Below are positions 1-64,000 of a DNA stretch of 64,000 nucleotides, one piece after another; position 1 is the stretch's first letter; each line of letters starts with the position of its first letter. The position numbers and the translations under genes are program-made. This stretch comes from Adineta vaga. Taxonomy: Eukaryota > Animalia > Rotifera. The notes under the pieces were generated by a model that did not search any database, had not been told where the DNA came from, and saw nothing but the letters and a program-made list of their open reading frames with translations. Location of the stretch: NCBI GenBank assembly GCA_021613535.1, contig CP075495.1:10912001-10976000 (forward strand), given 5' to 3'.

Positions 1-524
1 AAAATTTTCGAAACTGTTCCTTCGTGATTTGCTGATACTGGTGTTGGTGCAGTTGCAACAACAAGAATTCGATTGCCAGATTGCATTTCATGATGATCAA
101 TATCAACAATAACCGGTTCATCATCATCATCATCATCTCCAAGAAAAACTTCATCTTCATCGTCGTCAGGAATATGACGTTCAATACGAATCGTTCGTTC
201 AATCCGTTGTTCGAAATGTTCAGGAATTGATTCGACAATAACAATATTCGATTTTAATAAATCCACATCATTTTTCAATTGAACAAGTATTTCTTGATCA
301 TTTTTTTGACAATGTTTGATTTGATTTTGTTTTTCTTTAATTTCATTAGCAGTATTTGATACAATAGAATCAATTTCATGCATACGATTTGCATATGTTT
401 TATTAATTAATGAATGCATTTTCTTTTGCCATGTTTTCAATTGTATAACAGCATCTAATTTGATACTATCAACATCGATTTGATTAAGTTCTTCGTTTAG
501 TTCTGAAATAGACGTTTGTTCCAT
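1..524 (-). CDS. Coiled-coil protein of the rotifer 'QLxxW..H..I..Y' family with acidic stretch; runs off the left edge
   Basis: Open frame from ATG at 524: MEQTSISELNEELNQIDVDSIKLDAVIQLKTWQKKMHSLINKTY...DDDEDEVFLGDDDDDEP, no stop before position 1; ttctag acceptor immediately before the ATG. Confidence 0.75.
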   Translation of the reverse strand, partial: MEQTSISELNEELNQIDVDSIKLDAVIQLKTWQKKMHSLINKTYANRMHEIDSIVSNTANEIKEKQNQIKHCQKNDQEILVQLKNDVDLLKSNIVIVESIPEHFEQRIERTIRIERHIPDDDEDEVFLGDDDDDDEPVIVDIDHHEMQSGNRILVVATAPTPVSANHEGTVSKI

Positions 525-603
525 CTAGAAAAGACAAGCAAAATTAAATAAAATACTTTGTAGAAAATAAATTATTTGCTAGATTTAAATAGATTTAAAA
601 TGA

Positions 604-1728
604 TTAATAGTTCTTTTCACATTTTGTCGATTTATCTTCACCAATTTCATATTTATCAGGATTTTTAGATGCTTGTCTTAGACCTTTACGACATTTATCT
701 TCAGCATTACTATCTATTTCACATGATACAGAATAATTCTCTTCACCAACAAAACATATCTAAAACAGAAAAATATTTAAGAAAAAAAGGACAAGCATTT
801 TATCTATTGATAGTCTTACTTCATGTTCATCAGGATCGGATAGAATTACAACGGTATTTTTATTGAAATCTAAAAACCTACCTAATTTCATTTTTGAAAT
901 GAGAATTTTTTGACCGTCTTTTTCTATTCTATTTTGAATTATATCAATATCTTTCACTGGACAACTAAATGCTGCTCTTCCATAACCAGTACCGCGATCA
1001 ATCGGATGCTTATTTTCAATTAATTCAAGTTGACATTGATTATCAAGACGAAAATTATATTTTGATCGTTCATTGGTCGTTAGATTATTATAAGAAAGTC
1101 GAACACGGTTTTTATTCGATTCTTCTTCAATAATCGTCATATTTAGTAAACGTGTATAATAATCAGTTGATTTTTTTAAATTATAAACATTTAATGAGAG
1201 ACATTTGACGGGATCTTCATCTTTTTCAATATCTTTATCAATTAAAATAATACGATGACCGTCAGGTGAACTAATAACTAATGATTTGGAATCAGATTGC
1301 ATTTGTGATTTATCGAGAAATTTTTGTGCATTAATTATAGCTTGTCGACTATGAATTGTAATCGATGCAAAATCATTTCCATATTTATAACCTTGTACAT
1401 CATAATTATAGTTTAATTCCAAAGCAAAATAGGAATGTTCATCACCATAACTAGTTACTGTTTTCGACCATGGAGATTCAAAATTACCATTACATTGTGC
1501 TGAACAACCAGAATCCATGTCTTCGTGACGAAGAATATTCATACCTAAGATATCACAGAAAAATTTCGTTGTTTCGAAACGATCGCTTATTTTTAATGTA
1601 TAACGAAGAAAACGTCGATCTGAACATGTTGATTGTTGTTGTTGAGCTGAAGAAGAATTTGATGAGATTCGTCGAAAACTAGTAGATACATTTTTTACCT
1701 GATCAGAGAAGAAAAGAAGGAAATTCAT
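604..1728 (-). CDS. GLOD4: Glyoxalase domain-containing protein 4 (GLOD4-like, two VOC domains)
   Basis: Motifs LGMNILRHE, GCSAQCNG, WSKT, LELNYNY, GNDF, GYGRAAFS, VILSDPDEHE|ICFVGEE; last exon ~759-604 after a GT-AG intron; 5' end uncertain (1728, or an upstream ATG at 1776). Confidence 0.9.
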
Positions 1729-2157
1729 TTTCTGTAAATGAAAAAAAAAGATTTTTGTCTACTGTTTGAAGAACATGATGGTGAATTTGTTTCGACATGA
1801 TATATATTGCTTCATAATATGAGCACGTGTGTGTATATATAAATATTTTTCAGAAAAATGATGATTGGTGAAAATCTAAGCCAATGAAATTTCATTACCC
1901 AACGTGATGATCATGATCGTTGTCGTTGTCGTTGAAAGCGAATGTTAATGTCAAGTCAAGTTTTATGGTAACCGTAACTCGTAAGTAATTCATTTAAACT
2001 ATTGTTTTCTTTTCAGTAAGGAAATTATATCACATGCAATAAAAATCTATCTTTTATTTCAATTTCTTATAAAAATACTATATTGTTTAAATATGATCAT
2101 TTACAAAAAAAAGCAGATAACAGTAAGATATGATAGTATAGCTATTGATCATCGAAA

Positions 2158-4601
2158 TTACTGATAAGGATAAATATAAGTAGGATTATAAACTAATCGT
2201 TGTTCTCGATATTCTTGTCTTTGTACATATTCTGTAACATTTGTAGTTACAGGTGAATGACAAACAACTAATGTGGGTGTTGTTAAATGAGTTGGATATG
2301 GTAGCAGCATATTGGTTTGTTGTTGCCATTGATTAGCTGCCCATCGTTGACTGGCTTGAACTTGTTCTCGACCACGTTGTTGCATAGCTAAAATTTGTTG
2401 TTGTGTTGACCAAACTAGTTCATCAAATGTTCCCGATGGTTGATAACTAATTTGTTCTGAATCGAGTTGATCAACAGATTTTTGTCGTTGAATATGAACT
2501 GGTATCGGAACACGTAGTGAATCGAGATTAAATTCCGCGGAATGACGTCGTTGTCGTTCATAAACTGGAGCACCTGGCTCAAATTCTGTAATGGGTGGTT
2601 TTTGAGTAATACGTTCGATGATTACTTCACGTGGTGGTACTGGTTTATATGGTAACCATTTTTCAATAATAATGGATTGAGGTTTTGGTGGTAACTACAA
2701 ACAAAAATGAATGATTAGATAACTCTTATTGGAAAAACAAATTGATAACATACAGGTGGACTACGTTCAACGATAACACATCTTGCCGGTGGAGGTATAG
2801 GTGAAAGTATTTTAGTTACAACTGTTGTTTCTTGATGAGGTGGAGGCGTTGGTGGTGCTTCACGTAGAACTAATGGTGGAGGAGTTGATGGAGATGGTTC
2901 TTGAACTTTGACTATTAGTGGAGGAGGTGTGGGTTCACGAGGAGGAAGAATTTCTATGAAAGAGAAAATATAAAGTTATTAAACGTGATTTTCTTTTGAA
3001 TATAGAATTTGTTCATACCTCGAATAATCAATGGACCTGGCGGTGGAGGTGTAGGTGGAATCAGATATCGAAGTGAAATATTTTGCTCATAAGTTATAGG
3101 ACGTTCTGGATTTGTTTGTGATACTATTTCAGGATTTGGATCATTATGTACATCCGGATGAGTATGTAGAACTTGTTTATATTCTGAGAGTATTGAATTA
3201 TTATCATTATTATTATCAATATTATTCTTGATATTAATATATGATTGCGAATGTATCTGTGGAATTGTTTGATACGGTGATAATGGAGTAGGTAGAACTT
3301 GTTGATATTTTGAGAGTAGTCGATCATTACTATCACTATCATCGTTACTTTCAATATTGATATGTGATTGCGAATGTATTTCTTGAACTGGCTGATAAGG
3401 TGATGGTGGAATAGGTGGAACTTGTTGATAAGGAGATGGAAGATTGCCATATTGTTGATAAGCAGATGAAACATTTTCATAATATTGATGATTGGATGGA
3501 ACATTTTCATATTCTTCGTAAGCTGATATAACTTGATTATTATCTGGTAAGACTTCGTGTAATGATCCGACATGCTCTGATTCATCTGAAGAATGATGGT
3601 CAACAATCTTCACCCGATTTTTTGTTGATGAATGACGATCATTATTATTATTATGATTATTACCGGATTTTTTAAGAATCGATGTTATTGATGATGATGT
3701 ACGTTGCTCTGAATAAGGAATTGGTTCAACAATTGATGATCGACTTGATATTGAACTGGCTGTTGTTGCATCAACATCAGTGTCCTCATCATAACCATAC
3801 ATTTTTTGTATTTCATCTTCATACTGATTTTCTTTTTTCATTAAATTTGTTGGTATTGATTTATGATCGATGACTAAATTCGTTTGATAATCACGAGCTC
3901 GCCCATTTTGCGACGTTCTTTCATTTATACCATACTGAAGCAATGATGCAGAACGTTGACAGTGCTTTTCTAGATACCATCTTTGAAACTCTTCCTCAGT
4001 AAGACGTGAACGCCAAGCAGTCACGAGTGGTCCATGAGCACCACCCATCTTTAATACGATATTTAATAAAGCACTAACATTTTTCGAATTCGATTCCGTT
4101 GATGAACGTATATACGGAGTATCTATTCTACATCCGATATCCTCGACGATTTCAGTTAAATTAAATATATGTCCATCATTTTTCTTCGATTCAACATTAA
4201 TTGGTACAGTATAAGTATTTGTTGAATATTCTGAAATAGCATTAAGTTGCTCACTAGAATGTGCATGACGTATTGCAGATGAATCAACTTGAACACGAAC
4301 TGCACGGTGTCGATCATCGCTTGAATGACTGCGTTGATGAGTAACCTAAAAACATTCAAACATACGTCATAGAAATCTAGTTTGTTCTTCACCTTGAATA
4401 ATTTTCTTTTTTAGTATAAAAATAACTATTGAATATCTTTTGTCGAAATTTGTTACTTACATCATTTGATTGTTTTCGTAGATTATTCTGAATTGTAGTA
4501 AAATTACTATAGTGTGGTTCAGCATCGATGACATCCGCTTTAGGAAAGAGAACTTCATCTCTTTCAACAAAACTTTCATCAGTAGATTCAGGAGTTGCCA
4601 T
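2158..4601 (-). CDS. Large proline-rich protein with DPNP...ITYxQ...PPTPPPPGPLIIRE...EKWLPY core; 4 exons
   Basis: ORFs 4389-4601, 2954-4048 (open upstream to ~4345) and 2158-2385 join in frame via GT-AG introns; core shared with the gene at 23227. Confidence 0.8.
3170..3530 (-). repeat. Intragenic tandem repeats (10-aa units and a ~40-aa duplication)
   Basis: SAYEEYENVP/SNHQYYENVS/SAYQQYGNLP, then (YQQV..PxSPYQ...IHSQSxINI) x2; tgattgcgaatgtat recurs ~123 nt apart. Confidence 0.8.
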
Positions 4602-4992
4602 TCGTAGGAAAATTTTACTAGTATATCTTCAATGTCTATGAAAAGGTTATTTATACCTTAATATATATATGAGTAAACACATGAATGATTTTTTTTCTTT
4701 CTTTTCGTTTTCTCAAGTAATTGAGAATAGCAATGAAACATAAGTGTCCCCGCACTATTTTTTTTTTGTTTTTTTTTCGTCTTTTCATAATATGTATATG
4801 AATAATTTACTCATCAGACAGGTTGCTCATCTATTTCATACATGACACATGAAGAGGAAGAGAAAGATAGAGAGCGAAAGAGAAAAAATGTATATCAACA
4901 CCCCCGAGAAGGACAATTTAATTTCATGAAGGTTAAATATCCATCTTTACATGTTTTCTTTCAATTAATATAGATCTAAATCTTTGAACAAC

Positions 4993-7305
4993 ATGATGTT
5001 AACATGTACTGGATTGTATCTAATACGTAATCAGTTGATAAATTTGTTCAAATTAAATAAAAATAAATATTCAAATAATGATCAAATTCAATTAGATATT
5101 TTATCTCAAACAACTGATAAAATAGTCGGACAAATTCCTAAAGCTATTCGAGATTTTTCCTCTCAATATGGTTCTAATCGAAGTGATAGTTATGTCGTTG
5201 CAAATATTTGTTCAAATCCAGAAATCTATCCATCCTATGGTGATTCAACACATGCATTAGTATTTCGTACATATGGCTCATGGTGGATAACGATGCCATC
5301 GTATAAAGAAACAATAAAAAATTTTACACGATGGGAAAATAATTTTACCAGTCGAGATTTTATTGATATTGAATATCAAGAACTTGTTTATGAATATTTG
5401 TATTTACATATTTATGAAACATATAATCCCGGAACACTTGAAATTGTTTATGTTGGAAAAGAAGACGATGATGGAAATATTACATGGCATCGAGTATGGA
5501 CATTTCCCGAGCCATTTAGCATTATATTACATGATAATGAAGAACTTTTTATTGAAAATGGTAAGATTATTCAACAATATTAAGTTCTAACAATATCTAG
5601 ATTGTTTTTTCAGGTCGTCAAACATTCGATGATTTATTTCCCAATCATCATCTCAATTCAGATTCGAACATGAATAGCAACCAAACATCAAATATTCATA
5701 CTTATCACACATGTCCACCTGCTGCTCGTTTACCACGAATAGTAAAAATTTCTCTAATAAACAAATTTTCATTTCCTACACGATTTATTCGTTTGCAATT
5801 CGATCATAGTACTGTTAATTATTATTCAGAAATCGATACTGTTATTCTCTATGGTAAAACTTCTCCAACAAATTCGAACAATATCACTGAAAATATCAAA
5901 TCTTCTTCATCGGTAAGTGTTACATATCATGAATAATTCTTTCTAAATACAGAAAAAAACTCTTTTTTTTCCATAGATTCTCAATGAACAACAAACTGAA
6001 GAAATAAATGGTTCTATTGATTTAACAAAACTTCCATTTGATGTTCTTTTCATTATCTGTTCATATCTTGATTTACGTTCATTAGTGCATCTTTCACTAA
6101 CATGTCGTTTATTACATACTCAATGTCTTCATCCATTACAGTTTCAATCACTTAATTTACAACCATATTGGAATGGTATTACCAATTATTCCATCGAAAA
6201 TTTCTTCCGTAAATACTGTTCTCAAACTCGATATCTTTCATTAGCATGGACAAAATCTATTCAATGTTCATCATTTAATCAATTATTAAATATTTGTTCT
6301 ATAAATCTGATTCAACTTAATCTTTCTTGTTGTCAATATTTATCTGGACAATATCTTAAATTAATTGTCAATTATTGTCCTAATATTGAAATATTAAATT
6401 TAGAAAATTGTATTTCATTGAATAACTTAGATTTTATTCCATTAAAATATTTTCAACATCTTCGAATATTAAATGTTTATCGAACACATATTGATTATCG
6501 AACATTATTACCATTGATTGAAAATAATAAGAAATCTTTAGAGAATATTAATTTAGGTAGTTGTCAAAAATTGGGTGATGCTATTGGTATAATGAAATTA
6601 TTATTTGTACGTTGTTCTAATCTTCGTGCACTTGATCTTTGGCGTATTCAAGGTTTAACACACAATGGTTTCTGTTCGATTATTGGTTTACAATTTGATA
6701 TTAGTGAAGATAAACGACGAATATTAAATTTTTCTAAAGATGAACAGGAAGAATTGGCACTTCTCTATTCAAGTGTTAATATGCCGAAAGATATTCATTC
6801 AATAATGCATATGAAATATTTATCTGAAGTTGATCTTGGTTGGACTGATCCACCAGCAGGTTTTGTCAAAAATTTCGTACAACAAATTGGACATTCATTA
6901 ATTAAACTTGTTCTAGCCGCTTGTCGATGTAAGTTAAAAGCAAATTAAACTTTTGAGAGATTTCTTAGATATTGTTTGATTTGCTTAGTAAACTGAGACA
7001 GATTTTAGAAATACAATAATATATATTTCTTTTCGTTTTTAGGTGTCAATAATGATGATATTCTAGCTGTTAGTGAACATTGTCTTCAATTACGTCAACT
7101 TGATTTACTTGGCTCGAATATAATCACTGAATCTAGTATTGAAAATGTCTTACAACAATGTAAATATTTAGAATTTCTTGATTTATCTTTCTGTGATAAA
7201 ATATCCAATGATACAATTTCATTATGGCTTTGTCAATATAAAATTTGTTTTAAACGAAGTTATTCACCAATGACAACTGATGATCTTTCGACAGAATTTC
7301 CTTAA
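4993..7305 (+). CDS. FBXL4: F-box/LRR-repeat protein 4
   Basis: N-terminal DFSSQYGS..SY..NI...YPSYGD...VFRTYGSWW and IYETYNPG, F-box LTKLPFDVLFIICSYLDLRSL, Cys-containing LRRs, LSEVDLGW; 4 exons. Confidence 0.9.
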
Positions 7306-7632
7306 TAGAAAATTTGTTACGATTTATTATTTTTGTAATACAAATAAAGATAAAACATGTATCTATCGTAATGATCACACAATATCATAGTTATAAACAC
7401 ATATAAACAGAGGAAAACTGGAAACCAGAAAAGTATATACAATGTATTACTTGTTTCTAAGGTTATTGGGTCCTTTTTTTTCTTCTCTTCTCATTAGAAT
7501 ATTTGTTTCATCGATGAATTCACTTTGACTTTAAATATAAGCAAATAATCAAGAAGAAAAAGACGATAGAATGTATATCGAATGTATATATTTATTTATT
7601 CTTTCTTAATGAAATTTGACTGAAACAGATTG

Positions 7633-8651
7633 TCATGCAATATGTTTTATTTGATGATGAAGTTCTTCTAAATATTCTGCTCGTTCTTTGTAAATATAGG
7701 CTTTGACCTCATCATTCATGTCAATAATATTCATGATTCGTTCGAGATTTTCAACTGAAATTTGTTGAAGAATAGAAATAACTAGAAAATAATAAGATGA
7801 TAATTATTATTTCAAAGAAAACTAACAAGATAGAGAAATTACTTGATTGTATTATTTCGAAATTATTATCATAAAAATATGTTTTTAACCATAGACATAA
7901 ATTGAAAACAATATCATAAGCATCAAGACATGTTCCATCATAGAATTCACTAAATCAGTTAAGTATTTTTCCAAAGGACAAATGGAGAAGAAAAAAAAAA
8001 CAAGGTTACAAAGTTTCAAATAACTTACATCAGATCACGTTCTTTCAAACTATCATTTTCATTAGCAATATGATTATTAACAAAACTGTCTCCTTCCGCT
8101 TCAGAATTCTGACATTTACCAAGTACATGTCGTATTGTATTTAAATATTTCATTACATATAACTGACAAGCATGTTTCAAAACATCTAGAAATTTGAAAT
8201 AAAATTTCTTTTTCTACAAATATTTCGACAAACCAAATTGAAATCGATGTGAAAGTTTAACTAAAATGGAAATATTCTGTTGATTTATTTCCGGATTAAA
8301 AACTGGATAGATAAATTCCAGCATGAGAAGAAATTCATCAAGTGAAATATCATTGAATGTTAAACAGTCATCTTTGGTATTCAATTTTAAAAGTTCTTCA
8401 CATAGAATAGGTGATGCAGCTGCTAAGAGAGCTTTATCACACCAAATGAGTTGTTCTTGAAGATTGATTTTGATATTCGTAAATGGTCGTTCATGTAAAA
8501 AGTAATCATAAACATTGATTTTATTCGTTGATTTGGTTATTTTGAAATATTTTGATATAAAATTTTGTGAAGAAATCGATCGAGATCGTTTGAGATTATT
8601 AGTTGTCTGTTTTTTCTTGATAGAATCCGTACTAATAACTGTCATATTCAT
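7633..8651 (-). CDS. BTB/POZ domain protein
   Basis: FTNIKINL...DKALLAAASPIL...EFLLMLEFIYP...LVKLSHRFQF-DVLKHAC; 4 exons joined in frame, TGA at 7633. Confidence 0.8.
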
Positions 8652-10488
8652 TACAAGAACGAATAGAAAAATAGAAAAGATGAGAGAACGAAGCTTGACT
8701 TTTTTTATATGAAAAATTAGATATGTTAATATAAGCGCCAAAAAAAAGGGAATCAATAGTCAATCAATAGAAAATCATATCTATTTCTCCGTTTTTGAAA
8801 GATAAGTATACTGTAAGATTTTATCAAATGAATAATATGATTATCACAGTAGTGTTTATTTTATCTTGTTGCAAATATCGATTAAGCTAGGAGAAGAAAG
8901 AAAGAAAGAAAGAAAGAAAGACCTGGAGATGGCAAATGGAATAGTTTTCCTCAACATTTGCCTATACATGTCTGTATACAAATACATTTCCGCTGTTCAC
9001 CTCGTTTCGATATTGTTTTTTGTTGATATAAGTAATCATGTGTACAATACATATAATTAGATACGACGGATTCTTTCAATTAAAAGCAAAAAGAAAAGAA
9101 TTCGAAACACTCGTCGAAGAGTTTCTCTTCTTTCTTTTCGACAGTCAATTATGTTGCTATTTAATCTTTGATGGCAGTGCGTATTAAGTAGATTAGTATT
9201 ATTCAATTAAAGCAATGGATAAAAGTAAGAAAAATGTAGATTAAGTTAAGAGACAATGAAAAAAATCAAACACACAGGCAACCAGAGCGATGTACGTGTT
9301 GTATATTCGATTGCTGATTAGTATTCTTAAATATAGAATATGAATTGAGTTACCATTGGGAAATAACAATAAGTTCTATCTTATAAATTCCATAAACTAA
9401 CAGATGATTTCCCTCACGAGTTGTTCGATATAGTCATATTTTGATTTTCTATTCACTTTCAGTTAATCTTGTTTTACAAATGAAATTGTATTAGTATCCG
9501 AACGCTTTGACACTTAATTGTAATGTATTTAATAATTGTATTAAACTAACAATTCAAAGATGTTTCGTAATAAAATTATTCTTCCAAAAAGAAAACAAAA
9601 TTAGTCGACAGATCATACATGCGATAAAGACGATTTCATTTTCATCGTCTTTTATTTAACTTAATTATATAGAAAAGAGTCTTATTAATAATTTCTTTTT
9701 CCTTTCATAAGTAGAAGAAAAAGAAGTGTGATAGAATCTTTTTTATTTGGTTTTATTTATAAACGACTAATTAAAAAGCTCATAAACGTGTTGTCGCACT
9801 ATTACGTATAATCAATTTATAATTTTTGCGCAGTAAATTTTTCTTTTGTGCACTATTCTGCATGACTTAAGATAGATAATGTCACAAAATCATCTCTCGT
9901 ATTATCCATTAAATGAGGATCATGTAAGAATTCTCGAGATGACGAATATTCGTATTCGTACATAAATAGATAATTATATAATATAGTTTAAAGTTGATTA
10001 CTTCGTGTCTGATTACGATAAGAATGTCTTAACGAATAGAAATATCTGATTGTTATGAATAGTGCATTATCAAAAAGGTAAGAAGTAAGCTAATGCAAAA
10101 AAATGTCATTTATTATATAATTAGAACACCGTATGCACCCACATAAATATACAAAGAGCTCAGCATCACTTTTACTAATATTAACAAGAAAGAGCGTGCC
10201 GGAAAGAGCGAGAGAAAGAGGAGAGAAAAGTGTTTTCAGTATTTTTCATATATATATATATCATTGTCGCTGTCAATGGAAGTAACCAAAGGACGATGCA
10301 TTGCATCTTCTTTATCATATTTTTCTTCTCGTCTTTCTTTTTATTCTTCTATTCTCTATGTGTGACTATTCGGCTTTCGTGCCAGTTGATGACGAGTAGA
10401 ATAGCCTTCTTTTTTTTTCATTATTTCAAAGAACAGACATATAGATATATAATAGAGAAAAGGCATAAATTCTTTTGAAAGAAAAAAT

Positions 10489-10520
10489 GAGAGAGAGAGA
10501 GAGAAGAGAGGGAGGGAGGG
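10489..10520. repeat. (GA)n / (GAGG)n purine microsatellite upstream of the K2P gene
   Basis: gagagagagagagagaagagagggagggaggg. Confidence 0.8.
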
Positions 10521-10701
10521 AAAGACAAGTAGTTTTTATTCTAACAAATTTACTTGAAATTAAGAATTATCATATTATTCTTTTCAATATAATTCAGATA
10601 ACAAAAAGTATTCGATAAATCTAATGATGATTGTTTATTGAATGTTGTGACAATTTTCATTTTTCTTACTTTTGGCCTCCTGATAGCCATTCAATTATCG
10701 A

Positions 10702-12270
10702 ATGATTTTCGGTACACAAAACGTACGAACATTTGCACTGATGTTCATTGTGCTAGCTTATCTAATGTTTGGTGCAGCTGTATTTGATGCTTGTAAGTTT
10801 CTTCTTTTTCATCGTCATCTATTATAATTAGTTATAATTTCATATTCTAGTAGAATCAAAAGAAGAAGCGCATATACGTGCTGCTTTACGCATAAGAATG
10901 GCTCGTATCTTATATAAAAATGACACTATTCAAAATGAAACACTTTTTCATATGTTAACAACAACAATTTTTGAACATCGACATGTACGTACAGGAACAG
11001 CCAAACAATGGACATTTCCTGGTGCTTTCTATTTCTCAACTTTAGTTGTAACTTTAATTGGTAAATCGTTTTCCTTTTGAATTCATTTCTATATCTATCG
11101 AATTTCCTTAGGTTATGGACATACTACTCCAAAAACAAGTATGTTTTCCTCGATATTAATAGAATTTTCGGGCTTTTTTTAATATAAATAATGAGACTAT
11201 TTTTTAGTTGGTGGAAAAATTTTTTGTATGGTTTATACAGTGGCTGGCGTGTAAGTCTATTTGAAAATGAAGAATGATTATGATTGAATAGTTCATTTAT
11301 TGTAGACCGTTGAATTTAATTATGTTTCAATCAGCCGGTGAACGTCTGAATGCTATTATATCATTTGTATTATCACGTCTAAAACGTTTGTTACGTTTTC
11401 GTCGTCATAAAGTTTCTAGCTTTGAATTAATTGCTGTTGAATTCGGTATGACAACAATGCTGATACTCGGTGGTTCACTTATATTTTGTAAACAAGAAAA
11501 ATGGACATATTTCGAATCAATCTATTATTCATTTGTTACATTTTGGACGATTGGTAGGATTTTGTTGTCTTTCTAGAAAATTCCTCAAAGCTATATGTGA
11601 TATTTCATTAGGATTTGGTGATTTTGTTCCTTTAGCAAATATGCAACGTACTGGTCAATCACTTTATTCACGATGGGGTTATTTTATATTTACTGTTTCA
11701 TTTATTTTATTCGGTTTAGCAATTATGGCTTCTTCATTAAATCTACTAGTACTTCGTTTAGCTCAATTTCATTCAGAAAATGGTACAGGTGGTATATCTG
11801 CATTACTTGGTCGAAATGAAGAAGATCTCATTGCAGCTGCGATTGCTCATCATCGAGCATCGATTCATATACAGCAACGTAATCATATTTGTTCAAGTCA
11901 TAATGATAATAATATGCAACAATCGGAAAAGTCAGCACAAGTATATAAATTAATGCGAAATTATTCATGGTATTCTGCAACCTCATCATCATCATCGTTA
12001 TCGATATCTTCATCGAATTTAAAGTTTCATTGTAAAAAAGCTTCCAATGAACGAACGATTTGTTCAGGATTATTGTTATTTAATAATCAAAAACGTAAAC
12101 GACGTCATTGGCATCTACGTCGATCACCTCAAAATATTAAACATTTACTTTATTTTGATCATCTATTGGACAATCATCAATTATCTCTAGCACAAAAATC
12201 AGCAAATAGTCATCGAACGCATCATATCTTAGGTATCAATAAACAAACACAACAAAGAATTTCCATATAA
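10702..12270 (+). CDS. Two-pore-domain K+ channel, TASK (KCNK3/KCNK9/sup-9) subfamily
   Basis: QNVRTFAL...YLMFGAAVFDALES; QWTFPGAFYF; P1 TLIGYGH; GGKIFCMVY; MFQSAGERLN; P2 TIGFGDFVP; SSLNLLVLR; 6 exons including 27- and 43-nt exons. Confidence 0.93.
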
Positions 12271-13907
12271 TCTAACTATGTGCACACAACAACAAAAAAA
12301 GAAAAACTACGACAGCTGACGTTTGAGACTGTCATTTGGAGAAAGTAATGGTCTTTAGCGTACGTTTGTTAACGTCTACAATGATGTGCGTGTATATATG
12401 ATGAAATCAATGCATTCTTTTATTGTATGTATGTGTATGTGTGTCTTTGTTTGACTCTTCACACATGTTGTTGATCGATCCATTCGTCGATAAAAGCAAT
12501 AGAATAGACTTTCAAACATGTCAAAATTGATTTTTAATGGATATGTGCCATTTTGTCTTTTGTCAACAAAAGTTTTCTATCAATACAAATTGTTTTCTTC
12601 TATTCCATTTCTCATTCATTTTTTTTTTTGTTAGAAAGAGAACATTTTGAAATGACAGTTATATATTACATATTGTCTATACCATTAAACATGATCGATG
12701 CAGAAAAGAAATTGGCTCCTCTCATGGTCAAAACTGCTTTTATTCGATGATTTTAAAGTACTTCAAATTTATAAAACATCTGTTTATAAAAGATTTCAAG
12801 TATCTATTATTCACTTCTATATATCGGTCTTGTTGGCTGTGAAGAGTACAACCTTAATGAATTATTAGATTCTCTTCGACAAAAAAAGATTTTGTTTTCT
12901 GTGTGTCTAGTTTTTAATCGCCCTTTTTTTCCACATATATAAGCAAAAATAGAATCATCAAGAACGACAAGTTACACACAAGAAGAGAGTGCGAGAGAAA
13001 GAAACAAAAGAATGAACATGATATATCATACATCAACGTGAAAAAAACCGAGCGAAAGACACACAGAAAAAAAAAAAGATAATCATAGTTTTAGAAAAAG
13101 AGAAAAATATATAGATTTCAAAGATAGTCTTGTGTTAAAGAAGGATCATCACCAGGCATAGAGTACGTAGAAAGGAACGATACTATTTAAGAAGAAACAA
13201 CACTAGTCGTCATGAAGTACACACACACACACACGAATATATAGAAAAAGAAACTGTCAAGGCTTTTTTCCAAGAGAAAATACCGCATCAAAAGTGGTAT
13301 TGCGTCTGCTTTCAATAAAGGAATGTCAAGAGTTCAACAAACAAAAAAAAATTGACACTGATCTTTGTGATGTATATAGATATATAAAAATAATTAAGGC
13401 AAAGAGAAAAAAAACGGTCGTAATAATAGTAATGATGTTCTAATAAACAAACAAAAATGATGAAACAAACAAACGAACAGAGAACAAGAACAATAAACGT
13501 AATCAGATTTTTTTTGTTTGAAAAACTTTATGTAATTTTTTTGGCGAGAGAGAGAGAGGGAAAAGAGGATTTCTTTCATTGGATTTTATAAGTTTTTTTT
13601 TCGAACTTTTATGATAAAGAAATTTCTTTGAGAAAAATCATTATCATGTTTTCTATCTTAATAACAACGAAAAAAAAACTAACTATGTCTTTTTTTTTCG
13701 ATTTTTGTTTCGTTATACATATATTTATATATATATATATATCAGAAGATTTGATTGAATAGAACAGGTAGGATGTATTTATCTTGAGTATTTCACAAAA
13801 GGAAGAAGAAGAAGATGAAAACAAATAAAGACGAAGATTAGATTCTCTTTTGAAACAAAATACTTGGGCTGATATTTGCAGAATGAAAGAAAATATGTTA
13901 CTTGTAT

Positions 13908-16702
13908 TCACGATGGATGTCGTCGTTGATATTGACTTGAATAAGTACGAACTCCTTGATGATATGATGTCGAATTATTCGTTGATTGTCGTTGATTATT
14001 ATTATGTCGATAATGTTGATTATAGTGTCGTTGATTATTTGTATTATGACGGAAATTTTTGTAGGAAATCGATGAAGAACTCGATGGTGATGACTGAAAT
14101 AATATATATTCAAATTAATTATTAACGTTTATCAAAAAACAAAAACAAAAAGTATCGAAGGAGTTGGATAGAATATTGAATAGGATGGAAGTTGCCGGAA
14201 AGAAATTATCTGATTTGAATAGAATTAGATTGATTATGAAAGTCAAAATTTTGATATTTTCAATTTATAATTTGTTTAGAAAGTTAACCATTAAATGTAC
14301 GTACTGATCGACTGGAATTTGATGATGAACTGGAACAATGCTGAATATGATGTTGGTGATGTTGGTGATGATGGTGATAGTTATGATGATAATTGTGATT
14401 TTGATACGAATGATATTGCTGTTGATGTTGATGATCTCCAATGAATAAATATTCATATTTATAATGATAAAACTGTTTAAGTTGTTCGATCATCATTAAA
14501 GTTGCTTCCTTATCATGATGTGTCAAACACACTGTACTTTGTTGAATAACTGTTGATAAATTATCAAAAAATAATAAACAAAGCCGAACATTATTTACAG
14601 TATTTTGATCATCAGATGATGTCGAATTTGGATGTTGTGTAGATGAATTCATTGACTGTTCATTATTCGTTACTGGTAGTAATAAAATATGTGTTGAAAC
14701 ATATAATGTAATAACATGAACTTGCTCATGTATACTTTTATAATCAATAAAAAATCTTGAACACATATACAATTGCATGCGAAACATATCTGTTTGATCA
14801 TAAACTGTATAGTTTTGTGCTAATAAATAACAATATTTCTATTCAACAAAAAACACAATTATTAAGTTTCTTTGTTTATAGAAAAAGAAAAGAATTTTAC
14901 CAATAAACCTCCACCGCGCATGGTTTCTGGTGCAAAAGTTGCAATTAATTTTTTACATAAATGATCGAGTGCTTGTTGTAAATCAGTATAGACTGAATAG
15001 ACTTCAATAAGTGCTGGAGAAGAAGATGGAATATCAATGGCAATAATAGTTGCTGGACTTGCGGGTGCACTAGTAGGATCAACTGGTGTACCAAAGACTT
15101 GATCGTCATCTTCATTAACTGAATCATCAGCATCAGAAACAATTCCATCATCAATATCATCATTTACTGAAAGTGAAACTGAAGTGTAGAATCACTTGGC
15201 TCATCATTTAATGTTGATACGGATGCTTTTGAAAGACGTGAACGAGATTCACGAATAGCTAAAAGAAAAATAAGATTCTATATATTCAAGTTAAATTTTA
15301 ATTAAAATAGTATCCAGCACCATCCACGTATTCTTCTATATTCTATAGTATATATTTGGATACTCTCTTCTTGTTTATTTCAAATATGTCATTTGAAAAC
15401 ACGAAACAATGAAAAGGCAATGATCCTTTCTTTCTAGATTACAGTCATTCGAGGAAAGAGAACGTCTACAATGCATATCATTTATAAATATCAAACAATG
15501 ATTGATAGCACATAAGACACGATATGTATCGATTGTACTTGATTTACAAACTTAAAATATATCGAATGCTAAATAACGAAAAAAACTTCGAACTTTAGTT
15601 GATTAATATGATAACGTGATAAGTATCAATATGTACACAGGTTTTCCTCGACTCAAACTATTCTCTTGAAGATTCGAACTTGTCTATCATAAATTAATCA
15701 CTTACAGTTATTATTGTGATTATTCAACGTAGCAATCGTAGTAATTGTTGCAAGTGTTTGAAATTCTCGATTATTTTCATGTTCAAGTGTATTAGGTGAT
15801 GATGATGGTGTAAAAAATCCGAAATGTAATGGACTTGTACTTGTCGATTGAAGATTAGAATTTTCAGTATTTCGTTTTATTTCACAGTTATCTTCTTGAT
15901 CATCACGTTCTTTTTTAATTATTGTTAAACCATTGATTGCACCAATCACTAAACTTTTCGTTTTAATTGTTTTTGTTATTGATGATATAGATGGACATTT
16001 ATAACCATGTGATAAATGCCGATTTAATTGATTATTATCCTGTTTGTCATATAATAACGGTTCAAGATTAATTTGAAATGAATCAACACTAAATTGCCAT
16101 TGACGTTTCAAATGTTCAACAAATTTCAGTTCAAGATTTTGTCCACAATGATTTTGTAAAGATAATAATGCCCAAGAATCTTGTTCCGATGAAATTTTGA
16201 TATTTTTATTTGTATATGTATCGAGAACAGTGGATAAATAATGATGGGTATATTGCTGTTCAGATGACATCGTATTTGTAATATGTTCAATTAAACATGA
16301 ACAAATAATATATTTGATAATTGTCCACACATTACATGAATATGGTTGATTATTTGAAGAAAATAATGTTGTTTTCTGTTCCGAAGATAGAGACGTATTT
16401 ATATGAATAATAATATCAACATCACGATATGAAAAATTTGAATCATTTACAAGAACATAAGATGCAGCCCCGCCATTTAAACGTATATATGTAATATCAA
16501 TTGAATGTTCTTTTAATTTCCATAAGATTTGTCGAAGGAAATGTCGTGGTGTTAAATTTAATGTTGGAAATGTTGATGGTAATGATGAACAAATTGGAAT
16601 TGAACGATCTAAGACATGTTTTAATTTTTCAATTTGTTCACAAGTTAAATAAACTTTCGAAGAATTATTATTGGAATTTAAAGAAATATTTGATACATGC
16701 AT
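13908..16702 (-). CDS. TENT5: Terminal nucleotidyltransferase 5 (FAM46), non-canonical poly(A) polymerase
   Basis: [55 protein letters not shown]|[12 protein letters not shown]; catalytic DxD and E retained; 3' exons low-complexity and approximate. Confidence 0.9.
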
Positions 16703-17033
16703 AGTTAGTTTTCTTTTCGTCGATGGCTTTTGTCTTTAATTTCTAAAAGAAAAAGGCAAAATATATCTAGGTAAATAAATGGGATGAGATGATTTTAATC
16801 ATTTTTTAAATATAGTTCTTTATATGTATATGTATATCTAACTGTACAAAATGAATGATAATGCTGACGAATGTAATAAAGAATAGTAAGAAGAAAACGA
16901 GAAAAGGAGAAGGTTTGTCTTTCAGTCACGCGCGTGTTCTGCCCATTTTTCTCTCCCTTATACATTCGTTATTTTATTTATAGACGAAGAAAGAAAAGAA
17001 CGAAGAAAGGCAAAAAATAGAAAGAAAAGTAAA

Positions 17034-17070
17034 AATAATAATAATAATAATAATAACATCAACAACAACA
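17034..17070. repeat. (AAT)n/(AAC)n microsatellite
   Basis: aataataataataataataataacatcaacaacaaca. Confidence 0.8.
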
Positions 17071-17534
17071 ATAATTAAAGAAACTAAAGAATTTCGATGA
17101 AATTTTTCTATTAAATTAAAAGAATAGAATAGAAAAAGTATGATAAGATTTATATCAAGATGAAATAGAACAAAGTGACATCTGAAAATTTTCGAAAATT
17201 GACATAGCGCGACCTCCTATAGTCCTTATTTGATTTTCGAGATTCTATAATATCGTTCACAATAGATGATCTGAGAGAAACAAACAAAATAAGCTTTCAA
17301 ATTTTCTGTTTTCCTAGGATTTATTTCAATACAAATTATAGAATCATGTGTATGCGTTTTTTTTCTTTCTGTTTACCTTTACCTAAAAATAACTAGTACT
17401 ACATATTTTTACTAAAGATAACAATGAAAGATATTTCTTTTCATATACTTCATTCTATGATTTATATTTAAAACGAAAAAAAAGATTCTTCTACAGGATA
17501 ATTTTAAGCTAGTTATCAATAAATGATGAAAATA

Positions 17535-18080
17535 TTAATCATCTCGTGTTAAACGTATAATTAAATCTTTAAAATTCGGAAATTTTTTAATCAGTTCAGA
17601 TCTTTTAGCTAAATCATAATCATGATAATCGAATCCTGGTGTACAAGTACAACCACATAATGTATAATCATCTTTTTGATTGTTAACATTTGTTGAAAGA
17701 ATTTCTGCAGCAAACCATACGCCATGTGAAATAAGAATTTGTGGACGAGCTTCAATATTTTCATTTAAATCATTACTAAGAATATATTTAATATGAGAAG
17801 ATTTCTCTTCATCCAAGACATGAATAATTAATGGTAGACCTCGGTAAAAATGCCACATTTCGTCGGCTTTTATACGATGAAAATGGCTTATTGGTGAATC
17901 TATTACATTTAATAAATAATAAATGGCTGTTGAACATGATCTTGATTGTTTATCAAAACGTTCGAGTTGACATTCGTCATCACTTCGATATGTTTCGGCA
18001 TAAAAACCACCTTCTGGATGTGGTTTTAGATTTAATATTTTCATCCAATCATTTGTTTGTTGTTGAGTAGATTCATCCAT
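17535..18080 (-). CDS. Cupin_5 / DUF985 family protein (YML079W/Cff1-like), intronless
   Basis: LKPHPEGGFYAETYRS, STAIYYLL, SHFHRIKADEMWHFYRG, PQILISHGVWFAA, TLCGCTCTPGFDYHDY; likely start MDESTQ at 18080. Confidence 0.9.
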   Translation of the reverse strand: MDESTQQQTNDWMKILNLKPHPEGGFYAETYRSDDECQLERFDKQSRSCSTAIYYLLNVIDSPISHFHRIKADEMWHFYRGLPLIIHVLDEEKSSHIKYILSNDLNENIEARPQILISHGVWFAAEILSTNVNNQKDDYTLCGCTCTPGFDYHDYDLAKRSELIKKFPNFKDLIIRLTRDD

Positions 18081-20093
18081 CGTGATCAGCAATATAACTG
18101 GATGTAAATAAAGGTAAATAGCAAATACAAATAATAATAACTGCGTAATAAATCTATGTGATAGCCTTTTATTTCTGAATAGGCAAGAGACGAGAAGAGA
18201 AGAGAAGAGAAAAAAAATGAAAGAATGCTTCATTTTATTTTACGATTTCGAGAAAAAAATAAATTACATCGGATATAATCTTGAATTTTTACGAAATGAA
18301 ACAAATGAAAGTAAATTTTTCTTACCTAAATTGAAAAAACTTCACTAATCATTGACCGTAATGGTAATTTCTAGCAGTAAAATAGAATGATAAACGATAC
18401 TTATTATTATGACGATGAAATGAGAGAGTATAAATTAAGAATAGAACGTCTTTGCAAGTAAAAAAGAAAGCCCAAGAATGAGAAAATGAAGAGCATGAGA
18501 GAAAAAAACAGAGATACAAATATAGAAAAAAAATGAGAGGGAAGTACGTGTTAGTACTTCAGTTGCTGTGCGTTTGCATGCATCTATTGTTACTGAATGA
18601 AGTTAGAATAGGAAAAAAACAACGACTAAAAGAAGAAGATTTGTGCTAATAGTGACATGTGCGTGTTTAAAAAAGAAAACTCGAAAAAACAACCAGTGAT
18701 GAGAATGTCTAATAGCAGAAAAAACAAGAAGAATAAAATAAGACATTGAATATCGGATCAGACAAGATAGAAGAATAGAATCGATTAAGAAATACTTTGT
18801 TTTTCTTCTTTGACACCGTATAAAAAAAATTCATTTCTTTTCATATTAACAAATCATTTGCCGTAGAGTAATCTTATTATATTGAATAAATAATAAGAAG
18901 ATTCTTTATCATAATAATCTACATATCATTGTGACCTAAATTTTCAGAATCTTCTTATATAATATAAATCGATTGTGTGCAATATTTCTATCAAATTATT
19001 TCTATTTATAAACATGTAAAATGATCCGTTTTTCATTGACAGGCATATCTTTATCAACATTTTCTATTCATATAGATTACAGGCTATACATATATAGAAA
19101 TTAGTTCCATTTTGATTTTCTCGTTCGATTCATATAAATTAGCAAATGGAAAGAAAAACGTTTGCTTGTATTGATTCAATGAATCGATGTATTTCAACAT
19201 GAAACATGATCATATAAGTTACATGTCAACCTTCGATGAAGATTAAAGTAAAGCTGATACCTTTGAGAGTCTTTTCTTTTCTATATACTCTTTAGTTCAA
19301 TCTGATTATCATATTTAAAGAGAAAAACTTTCTTCTGGATTAAATGTTTTAAATTCAATGAACGAAATGTCAAAATTTGAACAAATTAATCCTCGATTGA
19401 ATGAAATGGAAATTGTATCTTCATTCTTCAATATAATCCATCTATATATACATACATATCAAAAGAAACATACGGGTCATTATATAGCTAAGCTGTTCGT
19501 TCAAATTCTTTGAATAATAACATCTACACATATATGTACACATATATAGGTAGATAAAAACACAAAGCAAAGATCAGCAATAGTGCGAAAAGGTGAACAA
19601 TCGTGTCATCGGATGGATATGTCAACTAGGAAGAAAAGAAATTGAACGGGAAGGTAGTAGTGAGTGGGGATTAACTAGTAAGGATATTGCCTCCCAACGA
19701 ACACACGTACGAGAAAGGAAAAAAGAAAGAAAAACGTCGCCGCCCTGAGTTTACTTACCTCATTGCATAAGATCCTCTTCCTTTATTTTCTTCATACTCA
19801 ACATAGTTTTATCCTCGTAAATACAATTAAATAACATTCGGTTTTTTTTTCTTTCGTTTTCTTATTCATTCTACAGAATTTCAATTAAGTAACAACTCTA
19901 CTGATCGATAGCGAAGAAGTATTTCAATTATTGACAAATAGCATAGAGCGTGAAAGAGAAAGAGTGAGTGGGAAAAAAAACAATAAAGAATTTAAGAAGA
20001 GATCAACATAGTTTTGTGTGATTGAATAATCGCACATTGATTTTTATCCTATTAACCAGTTGTGGCCCATGGCAGCATCATCTGTGAGAGGAC

Positions 20094-22324
20094 ATGCGTT
20101 TCGTCGTGTCGTCCGATTGTCTTCTTTTTCTTCTTATCTGTTGTTTATTACAACAATTACATGTTTGTTTAATACTTGTTAATAATAATAATAATAATTA
20201 TAATTATAATATTACAAATAATAATCGTTTATTCTATGCAAAAGTAACTCATCTTATTATTTTCTAGTTCGATATTTTGTCTCTATTAAATTTTATTTAG
20301 GAATTTTTACTTCGTTTTGGTTATATAAAAACAAATGATACCTCTTTATATATATCACCATCGGCTGTACGATCCTTTCAACGTTTTGTTGGTTTGAATC
20401 GAACAGGTCTTATCGATGAATTAACTTGGCAAAAGATGCGTGAACCTCGTTGTGGTAATAAAGATCTTCGACGTATTCAAAGAAGAAAACGCTATATTCT
20501 TCAAGGTAAACAAAGAAACCTATCATTGCTCTATCTAATTGAATTTCTTCAGGAAGCCGTTGGCCAGCTAATGAACCATTAACATTTCGTATTGTAAAAT
20601 ATCCTACAACCTTTCCACAACAATTTGTTGATACTGAATTAACAAAAGCTCTAAAACTATGGAGTAGTTCTTCAAGTCTGGAATTTGAACACCGAAAAAT
20701 AAAAAAACCAAATGAATTTAATATGAATCATCTTGATCGAAAAACAGATATTCGAATATCATTTGAAATTGGTGATCATGGTGATACAGAACCATTCGAT
20801 GGACCAGGTAATGTACTTGGCCATGCTTTCTTTCCTCAATACGGTGGTGATGCTCATTTCGATAATGATGAATATTGGACAACAAAAAGTAAATTTATGA
20901 CTCATATAATATCTATCATGATTGCAAGGAATGTTTACATAGGTACGGAAGGTGTAAATCTTTTTCAAGTTGCAGCACATGAATTTGGACATTCATTAGG
21001 ATTAGAACATTCAAATAAACCTGAAGCAATTATGGCTCCATGTATGTATATCATTAATATTTACTATTTGTAAGAACAAAAGTTGGAGAATTTCTTTTTG
21101 TTTCAAAGTTTTCAAAGGTTATACACAGAATTTTTCATTACAAGAAGATGACATTCGAGCTATTCAAGCATTATATGGTATGTGATTACAGAAACGAATA
21201 TGAAATAGAACTGTAAATTATGTAGGAGGAAAACCATCGAAATCATTTTCGTCACCTTTATCTAACAATATCGAAACTTTTCAAGCCGTTGCAAAACAAA
21301 TGGCTCCATCTGTAAAATCATCAACTAAAATTTCACCTCTATGTCTTGATCCCAAATTTGATGCGATTATTATCATTGATGATGACACATATATCTTAAA
21401 AGGTCTACATATTTTGTTTTAAATGAATCGTATTCAAAACAAATTTCTTTTCTGTCATAGATGATTTAGTCTATCGTCGTTCGAAACTTTCAATGGATCA
21501 TGATTATCCTAAACCAATTCGTGATGTATTTGGTCGTTGGGAAGGTGGAATATGGCAAACATTACCAGATCATATTGATACGGCATTAATATGGCCTAAT
21601 CAACAAATTTTCTTCTTCAAAGTAAATCTTATCTATTTAATTTTAATACGAAAATCTTTTCTTTTTTTCAGGGAAAACATTATTGGAAAACAATTCGTTT
21701 TCAATTACAAGCGGGTTATCCACGTTTAATTAGTGATGGTTTTCGTGGTCTTGATGAACAACATTTTTTTACAGGCCATCTTGATGCAGCATTCGTTTAT
21801 AGTGGTGATAATCACACTTATTTCATCAAAGATGCTATGGTATGGCGTTTGAATATGAACATAGAATATGTCAGTTCAATTGAAATGGATTATCCTCAAT
21901 TTGTTTCGCGTTGGTTACGTATTGGAGAGAAAATAACGGGTGCATTACAATGGATTAACGGTCGAACTTATTTCTTTTCGTATCAAAACTATTATCGATA
22001 TGATCATATCAATCATCAGGTAGAAACAGATTTGATATTCATTTTGAATTTCATCTTTTTATTTCAACAAAGATTGAAGATTCCTATCCGATGTATCCAC
22101 GTCCAATATCTGAATGGTGGCTTCAATGTGAACAAGCACTAGTGGCTACAACGTCAACAGATCATCCATATCTTTCACGATGGAAACGATCAGCAATTAT
22201 ATATGAATCCAATTTAACGAATATAAATGGTATCAATTGGAATAATGGACGAAAAAAAAGCGAAGAAAATTTCTTTCTGATTAACATTCTAATATTTATC
22301 ATTATCATCACATATTATCTGTGA
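20094..22324 (+). CDS. Membrane-anchored (GPI/TM) matrix metalloproteinase with hemopexin domain
   Basis: Signal-like MRFVVSSDCLLFLLICCLL, FLLRFGY, cysteine switch PRCG, furin site RRKR, HEFGHSLGLEH, Met-turn AIMAP, hemopexin repeats, C-terminal hydrophobic tail; ~9 exons. Confidence 0.93.
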
Positions 22325-23226
22325 TAAATAACCATATCTAGAAATTTTATTTTTTGCGTGTAATTAGATTCGTCTATTAAATAGCATTGATAACGAAAAA
22401 TAGATTTATTTATGTTGCTGTTGATGAAAATAGACTTGTTGTGTCTTCTTCTTCTTCTTCTTCTTGTTAGAATATCATGCGTTGTCGTCGTCGTCGTCTT
22501 TTCCCCCCTGTTATGTAAGCAATGAGCTGTGACGCAATTCTTTTTTGTCTGCATAGAAAAAGAAAATTTAAATTTGTTAATAAGCATTCAAATATACATA
22601 AAAACCTTATCATTATACGTGGAAGACAAACTACACATACTCTTGTTTTGTTTATAAATCAAGTAGAGGACAGAAAGGTGTTTTTCTAATTATTGAAGAC
22701 AACACCAAGGCTAGCTGTGATGTCACAATCACAATACATAAACACAGATAAATTATAATTCGTTTTATTGTTTTAATCTTATTTTACGTCGTAAAAAAAA
22801 TTGTTTTTTTATTTTGTTTTCTTTTGTTTCTTGTCGAGATTAGAAATCTGTTAATTTGATAAGAGGATTTTCTTTCTAAGTTACGGTTGAATAAATGTTA
22901 GGTTAACTTTTCTTTGTTAACGACGAATACTTCAGGTGAAGGATAGAAATGAGCCTTTAATAAATAAGAAAAAAAGGGCAAGGTAAGGTTTTATCGGTGT
23001 GAATACATACGATGAAGAGATATTCATCAATTAACAGTATATAGTGAATGATATTAACAACCTTGAAAAGAAAAAAAAAGGACTATTATCATCGGTTTCT
23101 TTTTCTCTCGTCGAGCATATTCGATTATCTAATGGAGTATAAAAAGCGATGTTTACCATGAGAAAGACACAATTTTTCTGAAGCTGCTTGGTTTCGAGGT
23201 TTTTTGTTTGTTTCTAAAGTTTCACC

Positions 23227-24009
23227 ATGGTTGCTATCGAACGTAAAAAATCTGCATATCCATCAGTTCATCTTCAAGAAATGCTGAAACTTGCTCAGAA
23301 ACCAGCACCATTAGCAACACCTACACAATATACTAGTACAATAGTGAATGATCCTGTTGCAACTGTTATGAATGGTGATTTTTCTCAACGAATTTTACCA
23401 TCACAATTTGGTCTTGCTGATGATCCATCATTACAATTCAAAACACCTGGTGGTGGTTTCGTTCAAGTTTTTGGTCCATTGAAAACATCAGACAATGATA
23501 GATTCTTTCATGATCCTAATCCAGTAATCATTCAAAAGAAATCTCAACCAATAACATATATACAAAAGATTAATTTAGCATATTATAAACCACCAGCACC
23601 ACCAGCTCCTGGTCCAGTGATTATTAAAGAGGTTGATATCTATTCACAAATTCCTTAGATTTATCTGCTCTGAAATGAACATTTTTTCAGGTTCGTCCAC
23701 CTCCTGCACCGATTCCACCACCACTTTTCGTTCGCATTCAACCGCCACCACCGCAAGAACAGGCACCAATCATTATACGTGAAGCTCCACCACCACCACC
23801 GAAACGTATTCCAGTAAATATTTCTATATAATCTTCTTTATCTAAACGTTAAGTGTATAATTTTCTTTCAGACAACTTTAGTCACGAAAGTCTTACCACA
23901 AACACCAGCTCCACCACCGAATGTTCAAATACGTAATGCACCTGATCAAGCAACCGTACAAAGAACATTACACAGTTTGGGTTTAACATCGTACCAAACA
24001 CAAAAATAA
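23227..24009 (+). CDS. Proline-rich protein, DPNP...ITYxQ...PPAPPAPGPVIIKE family; 3 exons
   Basis: ORF 23227-23658 spliced to 23691-23813 and 23871-24009 (VRPPPAPIPPPLFVRIQPPPPQEQAPIIIREAPPPPP). Confidence 0.8.
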
Positions 24010-25266
24010 CGCAAATATCTTACAATTAGAAACTCTTCTCTTTATTTTTAATATAACAAGTGTATGATCCGTGTAGATGTTTATTTTCTTTTCTATTTTT
24101 ATATGTATGCTCTCTTGAAATTTCTTTCACGGTGGCTTGTGCGAGTATGTATTCAATCCATATCCTCTTGTTCTATCAATTTCTTTTTCTATATACATCT
24201 ACTCCTCTCGTTATGTCATCAAAGTATGAACACATTTCATTTTCTTTGTTTTTGTATGTTTTCATATCTTGTGTTGTTCATTAGGTCAATTTGAGGATAT
24301 CTTTTTTATCGTGGATCATAGATGATTGATGCGATTAAAACAAATGAACGATATGAACCGTGATGTACATGTGACAGCATCAATGTTTAGGAAAAAATAA
24401 ATTAAAGATTAAATATATATATATGCGTTTCACTCTTATCGATAATTTCAATATTAACATGACATAAAATAAACAGAGAGATATACATACAGAAAATATT
24501 TGATGCATTTAAGTTTATAGGTATATAAGTGATTGTACCTGTAGTAGCTACGTAGTATTTCATATGATAACAATAAATAATGATTGATGTTATTGACGAT
24601 TTGTGTAGGTGATATATTGTCAATGACGATATATTTGGGCTTAAGAATATAACGTGAAAAAAACTGTTGTCGAGAAATGATTCAAGTAGTAGCTGTCATG
24701 AGAATATGAATTTTATAATTAGATATACATTTTCGAAAGTAGTAAATTTTCGATTTTATTATACGAAACATCATCATTCGATCAGATCAATTGGAAAAAT
24801 AACTTCGTACTTGTCTAACTTTATCATATTCTGTTGTTCGATCAACAAAAAGTTATTCTCTAAGACGAAGACTCAACGATTAAAACAAGCCACGACGATT
24901 AGATTGTAGAATTTCGTGTTGATTAATTTTATAGCAATGATCGGAATGAATATTTTCGAGAGCTCACAAATGTATATATATATAAGAAAAAAAATTGATT
25001 TTCTATCACGAATATTTCGATTGAAAAAAGATGCCGCTATAGATCAATGCTTTGATTTCATATGAATGGTACATTTATCAGTAAATAAGTTCGAAGGTAG
25101 TCAAAAACATATACACATGATGATAAGAGAAAGGCGTGAGAATACCTTGATATTTCATTATAAACAGTCAATAATTAAATATTCGAATAGAAACTTCCTT
25201 CTACATCTTTCATGAATAGTAATGTCGTTTGTATGTATATTTTCTAGATCATTATTCTTCTAAAAG

Positions 25267-26346
25267 ATGGCTTTATCAACGCCCGAATTCAATATGTGTT
25301 CAGCACCTGATTGTAAACGTAATGCAAGTGCTTTATGTTTACATTGTGATCAACATGTTTGTACAAAACATTATTTGGAACATGTCAAAATAACTAATGA
25401 TGAACTTCTACCATTAGCTGATCAATTGAATACGATTATCAATTCTCTTCAAGAACTCAGTATCGATAAAGTATCTCAATCAGCTATTGAACAACTTGAA
25501 CAATGGCGTAAAAATAGTCATCAACGTATTGATGAACTTTTTGAAGAAAAAAAACAATTTGTTCATAGAATTGTTGAATCAAAATTGGAAGAAGAACGAT
25601 TGTTTTCTAAACAACTCAATAATGTAATTCAACAACATATTGATCAAGCTGATGCTTCACATCAACAAGTTGAAAAGTTTAAAAAAGATATTTCTATTCT
25701 TATTACTCGTTGTTCAAATTTACTCAGACCTGACTTTTGTCATATGGAAATTAAACCGATCGAGTTATGTCATCATTCATTATCAGTTAAAGTACGAAAA
25801 TCAAACTATTTTAATGGCGGAGGATCACTTCTTCGTTTTGAACATCAAGTTCTATTGAACGAATGGATCGGTCATAGAGAACAAAAATGGCGACTAGTTT
25901 ACAAAGCAAAACGTGATGGATTTAATACCGATGATTTTCATCGTTGTGCAGATAATCAAGGTCCAACAGTAACTGTCATTCAATCAAAAGAAAACGGATA
26001 TCTATTCGGTGGATATACATCTGAACCATGGACATCATCGGTACAATATGTTGAAGATAAAGAGAATCCATTTCTGTTTACTCTTATTAATCCGCATAAT
26101 ATTTCACCTACACGATATTTAATTCGAACAGATTATACACAATATGCAATTGTTCATGGAGATATGTATGGTCCAACGTTTGGTGGAGGTTTCGATCTTC
26201 ATATATGCAATGATAGTGCAACTGAAACTGGAAGTTATTTTAAATTTCCTATATCTTATGAGGACACGACTAATAAAGGTCCATTGACTTTTACTGGTAG
26301 TGATCAATTTCAAACGTCTGATATCGAAATATATCGATTTGCATAA
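25267..26346 (+). CDS. B-box-like Zn finger + coiled coil + TLDc domain protein, copy 1, intronless CDS
   Basis: CSAPDC..CLHC..VC..H..H; QLEQWR; TLDc WRLVYKAKRDGF..FHRCADNQGPT..LFGGYT..GPTFGGG..IEIY. Confidence 0.9.
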   Translation: MALSTPEFNMCSAPDCKRNASALCLHCDQHVCTKHYLEHVKITNDELLPLADQLNTIINSLQELSIDKVSQSAIEQLEQWRKNSHQRIDELFEEKKQFVHRIVESKLEEERLFSKQLNNVIQQHIDQADASHQQVEKFKKDISILITRCSNLLRPDFCHMEIKPIELCHHSLSVKVRKSNYFNGGGSLLRFEHQVLLNEWIGHREQKWRLVYKAKRDGFNTDDFHRCADNQGPTVTVIQSKENGYLFGGYTSEPWTSSVQYVEDKENPFLFTLINPHNISPTRYLIRTDYTQYAIVHGDMYGPTFGGGFDLHICNDSATETGSYFKFPISYEDTTNKGPLTFTGSDQFQTSDIEIYRFA

Positions 26347-26482
26347 TCAAACTAAATCTCAGGAAAACTATTTTGATATTTTTATATATTTATTTTTTTG
26401 CTTTCTATAAATATTCGTTCTTCTTTTTTTTGCTTTTTGAATGATAATTTGAATCACTTTCAGATTGATTCCATCTTACTAT

Positions 26483-27526
26483 ATGGCTTCTTCGAAATGT
26501 TCCGTTGATAATTGTAAACGTAATTCTGATACTTTCTGTGATCATTGTCAAGAACAAGTTTGTACGAAACATTTCATTGAACACGTTAAATTAGCAAATG
26601 TTGAGTTAACATTTCTTTCTGATGAATTGAATGAACTTGTAAATTCTATTCGACAAGATGATTTGAATAGAAATGCCTTGGAACAGATCGAACAATGGCG
26701 AGAAGAAAGTCATCGACGTATTGAGGAATTATACGACGAAAAGAGACAAGAAATAAAAATACAAATTAATGAAAAATTTCTGCAACAAATGAAAGTACTT
26801 CGTGATTTTGGTGCTAAGATAAAAGAATTGATTAATGAAGGTGATGCATCATTTAAAGAAATTCAAGATATTAAAAATAGTCTCAAAGATTATCGTAAAC
26901 AATGTGAACAATTAACTATAGATACTTCATTTCAATTGAATACAAAAGCAATTCATATAGAAATTGTTCGATTCAATCGAGATTTTTTTCGTGGCAATGG
27001 AACTCTGTTATCAATCGAACATCAAATGAAACTGAACGAATTCTATGATAAAAAAGAACAAATATGGACATTAATTTATAAGGCGACACGAGACGGCTTT
27101 TCACACCTTGATTTTCATCGATGTTGCGATAATCAAGGTCCAACTATAACTGTTATTCAAACGATTGATAACGGTTATCTATTTGGTGGATATACATCTG
27201 TTTCATGGCATTCAACACAAAGCTACGCGAACGATCTAAATTGTCCTTTTCTATTTACATTAATCAATCCACATGGTATACCTCCAACGAAATATCCGAT
27301 TAAACTTCCGGCATATTCTACATATAATAATATCAGATATTGTGCAACATTTGGTGGTGGCCATGATATATACGTCAGTAGTAATAGTAATGAACAGAAA
27401 CAAAGTAGTATTTACTTTCCTCATACTTATACTGATACAACAAATCGAGGTTCACTCACTTTTACTGGTGGAAAAAAATTTCAAACAAAAGATATCGAAG
27501 TCTATCGATTAGCAGCACAACCATAA
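26483..27526 (+). CDS. B-box-like Zn finger + coiled coil + TLDc domain protein, copy 2 (tandem paralogue)
   Basis: CSVDNC..CDHC..VC..H..H; QIEQWR; WTLIYKATRDGF..FHRCCDNQGPT..LFGGYT..TFGGGHD..IEVY. Confidence 0.9.
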   Translation: MASSKCSVDNCKRNSDTFCDHCQEQVCTKHFIEHVKLANVELTFLSDELNELVNSIRQDDLNRNALEQIEQWREESHRRIEELYDEKRQEIKIQINEKFLQQMKVLRDFGAKIKELINEGDASFKEIQDIKNSLKDYRKQCEQLTIDTSFQLNTKAIHIEIVRFNRDFFRGNGTLLSIEHQMKLNEFYDKKEQIWTLIYKATRDGFSHLDFHRCCDNQGPTITVIQTIDNGYLFGGYTSVSWHSTQSYANDLNCPFLFTLINPHGIPPTKYPIKLPAYSTYNNIRYCATFGGGHDIYVSSNSNEQKQSSIYFPHTYTDTTNRGSLTFTGGKKFQTKDIEVYRLAAQP

Positions 27527-27793
27527 AGACACTTTCAATTATTTTTTATTTATTTTCTTTTTGCATATTAACGTTTAAATCATTCATGATGAAAAAGATC
27601 TTATACTCATATTTAAGACAACAATTTAGTTCGATGTACATCAAATAAAAATAAAGTAAAAACTCTCGAATAAATAACACAACCTTGTTTCATGTTTAAA
27701 CTGATTGTTTAGTCGCATAACACAGACAAAATGGAGATCAAATTAAATTCAATAACTGGCACACTTGAAATCAACAATGATTATTTTTTAATC

Positions 27794-29492
27794 TTATTCA
27801 AATGCTGGAAATCGAGCATGAATAGGATTAAGTACATCAGTCAAGAAATAAATTGTACCAGCAAGACCTTAAAAAAGATTGATTTAAAGATGCTACCTAT
27901 CATTCATGATAAATAAGTACAAACCTTCAAATAATGAATAAGGATGATCAGGTGTTCGTGATAATTCGTGTTTACCATAATCCATACAATGTTCAGCAAA
28001 CTATACAAAATCAGTTTAACATGGATAAATTTCGTTTAGATAAAAACAAGACTAACTTTAATAGCACGATGTAACCATTTACTATCCTTTGTTGTACGAT
28101 ACAAATCAAGAAAGACATATCCATTACCAGCTGTACCATGACAAAGACTATAACTTTTTCTTAACAATCCTCTTTCCCATACAATTTCACCAGCTGACGT
28201 AGCAAGATCTAAATAGGTTTGATTTTTTGTTACCTAAAATAAATGTTTAGTACATCTTCATATCGTTTCGAAATGAATTCGTGTGCCTACTTCATAGGCA
28301 CGAACAAATAGATAGATAAAACCAGGTGCACCATGACACCATTGTACAAGTTTATCTGCTTGACTACCACTCGATGATAGATAATTACCGCTAGGTAATC
28401 GTTTTGTTTTAAGAAATTCAACAGTTGGTATCAGATGTGAATCAACATATGATCGAAGACAGGAAAACGAATCATGATGTGTTACCTACAAAAGTATTTG
28501 ATTGATTTATTTTCCTATTGAAAAATCTCTTTCAAACCTTGAGTAATAAGTAAATAATCCCCGATACACCATGTGCTGCTCCTAAATATTCACTTTCATG
28601 CCATTGATACATGAGTGGTGATTTTGAACCAGATTCTTTCGCATATTTTTCACCGGACTTAATGATCGACTCAAATACCTAAAGGTACAAAATCAATCCT
28701 TTTCAAAATGAAAAAATAATCATTTCATCATTACATCAATCACTAATTGTTTATCAATTACATCACTTCCAATTTCTTTCCGAATAAACATTAATGCATA
28801 AAGATAACCAGCACGTCCATAAAGGTATTCATCTGGCTTTGAATTACTTAATGCATCATCTTTTATTGAGACAATTCTGACAAAATAAAACAAATAAAAA
28901 TATGAAAGACATATGTTAACATCAATTTTCTTACTTATCAATACATTTCTTTACCATTTTTTCATCGCCTAAATCATTATAAATCACTGCTGCAATAGCC
29001 AACGGTCCAGGATCACCGGCCAAAAATGAAACTCTTTTACCTACGTCGAACAGAACTATAGAATTCATAAAAAAAAGATTGAATTCCTACCATGCAGTTG
29101 TTCTAATGATGAATCGATCAATGATTTTGCTTTCCATTTATAAACATCTTTTTGTGTCGGAAATAATATTGTAAGACGTAAATAAAGTAATGCAATACCT
29201 GTGATATCGAACAGTAAACTATTACTAATAACTATGAGATTGTGCTACCTGCACTTCCAGTATAAACTGATGCATCAGTTCGATCAGTTTGATTCACATG
29301 TCTTTCAAGTTTATTTGTTTGTTGTTCAATCCAATGAATAATCTTAGATTCAATTTCTGGTATTAACTAGAAGATGAAGAAACAGTAATACAATTGAATA
29401 TGAATAAAGACAAAACAAACTTGATTATTGGAAATAAGATAATGTTCACCTCGATAATCCAAATACTGATTTGGAAAGTAACGATCAGTCAT
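27794..29492 (-). CDS. LANCL2: LanC-like protein (LANCL1/2 type)
   Basis: SVYTGSAGIALLY, SFLAGDPGPLA, PDEYLYGRAGY, YLGAAHG, QWCHGAPG, SLCHGTAGNGY, TPDHPYSLFEGLAG, ARFPAFE*; ~10 exons; Zn ligands intact; orthology to LANCL2 versus LANCL1 not resolved. Confidence 0.92.
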
Positions 29493-29630
29493 GATCAATA
29501 TATTTCTAAAAAATAATCCTAAATGAGATTCTTTCTCGAAAGACAAAAACTATCACTGTGTTTAATGTTTACTAAACGAAATAACAAGTTTATCACAATA
29601 CATCAATAAAATATTTCATAGTTTGTTGAA

Positions 29631-31329
29631 TTATAAATCAGTTTTATCATGCTGAGAATCGATGGAATCTTCATCTTCTGTTGATTGTTGCTCATCATTA
29701 TTTTGAACAGATTTTGGAGTCGTTGTTTTTTGTTTTTTATTTATAATTTTAACCATTTCATAGAGAATATCAGTAATATGATGTTGATGCTTAAAAATGG
29801 AAAAACATTGGTGAATGTTGTTGTAAGCAAAAAGAAATTTTTTACCACGCCATTTATTTGTTCAACTTCTGTTTTTGTTACTTGTCCATTACCATCGACA
29901 TCAATAATACCATAGAACTACGAAAAACAAAACAAATCAAGATAGTTTTATAAGATCATATCCAACCTCTTCAAAAATAGCTGATGTTTCTGGATCGGAT
30001 GCCAAATCATAGGATAGATGCTAAAAAACATACAATCATTCACTAATCAACATAAATAATATTATACTTTAGAAAATGTTTCTTCCCATTTATTATAACC
30101 TTCAGAATTTGTATTAACAAGACTCATTATTACATCTCTAAAAGAACGAAGTGTAATTTTTAATCATTAAATGATAATCGAAATTTTTTACTTGAAACTT
30201 TGCGGTTGTCGATCAGCAGACCAATCAATTTGATCCAATGTAAATGTTGCATCATAATCGGAACATTGTTTCAATTCATTGGCATCGATTTTCAATGCAT
30301 GTTGATGTTTAATATTATAAATAACCGAGATTGTATGTTCCATTGAACGTTCTTGAAAGACCCAAGAATTTGGAATAAATAAACAATCACCAGATGTTAA
30401 ATTGGCTAAATGATATTCAACATTGTTAAATGCAGGAAAAAGATCAAAATCAACTCTAAAATGTTAGTTAATTTTGACAGAATTCATTTAATGAAAATAA
30501 CTATATTACCGATCTGGATTCACAGGTGGTCCATGTTGTTGCATCTTTTCTGGTATAACAATCTGAAGAATAAACTTATATCGAAAAGAACAAGAAAATC
30601 TTTTCTTTATTTACTTTACGAATATCAGGATATTTGATTGTATTAATTAATATCATACGTTTATTTCCACGAAGAATACAATGAAAATGATCATAATCTT
30701 GATTGAATAATAATGGTGATGCATTGATAGCATTGATAACTAGAATCTATATCGATTTCCTTTCTTCAACAAAATTCTAATGAGATAAAAGAAAATACAT
30801 ACTGCAGATGAAAATATTTCTAAAGCAGCTTCACATTGTAAAGGTTTAGGAACCACAAGATATTTTCTAGAAGAAACAAACATGAATTTATAATTGAATG
30901 AAAAAGTATTCTATTCGACAGTTACTGTAAAACTTGTGGTATATTATCAGCAAATATTAATGGCTCTTTTTTATATTGTTGAAGAAAATCTTCGAATGTC
31001 ATTGGAATTCGTTGTCGTTGTCGTGATTTAAATGATTCAACTTGAATATTCGTATCTGCTAATCCATAAACTTGATCGAGAAGTTGTTTATCTGTTTGCC
31101 AAACAGAAAAATGTTTATCATTATTCAAAACTTGACGAGAAAGACTTGGTTCTGATTTCGGTATGTAATAGGTAAACAATTTTGATATTGTTGGATATTC
31201 TTCATGAAGTTCTTTGATATGTATTAAATTTCCAACAGAACCTAATGGTTTTAAATGACCAGGATTTTGATTTGCACTGAAAATAAGATTGATATTTGAA
31301 ATGACCAGAATAAAAATTAGAGAATTCAT
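29631..31329 (-). CDS. Secretory-pathway JmjC (cupin_8) + EF-hand protein, predicted catalytically dead; C-terminal KTDL
   Basis: Signal peptide MNSLIFILVISNINLIFSA; GHLKPLGS; LFNQDYDHFHCILRGNK; GDCLFIPNSWVFQERS; EF loop DVDGNGQVTKTE; ends ...QHDKTDL*; ~9 exons in frame. Confidence 0.88.
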
Positions 31330-31387
31330 CTAAAAAACATTAGAAAAATGATTCATAGCACGCAGAAAAAGAAATATTTCATTCAAT

Positions 31388-33111
31388 TTATAAATCGTCA
31401 TGTTCAATCGTATTATCATCTTCAGTTTCATCACTGGATAATGATTCGTCAGTAGATTGATTTTCTTCATCTGATTTACCTTCGACAATATCCATAATAT
31501 CTTGTAGAATATCATAGATATCCATGATTTTCTACAATTGATCATATTAACACGAAAAATCTTTGAATAAATCTTTTATCCTTACCGTACTATTACCAAT
31601 AGCTAATTCTACTTCTTTCAGTGTGGCAAAACCATTGTTATTTGTATCAACTGTATTGAATAACTAAACTTTTACGATAAAAATATTATTTTGAAAAACA
31701 AATGTCTTACTTCAGCAAAAAGGTTAATTGTTCGAATATTTGAATGAAGATTAAAATTTAATTCCTAAACGAGAAAAAAATGAAGAAGAAAAACAAAAAA
31801 CATTTCGATGTATTACTTTTGAAAATTCTTTTGTCCATTCTTTAAAACTAATTGCATCACCATCAATAAGATCAAGCATAAAATTTTGTAAACGATCAAT
31901 ATCAGATAAATCTTTTGGCCATTTGATTGTTTCGAGTGTTATAAATTTTGATTTCTTTTGTAAAATACAAGTTTTGTCATTCACAATCGCATTCTTGACT
32001 CGCATTTGATTTAACCAATAATTAACAGCAATATTACGATTTGTTGAACGTACTTGATGAATCCATAGAGAAGGAAGATAGAGACAATCACCTTTACTTA
32101 AATTAATTTGATAATAGTGAATATCATGATCAAGTGAAGGATAATGTTCATAATCAACACTAAATAGAGAAAACAAATAGATAAAGTTATTGATTGAATG
32201 AAGTAATTTTACCGATCAACATCAATCGATGAAAATGAACCAGTGGGATTATCAATAATCTATATAGAGAATTTTAAAGAATATTTTTTCTATATAAAAT
32301 ACGATTGACGACAAACCTCTGCTGCCACTTCTTTGTGTATATGAGGATCAATAAGAATAAATTGTTTTTCACCTTGTAACACACAGTTAATATTATCATA
32401 ATCATCGGTATGTACAACTGATGATGTATTGCCTGAACTAGAAAATATTCAATACAAAAATTTATTTTCCTAGTTTTTCATTTGAGAAAAACTTACCTGT
32501 ACCAAAACATCTACAAATAGAACAGAAATCATTTTTTATAAAAGAAAAATAACATATAGAATTATTAATAAACTTACAGCAACTTGAAATGTATCGAATG
32601 CTGGTTTACATTGTAAGCATTTTGGTAGGACAAAATAAGATCTAAGAAAAACACAAGGAGTCTATGATTCATATTGAAAAATATTGAAATTGTACCTTAA
32701 TAAATTGGGAACTTCATCCACAAGATAAAGTTCTTCGTGTTGATATCGTTTTAAGAATTCTGTCATTGTCATACTAAGAATATTCTGTTTTCGACTTTCT
32801 TTTTTACGTGTTTCAGTATGAATAATATCTTTGTTCTTAGCAAAAATCTTCTTGATATTTTCATCTGAATTCCATAATGATAAATGTCGTTCATGATTTA
32901 ATACATGACGGAAAACTACAGGACGAGATTGAGAAACATATTTATCGAAAAATTCGATTGGCTCAGGAAATTCATTTGTTATTTGATCAATTTTTTCAAA
33001 AGGACCAGATGAACCAAATGGTTTCAAATGACCTGAATGGTCTGTTGACAATGATAATTGTATGAAACACTTGAGAAAATAGAAGTAAATCAATTGTCGT
33101 TGATAACACAT
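31388..33111 (-). CDS. Secretory-pathway JmjC (cupin_8) 2OG/Fe(II) oxygenase + EF-hand; C-terminal HDDL
   Basis: Signal-like N-terminus; GHLKPFGS; MFWYSSGNTSSVVHTDDYDNINCVLQGEK; GDCLYLPSLWIHQVRS; EF loop DTNNNGFATLKE; ends ...IEHDDL*; includes a 14-nt micro-exon at 32497-32510. Confidence 0.92.
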
Positions 33112-34621
33112 TTGAAGAAATTAAAACATCTGACAATAGATAGAAGTCAATAAAATTCGTAATTTGTTCCTCTCGCCTTTTATTCTGCTCGATGAATAAA
33201 ATATCAAATAATACTATATATGCTAATATGTATATGTCATATGCTGCGGTATCGGTATTATGTTGTTGCTGTAGGATGTCCATTGAGAAATTAATCTGAT
33301 TATACTATTGGATGTCGCTAGTATTCGTAATGATATTATTTTTCTTTAGAAAAAGAAATAAAGGTCGATCAGGACAGTTTCTTTATGGAAAAAATACAAA
33401 AACAATCTGTTATTTGAATATGATACAGTACTCTGAGTGATTCTTCAATCGAGTTATCAATTCTAAAATATTCTTAGGTAAATTACTCAATAAAGAAAAT
33501 ACATGATTTTCCACCCTTAATATTCATATACCTAAACATAGGATATAATTTGTACATTGTCAATGATTTCCCTGAAAGTAACCGACTACAAAGTCATCTA
33601 ATGATCATATACTGAGTATTCGATTTGAACAATTATCAGCGTGTCATCATGATCAAAGGTTACAATATTTAAGATAACCATCGACCCTAACTATTTGTAC
33701 TTGACGTATAGACATGAAAAAACTTGTACGTAGAGGAAAGATTTTTTTATATTAAAGCCCTGAAATAGCGACTATACGTTTTTTCCATAATTATTTTTGA
33801 CCCAATAGTGCGACTCATAGAGGCTTGTAGAGAAAGAACGTATGTATCTGAACATAAAATATTTTAATCCATATATTCATCATGCAACTTGTTTTATACA
33901 TTTCTTTCTGTTCAAACGACGCGCAAAACTATTTCAAAGTCATGGCCCCCAAAAAAAATTAAAGTTTCCATGTACTCTAATTACAAATCCTTATGAAGAT
34001 ATGTTTAACATTATCATCAATTATATGCAAATCATTTTCTTCTAGCAAATTTAACGTTCATTCATGTTAAGCAGCATCTTTCTTCTCACTTATTAGTTAA
34101 TAGTCAAGTTTTATCAAACTAGATCTTTCTTTCAAAAACTAATCCATTAATAGATACATTTTTAGAAAGACAAGTGATAACTGAACAATTTATGGATAGT
34201 GTACTATAATCATTAGTTGTATGTTGATGTAATCAGAGTTGTTTATATAGATTTCAACAAGCTTTTCTAGTTTTTGGTATGAATATTTCATTATCAGATG
34301 TTACATTAACTATCCAAGATAACTATAAGATTCACAGTAAAATTTCATTCAAGAGGAAAAGTTTTGTGAATCCATTAATATACATACATATACTATCTAA
34401 TTCTGTTGTGCTATGTTAGAGAATGAATTAACTCTTGTAGTCGCCTTTCGTTAATTCTTAATTTTATTATACAGAAATTTATTGCATTATAAACAAGAAA
34501 AACATTAATGATATGAATCCGTGACAAATTCAAACTTATTAGATTCGATTTCAATCGATTAAATCCAGTCAAAATCGAGTACAATTTTTCTTCATCAAGA
34601 AAAAACTTATGAGACATTGTT

Positions 34622-35764
34622 TTATTCAAACATAACTTGATGTTTTCCATATCTTTTAATTGTACGAAGAGGTACAGATGATGGTGTTGAAACAGGAGGT
34701 GGCATAGGAATATTTGATGATTTATTGAGCGGTGGCGGCATTGGTATATGATTTGATGTAGAATCCATTCGTGATTTAGGAATAGGTGGTGGCATAGGTA
34801 TCTGTGATGTTTCGTGCATATAAGGTGGCATTGGTATTTCAGGTGATCTAGAAAGAGGTGATAGGTCTAGTGATTCTGATAACGATGGTGAATGACAATC
34901 TTTTGAACTATGAGAATTTTCGGATACAGGAGGTGGCATAGGTATGTGAGATGATTTTGGTGTATGAGGTGTATCAGGAATAGGTGGTGGCATGGGTATA
35001 TGTGATTGTGAAGTCGATGATGGACCAGGAGAATGAAATGTTTGATTAGTTGGTGGAGATTCAACAGTAGGAACCGTTGGTGCTTGTTTATGTCTCATTG
35101 TTGGTATAGGTTTTGTTGGAGACGGACGTGTATGAGTAGGTGCTTTATTGAAATGTCGAACGTCATCAGTAATACGAGTTTTTGAAACAGAAGCTGTTAC
35201 ATTTTCTGGTGGAACATTTAATATTGGATCAACATAAATAATTCGACATGTGTCAATATTAGTTGGTTGTGTTTCGATTCGAATTGTTGCTACACGAAGT
35301 TTATCTAAATCAATTGCTATTTGATCAACTAATTTACGTAAACGATTCATTTGTTCCGATGTTGGTCCACCAACATTAACTAATTCAGTAATTTTTAATC
35401 GAATTTGAGTGATTTCTTGTTGTTTTTCTACTTTAATTTGACTTAAAATTGCATCTAAATGAACAATTTTAGCATTTAATTCCACTTGTTTTTGTTTATA
35501 TATTTTATTAATCAGATTTATGTTTTCATCACGCCATTGTTGTAATTGTGTACCAAGAGTACCTCGCATTGGAGTTATCAAAATTGTTGTCATACTATCT
35601 GCAACAGTATTCATTCGATCAATGAGTGAATTAACCTCATTCGTTATCGTCGTATTATGTTGAACAAAAGGTGATTGATAGGCTTCTTGTTGGCAGAAAT
35701 AACATGAACTGGTTGCTTGGTTTTTACATGAAGGATATTGACACATATGAGCTGCGTTAATCAT
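34622..35764 (-). CDS. Zn-finger-like + coiled-coil protein with six IPMPP(P) repeats
   Basis: 380-aa ORF: CQYPSC..CYFC, QLQQWR, C-terminal (H/E/Q/N)IPMPP repeats. Confidence 0.8.
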   Translation of the reverse strand: MINAAHMCQYPSCKNQATSSCYFCQQEAYQSPFVQHNTTITNEVNSLIDRMNTVADSMTTILITPMRGTLGTQLQQWRDENINLINKIYKQKQVELNAKIVHLDAILSQIKVEKQQEITQIRLKITELVNVGGPTSEQMNRLRKLVDQIAIDLDKLRVATIRIETQPTNIDTCRIIYVDPILNVPPENVTASVSKTRITDDVRHFNKAPTHTRPSPTKPIPTMRHKQAPTVPTVESPPTNQTFHSPGPSSTSQSHIPMPPPIPDTPHTPKSSHIPMPPPVSENSHSSKDCHSPSLSESLDLSPLSRSPEIPMPPYMHETSQIPMPPPIPKSRMDSTSNHIPMPPPLNKSSNIPMPPPVSTPSSVPLRTIKRYGKHQVMFE

Positions 35765-36993
35765 GCCTATCGACTACTAGTTCAAGGAACTAAATGAAAA
35801 GAAAATAGACATGAAAAATTTGCTATCTAACTATATTTATATAAAGATATATGCTCTTGCTTTTTTCACGATCGTTACACTCGATTGCATCCACAGATAA
35901 CCGATCAGTCTCCTTTTTTCAAGATCGATAAATATCACTGAATATACCAATGTCTTTCAAATCTAACCAAGCGTGTTTACATTAAAATAATAAACTTCAT
36001 CGATGAAGATTAAATTCATTGATTTACTTTTAATTCACGACAATGTTGAATAATCAAACAAGAAATCATATCATTTATGATTTATTCAATAAAAATAATT
36101 GAACAAAAATTTCGTTCTATTTATTAAGTGTGTAATCGTTTTAAGGTATATAAATGTATTATTTTGAAAATATATTACTAAAAGTCAGAACAATAATGAA
36201 GGTTTGCAATTTGAAAGTAGTATAAACCTTAACATTTTTTTCTTATGTCATTAACATTCGCACCATAACGTCATTTGATGACCTTTCTTTTTTTTTCTTC
36301 TTCGTCTTCTTTCCATTGAATTGACCTCAGTAATCGTAATACTATTGCAACAGGTGTGTAGTCAAAGAAGATTTATTCTTCTATTCTATCTAAAGATGAA
36401 ATTGATCGCTTTTTAAATGAACACATGATATCGAGCTTTTATTCATTCAACAATATAAGAGCTATCGACAACACTCTTCTATTCTTTTCTCCATACAATC
36501 AAGTTATACGTATTCTGTTTTACATTTTGATTAATAGTATGTTTTTCTTTTATAATTCTTTTGTATATTTGGAAAAAAAGAGAAAGAAATCTTTTCTCTC
36601 TCGTTTTTACTGGCATCTGTCTTGTGGTGTCAGTAGTAGTAGTAGTTATTGTTTCAAGTCGTTACACACCTTTACATATTACCTTCTAGCTTATTCATTC
36701 TTTTTTCTTGTTTTCTTACACGTTCTTCATCCTCATCATCATCATATAAGCACACACATACACGCGTGTGCGTCAAATATTCAATAGAGAAGAAACGGTG
36801 AAAGTAAAGAACTATCATTATATATATATATATATAGGAAAAAAAATCGAGACTCAGAAAAAAAGAATCAACGTATTTTTTTGACATTTTAGTTTTACCT
36901 TAAAGCAAACTCGATTCATCGAAACAAACGTAAAGAATAAAAACAAAATATTTGATTTATTATTGTTCGTTATTCATAGAAATCTATCCTTTT

Positions 36994-37622
36994 ATGGCAA
37001 CAGCAACAACTCGTTATATATCAATTCCATCTTCAACAATAATAAATGAACAAAATTATCAATTAAATTCAAATCATAGTATGCTTATTCGCTCTTTTTT
37101 TTCTTCGTCTTTCTTTATCATTGAATAAATTTCTTATCTTTATTGAAGCTTCATCACTTCAAACAAATATCAATAAAGATTCAATGACTGCCATAAGCCC
37201 CGGTGTACCTGTCAAATTTGCTGATCAAGCATTCAGTATTGTATGTATCAGAATAAATCTTTCAAGTTTCAAAAGAAAACCACATGAACTATTTACATTC
37301 TTTTCCTTTCTAGCTTATTAAAGATCAAATTAGTCGATTACTTAATCTACCACAAATAAAACAACTTAAACATTCGGAAGAAAATGCTGCACGTACAGTT
37401 ACATTTGAAATTACAGAAATGGTTAAACGTATTGTTGCTCATCATATAAAAGATAACTATAAAGTTATTATACAAGTTATAACTTATCCTAAACAAGATG
37501 AAAATAATATTTTAATTATGAGTCGATGTTTATGGAATTATCGAACGGATGATGTTCTTTCGGTTGAAATTGAAACTGATGTATTCAAATTTTTGATTGT
37601 TATTCATGGTGTTCTATCGTAG
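36994..37622 (+). CDS. Tctex-1 family dynein light chain-like protein
   Basis: EITEMVKRIV...YKVIIQV...IMSRCLWNYRTDDVLS...FLIVIHGV; 3 exons. Confidence 0.75.
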
Positions 37623-38710
37623 AGATGAATTTGAATGTTGATGTTATTATTTTTCTCAGGAATGATTTTTCTAAATGTATATTTTTTAGTTGAGTCAAAA
37701 TAAATATATCGTTTCGGTGCAGTGAAATGACGACGTTTTTTTTCTTAGAATTGATTAAATGACATCAAATGCATTTTAATGCTTGTCATCGCTGAAAAAT
37801 GAAGGTCAACATAATAAGTAAAGAAGAATTTCTATTCTCATTAGATCTCATTATATAATTTCAAGAGAGGCTTTGTAAAGAATTATTTCCAATGTTTTGA
37901 CAGTACGAATTGATTAAAAGAAGATACCAGGGAAGAATATTTATCGATCTGTTCATATAATGTGCTATTTTTAATACAATAGTTTTGAAAAATTCAAGTT
38001 TACAGAGCATTAGCGTTTCTATGAAAGCTTCATACATGCGCATGATTCTGATAATAAATAGATGATGCTTGCAAACAAAGATTATAACTTCATTCTTTTG
38101 TACGAAAAATTGATTTATAAGACTTATGTAATAGATCAAATCTTCATTCTTCTATTGTTAGTTTGAGCAGGAACACGTATTCTTAAGTTACACGTATTTC
38201 TTAATGATAGCAAAGGAGTGTACTATATCAGTTACTGCTATGAAGTTTTATCCATTCGAATGTGCAAAATCAATTAACTATGTTCATAAATTTTCGCACG
38301 TTATAAATCACTAAGAAAAATGGTAACTATCTTGTTTGCTAGCTTCACATGGATTATTCATTACAAACTCAATTATAAACAACAAGTCTTGATATTATTT
38401 TTACTATTTTGAAAATATCTATGTTTAATCACTTATTAATCTGAATAAATACAAAACGTTCGTATTATTGATTAAGTTTATATTGTTTCGTTAACAATGA
38501 GATCGTATTTGTTTAACAAATTGATAATGATATGAAGAAAAGAAAAAGATAAAAGTTTATCAATCAGAGATTTTTAATAGTATGAATCGATTTTGATTGA
38601 GATTGTTTTGGCTTTAGAAGTTAAAATGTTTATCTATTTGTTTGATAAAATAGAAAGACACTATTTTTCGAGTGAGATTCGAAAAAGAAAGAGAACTTTA
38701 AAGAAATTTT

Positions 38711-40211
38711 TCAATGAAAACAATCGGTCAATGAAACTGAAATATATATCAAACAAAACATATTAAATAGTAAGAGCAAAATTGAATTGGAATGGTCAGA
38801 TGCATGATTTGATAGAGTAGCTTGTGTTATTCGATAAGTTCGAATTGATGTTGTTGGACCTTGAAGACTATCCAAAGTTTTTCTTACAGTTGTTAATAAT
38901 GGATATTTTCCTTGACCACAAAAAGCACCATTGAAATCATCAAAATCAAGTGACCATATCATTGCACCAGCTAAACGTTGTTCAGCAACATAATGACATT
39001 TCTTTTCAATTGATTCTTGATTATCAAAACTAATCCATTGGTTCATCTTTATACGCGAATGGTACTTGTTGTTCTTTATCATATTCCATATGCCATTTTT
39101 GTTTTTTAATTAAATCACATATTTCATAGTAAGATAGAAAACCACTACTAGCAGTAAAATTACCCGGTAAACCAGGACCTTTTGATGCACCATATGGTTT
39201 TGTATCTGCATTTTTCTTTTGTTTTAATTTAAATGTTCGACCATACATTCCAAGACCCAGAACTAATTTCGAAGCTGGACATCCACCTTCGATCCACGTA
39301 TCGACAGTTGCTTGTTGATTTAATAAACGTTTATCACCTTTTTCACTTGAACGTGGATATAGAGGACTATTAAATCCTGTATGTGTATTCCAACTACCTG
39401 TAAAAAAAGAATAAACAAAATTTCATTTGATCTTAAACAGATAAAACTCAATGAACCAACCATGATAATCATAAGCCATTAAGTTAACATAATCAAGATA
39501 GTTTGCTACATCTTTGATATCATAGCCAGCTTCAATCTTGGGACGATAAGCTGCAACAGCAGCAGTTAATAAAAGACGTGGTCGATCAGTTAAAAATGCT
39601 TCATTTTGAAATTCTAATCGATAGTCACGAACAAGTGAACTAAATATGCGTCGATCATTTTCTGTTTCTGGAAATTCCCAATCTAAATCTAATCCATCAA
39701 ATTTATATTTTCGTAAATATTTTATTGTATTTCGAATAAAATCACGACGTATTTTATCGGGTTCAAATGTATTTCGAAATTGTGTTGCATTAACACTTGC
39801 ACCACCCAATGATAATAAGGTTTTCATTTGAGGATTTTTATGTTTCAATATATTGAATTGTTCGTACATGCTCATTGGTGGTGCTGGTTTGATGACTGGT
39901 TTACCATTAAGACGACCCTTAACACCAGGTTTGCCGATATCATTTGTCACAACTGGTGCTGTGGATGGAGATGCTTTAACATCATTAACTTCAAATGGAA
40001 TAGGAGTTCGATTGATCATATCGATATTAGCAAATGCATAATAAAGATGTGTACAAAGTGATGGATCGATATGAGAAGGAAGAAAACGTCCAAGTCCTTG
40101 TCGATGCTGTGCCCAATTTGTAAAATAACAACCAACAATAAATTGTTGACTATGTATGGATTGAATAAATATGGTTAGTAATAGTAAACAAGTTATGGTA
40201 CAACGCTTCAT
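38711..40211 (-). CDS. GH18 chitinase with signal peptide and hydrophobic C-tail; apparent 1-nt frameshift at ~39040
   Basis: CYFTNWAQ, DPSLCTHLYYAFA, FDGLDLDWEFP (DxDxE intact), NLMAYDYHG, KLVLGLGMYGR, AGAMIWSLDFDDF..C..GKYPLL; one intron ~39399-39459. Confidence 0.92.
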
Positions 40212-41378
40212 TTTTCAATTTTCGTTAATATAGTGCGAACGATAAACTCATTCTTTTTGTGAATCTTTTTTCGTTGTGACGATACTTATCTCTATCTCTA
40301 TTTTGGTCTGTACAAATAATAAGTAACTATACAAATAGAGAAAAGAACGACATACATACGACCATCGTCCGACAACGACAACTATATACACAAAACGTGA
40401 TCGTACAACTGAGAGAGGATCAACATTTTCGTTTTTACTTCTCTCACAATTATGACAAACAAAAATGATCTAAATTGCAACATCTCATTCTTTTTCTCTC
40501 TGTCTCTCTCTCTGTCTCTTGTCTATTCATTCATTCTTTCTATCTTTATCATCATAATTTAAGTCAACTGTCCTAGTTCTAATACCAAACAAAACAATCA
40601 AATTCAATACTTAATCATAGAAGTAAAATAACCAATTATGTAGTACAAAAAAGGTTTGCTAAAATACTATTAGAAAATCAATCATACAAATGTTTATTTA
40701 AAAACATGTAAAGCAAATTATTCTCATTGATAAACTTTTATCAGAATAGACACTGATTGATTTCCTCAATGAGAATGACGGAAATAGCTACACTTTCAAT
40801 CGGAAATCATTCGTTAAAAATACTCTATCATAGAATAACCTTTCAAAGCAAACAAGATAGTTCGGTGTTAATAAAAGCGTTACTACTGAATTTTTTTACA
40901 TTGAAAACAACACTGATTTTATCAAATTTCGTTATACATTGAAATTACTCGAAATTATATTCTATACATCCATCTATTCTTCCTATGTATATATTTATTG
41001 ATGAATCATTTTCTTAATATTCTCTTCACACTCTATTACACAGAAATCTGATATTTATTAAACAACGTTATGTCTTAAAGAGTCGTCGATGATTGATATT
41101 CTGACAACTATTACTTTTTCTTTTTCTTCATTTTAAGTTTTTCTTCGAATTGAAGCTGCATCAAGCAACTCGCAGAATATTATCAACTCATTATTACCGT
41201 AAATATCTAAGTAAATCGTTGTTTCTTTTTTACTCTGTACCATTTTTATAAATCATGAGCTTCTTTATAAAAATTTATTAAAATTTGCAAAAGAAGAACT
41301 CAACAACTGGTTCCATGTATTTTCTTGCATATTTGACATATGTGCGCATACGTTGAACAATTGCTTCGATTGATTGAT

Positions 41379-41402
41379 TGAATGAATGAATGAATGAATG
41401 AA
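41379..41402. repeat. (TGAA)n microsatellite
   Basis: tgaatgaatgaatgaatgaatgaa. Confidence 0.8.
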
Positions 41403-41919
41403 CGAATGCACAGTAGACGTATTCTTGGACAATAACAAAAGCGATGTGTTAGAATGGAGTAAATGAGAGGTACTTGCTTTATATCATGATAAAAATACAA
41501 CAAAAGGAACTGATCGATTCTTTGCATTCTCTATTTTCTCTCTCTCTCTTTCCCTTCTTTTTTATTCTTGTCCGATTACATTTATACAATAGAAAAAAGA
41601 CTCCTGCCTTAACATGTCTTTGACTGACGTGCACTAGTCTCACCTTGCTCTGAGCTACAACCTCCTCTGTTGGTTATATTATTCATTCACCTGTATGTCT
41701 TCTGCACCAACGCAACATATACATATATGACGATAGAGTCGAATAAATTTCGCTATGCAATATGAAGACTAACATATTTTATTGTCAATAATAACGTTGT
41801 ATCACATGTGTTCTATGCATAATACCGTTGTTTTATGATCATTTTTTTTCGCATTATTTATCGTTAACAACAAAGATTATCTGTGCAAAATAATCGCTCT
41901 AATTATTTGTTCGTAGAAT

Positions 41920-42601
41920 ATGGGAAAAGTTCTTGCGAAAGTTATGAAAAAATTATCAGCAGATGGACCAAAACGTATACTTATGCTTGGTTTAGATAAT
42001 GCAGGTAGAATAATGTTTGTACTCCAATGATTTTCTCTAGAAATATCTATTTTAGGTAAAACAACGATACTCTATCGAATGAAACGTACAGAAGATTTTC
42101 ATACTGTACCAACCATTGGTATGTGACGAAGAAATTTTCACAGGAAATTCTTATTTTTCTTCTTATGCATAAATAGGTTTTAATGTTGAAACGATCTCAC
42201 CTTGTCGTGGTATTTCTTTAACTGTTTGGGATGTTGGTGGTCAAGATCATTTACGAACTTTATGGCATCATTATTTTGATAATGTCGATGGACTTGTATT
42301 CGTTGTTGATTCAACTGATAGTCGTCGTCTTCATGTCGCTCGTGCTGAATTAGAAGGAATCTATAAACATGAAGCAATGGATAACGTTCCACTTATTGTT
42401 TTAGCAAATAAACAAGATACAGATGATGCTTTACCTGCTGAAGAAATTGCTCGAAAACTTAATCTGTTAGATTGGCCTGAAGATTCGTATTATATCGTTC
42501 CATGTTGTGCATTAAGTGGTGATGGAATAACAGATGCTTTTACTACTCTAGCACAAATGATTCGTCGACAACAAAAATCACGTCGTTTAGGTTTTGGCTA
42601 A
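41920..42601 (+). CDS. ARF/ARL-family small GTPase (ARL11/ARL14-like divergent Arf)
   Basis: MG start, GLDNAGKTT, TVPTIGFNVETI, WDVGGQ, LANKQD, CCA; 3 exons. Confidence 0.92.
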
Positions 42602-43617
42602 TGGAATAGAATCATCAACTAACGATGAAACTATCATTTTCTATTTATGTCAGATGAAAATAGAAGACGGTGATTTAAATGTAAAAATTCATAACATTTT
42701 TCATTGGCTCATTATTATATTTTTATACTGAAAACAACTTTTTTGTGTTGGAAAATAATTGGATATCAGAATAAAGAAATGTGCGTGTTTTTATTGATCA
42801 TGTATAGATAAAAATTAAGTTCATTGCCAATTGATATGACTAACATTGTGTTGTAGCACTTTAAAACGAGGTTCTATATTCATTTCATAAATACATTGAT
42901 TATATTTATTCGAAACAGTGAATAACAATCTAAAAAAGAAGTTATCGAAGACAGGTAACTTCTTCTTTTCGAAAATATAAAATGAACAAAACTGAATGAC
43001 AGTGTGTCAATCAGACATGCAATTAAATGAACAAAAGAATTTGGCGACACCTTCTGAGTTGTTAAAGAATACTGCAATACATTCTTCTTTTCTATTAAAA
43101 ATAGAATGAAGTCATTCTGACATTTATCTTATTGCAATTCTTTTCTAAAAGTAGAATTCATATAAGACGTTTGATTCACTTGTGATACATTCCTCATGAT
43201 CAAAAATCATACAATGATTATGAGTACCAAATCGATTATTCAAATGAAATTCGTTACCTTGATTCAGAAGTTTTGATGAGATTCGAATCAATCAAGATAT
43301 TGTATTTATCGAGTTCTCTCGATTATTTCTTCAAAGAATTTACTTTTAGTTAGTACCATAGAAATGTAGTATTTAAAGTAAACTTTTATTTTTACGATAG
43401 ATTGCAATTCCTGCACAATGAAACCTAATAATGCGGTACGAAAGAAGAGAATTTTTCAGTTCAAATATGTAATCGAAGAAATGTATTAACAACAAAACGA
43501 AATGTCAATACTAGAATTTCATTTCAAATCAATTTCTCGTAAATATACAACAAAAATCGAGTGTATTTAGAATGAAATAACGTTGACAACGTTTGACATA
43601 TTTCTTTATTTGAAATA

Positions 43618-44353
43618 TTAAAAGATATTTTTATTAAGAACTACTCCACATTCTTTTACATTACTGATAAATTGTTTCATTAAAGGTTGAATCCACCAAA
43701 CGATTGAAAACGATTGAATGATTTATCTCTATCATGTTGCATGTACCATAATGGTGATCCAAAGGAAAACCTACTGACATTGTTCGTAATTGTTATCCAT
43801 TGAGATTTCGATGTACAAATGCCATATTTAATACTAGAATTCTTTATTTCCAGAATTAGATCTTGAACAAATTGAATATTTGCATCTGTATCATTCTGCC
43901 ACTCGCCTTCAACATCTAACCAAAGCCTGTCTATATGTACATTTTCATCTTTTAGATAATCAATTGTTTCGAAAATCTAGAAGGTGGAAAGTATTGTGTA
44001 AGAAATGAAAGTGACATTCAATTCTTATGAATACTTGTTGAGATGGATCATTGCATGCAAGGCATGGCAATAAATAACCATCTACATGATTGAAACCAGC
44101 TGCTCGGGCATTTCTAATCGTTACTGCACTGTTTATATCTACCACGCCACTATTTCGATAAATTCGAACAATTATAAATTTATATCCATTATCTAGTTTT
44201 TCAAAATGACAGAGACGAAAATGTTTTTATTAGCCACATACCTTTCAGACATTCGAATTGTTCTTGTGAAACTTTTTGAGAAACATCCACACCAACTGTA
44301 GTCAAAACCGATGGAACTATCAATATCAAGATCAACTGTAGAAACAGCAACAT
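43618..44353 (-). pseudogene. Protist/nematode-type GH25 (Lys1-like) lysozyme with a frameshift near the C-terminus (pseudogene or assembly error)
   Basis: Signal peptide, TVGVDVSQ, FECLK, FIIVRIYR..G.VD, DGYLLPC, LWLDVE, PLWY, FGG; the conserved tail WIQPLMKQF..CGV lies in another frame after ~43693. Confidence 0.8.
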
Positions 44354-45405
44354 ACAAAATTCGCGTTTAACTGCAAAATTGTTTCATTTGACAAAGAACG
44401 ATGAGAAAAAGTGGGCTTCAATATTCACGACTTTTTTCTTCTTACTTCAACATTTAAATTTTTTGCTGTTCTGTTCTGTAAATTTTTATGCGTACAGATC
44501 TCACTGCATTATTTCAAGGGTTCTATAAAATTCCAACGGAAAAAAATGCATTGAATTTTCGATGTCATCACCTATAAATTGTGTTGTTTGTTCATTTATG
44601 GACATGTTACAGAAGTAATTGTAAGTGCTCTTGCACAACTTTTTTGTATGTACGCAATGCAATCAATAATATTTTTCATCGAAAAATCGTTCTTCAATAC
44701 TGTCCCTAATCGATTTTGATATGCGTTGAGTATTCAACAGGATCTTGGTTTCAATAAATGAGTGACTATCGTAGCTATGATTAGAAACGTAAATATATAA
44801 TTTGAAATTTATAAGCTTTGTCTTCTCTTTCTATTGAATACAATTCCTCCATTAACATCGTAGAATCATGCCAAATATGACATTTACAAAAATCACAAGC
44901 AATAGAAAGATAAACACCTGACTATCTGTAGACGAGATCGCTCTCTCTTCTAAACCTGCGATCTTGTCGTTCAGGAGGTCTGTTGTTTGATTAGGAGCAG
45001 GTACTAAACGAAAAGTTGACATTCGCTGAAGAAGTGACTAATTCATTGGCAAGTTAAAAATACGAATCTTGGATAAGATCTGTGTTAGGATCAATGAAGA
45101 TGATATATTTAAGTTCACCTTTCTTACCGCCAATATTAATTTACTAAACGAAAACAGATTTATCTTAGAATATTTTCGCCACGTTTCAACAATCTATTCG
45201 AGTGCGAATCAATATAATATGTATGTTTCAGATAAGTTCAATTTTCAATTGTCAGTACAATTCTCGCTATGTCAACATATTATGAATTTATAGTAGTTTC
45301 AAAAGAAAATTATACGATCAGTGAAAATATAAACGTTAGTGTTGTCTACTATTTCGTATGAATAAAAAATTCAATCCCTTCACGTTTATTATCTATTTCA
45401 TTTCT

Positions 45406-48400
45406 ATGTCAATAAGAAAAAAACATTCGCTTAAACAAAAAAGGACATTATATATTGCTGTTAATCCAATAATAAATATATTAGCCGCCTTCTTTTCTCC
45501 TTCGATGATCTCTAATTACTATTTAACTGTTCAAAACTATCTTGAACAAAATAGAAATAATTGTATTTTGCCTGAACATATCAAACGAGGATGGAATCGT
45601 ATGTCTATAACTCATCATTATTTTTATGTTTACTATTTACTAGACATTCATACATTCGAAGAAAACGAATATAAAAATCGATCATGCATAATTGCATCCG
45701 ATGTTCAAATTCCCAATTCAGTCGTTCGACAACGTCTAGGAACAACACAAATCACATTGAAACAAAATATGAAAATATTACACAAAGTATTTGAATTACC
45801 TGAAGAATTATTAAAAAATTTATCCATGGAACAACAAATTGCTAGTCCAATGGATGATGAACAATTAAATGTTGATTGGAACGACGATGATGATGAAACA
45901 GATTTGAAACGAAAAAAATCCGTTATAACGACAATTATCGAAAAACAACGTGAAAAACGACGAAAATATGAAGATTATAACTATGATTATGATTATAGTC
46001 AAGCATTACCACTCGATGAAATAATCGAAGAAATTCGTACTAATATTGGTAAAGATTTAAAAAGTGAAGAGTTAAAATTGATTACTCAATTGATGCAAAT
46101 CATTAGTCAACATAAACAAGATCAAGTGATGAATATTTTCGATGAATTAACTGCTATTCACTTAATTAGAAAATTTGGTGGTGTTCCAAAACTTGTTCAA
46201 GTAATGAAAATAGTTTCATTTCAAAGAGGATAACAAAGATTTTGTTTGAAGGCATTACAAGAAATTCAGAAAGCATTTGAACAAGTAGCAATGAAAGCAA
46301 ATATTGCTTCGATTGAAACAGTTATCGATGTTTTATTAGAAAAAGATGATACCTATCGTGTAGCAGTCGATTTATTAAATTCATTTAATGAATTTGTGAA
46401 GAAAAATAAACATCAAGGAAAAGTGAATTTAAATGATAAATTTGGTAATGAGTAGTTAGTTTACTTTAGTTATATATCCATTGATCTCATCATTGATATC
46501 AAATCATCTCTAGGTGATATATTAGATCATGATCATACTTTGTTCAATATTTTGATTAAAGATCGTATCAGTCGATTACGTAAATTTATAAAATTAGATA
46601 TATATGTTGTTATCATTCAATTTTCGTTTTAGCAACATCGCATTTAACAACATTGATTAATGATTTGCAAACAGTTCGGAATCTCGATAGAAATCAATTG
46701 AATAAAACTCATGATGAACAACTCAAATATTTATCAGATCAATTGAATATGATTTTTACACGTGCACACTTTGATGGTATTAAAACAACGTTTCATTCAA
46801 TGAATTCACATATTAGTCAAGAATTAACAAAATTTATCGATCAAATTGAACGTAGTTTAGCAATTAAATTAACTGAACATGAAACTATTCTTATTGAATC
46901 ATATATTCACGATCATCTTTCTTCATTGGTAAATAGAATTTTGTTTTGATAGGATTGACATATAATTGCTTTTTTTTCAATAGACTGAAAATGAATTAAA
47001 AATGATCTATGAACGATTAGCTCAACAAGGCACTCTTAAACGTCATTAACGCTTTGAACGAATGGAATCAAACAATAACAATGGATTTAATGAAGAAAAT
47101 CGATAGCGATGGACTAGGTACAGTTATTGAAAATATGAAAGAAGCTCGTTTTAATATCAATTCAATCAATGAACTTACAAAAGAGTTAGTTGCTATTAAT
47201 AATTATATACAAACGCAATCGTCAATATCAATTGAACAAATTCAAAATCAATTAGGTTTATTTTGAAAGCAAAATACATTTTGTTTCTATATGATTCTTT
47301 GTAGAGATGACATTCTTTATTGCAACACGCGATTTAAGTGAACAACAGATTCAAGAATTAATCAAATCCACGAATCTCTATTTGAAAACTCATCTATCTC
47401 TCCCTGAAAATGTGACGAAAGAACAAAGTTTGATGCTTCTTGAACATTTGAAATTACCCATTATACGTATTTGTTTACAACGCATTTTAAATTCTGTTCA
47501 TGGTAAATCGGTTGACTTGACAAAGGTTTCGAATGAATTCTATAAACAAACTATGGCTGACTTATTGCATGAATTACTTCATGGATCTGATGAATTTAAT
47601 CAAAGTCTATTGTTTCAACAAGTGAAAGAACAATTAAAGAAGAATAAAGATTTATCGGATAGAATTTATCGGCAAATGATTAAAGAAAAGTTAATTACAA
47701 TCGATACTAAAATTAAAATAGATACAGATAAAAAGAAATTAACTATGATTACCAATCATGTGAATAAAATACTGAATAATAAAGAAGATCGTGCAAAACA
47801 ATCACAATTAGTAGAAATATTGAACAAAACTGAAATGTAAGTATATAATTCAAGTTAATTTGAAAAGTAGACGTGAGAATTTATGAATAGAATTTTACCT
47901 GAACGTATAAAACATTGGTACAGTAAAAACTCATATGTTAAACAGACATCATTATCAAAAATTAAGAAAGAATCCATTAGTCGAAAAAACAATGTTACAA
48001 ATCAGCTTGATCAAGTATCTAAAACTTCGAAAGAATACTCATCAACGACTAAAAAGATCAATTCCATGAAACTTCCTAGTGAAAGAAAAAACCTATCTTT
48101 GATGCCTCAAATAACAACACACAAAAATAATGTCGATCTATCTAATCGTAAAAGTGATGAAGAGAAATCGAAGATTAGTCCACAAACAACAATTTCACTC
48201 AAATCCGAATTCGAAGTACATGAAAAGAGCATAGTGGTTCCTAGTGACGATCAGCAATCAATTGTATCACCGATAACAGAAATGTCAAATATCAACGATG
48301 TTCCAGAAATTCAACCTGATCGTATGAATATTCTTGATTTAAAATTTAGATTATCACCTGATCCTCACTGTTTACTTGTATCCAGATGATTCTATCATAC

Positions 48401-50212
48401 TTGATCAATTACCAGTAAAATCTTATCTAATCCAGAGGTAAACTTTTCATTTATTTTTTACCGATTACTCTATGAATAAAACAGAAAATGATTGAATCCG
48501 AAAGAGAAAACAATCAACAAATTTCTGATATTCAGCCAACTGTTACAACACATACAGTTCCAGACTTATACGAAGAGATCGAATCGCGACAGAATGTATT
48601 ACTAGATAATGCAGATCCAAATACGAGCTCGTTAGTACCACTCATCGAAAACAAACAGATGGCAAATGTTCAATATGATCTTTCATCACAATCAGTTCAT
48701 CTAATTGAAAAAGATTCTGACATGAACAACGAAACATCAATTCTAACAAGAATTGAAATGATTCAATCAAAAAACATGACTCATGGTAAGTTAAATTATT
48801 CAACACTGACATAATTATGATGCATAGATATTTATTAGGTAAAGTAGGAGAAAATCAGATATTAAATTTCATCCCAGAACAACGTGCAGCACTTCTTCTG
48901 TATTCTGCACCTACAATTGATAAATATGAACAAGATGTACATATCAGTTTGTATGGCAAACTTCCAGAATATATAAACGATCCACAATATAAGAAAATGA
49001 AAGCACAACGCATATTAGCTAAAGCTATACCTTCATCAAATGTTCATCAACAGACTGAAGACAATACAAATGCTACTAGTTCATCATCATCATCGAATCT
49101 TGTCATTAGTAACACAGAACAAACTATATCCGTACGTTCAATGATATTCTAGAGAAATCAAAAAAATATCAAATGATTTCAATATTCATTTGCTTCTATT
49201 TTATCTTCTAGACTTCTTCTACTATTCCAAAACTGTTAGAATCACAAAATATATCTACAGATCAATCATCCATACCTATTGAAATACCACCATTAGATAG
49301 TACAAAATCTTCTGTAAAAAATCTTCGTCTTACTCTCAACAAATCATTGAAACAAACAGAAAATATCTATATAACATCATTAACAAATGCTTTACGTCGT
49401 TTATTTTCTCGTTCAGAATATGATAGTAACAAACTACAAAAGATTCACGAGGAGTTGATTTCATCTGGTCATATATCACCCTTGAATGAATTCTATCGCT
49501 CATCAAACGAAGCATTACGTATTACACTTGAACATTGTATTACTTATCAAGATTTCATCAGATGGACTTTATCATTATTGCAAACAACTCATAAATTGAA
49601 TCTGCTTGATTTTGGTCATGATCTTTATTCTATTGCAATTGATTTAGATTTGTCATTCATTGAACATATCGATGAAATACGATGTGTACTTGAAATTCAA
49701 GGAACTCTCAAACAAGAATTACAATCAATTACTGAAAATGATTTACGTGGTGAGTACTATAATATCAACATTTATTCATTTGTTTCTCTAAAAGAGTTTT
49801 ATAATTAACTGAAAAACCTATTTTTGTATAATTGAAGAAATAAATTCATATTTGAATGCTTCACAATTAGAAAAACTTTTAAATATACAAAAGAAACTCA
49901 ATGTAACTTTCAAAGATCGAATGTTATCAGATTTATCTTCGTTACTTCTTCATCTTCTACAAGTTTGTCATACATTTCCACGACAAAAACATCCGATGCA
50001 AACATATATTCGTGTATGTTTCATTCAAACATTGATATTCATAGGATTTTTCTCTTACTTAGGAAATCGCTGAAACATTTAAATCGCGTGCCGTAGCTGA
50101 TCTAGCTCGTCATCTCGATGACATTGAAAAACATTTAGCAAAAACGTTCGGTATAACGTTTTTTGGTGTTAGTAAACGTCTGCATGAATCTCATTTTAAC
50201 ATAATAAAATAA
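45406..50212 (+). CDS. Large (>1100 aa) helical/coiled-coil protein of unknown function, many exons, two apparent indels
   Basis: Series of + strand ORFs separated by short GT-AG introns, TAA at 50210-50212; no recognisable domain. Confidence 0.7.
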
Positions 50213-50314
50213 TATAGAATAATTCTTTTTGTGTTCTTGTTTAAAACAAAAATTTTCTTATTTTTAGTTGCTTTTCATTTTAGTAAAAAAAACAGGCTAG
50301 TTCAAAGATTGATG

Positions 50315-53300
50315 TTATTTTCGTAGTCGATCCAATTTGTTAATATCATGGTATATCGATGGCATTGAAGAATAATATGTAAGTAAATCATCAAGCGATG
50401 TTCGACAATAATTATCAATCATTGCAATGGCTGATTCAATACGTGGAAGTGTTGTTAATTCGCTAAGAAGATTGTAAGAAAATGTGGCATAAGAAAATGG
50501 GAGAATTGCAGATTTGTTCTCTAGTCGATAACGTTTTTCTGCAAAGACCATTGTTCGACAAGCATTAGCGATTGTTTCAACTAATTTAGGTGATGCAGCA
50601 TTCATTAATTTGTATAAACCTTTTGTTGGTAAACGAAGAACAAGTGAACAATGGTTTTTAATATCATTAGATTTTAATCCAGCTAATTGTTGTGTAAATT
50701 GATAGGGTGTATTTGTTGATAATGGAAGAAGTTTTTGTAGACGAATTTGTTCAAGTTCATCATAGGAAATATTTATTTCTTCGATAATATTCGTTGGTGG
50801 TTGAATATTTTTCACATCAGCTATTTGAGTTGATTTAGAATTATTCTCATTAGCTTTGATGGGATTTGTTCGTAGTCGTCTCATTTCTCGAGGAATTGGT
50901 TCATGACGTGATGTATAAAATTCATTGAGAATAGTTTGATTATTTGGTTCTAATTTCAACAGATCTTTTAATGTTAATTCATACATATGTTCATTTCGAG
51001 ACATTTTATATGCAGATGCCTTACGATACAAAGCACGAATATTTTTTGGATCTAACTTGAGCGCTTTATCACAATCATCAATTGCTTTGTATGGCTAGAA
51101 GCAAGAAAGAATTGTAAATCATTTGTATTTAGAAAACGTTTCGTCCTACCTCGAATACTTTCAAGTAACATGCAGCTCGATTTGAATATAAAAATGCAAT
51201 ATTAGCATTAAGTTTAATACAATGTGTATACCACTGAATAGCAAGAATAAAACAAGCATCCATGTAAAGTTGATTACCACGTTCACGATACCATTCATAT
51301 TGATTATCATCAGAATAGTTCGTTTTAATTTTTATATATGATAGAAAACGTTCATCATCATTGTTATCATTGGGTAATTTTTCTCGCCAATTCTCACCTT
51401 CTGTTGCTTCCAATTTAGGAATCAATCTAAATATTATATAGAATACTTATAAAATCCGTTTATATTGCCAGTTTTTCGTTCTTCATAGATAGAACTATCA
51501 GTATTTTTAGTTTATACTCACTTTTCACATGCTCGTTGTGCCAATGCATGATTATAATCAGTTGATGGTATACGTGCATAATCTGCATAACTGAACAGAA
51601 GACTAGAAAAAGAAAATGATGTGCAAGATTCATTCTTATGAATTCAAATATTCACATACGAGTCTTCCATTTCAAATGCTTTTCCTCGACATATTAAAAC
51701 ATTTGCATCTATTTTATTATATTGTAAAGCTTCTGTTGCATATTGAATTGTCAGTACATGTTTACTAAGTTTCGCATTACATTGAGCACAGGTCATTAAT
51801 GTACTAACAATGTGATCAGTATGACGATGATAATCTATAAAATTCAAATAATAAAGTTAAATGATATTAATTGTTCAAAGAATCTAACCAAGTAAACCAT
51901 TTTTTAACATTTTTTTTGCTGCTTCGATAGCATTTCTGGAATCATTCAATCGATTAAATCGTTCAATATCACGTTGAAGTCTATCGAGTTCGTAGGGTCG
52001 AGATAATTTTGACCATGGTTTTTCAGATAAAGATGATGAACGACGATTCAATTGTAAATCACGTAACCAATTCTGTATTATAGGAGAAAAATTTGAATTC
52101 GATATTTGATCGTTATGAGAAGTTATTGTTGATGAAGATTTATTATTTGTTTCAAATGGATTCGTAGATAAATTTCCTAAATTTTGTTTATATGATGAAT
52201 GATTATTATCATTGGATATTGTGGAAAAAACTTTTTGATGATAAGTATTCTCATTTGTATAGACAAAACTATGATCGATTGAATCACTAGATTTTGTTTG
52301 TCCTGTTGGTGATATCGATGAGTGTGTTTGATCTATTTTATGATCAATTAATTCTGGTACTTCATCATTATCATCATCTTCCATTGTTGGTGAAACATTT
52401 AAACTATGGCCAGCATTTCCATCATCATCACTCATAGTTCCAAGAAGATCAGCACCAGCTTCATCACCAAGTTCCATATCATCATCGTCTTCATCATCTC
52501 CATCATTCAATGTCGATAGTTGAGAATTAATATTCTGTTGAAATTGATGAATTTCTTCACGATGATGAAAATGATGATCAAACATGGCCGGAGAAGCTTC
52601 TTGAGAATCTATGCAAGGTTGAGTATGATGATTAGTTCTAAGAAATAAACGAAATCAGTATATTAAAGAAAAATAATTTATTTATTCGTCTACTTTCGAG
52701 GAATATCAATATTCATAGATTGAACTGATTCGTTGGTAACTAATGGTACTATGGATGACGATGGTGGTACAGCTTCTTCCTCTTCTTCTTCTTCTTCTTC
52801 CACTTCCAAGATTGGAATTTTTACTGGTAATGGCTACAAATATTTTTCTTTTATTAGATTGAGAATAATTATTATTGAACTTACAGCTGATGGTTGAGGA
52901 ATAGTAGTACGAGATGAAGATGTTTCTTCATCTTCACCATCATCTTCAGTAATAGGTATGCGAATACCTTTTGGTTTTTGAACAGTTGGAATGTTTTTTA
53001 GTAGATTCTAGAAGAAATTGATTTAGAATTTTCGAAAGTTCTGATGAATGTTAGGGAAGCTTTTGTAAAAGTTAAACTTACTTTTGCTTCATTATTTTCT
53101 GGATCAACATTAAGAAGATTATCGAGATCATGTCTAGCTTCATCATAATGTCGTTTAGCAAGAAAACACGATGCTCGACGGAACAATGCTAAATAAACAG
53201 TACGTATAACTTTGGAAATTTTCGCATACAATCAACGCACCTTTGATATGACGTGGATCATTTATCAATACTTTCGAACAGTCAGATAATGATGCATCAT

Positions 53301-54444
53301 AACTGTCTAACTTATAATCTAGAAAAAGAAAATAAAGAAAAATATCGAAGTAAATTTGTGTGTGTGTTTTTGTATAGAATAACTAACGTGCTATTGCTCG
53401 ATTCATATAAACAACTGGATTGGTATCATCATGAGCAATACTCTTTGTATAAGAGTCAATCGCTTGTTGATATTTATTTGACTTAAATGCAGTATTTCCA
53501 TTTAAACGATGTTCTTCAGCTATACGAATACGTTCAGCTTTGATTTGAATTGGATCTACAGGACGAGATTCAGTTGCTAATGAATAGAGAACATATTTGT
53601 ATCATAATATAAAATAAAAAATAAACACACTTGTTTTTTTCTCCTTATGATTATCTTCTTCTTCATTATCATCATCATCGTCGTCACTATTCATTTCTTG
53701 GGAAAGTTTCTGATCTAACCTGAAAAAGAACATAATTTACTTTGAAAAGTACTATACATATATATATAATGAATTTGTCTCACTTTCCCCATTCATCATA
53801 AGTTCGCGGTACTATTCGTTTTGTTTTACCATTTTTGTTTATCACAGATGTTGCTGGCTTTGGAGTAATAGATTTAGCCTTTGAAAAATAAATGTATGCA
53901 CATATTTCATTATGATTATTCATATTACTTACAATTATGGATTTGTTACGGATAGGAATTGTATCTACACCATTATTTCGATGATCTTTTGTTGTCAGTG
54001 TAGATGATTTTTTATTTACATCTTTCATTTCGCAAAGAAAATCATCCAATTGCTGTTGTTCATCATCTGGCAATGCCGATCTATCAAGTGGAGCTGCTTC
54101 TTTACGAAGGATATGACTGAAGAATACAAAAGAATTTATTCATATGTTAATGACATCATCTTATATAGACTTATCTACCTGTTTGGCTTTATCTCTTGAA
54201 TTTGTTTCAGTGTTAATTTTTCTAAATCTGGAAATGAACCTACTTCACCATTACTACAAAAAGTCATAGACGATCTTTTTTTAAATTTCTATTAGATGAT
54301 CTTTTTCTTTTACATTAATTCTTTGTAAATCTTTTCAAGTTCTTTTCCATTTGTACAAGTTTGTATATATTTATGTTCGAAATGACTCAATGGTATATTA
54401 TATTTTTTTGTATGACCTGCTAGAGCAGCTGTTGCGTCATCCAT
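50315..54444 (-). CDS. SPAG1: Sperm-associated antigen 1-like TPR co-chaperone (R2SP / dynein-arm assembly)
   Basis: N-terminus KYNIPLSHFEHKYIQTCTNGKELEKIYKEL..GEVGSFPDL resembles the SPAG1 N-domain; several TPR clusters (GNTAFK, YSNRAACYLK, ALYRKA); RPAP3_C-like C-terminus. Confidence 0.8.
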
Positions 54445-54909
54445 CTAGAATAATTATTAGATAAAATTTTCATGTAGTGGAAATATTTTGTTCTTTATCT
54501 TGGTATCGATAAGATAGACGTCAAATGAATGAATAATTGAAGATCCTTCTCTTATATTCGAGTGCTTACTATTTTTATGTATATACGATCCAAACGAATA
54601 GACATATATTACTAATGCTTATCTCTTTCGTTCTCTGACTGTATTATACGGCACTGCTACTGTTTTGTTTGTTGATTTGAAAATGTATGGACAAGAATAT
54701 ATGTAGAAAAAGAAAGAAAAAGAAAAGAAAGAAACTATTCGAGTGGTACGATTGTCGGAAGAGATAAGATGTTATTAAGGGTATATACGTGCAGATAGAC
54801 TATATATATATATATACTAGACACAACTAGTTTCTTTACTTGTTAGTGGAGTTAGAAGTTCCCATAACACATTTACGAATAGATTATAACAATATTTGTC
54901 GACAAAAAA

Positions 54910-55583
54910 ATGGCTCTTCATCAAATAACATTAATTCTTTGTTTTGCATTTGTTTTAACTACATTTGCTGTTCAATTACAAGCACCATTTAAGCAATGTG
55001 GACGTATGTATTAAAAACATATCGAATGAGTTTTTGTCTACTATTTACATTTTTCTCTATTAACTAGCATCAAGCGCTGGACAAGTTATTAAAGCAACTG
55101 TAAACGCACCATGTACAAAAGAATATTGTACATTCTATAAAGGCAGTGATGCTCGCTTAGAATTTACATTCAACTTAAGTAAGAAGACTATGAAGTAAAA
55201 CATGAATAGAGAATAATTGAATTCATTTTCATTTTTTAAAGAAAAGAAGGCACATAAAGTTCGTGCTAAAGTTGTAGCAACTATTGGTACCATTGATCAT
55301 GATTTTGCTTTACCTAATCCTGATGTTTGTCAACAACTTGGTTGTCCACTTAAAAATGGTGTCGCCTATACATATCATAATAGCATGTATGTTAGTCCAA
55401 CTTATCCATCGGTATGTATATGATTACTCTATACTTTGTTTTCGTTTCTTAGTCATTGATTTTTGTTTTCTCATACAGGTTAAAGTCAATCAAATGCGTT
55501 ACTATTTAATCGATGGAAAAGGTCGTGAGCTCGCTTGTGTTTCATTACCCGTTATGATTACTGAAAAAGATTCCAAACAGTAA
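54910..55583 (+). CDS. NPC2: NPC2 / ML-domain lipid-binding protein
   Basis: Signal peptide, FKQCG, PC..C.F.KG, LPNPDVC..CPLKNG..Y.Y, PTYPS, LACV.LPV; six Cys; 4 exons. Confidence 0.85.
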
Positions 55584-55865
55584 TTTACAACAAACAAAAC
55601 TCTATGCTCATAACAACCCATAGATGCTTATGAATATCTCGTTTTTCTGTTCGTCATTTGTTTTCTTCTCTATAACTAAAGTTTTCTCTCTTTTCTCTTT
55701 CTTGTTCGACGCTTTTATTTCTTTTCATGTTTGTTTTTTAACTTGAAATAAAATGCATTAGAAACAATACAGCATTTTCAAGTTGATTTAGTCCGATAAG
55801 AGAAAAGTGAACGACGTAAGAAGATCAAAAACTAACGCAAAATAGAAAGAAAAGAATAAACAATC

Positions 55866-56657
55866 ATGCTATCACCGATGGGACGTGTACTTTCAACGGA
55901 ATCAGATCTATCATCAAGTAAAAATCAACATATTTTTATTTCATACTCTATTCAATCGAAAAAATTTTCTTTTCTTTCATTTTTTTAAGGTTTAGGAACT
56001 GAATATCGTGAATGTTTTCTATCACCACGTCGAGAAGACTATGGTCCTCGTGCAGTTATACCAAAAGCTCCTGTTAAACGTTCTTTATCCAATCGTACAG
56101 CTCTTTCTTATGATCTTGATAGAAATCCTCTATCAGATTACTCTGAATATCGTTTCTGCTATGAAAACTATCGTCCTAAACGTCCATATATTCATCATGA
56201 ACAACGTAGTCAAGTCTTTGATTATGTTCCAAAACCTTTGAATCCTAAACCTTCAATGAAATTGCCAGTCCAAACTACGAATGGTTTAAACGATACTGAA
56301 TATCATGAACGATTTCCTAATTACCGTTCATTTATTCCTACACGTGAACTTCTTCCAGCACATATTCCCGTTAATTCAAATGTACAATCTCATACGCAAA
56401 GAAAAAGAGAAGAAATGAGATGTAGTCAATATTTTCAACAACTTATTGCGGATAATGAACGATCAAATGGTGGACGAGATATTGGTACAAGTGAACAACG
56501 TACTGCTTTTCAATGGCCTTTTCATCTTTCACATTCACAACGAACACCGCGACAACCAGACGTATCTACACCAAATTCGAAACCATATTTTACACCTCGA
56601 AATATCTACGAACCTCTCCCACCTATTCAACGAACATCAGTTAACACTTCCTATTGA
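55866..56657 (+). CDS. Mn-motif (SAXO/MAP6/MDM1-like) microtubule-binding protein
   Basis: 2 exons; repeated motifs TEYRECF, SEYRFCY, TEYHERF, SEQRTAFQW in a basic, Pro-rich background. Confidence 0.6.
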
Positions 56658-57762
56658 GTTTTGTTTTTCAAATATGAATCGTTGCGAAATGATTATCAAA
56701 GAAATAAAAATGCAGTAAAACAAAACAAAAAATGATTTGTTTTCATAGAATTTATTAAGTTGAATAAATAGGTAATCAGTCAGTCGTTTCCTTACTTCTT
56801 CTACTTGATTAATTCACTTTCTTGATTACTGTTGTTCTTATGATGAAGTAAAAGAAAAACAAATAAACTTACTTTTCAAATTCCTTTTATCGAATTAGAT
56901 TATTTACTATCTAAAAAATACAAATATATGAAAATATTTTGTTTTTAGATTAATACAATATAGAATTCAATAGATTAAGTATTGCACTTAAAGATGTTAT
57001 TATTGTTTGTATTAATATAGAACAGAAAAAATATTTTTGAAAATCGATGGAATCGTTAGTAAAGATATAAGTATTTTCTATATGCATAAGAAATGAACTT
57101 TAAAAAGATTAACGATGTGCCTTATGGCTTTTCTTAGAAATAGTAAAACAAAGTTAAACATCTACGCCTACTTTTTATTCCAAAAATAATATTAAACATT
57201 CGTTCGAATTCGAAGTATATAAAAAATCTATCTGAAAAAAGAAATGGAACTGAATATTTAGACGTTTATTATGTCAATATATAAGGAATTTCTTTATCAT
57301 GAATGGAGAAAACAAATGATGGCAATTGTTTTTCGAATAAAAGATATTTGTTGTATTTATGATGCAAGTAATTGAGTGAGGAATCGATGGTGAGATAAAA
57401 GAAAGCTTTTCAAAAGTAAAATCTTTTTTGTGAGTAATAAAGTAACAAGAAAAATTCTGTTTGCTAGATTTTTGAACCGACGAAAAGAAAACATTTCTTA
57501 CACACATCAGACATTTTTGGTCATAATGGCACAAAAACGACGAAAACAGAAACAGAAAAAAACACATTAGCATGCACACAGATAACCAATCACCAGTAAT
57601 ATAGAGTTGAAACATTATAATAATATGAATATTTTTACAAAGGTGCAGAGAAAAAAAAACTGTAAAGAACAAATAACACACATATACACGCTTTGTCACA
57701 TCTGTCTCTCAAAGTTATTGAATTTCTTGTTTTTATTATAGAAAAAACGTTCATTAAGTCAT

Positions 57763-60277
57763 TTAAGTTGTTTTATCCGCATTAACGATTTGTTCAACTG
57801 GAGCATCTGTACTTGTTTTCACTTGTTTTGGTCGTTTATTGCTAGATCGATTATTATCTTCACCATTTTCTACACGTTTGCTTGATTGTGATTGATCGGT
57901 AGTTATTGGATTAGAAGTCGCTCCTGCTGCCTGTGATCTTGTTTTCGCTCGAGTATTCGATGTTTGAGCAGGAACATGTGGATAGAGTTTAGAAATACTA
58001 CCAATAGCTTTTGTACGACCTTCACGGAAGACAAGTTTCATTCCCAAACGAAGATATTCAGGTGATTTTATGAAACGGAAACGAACTTGTGCACGATCAC
58101 CTGTACGTAAATGTTCAACAGACATTGAGATAATCGTTGCTGTTTGACGTATACTACCACAATGCACTATAGAACAAAAATAATATTATAAAATCAAATA
58201 GATTTGTTTTCAAAATATTTCTTTACCCATTGCTTGATATTTCGCACTGATGGTAGTTGGATGATGTAAGATTAATAGGTCAGCTTCGAATTCCCAATAA
58301 GCCACAGGTGGAATAGCAGGAGAAAGTAAAACCATACCTTTACGAAGTTCAGATTTTTTTATCTGAAAATAGATAATTGAAAATAAAGATTCTTTCGAAA
58401 AATTGAAATAAATATCTTCGTACTTTTCTCAATGCAAATGATGACGTTTGTCCACCTTTACATTCTTTCACAGGCATTCGTTTTCGATGAATACCTAAAC
58501 GAAATCGTTTTTCAATGAACTTCTATATCTTTTTGTTTTATTTGTATACACACTTCGAATCTGTACACTTTTGAATTGTCCCAAGGGATCAGGTCCTAAT
58601 TGTAAATTATCACCAAGTTTAATGATACCTTTTAATGTTGTTCCGCTAACAACTGTTCCAACACCAGGTACTGCATAAAGATCATCAATTTGAAATTCAG
58701 CTGGTTCATCGAGACATGCTTCCATTCGTGTTGAGAGTAAATTTAAGAATTTTTTCAATAAATCTAAATTTTCACCAGTTACATTCGATACTTGAAAGAT
58801 TGGGCATAATCGTTCACTGGTAAAATTCGTTGCACACGTAATAACATCATCATTATTTTGTACTAACAGAGGAATTTTTCGAACACCAGTAGAACGAAGA
58901 ATTCGTTGAAGAAGTCGCATGGTTTCTTGGAGAACATTGGGAGGAGCCATATCAATTTTAGTAACAACAACAAAAACCGGTACACCAAGTGCAAGAGCCA
59001 ATCCCTTGAAAAATGAAAATCATATGATTATTTTCACTATTTATCAATATTCTTTTATCAATAGAATTAAGATTAAAATATCCTTGAATTGAAGATATCA
59101 AAACTGTAGTTATCTTACCAGATGTTCCTTTGTCATACCAATGACACCGGCATTGGCACCAACCTAGATCACAATTAAAAAGAAGATGACCATACGATTC
59201 TAAAATTTAACTATTATTTTACCATTAACATAGCATAATCAGGAGCATGACCTGTCATACCAAAGACAGTTGTTTTTAGATATTTTTCTATTAGAAATGA
59301 AATATTTATCGCACATTTCTAGTTTTTAAAATTAAACAATTCTTACCATGTCCAGCTAAATCAATAAATGTGACAACCTATAAGAAGAAAACATAATGTT
59401 CATTGATGATACTGATTAAAATAATCGAAAATTTACCTTAGCTGCTCTTTGACATATATCAGTCCAATCAAGTGCTTGATTGCCATGAGTATCTGGTCTG
59501 TTGACAATAACTCCTTGTGCATCAAAACCCAAAATATCCTAGAAAAATTTTACATAAAATTCTATTCGAAATTTTCATCCTTTTGAATTCTTACATTTCC
59601 CACAGATGACGTTCGACCAGTTTCAACTTCATGTTTATGTCGAAAAAGTTTCTGTCGTGCAACACCACGTCCATCATCCAATACTCCATGTGTGAGCACA
59701 CCAAGAAGTGTGGATTTACCAGCATCGACATTACCCGTTACAGCAACTCTGAAAACCGCAAAACAAAATGATGTCAAATATAGGAAATTGCCAATATGTG
59801 TCGTTTCATTTTACCTCACTTCCATAAAATCTTCTTGATCAATATGTCTTCGAATGAGATATTCATTTACAAAACGTGTATTATTTGAAACAGATTTTTC
59901 ACGTAGTAATTGAACCTCAGAATCAAGTACGGCTTGCATACTTTTTAGTGTAGCAACAGATGCTTCCATTTCATCAGGAAGTAAACCAGGTGTTTCACCG
60001 TCAGTGACTAAAACAATCGATTTTCATCTCTACTTTCTCATCAAACAAAAATCATACCTCCAGTTCCTATTTCTAGAATAGTTTCACCATGACCTTCATC
60101 TAATCGTTTTTTAAGAAAATTCACCAATGCATCAAACTGCTCCTCATTTGGACTAATCCACGCAGTTTTCTTTGATAAATATTGTCGAATAGCATCTGAT
60201 TGCTGTTCTTCGACTTCATTCATTGTTTTAGACATTGTCGTATCAGCAAATGTTTGTATTCCATCGGCCGCCGCCAT
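57763..60277 (-). CDS. GTPBP1: GTP-binding protein 1 (eEF1A-related translational GTPase)
   Basis: [95 protein letters not shown]. Confidence 0.95.
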
Positions 60278-61200
60278 TGTAGACGACTGTTCTGAAGTAT
60301 ACTGAATAACAAAACAAAACAAGAGTAAATATTTAGAAGAAATATTTTCAATAGGAAAAGATATTCAATTGTTTAGTACACTCACATGCAAATTTTCCTC
60401 ATCCGACATCTATGCTGTTATTCGTATATCGCTTTCGAATTTTATATAGTTTTTCGTAGTCAAGTTTTCCAACAATAAATCTCATACGATCGTATAAAGT
60501 GTGTCATAAAAAGGGAAAAACTCATCTTTATTTATATACAATTTCAATCATGACTGATGAAATATTTCAGTCATCTGATGATAGACAAGGGTGACCATAC
60601 GATACTGAGCATGTCAGTTAAAGTCTTGCATCAGATATTTGAAAGGAAAAGAGTACAGGTAAAGCGAGAGGAAACTATACAGCTTGTAAATATTGCACAA
60701 TCATTGCAACATATTTAAGTGAAATCTAATGCAATGTCAATGGATAAAATATCTAAAAAATAGAATTATGGTAATGTTAAGAGTTTCGAAAGTGTGTACT
60801 AGATAGTTGTTTTGATTATATAGAGGAAAAAACTGTAAAAATTGTGATGTTGAAATAAACTTTTTTTTTCGTTATTTTTATGTAACTATAAAGGATAGAC
60901 AGATGACGAAAAAGAAGAATATAAAGAGAACGCTTGTATACTATTGGTTATTGAGTAACCATTCGTATGATTGTCGAGTCTCTATCCTTTCTTTAACTAT
61001 GGCCTCTTACAATTATTTTGTTTTGTCGATAATTTTGGGCGGTGAAAGAAAAATTGTAATTTCTCGAAATTATTCAGCGTCAAAATGAATCAATCAGTAA
61101 TTGTATTTTTAATAAAAAATAAATAAATCACCGCATATCAAACGAAAAATAAAAGGAAGTACTAATACAAAAATGGTCTATGAAATGTAATTTCTTGTCT

Positions 61201-61214
61201 TTGCGCATGCGCAA
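61201..61214. promoter_or_regulatory. Perfect palindrome matching the NRF1/Ewg/P3A2 consensus TGCGCATGCGCA
   Basis: ttgcgcatgcgcaa in an otherwise very AT-rich divergent intergenic region. Confidence 0.5.
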
Positions 61215-62329
61215 TCATCAGTTGACAGATGATCAACAATTCAATATGTATAGATCGTTGAAGTTGATATCAATGACTTCAAACTAATATCAAAACTTGT
61301 TTACAAGTCTCTTAGCTTTGCAGTACATTTTAGTATTAAATATAGGCAATGAAATGAGTATTGATGAACAAAAACTAGTTTTCCATTGAAATTTGTGTTT
61401 GAATAAGTTTATATATGTGATATGAATCTATTGATGTATTTTCGATATAATTATAAATATAAGACATTTTCAATTATTATCTGAGGAGTCTGCAATGCGA
61501 CACTTCAGTACCAATGTGCATGTCATATTATCAATGAAAATCTGACATTTTTTAATTTTCTTTTCTGGATAATTCCATTTTGTTTATGATATACTTCTCA
61601 ATAATTAAATTTATTTACGGATACTAAGACATAGAACAACTTTGAACTTTAGTCGTATGAATTTAGATGGAAAAAGTGAAAAAAATTCTGATAAATATTC
61701 GCTTGAATTGTGTCTGTTTCATTTTTTCATGCATTCCTTTTTGAATGTAATGACAGTCTCTTGTCATTTCATGATTTTATTAAATAGATTCACAAAAGTA
61801 CGTCTAGTCAAATAATTCGGTACTTTTATGCTTAAAAGTTCATATATTCAGTGAAAAATATAGCGAATTATGCAGCTGTCATTAGCAGTTCAATTATATT
61901 CAGCGTAGATAGACTGTTTTTATGTCGCAAAAATAGAGTCATAGAAATTTCTGCAAGACAGAGAAATAATATTTCAACTATCTTCTAATCGAGTGAGAAT
62001 AAAGATATGAATTTTCATTTTAAAGTTAGAGATGTACTTTTCACTTGCGAGGGTGTATACGAACAAATCTCTTCATTTCTCATTTATCTAATAGATACTT
62101 TTTGCTATAAATAATGATTTTGATAATTCTAATTCCGACTTTTTTCTCATTTAGAGAAGTATAAAAACATATCAAGGCGACAAAATGAAAGATTTCAGAC
62201 ATTTTTGACGACTTATATGAAATCGTCGTGAGTATTTATAAAACTTATAGAATCTTCTATGTTTTAGTTCAAAGAAATTATAGAACTAGAAACTGTTCAT
62301 CATCAAGCATTTCTATTACAAAGATCATT

Positions 62330-63339
62330 ATGTCATCTCCAAGTGCCTATGTAGTCACATTATCCACAACAATTCGATATATTTCATTGACTATCAATTT
62401 CATTACATTGATTATCGGTACATTCGGAGCTTTGTGTAATTTAATTACTTTTACTTCACCACAATTACGTCGAAATGCTTGTATATTTTACTTAGTATGT
62501 GCAACAACATTTCAGTTACTTTCTATTCTTTTTATTGTTCCAAGTCGTATGGCATTGGATAGTTTTGGAAGTAATTTAGAACGTGAATCAATTATCTTCT
62601 GTAAAATTAGATATTATCTCGTTGTTACATTACCTGAACTAGCAACATACTATATCTTATTATCAATTATGGATCGATGTTTAGCTACATCAGCTTGCTA
62701 GTATACGAGCATGGAGTCAACTTAAAGTAGCACATCGATTATCATTTGGTATTCTTACATTTATCTTTATTTCAAATTCTCATTTGTTAGTATACTATAC
62801 AATCTATAATAATAGTTGTCAAACTGTACCCAGTACTTTTTATACTACATTTGTGGCTGGTTATACCTTGGCTGTAGTCATTGTTATACCACATGCATTT
62901 ATGCTGATTTTATCGATTATTACTTTTTTAAATATGAAAAGAACAAGACAACGAGTAGCACCAGCTTCAAACACACTACATCAACGACAAACACATCGTT
63001 TCGAATCACATATTATTATGGTCAGAATATATTTCTCTATTTTATACTAGTTTTAATGCATTTCTATTTTAGGTAATTATCTTACAAGTAGTCGTCAGTT
63101 CTATTCTTCTACTATTACGTATTGGATCATATCTGTACTCGGTTTTTACAAGTGGTAATTTGAATAGAACTCTTGAAGAACGTGTTGCTGAAGGTTTTGC
63201 TCTACAACTTGGTGTATCCTTATATTATCTTAGTTTTGCTCTTGCTTTCTATGTATCAACTTTAACAAGCAAATATTTTCGTGAAATATTTTCGAAACGT
63301 ATTAGTGATTTCTATCGTCATTTACATGGTGCGGGTTAG
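62330..63339 (+). CDS. Orphan rhodopsin-like (class A) GPCR, with frameshift at ~62696
   Basis: TM1 IGTFGALCNLITF, LRRNACIFYL, FCKIRYY, TM3 SIMDRCLATS, TM7 FYVSTLTSKYFR; one intron ~63021-63072. Confidence 0.8.
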
Positions 63340-63911
63340 TTCTAATGGTATTATAAATGACATGAAAGTAATGGTATTTATCTTCAATATTGTAGAATTA
63401 AAAAAAAGTAAAAGAATTTTTGTGCAAGAAGATATTTGCCTCGAAGCAATACGTATAATGTGCTTGAATAATGATCATTAGAATCTCTAACTTCATTCGA
63501 ATAAGAGGTCATTCAACCATTTATATAGAAACACTTGAATCTTATTCTTTGATCTATGAATTGAATGATTTTAGTTCTTTGAAGTTAAACTATATTTATT
63601 GTTTATAATGTATGAATAAAGTCTCCAGTCTTTTTTCTTAAATGTAACTTTACAAGAATGTTCATCATTTTAAATTGAACATTTCTACTTCTATCTACTA
63701 CAATTATTCTTTTGAAAAAAGACGAAATAATGTCTGATAAAATTGCTAATCAAGAGTTGTTCGAGATGAAAATTTATCTAGTAGTTTAAATCAATAGATA
63801 TTTTCTCATGGATTATTACGAAATTTCGAAGAGAAAAAAAGGGCAAGTACTTTATTTTATCAGACATATTTATTTAACCTTATGTTTTCTTTCTCAGTAT
63901 AGAAGACATTA

Positions 63912-64000
63912 ATGAACAATAACAATCAACTTCATATAAATTCACATAACAAAAATGCCAACATCATTTTATCAAAAACATATTTCAGAGGTTTCTTCAA
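63912..64000 (+). CDS. Possible 5' end of a gene running off the window
   Basis: Pyrimidine tract + cag at ~63897, followed by ATGs (63912, 63955) open to the edge. Confidence 0.25.
   Translation, partial: MNNNNQLHINSHNKNANIILSKTYFRGFF

What the first reader, a model, noticed from the sequence alone, without database searches (positions are those of the whole stretch)
29631..33111. Tandem ER-type JmjC/EF-hand pair: one intact 2OG/Fe(II) oxygenase plus one pseudoenzyme twin
Seen: both genes encode signal peptide, GHLKPxGS, JmjC core, a canonical EF-hand loop, an acidic tail and a KDEL-like end (HDDL, KTDL), and they share several intron positions. The upstream copy has the full iron triad (HTD at 32404-32412; WIHQ His at ~32057). 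In an ungapped alignment the downstream copy replaces all three ligands (HTD->FNQ at 30699-30707; WIHQ->WVFQ at ~30356). It keeps the Lys of GxK, the EF-hand and an uninterrupted ORF. Established: HxD/E...H binds Fe in JmjC enzymes; KDEL variants retrieve proteins to the ER; lumenal hydroxylases can work with non-catalytic homologous partners (P3H1/CRTAP). Inference: a Ca2+-responsive, ER-lumenal protein hydroxylase acting as an enzyme/pseudoenzyme heterodimer on an unknown secreted substrate. I know of no characterised system like this.
Basis: partly seen in the sequence, partly recalled or inferred. Interest (0 to 1): 0.88.

Follow-up and report, generated by a model that had tools for sequence, protein, structure and literature searches.

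The report
ER JmjC hydroxylase plus dead twin
Two neighbouring rotifer (Adineta vaga) genes encode a probable protein hydroxylase of the endoplasmic reticulum and a conserved, expressed copy that has lost its iron site; the wider animal family they belong to has never been studied.

Summary
Two tandem minus-strand genes of nine exons each (A 31388-33111, 426 aa; B 29631-31329, 423 aa; 32% identical) match the Adineta vaga proteins I4U23_009172 and I4U23_009171 exactly. Both have a hydrophobic N-terminus, GHLKPxGS, a Cupin_8/JmjC fold (nearest JMJD5, JMJD7, FIH, TYW5), four invariant cysteines, two shared N-glycosylation sequons, an EF-hand region, an acidic tail and a KDEL-like end. A keeps H174/D176/H255. 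B has F170/Q172/F251.

B is not a pseudogene. All its introns are spliced out in transcript contigs from three studies. dN/dS against A. ricciae is 0.09-0.21, against 0.08-0.17 for A. Fifteen B-type sequences from Adineta, Rotaria and Didymodactylos all lack an intact triad.

The tree places the A/B duplication after the one monogonont (Brachionus) copy sampled. A second B lineage has persisted without an adjacent A gene.

The parent family (signal peptide, JmjC, EF-hand, xDEL) occurs in placozoans, cnidarians, molluscs, a sea spider, amphioxus and Ciona. I found no paper on it.

The enzyme/pseudoenzyme heterodimer idea remains untested. The closest characterised analogues are JMJD8 and P4H-TM.

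The parts
31388..33111 (-). Gene A (A. vaga I4U23_009172), 9 exons, 426 aa. Exons: 33111-32696, 32641-32578, 32510-32497 (14-nt micro-exon), 32437-32317, 32259-32213, 32159-31817, 31764-31711, 31663-31586, 31531-31388.
   Evidence: The model is identical to P0184. All 8 introns are skipped in transcript contigs. Pfam Cupin_8 scores 129 bits.
29631..31329 (-). Gene B (A. vaga I4U23_009171), 9 exons, 423 aa, triad-less paralogue. Exons: 31329-30926, 30866-30803, 30746-30615, 30562-30510, 30455-30192, 30137-30068, 30020-29967, 29917-29846, 29789-29631.
   Evidence: The model is identical to P0201. All 8 introns are skipped in transcript contigs. Pfam Cupin_8 scores 53.5 bits.
32404..32412 (-). 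A: H174-T-D176, the first two Fe(II) ligands.
   Evidence: These positions are invariant in 84 of 102 family proteins.
32057..32059 (-). A: H255 (WIHQ), the distal Fe(II) ligand.
   Evidence: It aligns to the first His of WWHH in FIH; that this is FIH His279 is from memory. Coordinates.
30699..30707 (-). B: F170-N-Q172, replacing HxD.
30350..30358 (-). B: F251-Q-E253. Phe replaces the distal His, and Glu253 is newly fixed across the B clade.
   Evidence: F in 13/14 and E in 13/14 B-type sequences.
32365..32367 (-). A: K189, candidate 2OG C5-carboxylate Lys (GxK).
   Evidence: Nearly invariant in the family.
30660..30662 (-). B: K185, the same Lys, retained.
   Evidence: K in 13/14 B-type sequences.
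33043..33111 (-). A: hydrophobic N-terminus, putative signal peptide, followed by GHLKPFGS at 33010-33033.
   Evidence: An AF2 N-terminal helix is set apart from the domain. SignalP was not available.
31273..31329 (-). B: hydrophobic N-terminus, putative signal peptide, followed by GHLKPLGS at 31237-31260.
31613..31648 (-). A: EF-hand loop DTNNNGFATLKE (Ala at loop position 8).
   Evidence: Helix-loop-helix in the AF2 model.
29867..29902 (-). B: EF-hand loop DVDGNGQVTKTE, which fits the PROSITE EF-hand pattern.
   Evidence: Helix-loop-helix in the AF2 model.
31391..31402 (-). A: C-terminal HDDL, after the acidic tail at 31403-31486.
   Evidence: Other family members end in KDEL, RDEL, HDEL or HEEL.
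29634..29645 (-). B: C-terminal KTDL.
   Evidence: KTDL, KSDL or QSEL in all full-length B-type sequences. MANF's RTDL is a known KDEL-like signal (PMC4731063).
31330..31387 (-). 58-nt spacer between the stop codon of A and the ATG of B. It ends in TGTTTTTTAG immediately before the ATG.
   Evidence: A-transcript contigs end at about 31332, and one contig runs unbroken across the spacer.

Best explanation
Gene A encodes a catalytically competent member of an animal-wide, uncharacterised family of ER-retained JmjC-only Fe(II)/2-oxoglutarate protein hydroxylases. The family has a signal peptide, a GHLKPxG motif, a JMJD5/JMJD7/FIH-like Cupin_8 core with two probable disulfides, an EF-hand region, an acidic tail and an xDEL end. 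Gene B is a tandem duplicate. On the tree it arose after the one monogonont (Brachionus) copy sampled, which makes it probably bdelloid-specific.

B lost the iron ligands and several family-invariant positions around them, including Y129 (a likely 2OG-binding Tyr by analogy, not tested) and the KKExR motif. It kept the fold, the cysteines, the glycosylation sequons, the N-terminal motif, the EF-hand and the retrieval signal. B is therefore a true pseudoenzyme that works in the same compartment as A.

Shown here: the architecture, the residue losses, conservation, purifying selection, transcription and splicing, and the duplication history. Inferred: ER-lumenal location, hydroxylase activity of A, and Ca2+ binding.

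The mechanism I think most likely for B is a non-catalytic, Ca2+-loaded client- or partner-binding protein that modulates or complements A in trans. Of the sub-cases, I give about 0.45 to an independent client binder or regulator and about 0.25 to a physical A-B heterodimer.
For: The models equal the annotated A. vaga proteins. Cupin_8 scores 129 and 53 bits. The AF2 models have pLDDT 88 and 87, and Foldseek best hits are JMJD5, JMJD7, TYW5 and FIH (E 1e-13 to 1e-17, target TM about 0.8 for JMJD5). Of 102 full-length family proteins, 84 have HDH and only the bdelloid B clade lacks the triad. Four cysteines are invariant, and two sequons are shared by A and B. The B clade has 100% support, is sister to A, and Brachionus lies outside both. 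dN/dS for B is 0.21 (NG86) or 0.09 (ML), against 0.17 or 0.08 for A, and exon structure is identical in A. ricciae. All introns of both genes are removed in contigs from 4 runs in 3 studies. The order A, B, LANCL is conserved in 8 further loci. Several changed positions are fixed anew within B (F251, E253, T259, N265, P167, N161, A127), which points to a new constraint rather than decay.
Against: There is no experimental localisation, activity, Ca2+-binding or interaction data. SignalP was not available. HDDL and KTDL do not fit the strict KDEL pattern (recalled from memory). EF-hand Pfam scores are below threshold. Synonymous sites are near saturation (ML dS 1.4-1.6), so the omega values are rough. 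The runs used for expression are labelled RNA only by guess, although precise intron removal shows they are cDNA. Polymorphisms among runs are 8 nonsynonymous to 4 synonymous in B and 4 to 4 in A, which suggests some relaxation in B, but the numbers are too small to decide.
Confidence: 0.75

Rival explanations
1. A and B form an obligate enzyme/pseudoenzyme heterodimer in the ER lumen, in which B supplies substrate binding or stability, as with non-catalytic partners of collagen hydroxylases.
For: A and B are adjacent on the same strand, 58 nt apart, and one transcript contig bridges them. The pair is syntenic across bdelloid loci. The nearest structural relatives, JMJD7, FIH and TYW5, are dimers (PMC9001643), and JMJD8 oligomerises in the ER (PMC5684140). 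Both keep the N-terminal GHLKPxG motif and the C-terminal helices.
Against: The B2 lineage has been kept in Adineta and Rotaria at a locus with no A gene or A remnant. That gives two B lineages to one A lineage, and linkage is evidently not required.
Confidence: 0.25
2. B is a decaying or recently dead pseudogene, with no function of its own.
For: The three metal ligands and further family-invariant positions around them are lost. B has a long stem branch. It has slightly more nonsynonymous polymorphism than A.
Against: The ORF is intact and the exon structure identical in every species sampled. dN/dS is 0.09-0.21. It is spliced and expressed. The clade predates the split of Adineta, Rotaria and Didymodactylos.
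Confidence: 0.02
3. B has a remodelled pocket that binds a different ligand or metal, or carries out different chemistry. Glu is common at position 172 (10/14) and a new Glu253 is fixed. On this view B is a neo-functionalised protein rather than an inert binder.
For: Newly fixed polar and acidic residues line the former active site (E253, T259, N265, N161), and K185 is kept. The basal Didymodactylos copy still has HxE with Tyr in place of the distal His, which suggests stepwise remodelling.
Against: Position 170 varies among hydrophobic residues and Ser (F, I, L, M, V, S), which is not what a ligand site looks like. No known JmjC protein works without the facial triad (my own knowledge).
Confidence: 0.08
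4. The proteins are not ER residents. They are secreted or act in another compartment, and the C-terminal tetrapeptides are non-functional.
For: HDDL and KTDL depart from the canonical [KRHQSA]-[DENQ]-E-L pattern (from memory). No localisation data exist.
Against: Of the 18 aligned family proteins, 17 end in -EL or -DL tetrapeptides, including KDEL, RDEL, HDEL, KEEL and HEEL. KTDL is almost invariant in the B clade. RTDL works as a retrieval signal in MANF (PMC4731063). Acidic tails are typical of ER residents (my own knowledge).
Confidence: 0.1

Closest known systems
JMJD5 / JMJD7 / FIH / TYW5 (JmjC-only hydroxylases, Pfam Cupin_8)
   Same: They share the fold and active-site layout. They are the best Foldseek hits and the best PDB sequence hits, FIH and JMJD7. 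A has the HxD...H triad and the 2OG Lys. JMJD7, FIH and TYW5 are dimers (PMC9001643).
   Different: Those enzymes are cytosolic or nuclear and have no signal peptide (my own knowledge). A and B add a signal peptide, the GHLKPxG motif, four conserved cysteines, an EF-hand region, an acidic tail and an xDEL end. Identity is only 14-21%. The database names 'JMJD7-like', 'JMJD5-like', 'KDM8' and 'TYW5-like' are automatic labels, not orthology.
JMJD8
   Same: It is the only characterised JmjC protein of the ER lumen. It has a signal peptide, forms dimers or oligomers, and is suspected to be non-catalytic because its triad is altered (PMC5684140).
   Different: JMJD8 has HxH...H, and that paper reports no EF-hand or KDEL end (neither term occurs). 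A has a normal HxD...H. Orthology to JMJD8 was not tested because no JMJD8 sequence was at hand.
P4H-TM (transmembrane prolyl 4-hydroxylase)
   Same: It is an ER-lumenal Fe(II)/2OG oxygenase with an EF domain whose Ca2+ affinity lies in the ER range (PMC7948501).
   Different: It has a P4H-type rather than JmjC-type double-stranded beta-helix. Its EF domain is inserted within the catalytic domain rather than C-terminal. It is membrane-anchored rather than KDEL-retrieved, and no pseudoenzyme twin is known.
P3H1/CRTAP and collagen P4H alpha2-beta2 (non-catalytic partners of lumenal hydroxylases)
   Same: The concept is the same: an ER hydroxylase working with a non-catalytic, KDEL-bearing partner. 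This rests on my own knowledge and on a remark in PMC9001643 about PDI as the beta subunit.
   Different: Those partners are not dead copies of the catalytic domain. No interaction has been shown for A and B.

Membership tests
JmjC / Cupin_8 Fe(II)/2OG oxygenases | Double-stranded beta-helix JmjC fold | tested here: met
   Pfam Cupin_8 scores 129 bits for A and 53.5 bits for B. AF2 pLDDT is 88 and 87. Foldseek finds JMJD5 and JMJD7 at E 1e-13 to 1e-17.
JmjC / Cupin_8 Fe(II)/2OG oxygenases | HxD/E...H facial triad | tested here: met
   This row is for gene A: H174, D176 and H255. Gene B has its own row.
JmjC / Cupin_8 Fe(II)/2OG oxygenases (gene B as an active enzyme) | HxD/E...H facial triad | tested here: not met
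   B has F170, Q172 and F251. All 15 B-type sequences lack an intact triad.
JmjC / Cupin_8 Fe(II)/2OG oxygenases | Fe(II)/2OG-dependent turnover | not testable with these tools
   This needs recombinant protein.
Pseudoenzyme (conserved inactive paralogue) | Catalytic residues lost, but fold, ORF, expression and purifying selection retained | tested here: met
JMJD8 family | Sequence orthology to JMJD8 and its HxH...H variant triad | not tested
   No JMJD8 sequence or model was available in the tools. A has HxD rather than the HxH described in PMC5684140.
EF-hand Ca2+-binding proteins | Canonical 12-residue loop flanked by helices, usually paired | tested here: inconclusive
   B's loop fits the PROSITE EF-hand pattern, and A's fails at position 8. 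Pfam scores are 14-17 bits against a cut-off of 25. The AF2 models show two helix-loop-helix units, and in A the first has a degenerate loop. Ca2+ binding was not tested.
KDEL-retrieved soluble ER residents | Cleavable signal peptide plus a C-terminal KDEL-type tetrapeptide | tested here: inconclusive
   Both have a hydrophobic N-terminus. HDDL and KTDL are variants, and the wider family ends in xDEL or xEEL. RTDL is a precedent (PMC4731063). SignalP and localisation data were not available.
Enzyme/pseudoenzyme heterodimer (P3H1/CRTAP-like) | Physical complex of the two proteins | not testable with these tools
   Only single-chain structure prediction was offered.

The most novel reading that the evidence does not exclude
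The animal-wide family of signal peptide, JmjC, EF-hand and xDEL defines an undescribed, Ca2+-tuned protein-hydroxylation pathway in the ER lumen. In bdelloid rotifers it has become a multi-component system, in which one active hydroxylase works with two lineages of dead paralogues (B1, B2) that serve as regulatory or substrate-presenting subunits.
Probability: 0.2. Interest if true: 0.8.

Novelty: new variant of a known kind. Interest (0 to 1): 0.55.

Why it matters
According to PMC5684140, JMJD8 was the first JmjC protein found in the ER lumen, and that paper suspects it is not catalytic. Here there is a separate family with an intact triad, an EF-hand region and an ER-retrieval end. It occurs from placozoans to Ciona and amphioxus, I found no paper on it, and its database names are misleading. 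If it is active, it adds a new class of hydroxylation in the secretory pathway, with unknown substrates. The bdelloid pair also offers a natural experiment: an old, selected, expressed dead copy beside the live one, with an intermediate state in Didymodactylos. It could show what a JmjC scaffold does once the iron site is gone.

Tried and rejected
All later work used coordinates only.

Searches went exon by exon, by reference, until the database returned proteins identical to the models (P0184, P0201). These were then used by id. Exons were joined only inside local scripts, for translation, alignment and dN/dS.

3. Aligning all of B's exons as separate rows to P0052 misplaced exons 1 and 9 (A3). 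These rows were dropped (A4).

4. PDB sequence search with exon 1 gave only chance hits.

5. Literature searches for JmjC + KDEL + EF-hand and for JmjC + pseudoenzyme found nothing.

6. My first EF-hand regular expression was faulty and was replaced.

7. B versus B2 dN/dS is unreliable because synonymous sites are saturated.

8. The polymorphism counts are too small to decide anything.

9. Model coordinates are not exposed, so Cys-Cys distances and the geometry of B's pocket could not be measured.

10. The pseudogene reading was rejected. JMJD7 or JMJD5 orthology was rejected on architecture and on 14-21% identity.

Full report
**What is there**

The window is AT-rich eukaryotic DNA of about 30% GC. 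From the minus-strand sequence I built two gene models from coordinates only.

- Gene A spans 33111-31388, has nine exons and encodes 426 aa.
- Gene B spans 31329-29631, has nine exons and encodes 423 aa.

All introns are GT-AG and 47-67 nt long. Neither gene has an internal stop. The A model is identical to P0184 (Adineta vaga I4U23_009172) and the B model to P0201 (I4U23_009171), both on a 16.27-Mb contig. The window is therefore A. vaga, and the official annotation agrees with my models.

A and B are 31.6% identical over 408 aligned positions. They share seven of eight intron positions. A has one extra intron that creates a 14-nt micro-exon (32510-32497). B has one extra intron at 30138-30191.

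| Feature | Gene A | Gene B |
|---|---|---|
| N-terminal motif | GHLKPFGS | GHLKPLGS |
| First two ligand positions | HTD, 32404-32412 | FNQ, 30699-30707 |
| Distal ligand position | His of WIHQ, 32057-32059 | Phe of WVFQ, 30356-30358 |
| Lys of GxK | K189 | K185 |
| EF loop | DTNNNGFATLKE | DVDGNGQVTKTE |
| C-terminal end | HDDL | KTDL |

The distal His of A aligns with the first His of WWHH in FIH; that this is FIH His279 is from memory.

One correction is needed. B passes it, as do 12 of 13 full-length B-type and 8 of 11 A-type orthologues. Pfam EF-hand scores are below threshold for both.

**Fold and nearest relatives**

- Pfam Cupin_8 scores 129 bits for A and 53.5 bits for B.
- AlphaFold2 with a 56-57-sequence alignment gives pLDDT 88.4 for A and 86.8 for B. 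Each model has a JmjC core followed by two helix-loop-helix units and a disordered tail.
- Foldseek against the PDB ranks JMJD7, JMJD5, TYW5 and FIH first. For A, E is about 1e-16 to 1e-17, target TM is 0.8 for JMJD5, and identity is about 20%. For B, E is about 1e-13 and identity 14-16%.

Both proteins therefore belong structurally to the JmjC-only hydroxylases, not to the histone demethylases.

**The parent family**

A profile of exon 1 from both genes was searched against 1.84 billion representative proteins. It found 310 hits, many of them full-length proteins of 385-500 aa. These share the whole architecture:

- a hydrophobic N-terminus;
- PGHLKPxG and KKExR motifs;
- the HxD...H triad;
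- four invariant cysteines;
- an F..xDxNxDG EF-like loop;
- a C-terminal tetrapeptide ending in -EL or -DL, including KDEL, RDEL, HDEL, KEEL and HEEL.

Named members come from Trichoplax, a jellyfish (Sanderia), molluscs (Haliotis, Babylonia, Octopus), a sea spider (Pycnogonum), Branchiostoma, Ciona and Brachionus. Atlas clusters are mostly cnidarian, molluscan and chordate.

Source names are generic or borrowed: 'JMJD7-like', 'JMJD5-like', 'lysine-specific demethylase 8', 'TYW5-like', 'uncharacterized'. A full-text search for JmjC + KDEL + EF-hand returned no paper. As far as these tools can tell, the family is widespread in animals and uncharacterised.

**Evidence for the secretory pathway (inferred, not shown)**

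- Both proteins have a hydrophobic N-terminus.
- Four cysteines are invariant in all 102 family proteins, B included.
- A and B share two N-glycosylation sequons at the same positions in bdelloids: N168/N164 and N240/N236.
- The family ends in xDEL.
- KTDL is nearly invariant in the B clade and resembles MANF's functional RTDL signal (PMC4731063).

SignalP was not available.

**Gene B is a conserved pseudoenzyme**

- *Orthologues.* B-type proteins exist in A. ricciae, A. steineri, Rotaria sordida, R. magnacalcarata, Rotaria sp. Silwood1 and Didymodactylos carnosus.
- *Triad.* Of 102 full-length family proteins, 84 carry HDH. The only complete sequences without it are the 15 B-type ones.
- *Pattern of change within B.*
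  - His1 is replaced by a variable residue, mostly hydrophobic (F, I, L, M, V, S).
  - Asp becomes E, Q or D.
  - The distal His becomes Phe in 13 of 14 sequences.
  - KKExR, Y129, W163, G167, N267 and W269 are lost.
  - F251, E253, T259, N265, P167, N161 and A127 are newly fixed.
  - The GHLKPxG motif, W80/D83, Y123, the four cysteines, G187/K189, GDC..P..W and the EF Asp are kept.
- *An intermediate state.* The basal Didymodactylos copy still has HxE but has Tyr at the distal His.
- *Tree.* In the tree the Brachionus protein lies outside a bdelloid A+B group (99% SH-aLRT) and the B clade has 100% support. B has a long stem, but its later branch lengths are only about 1.4 times those of A.
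- *Gene structure.* Exon lengths are identical between A. vaga and A. ricciae for both genes, apart from the last exon.
- *Selection.* dN/dS between these two species is 0.17 (NG86) or 0.08 (ML) for A and 0.21 or 0.09 for B. dS is about 0.7 by NG86 and 1.4-1.6 by ML, so the values are rough, but both lie far below 1.
- *Expression.* Contigs from four public runs in three studies skip exactly the eight introns of A and the eight of B, including A's micro-exon. Both genes are transcribed and spliced as modelled.

**Genomic context and history**

The order A, then B, then a LANCL gene, with FUT8 further on, recurs in every fetched locus that reaches far enough downstream. These are the metagenomic rotifer contigs L001, L004, L005, L006 and L008, and A. 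ricciae L011 and L012; L009 shows at least A followed by B.

B has two lineages. B1 is the window's copy. B2 is A. vaga I4U23_024953, on another chromosome. Both occur in Adineta and in Rotaria.

The B2 loci of A. vaga, A. ricciae and Rotaria sp. Silwood1 keep LANCL, RNase PH and FUT8 downstream. They have no A gene or A remnant upstream within the fetched flanks. Only one A lineage was recovered per species in these searches. I read the B2 locus as the homoeologous block with its A copy lost long ago; that reading is an inference.

**Mechanism**

*Shown:* A has every residue expected of an active JmjC hydroxylase. B cannot bind iron through the canonical triad, yet it is maintained by selection.

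*Inferred:*
- Both proteins reside in the ER lumen.
- A hydroxylates a protein side chain. Its nearest relatives hydroxylate Lys, Arg, Asn, Asp or His residues; this is from my own knowledge, with JMJD7 as a lysyl hydroxylase cited in PMC9001643.
- The EF-hand region binds Ca2+ at ER concentrations, as shown for P4H-TM (PMC7948501).

*B's role:* I think it most likely acts as a non-catalytic binding protein in trans with A.

- For a physical heterodimer: JMJD7, FIH and TYW5 are dimers (PMC9001643), JMJD8 oligomerises in the ER (PMC5684140), and A and B are tightly linked.
- Against an obligate heterodimer: the B2 lineage has persisted unlinked to any A, and there are two B lineages to one A lineage.

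No multimer prediction was available, so this question stays open.

**Comparison with known systems**

- *JMJD8* is an ER-lumenal JmjC protein, so a JmjC protein in the ER is not unprecedented. It has HxH...H, and no EF-hand or KDEL end is reported for it (PMC5684140).
- *P4H-TM* pairs an ER 2OG oxygenase with EF-hands, but on a different catalytic scaffold (PMC7948501).
- I did not find any description of a dead catalytic-domain paralogue kept beside a live JmjC hydroxylase in the secretory pathway.

**Verdict**

I class this as a new variant of a known kind, of moderate to good interest. The interest lies mainly in the fact that the parent family, present across many animal phyla, appears to be unstudied.

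Noticed in passing
window 31330-31387 and 29493-29630; L010, L011, L012: The arrangement looks operon-like. Only 58 nt separate A's stop from B's ATG, and 138 nt separate B's stop from the LANCL ATG (29492). B's ATG is directly preceded by a pyrimidine tract plus AG in A. vaga, in both A. ricciae copies and in B2. LANCL has a similar acceptor about 13-16 nt upstream in the window and both A. ricciae loci, and about 11 nt upstream at the B2 locus. A has none. One transcript contig crosses the A-B spacer, and another runs on 1395 nt beyond 29550, the low end of the laid stretch just below B's stop, towards LANCL. This fits SL trans-splicing of downstream cistrons, but no spliced-leader read was seen.
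   Followed up: partly
window about 27800-29492, minus strand: A LANCL (lanthionine synthetase C-like) gene lies immediately downstream of B. Its exon ORFs give weak LANC_like Pfam hits, and its orthologues sit downstream of B in all related loci. Its ATG at 29492 was inferred by eye.
   Followed up: partly
L010 (A. vaga CP075494.1, 9497259-9514943), L013, L014: A homoeologous block carries B2, LANCL, RNase PH and FUT8 but no A-type gene. An LRRK/ROCO-like kinase gene lies upstream in the two Adineta loci. In L013 the RNase PH and FUT8 genes are called as one fused 839-aa product, which is probably an annotation merge.
   Followed up: partly
P0052 (Didymodactylos carnosus, partial): The earliest-branching B-type protein keeps HxE and has Tyr in place of the distal His. 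This is an apparent intermediate in the loss of the iron site.
   Followed up: partly
window 31410, 31477 and 32445 (table 7): Several transcript contigs diverge from the window into 208-255 nt of unrelated sequence at these points inside gene A. They may come from a divergent allele or from chimeric contigs. Unexplained.
   Followed up: no
window 31113-31329 (B exon 1): Three of the four runs have no contig over about 31136-31257, while the fourth covers it with three differences. This probably reflects strain divergence or filtering rather than absence.
   Followed up: no
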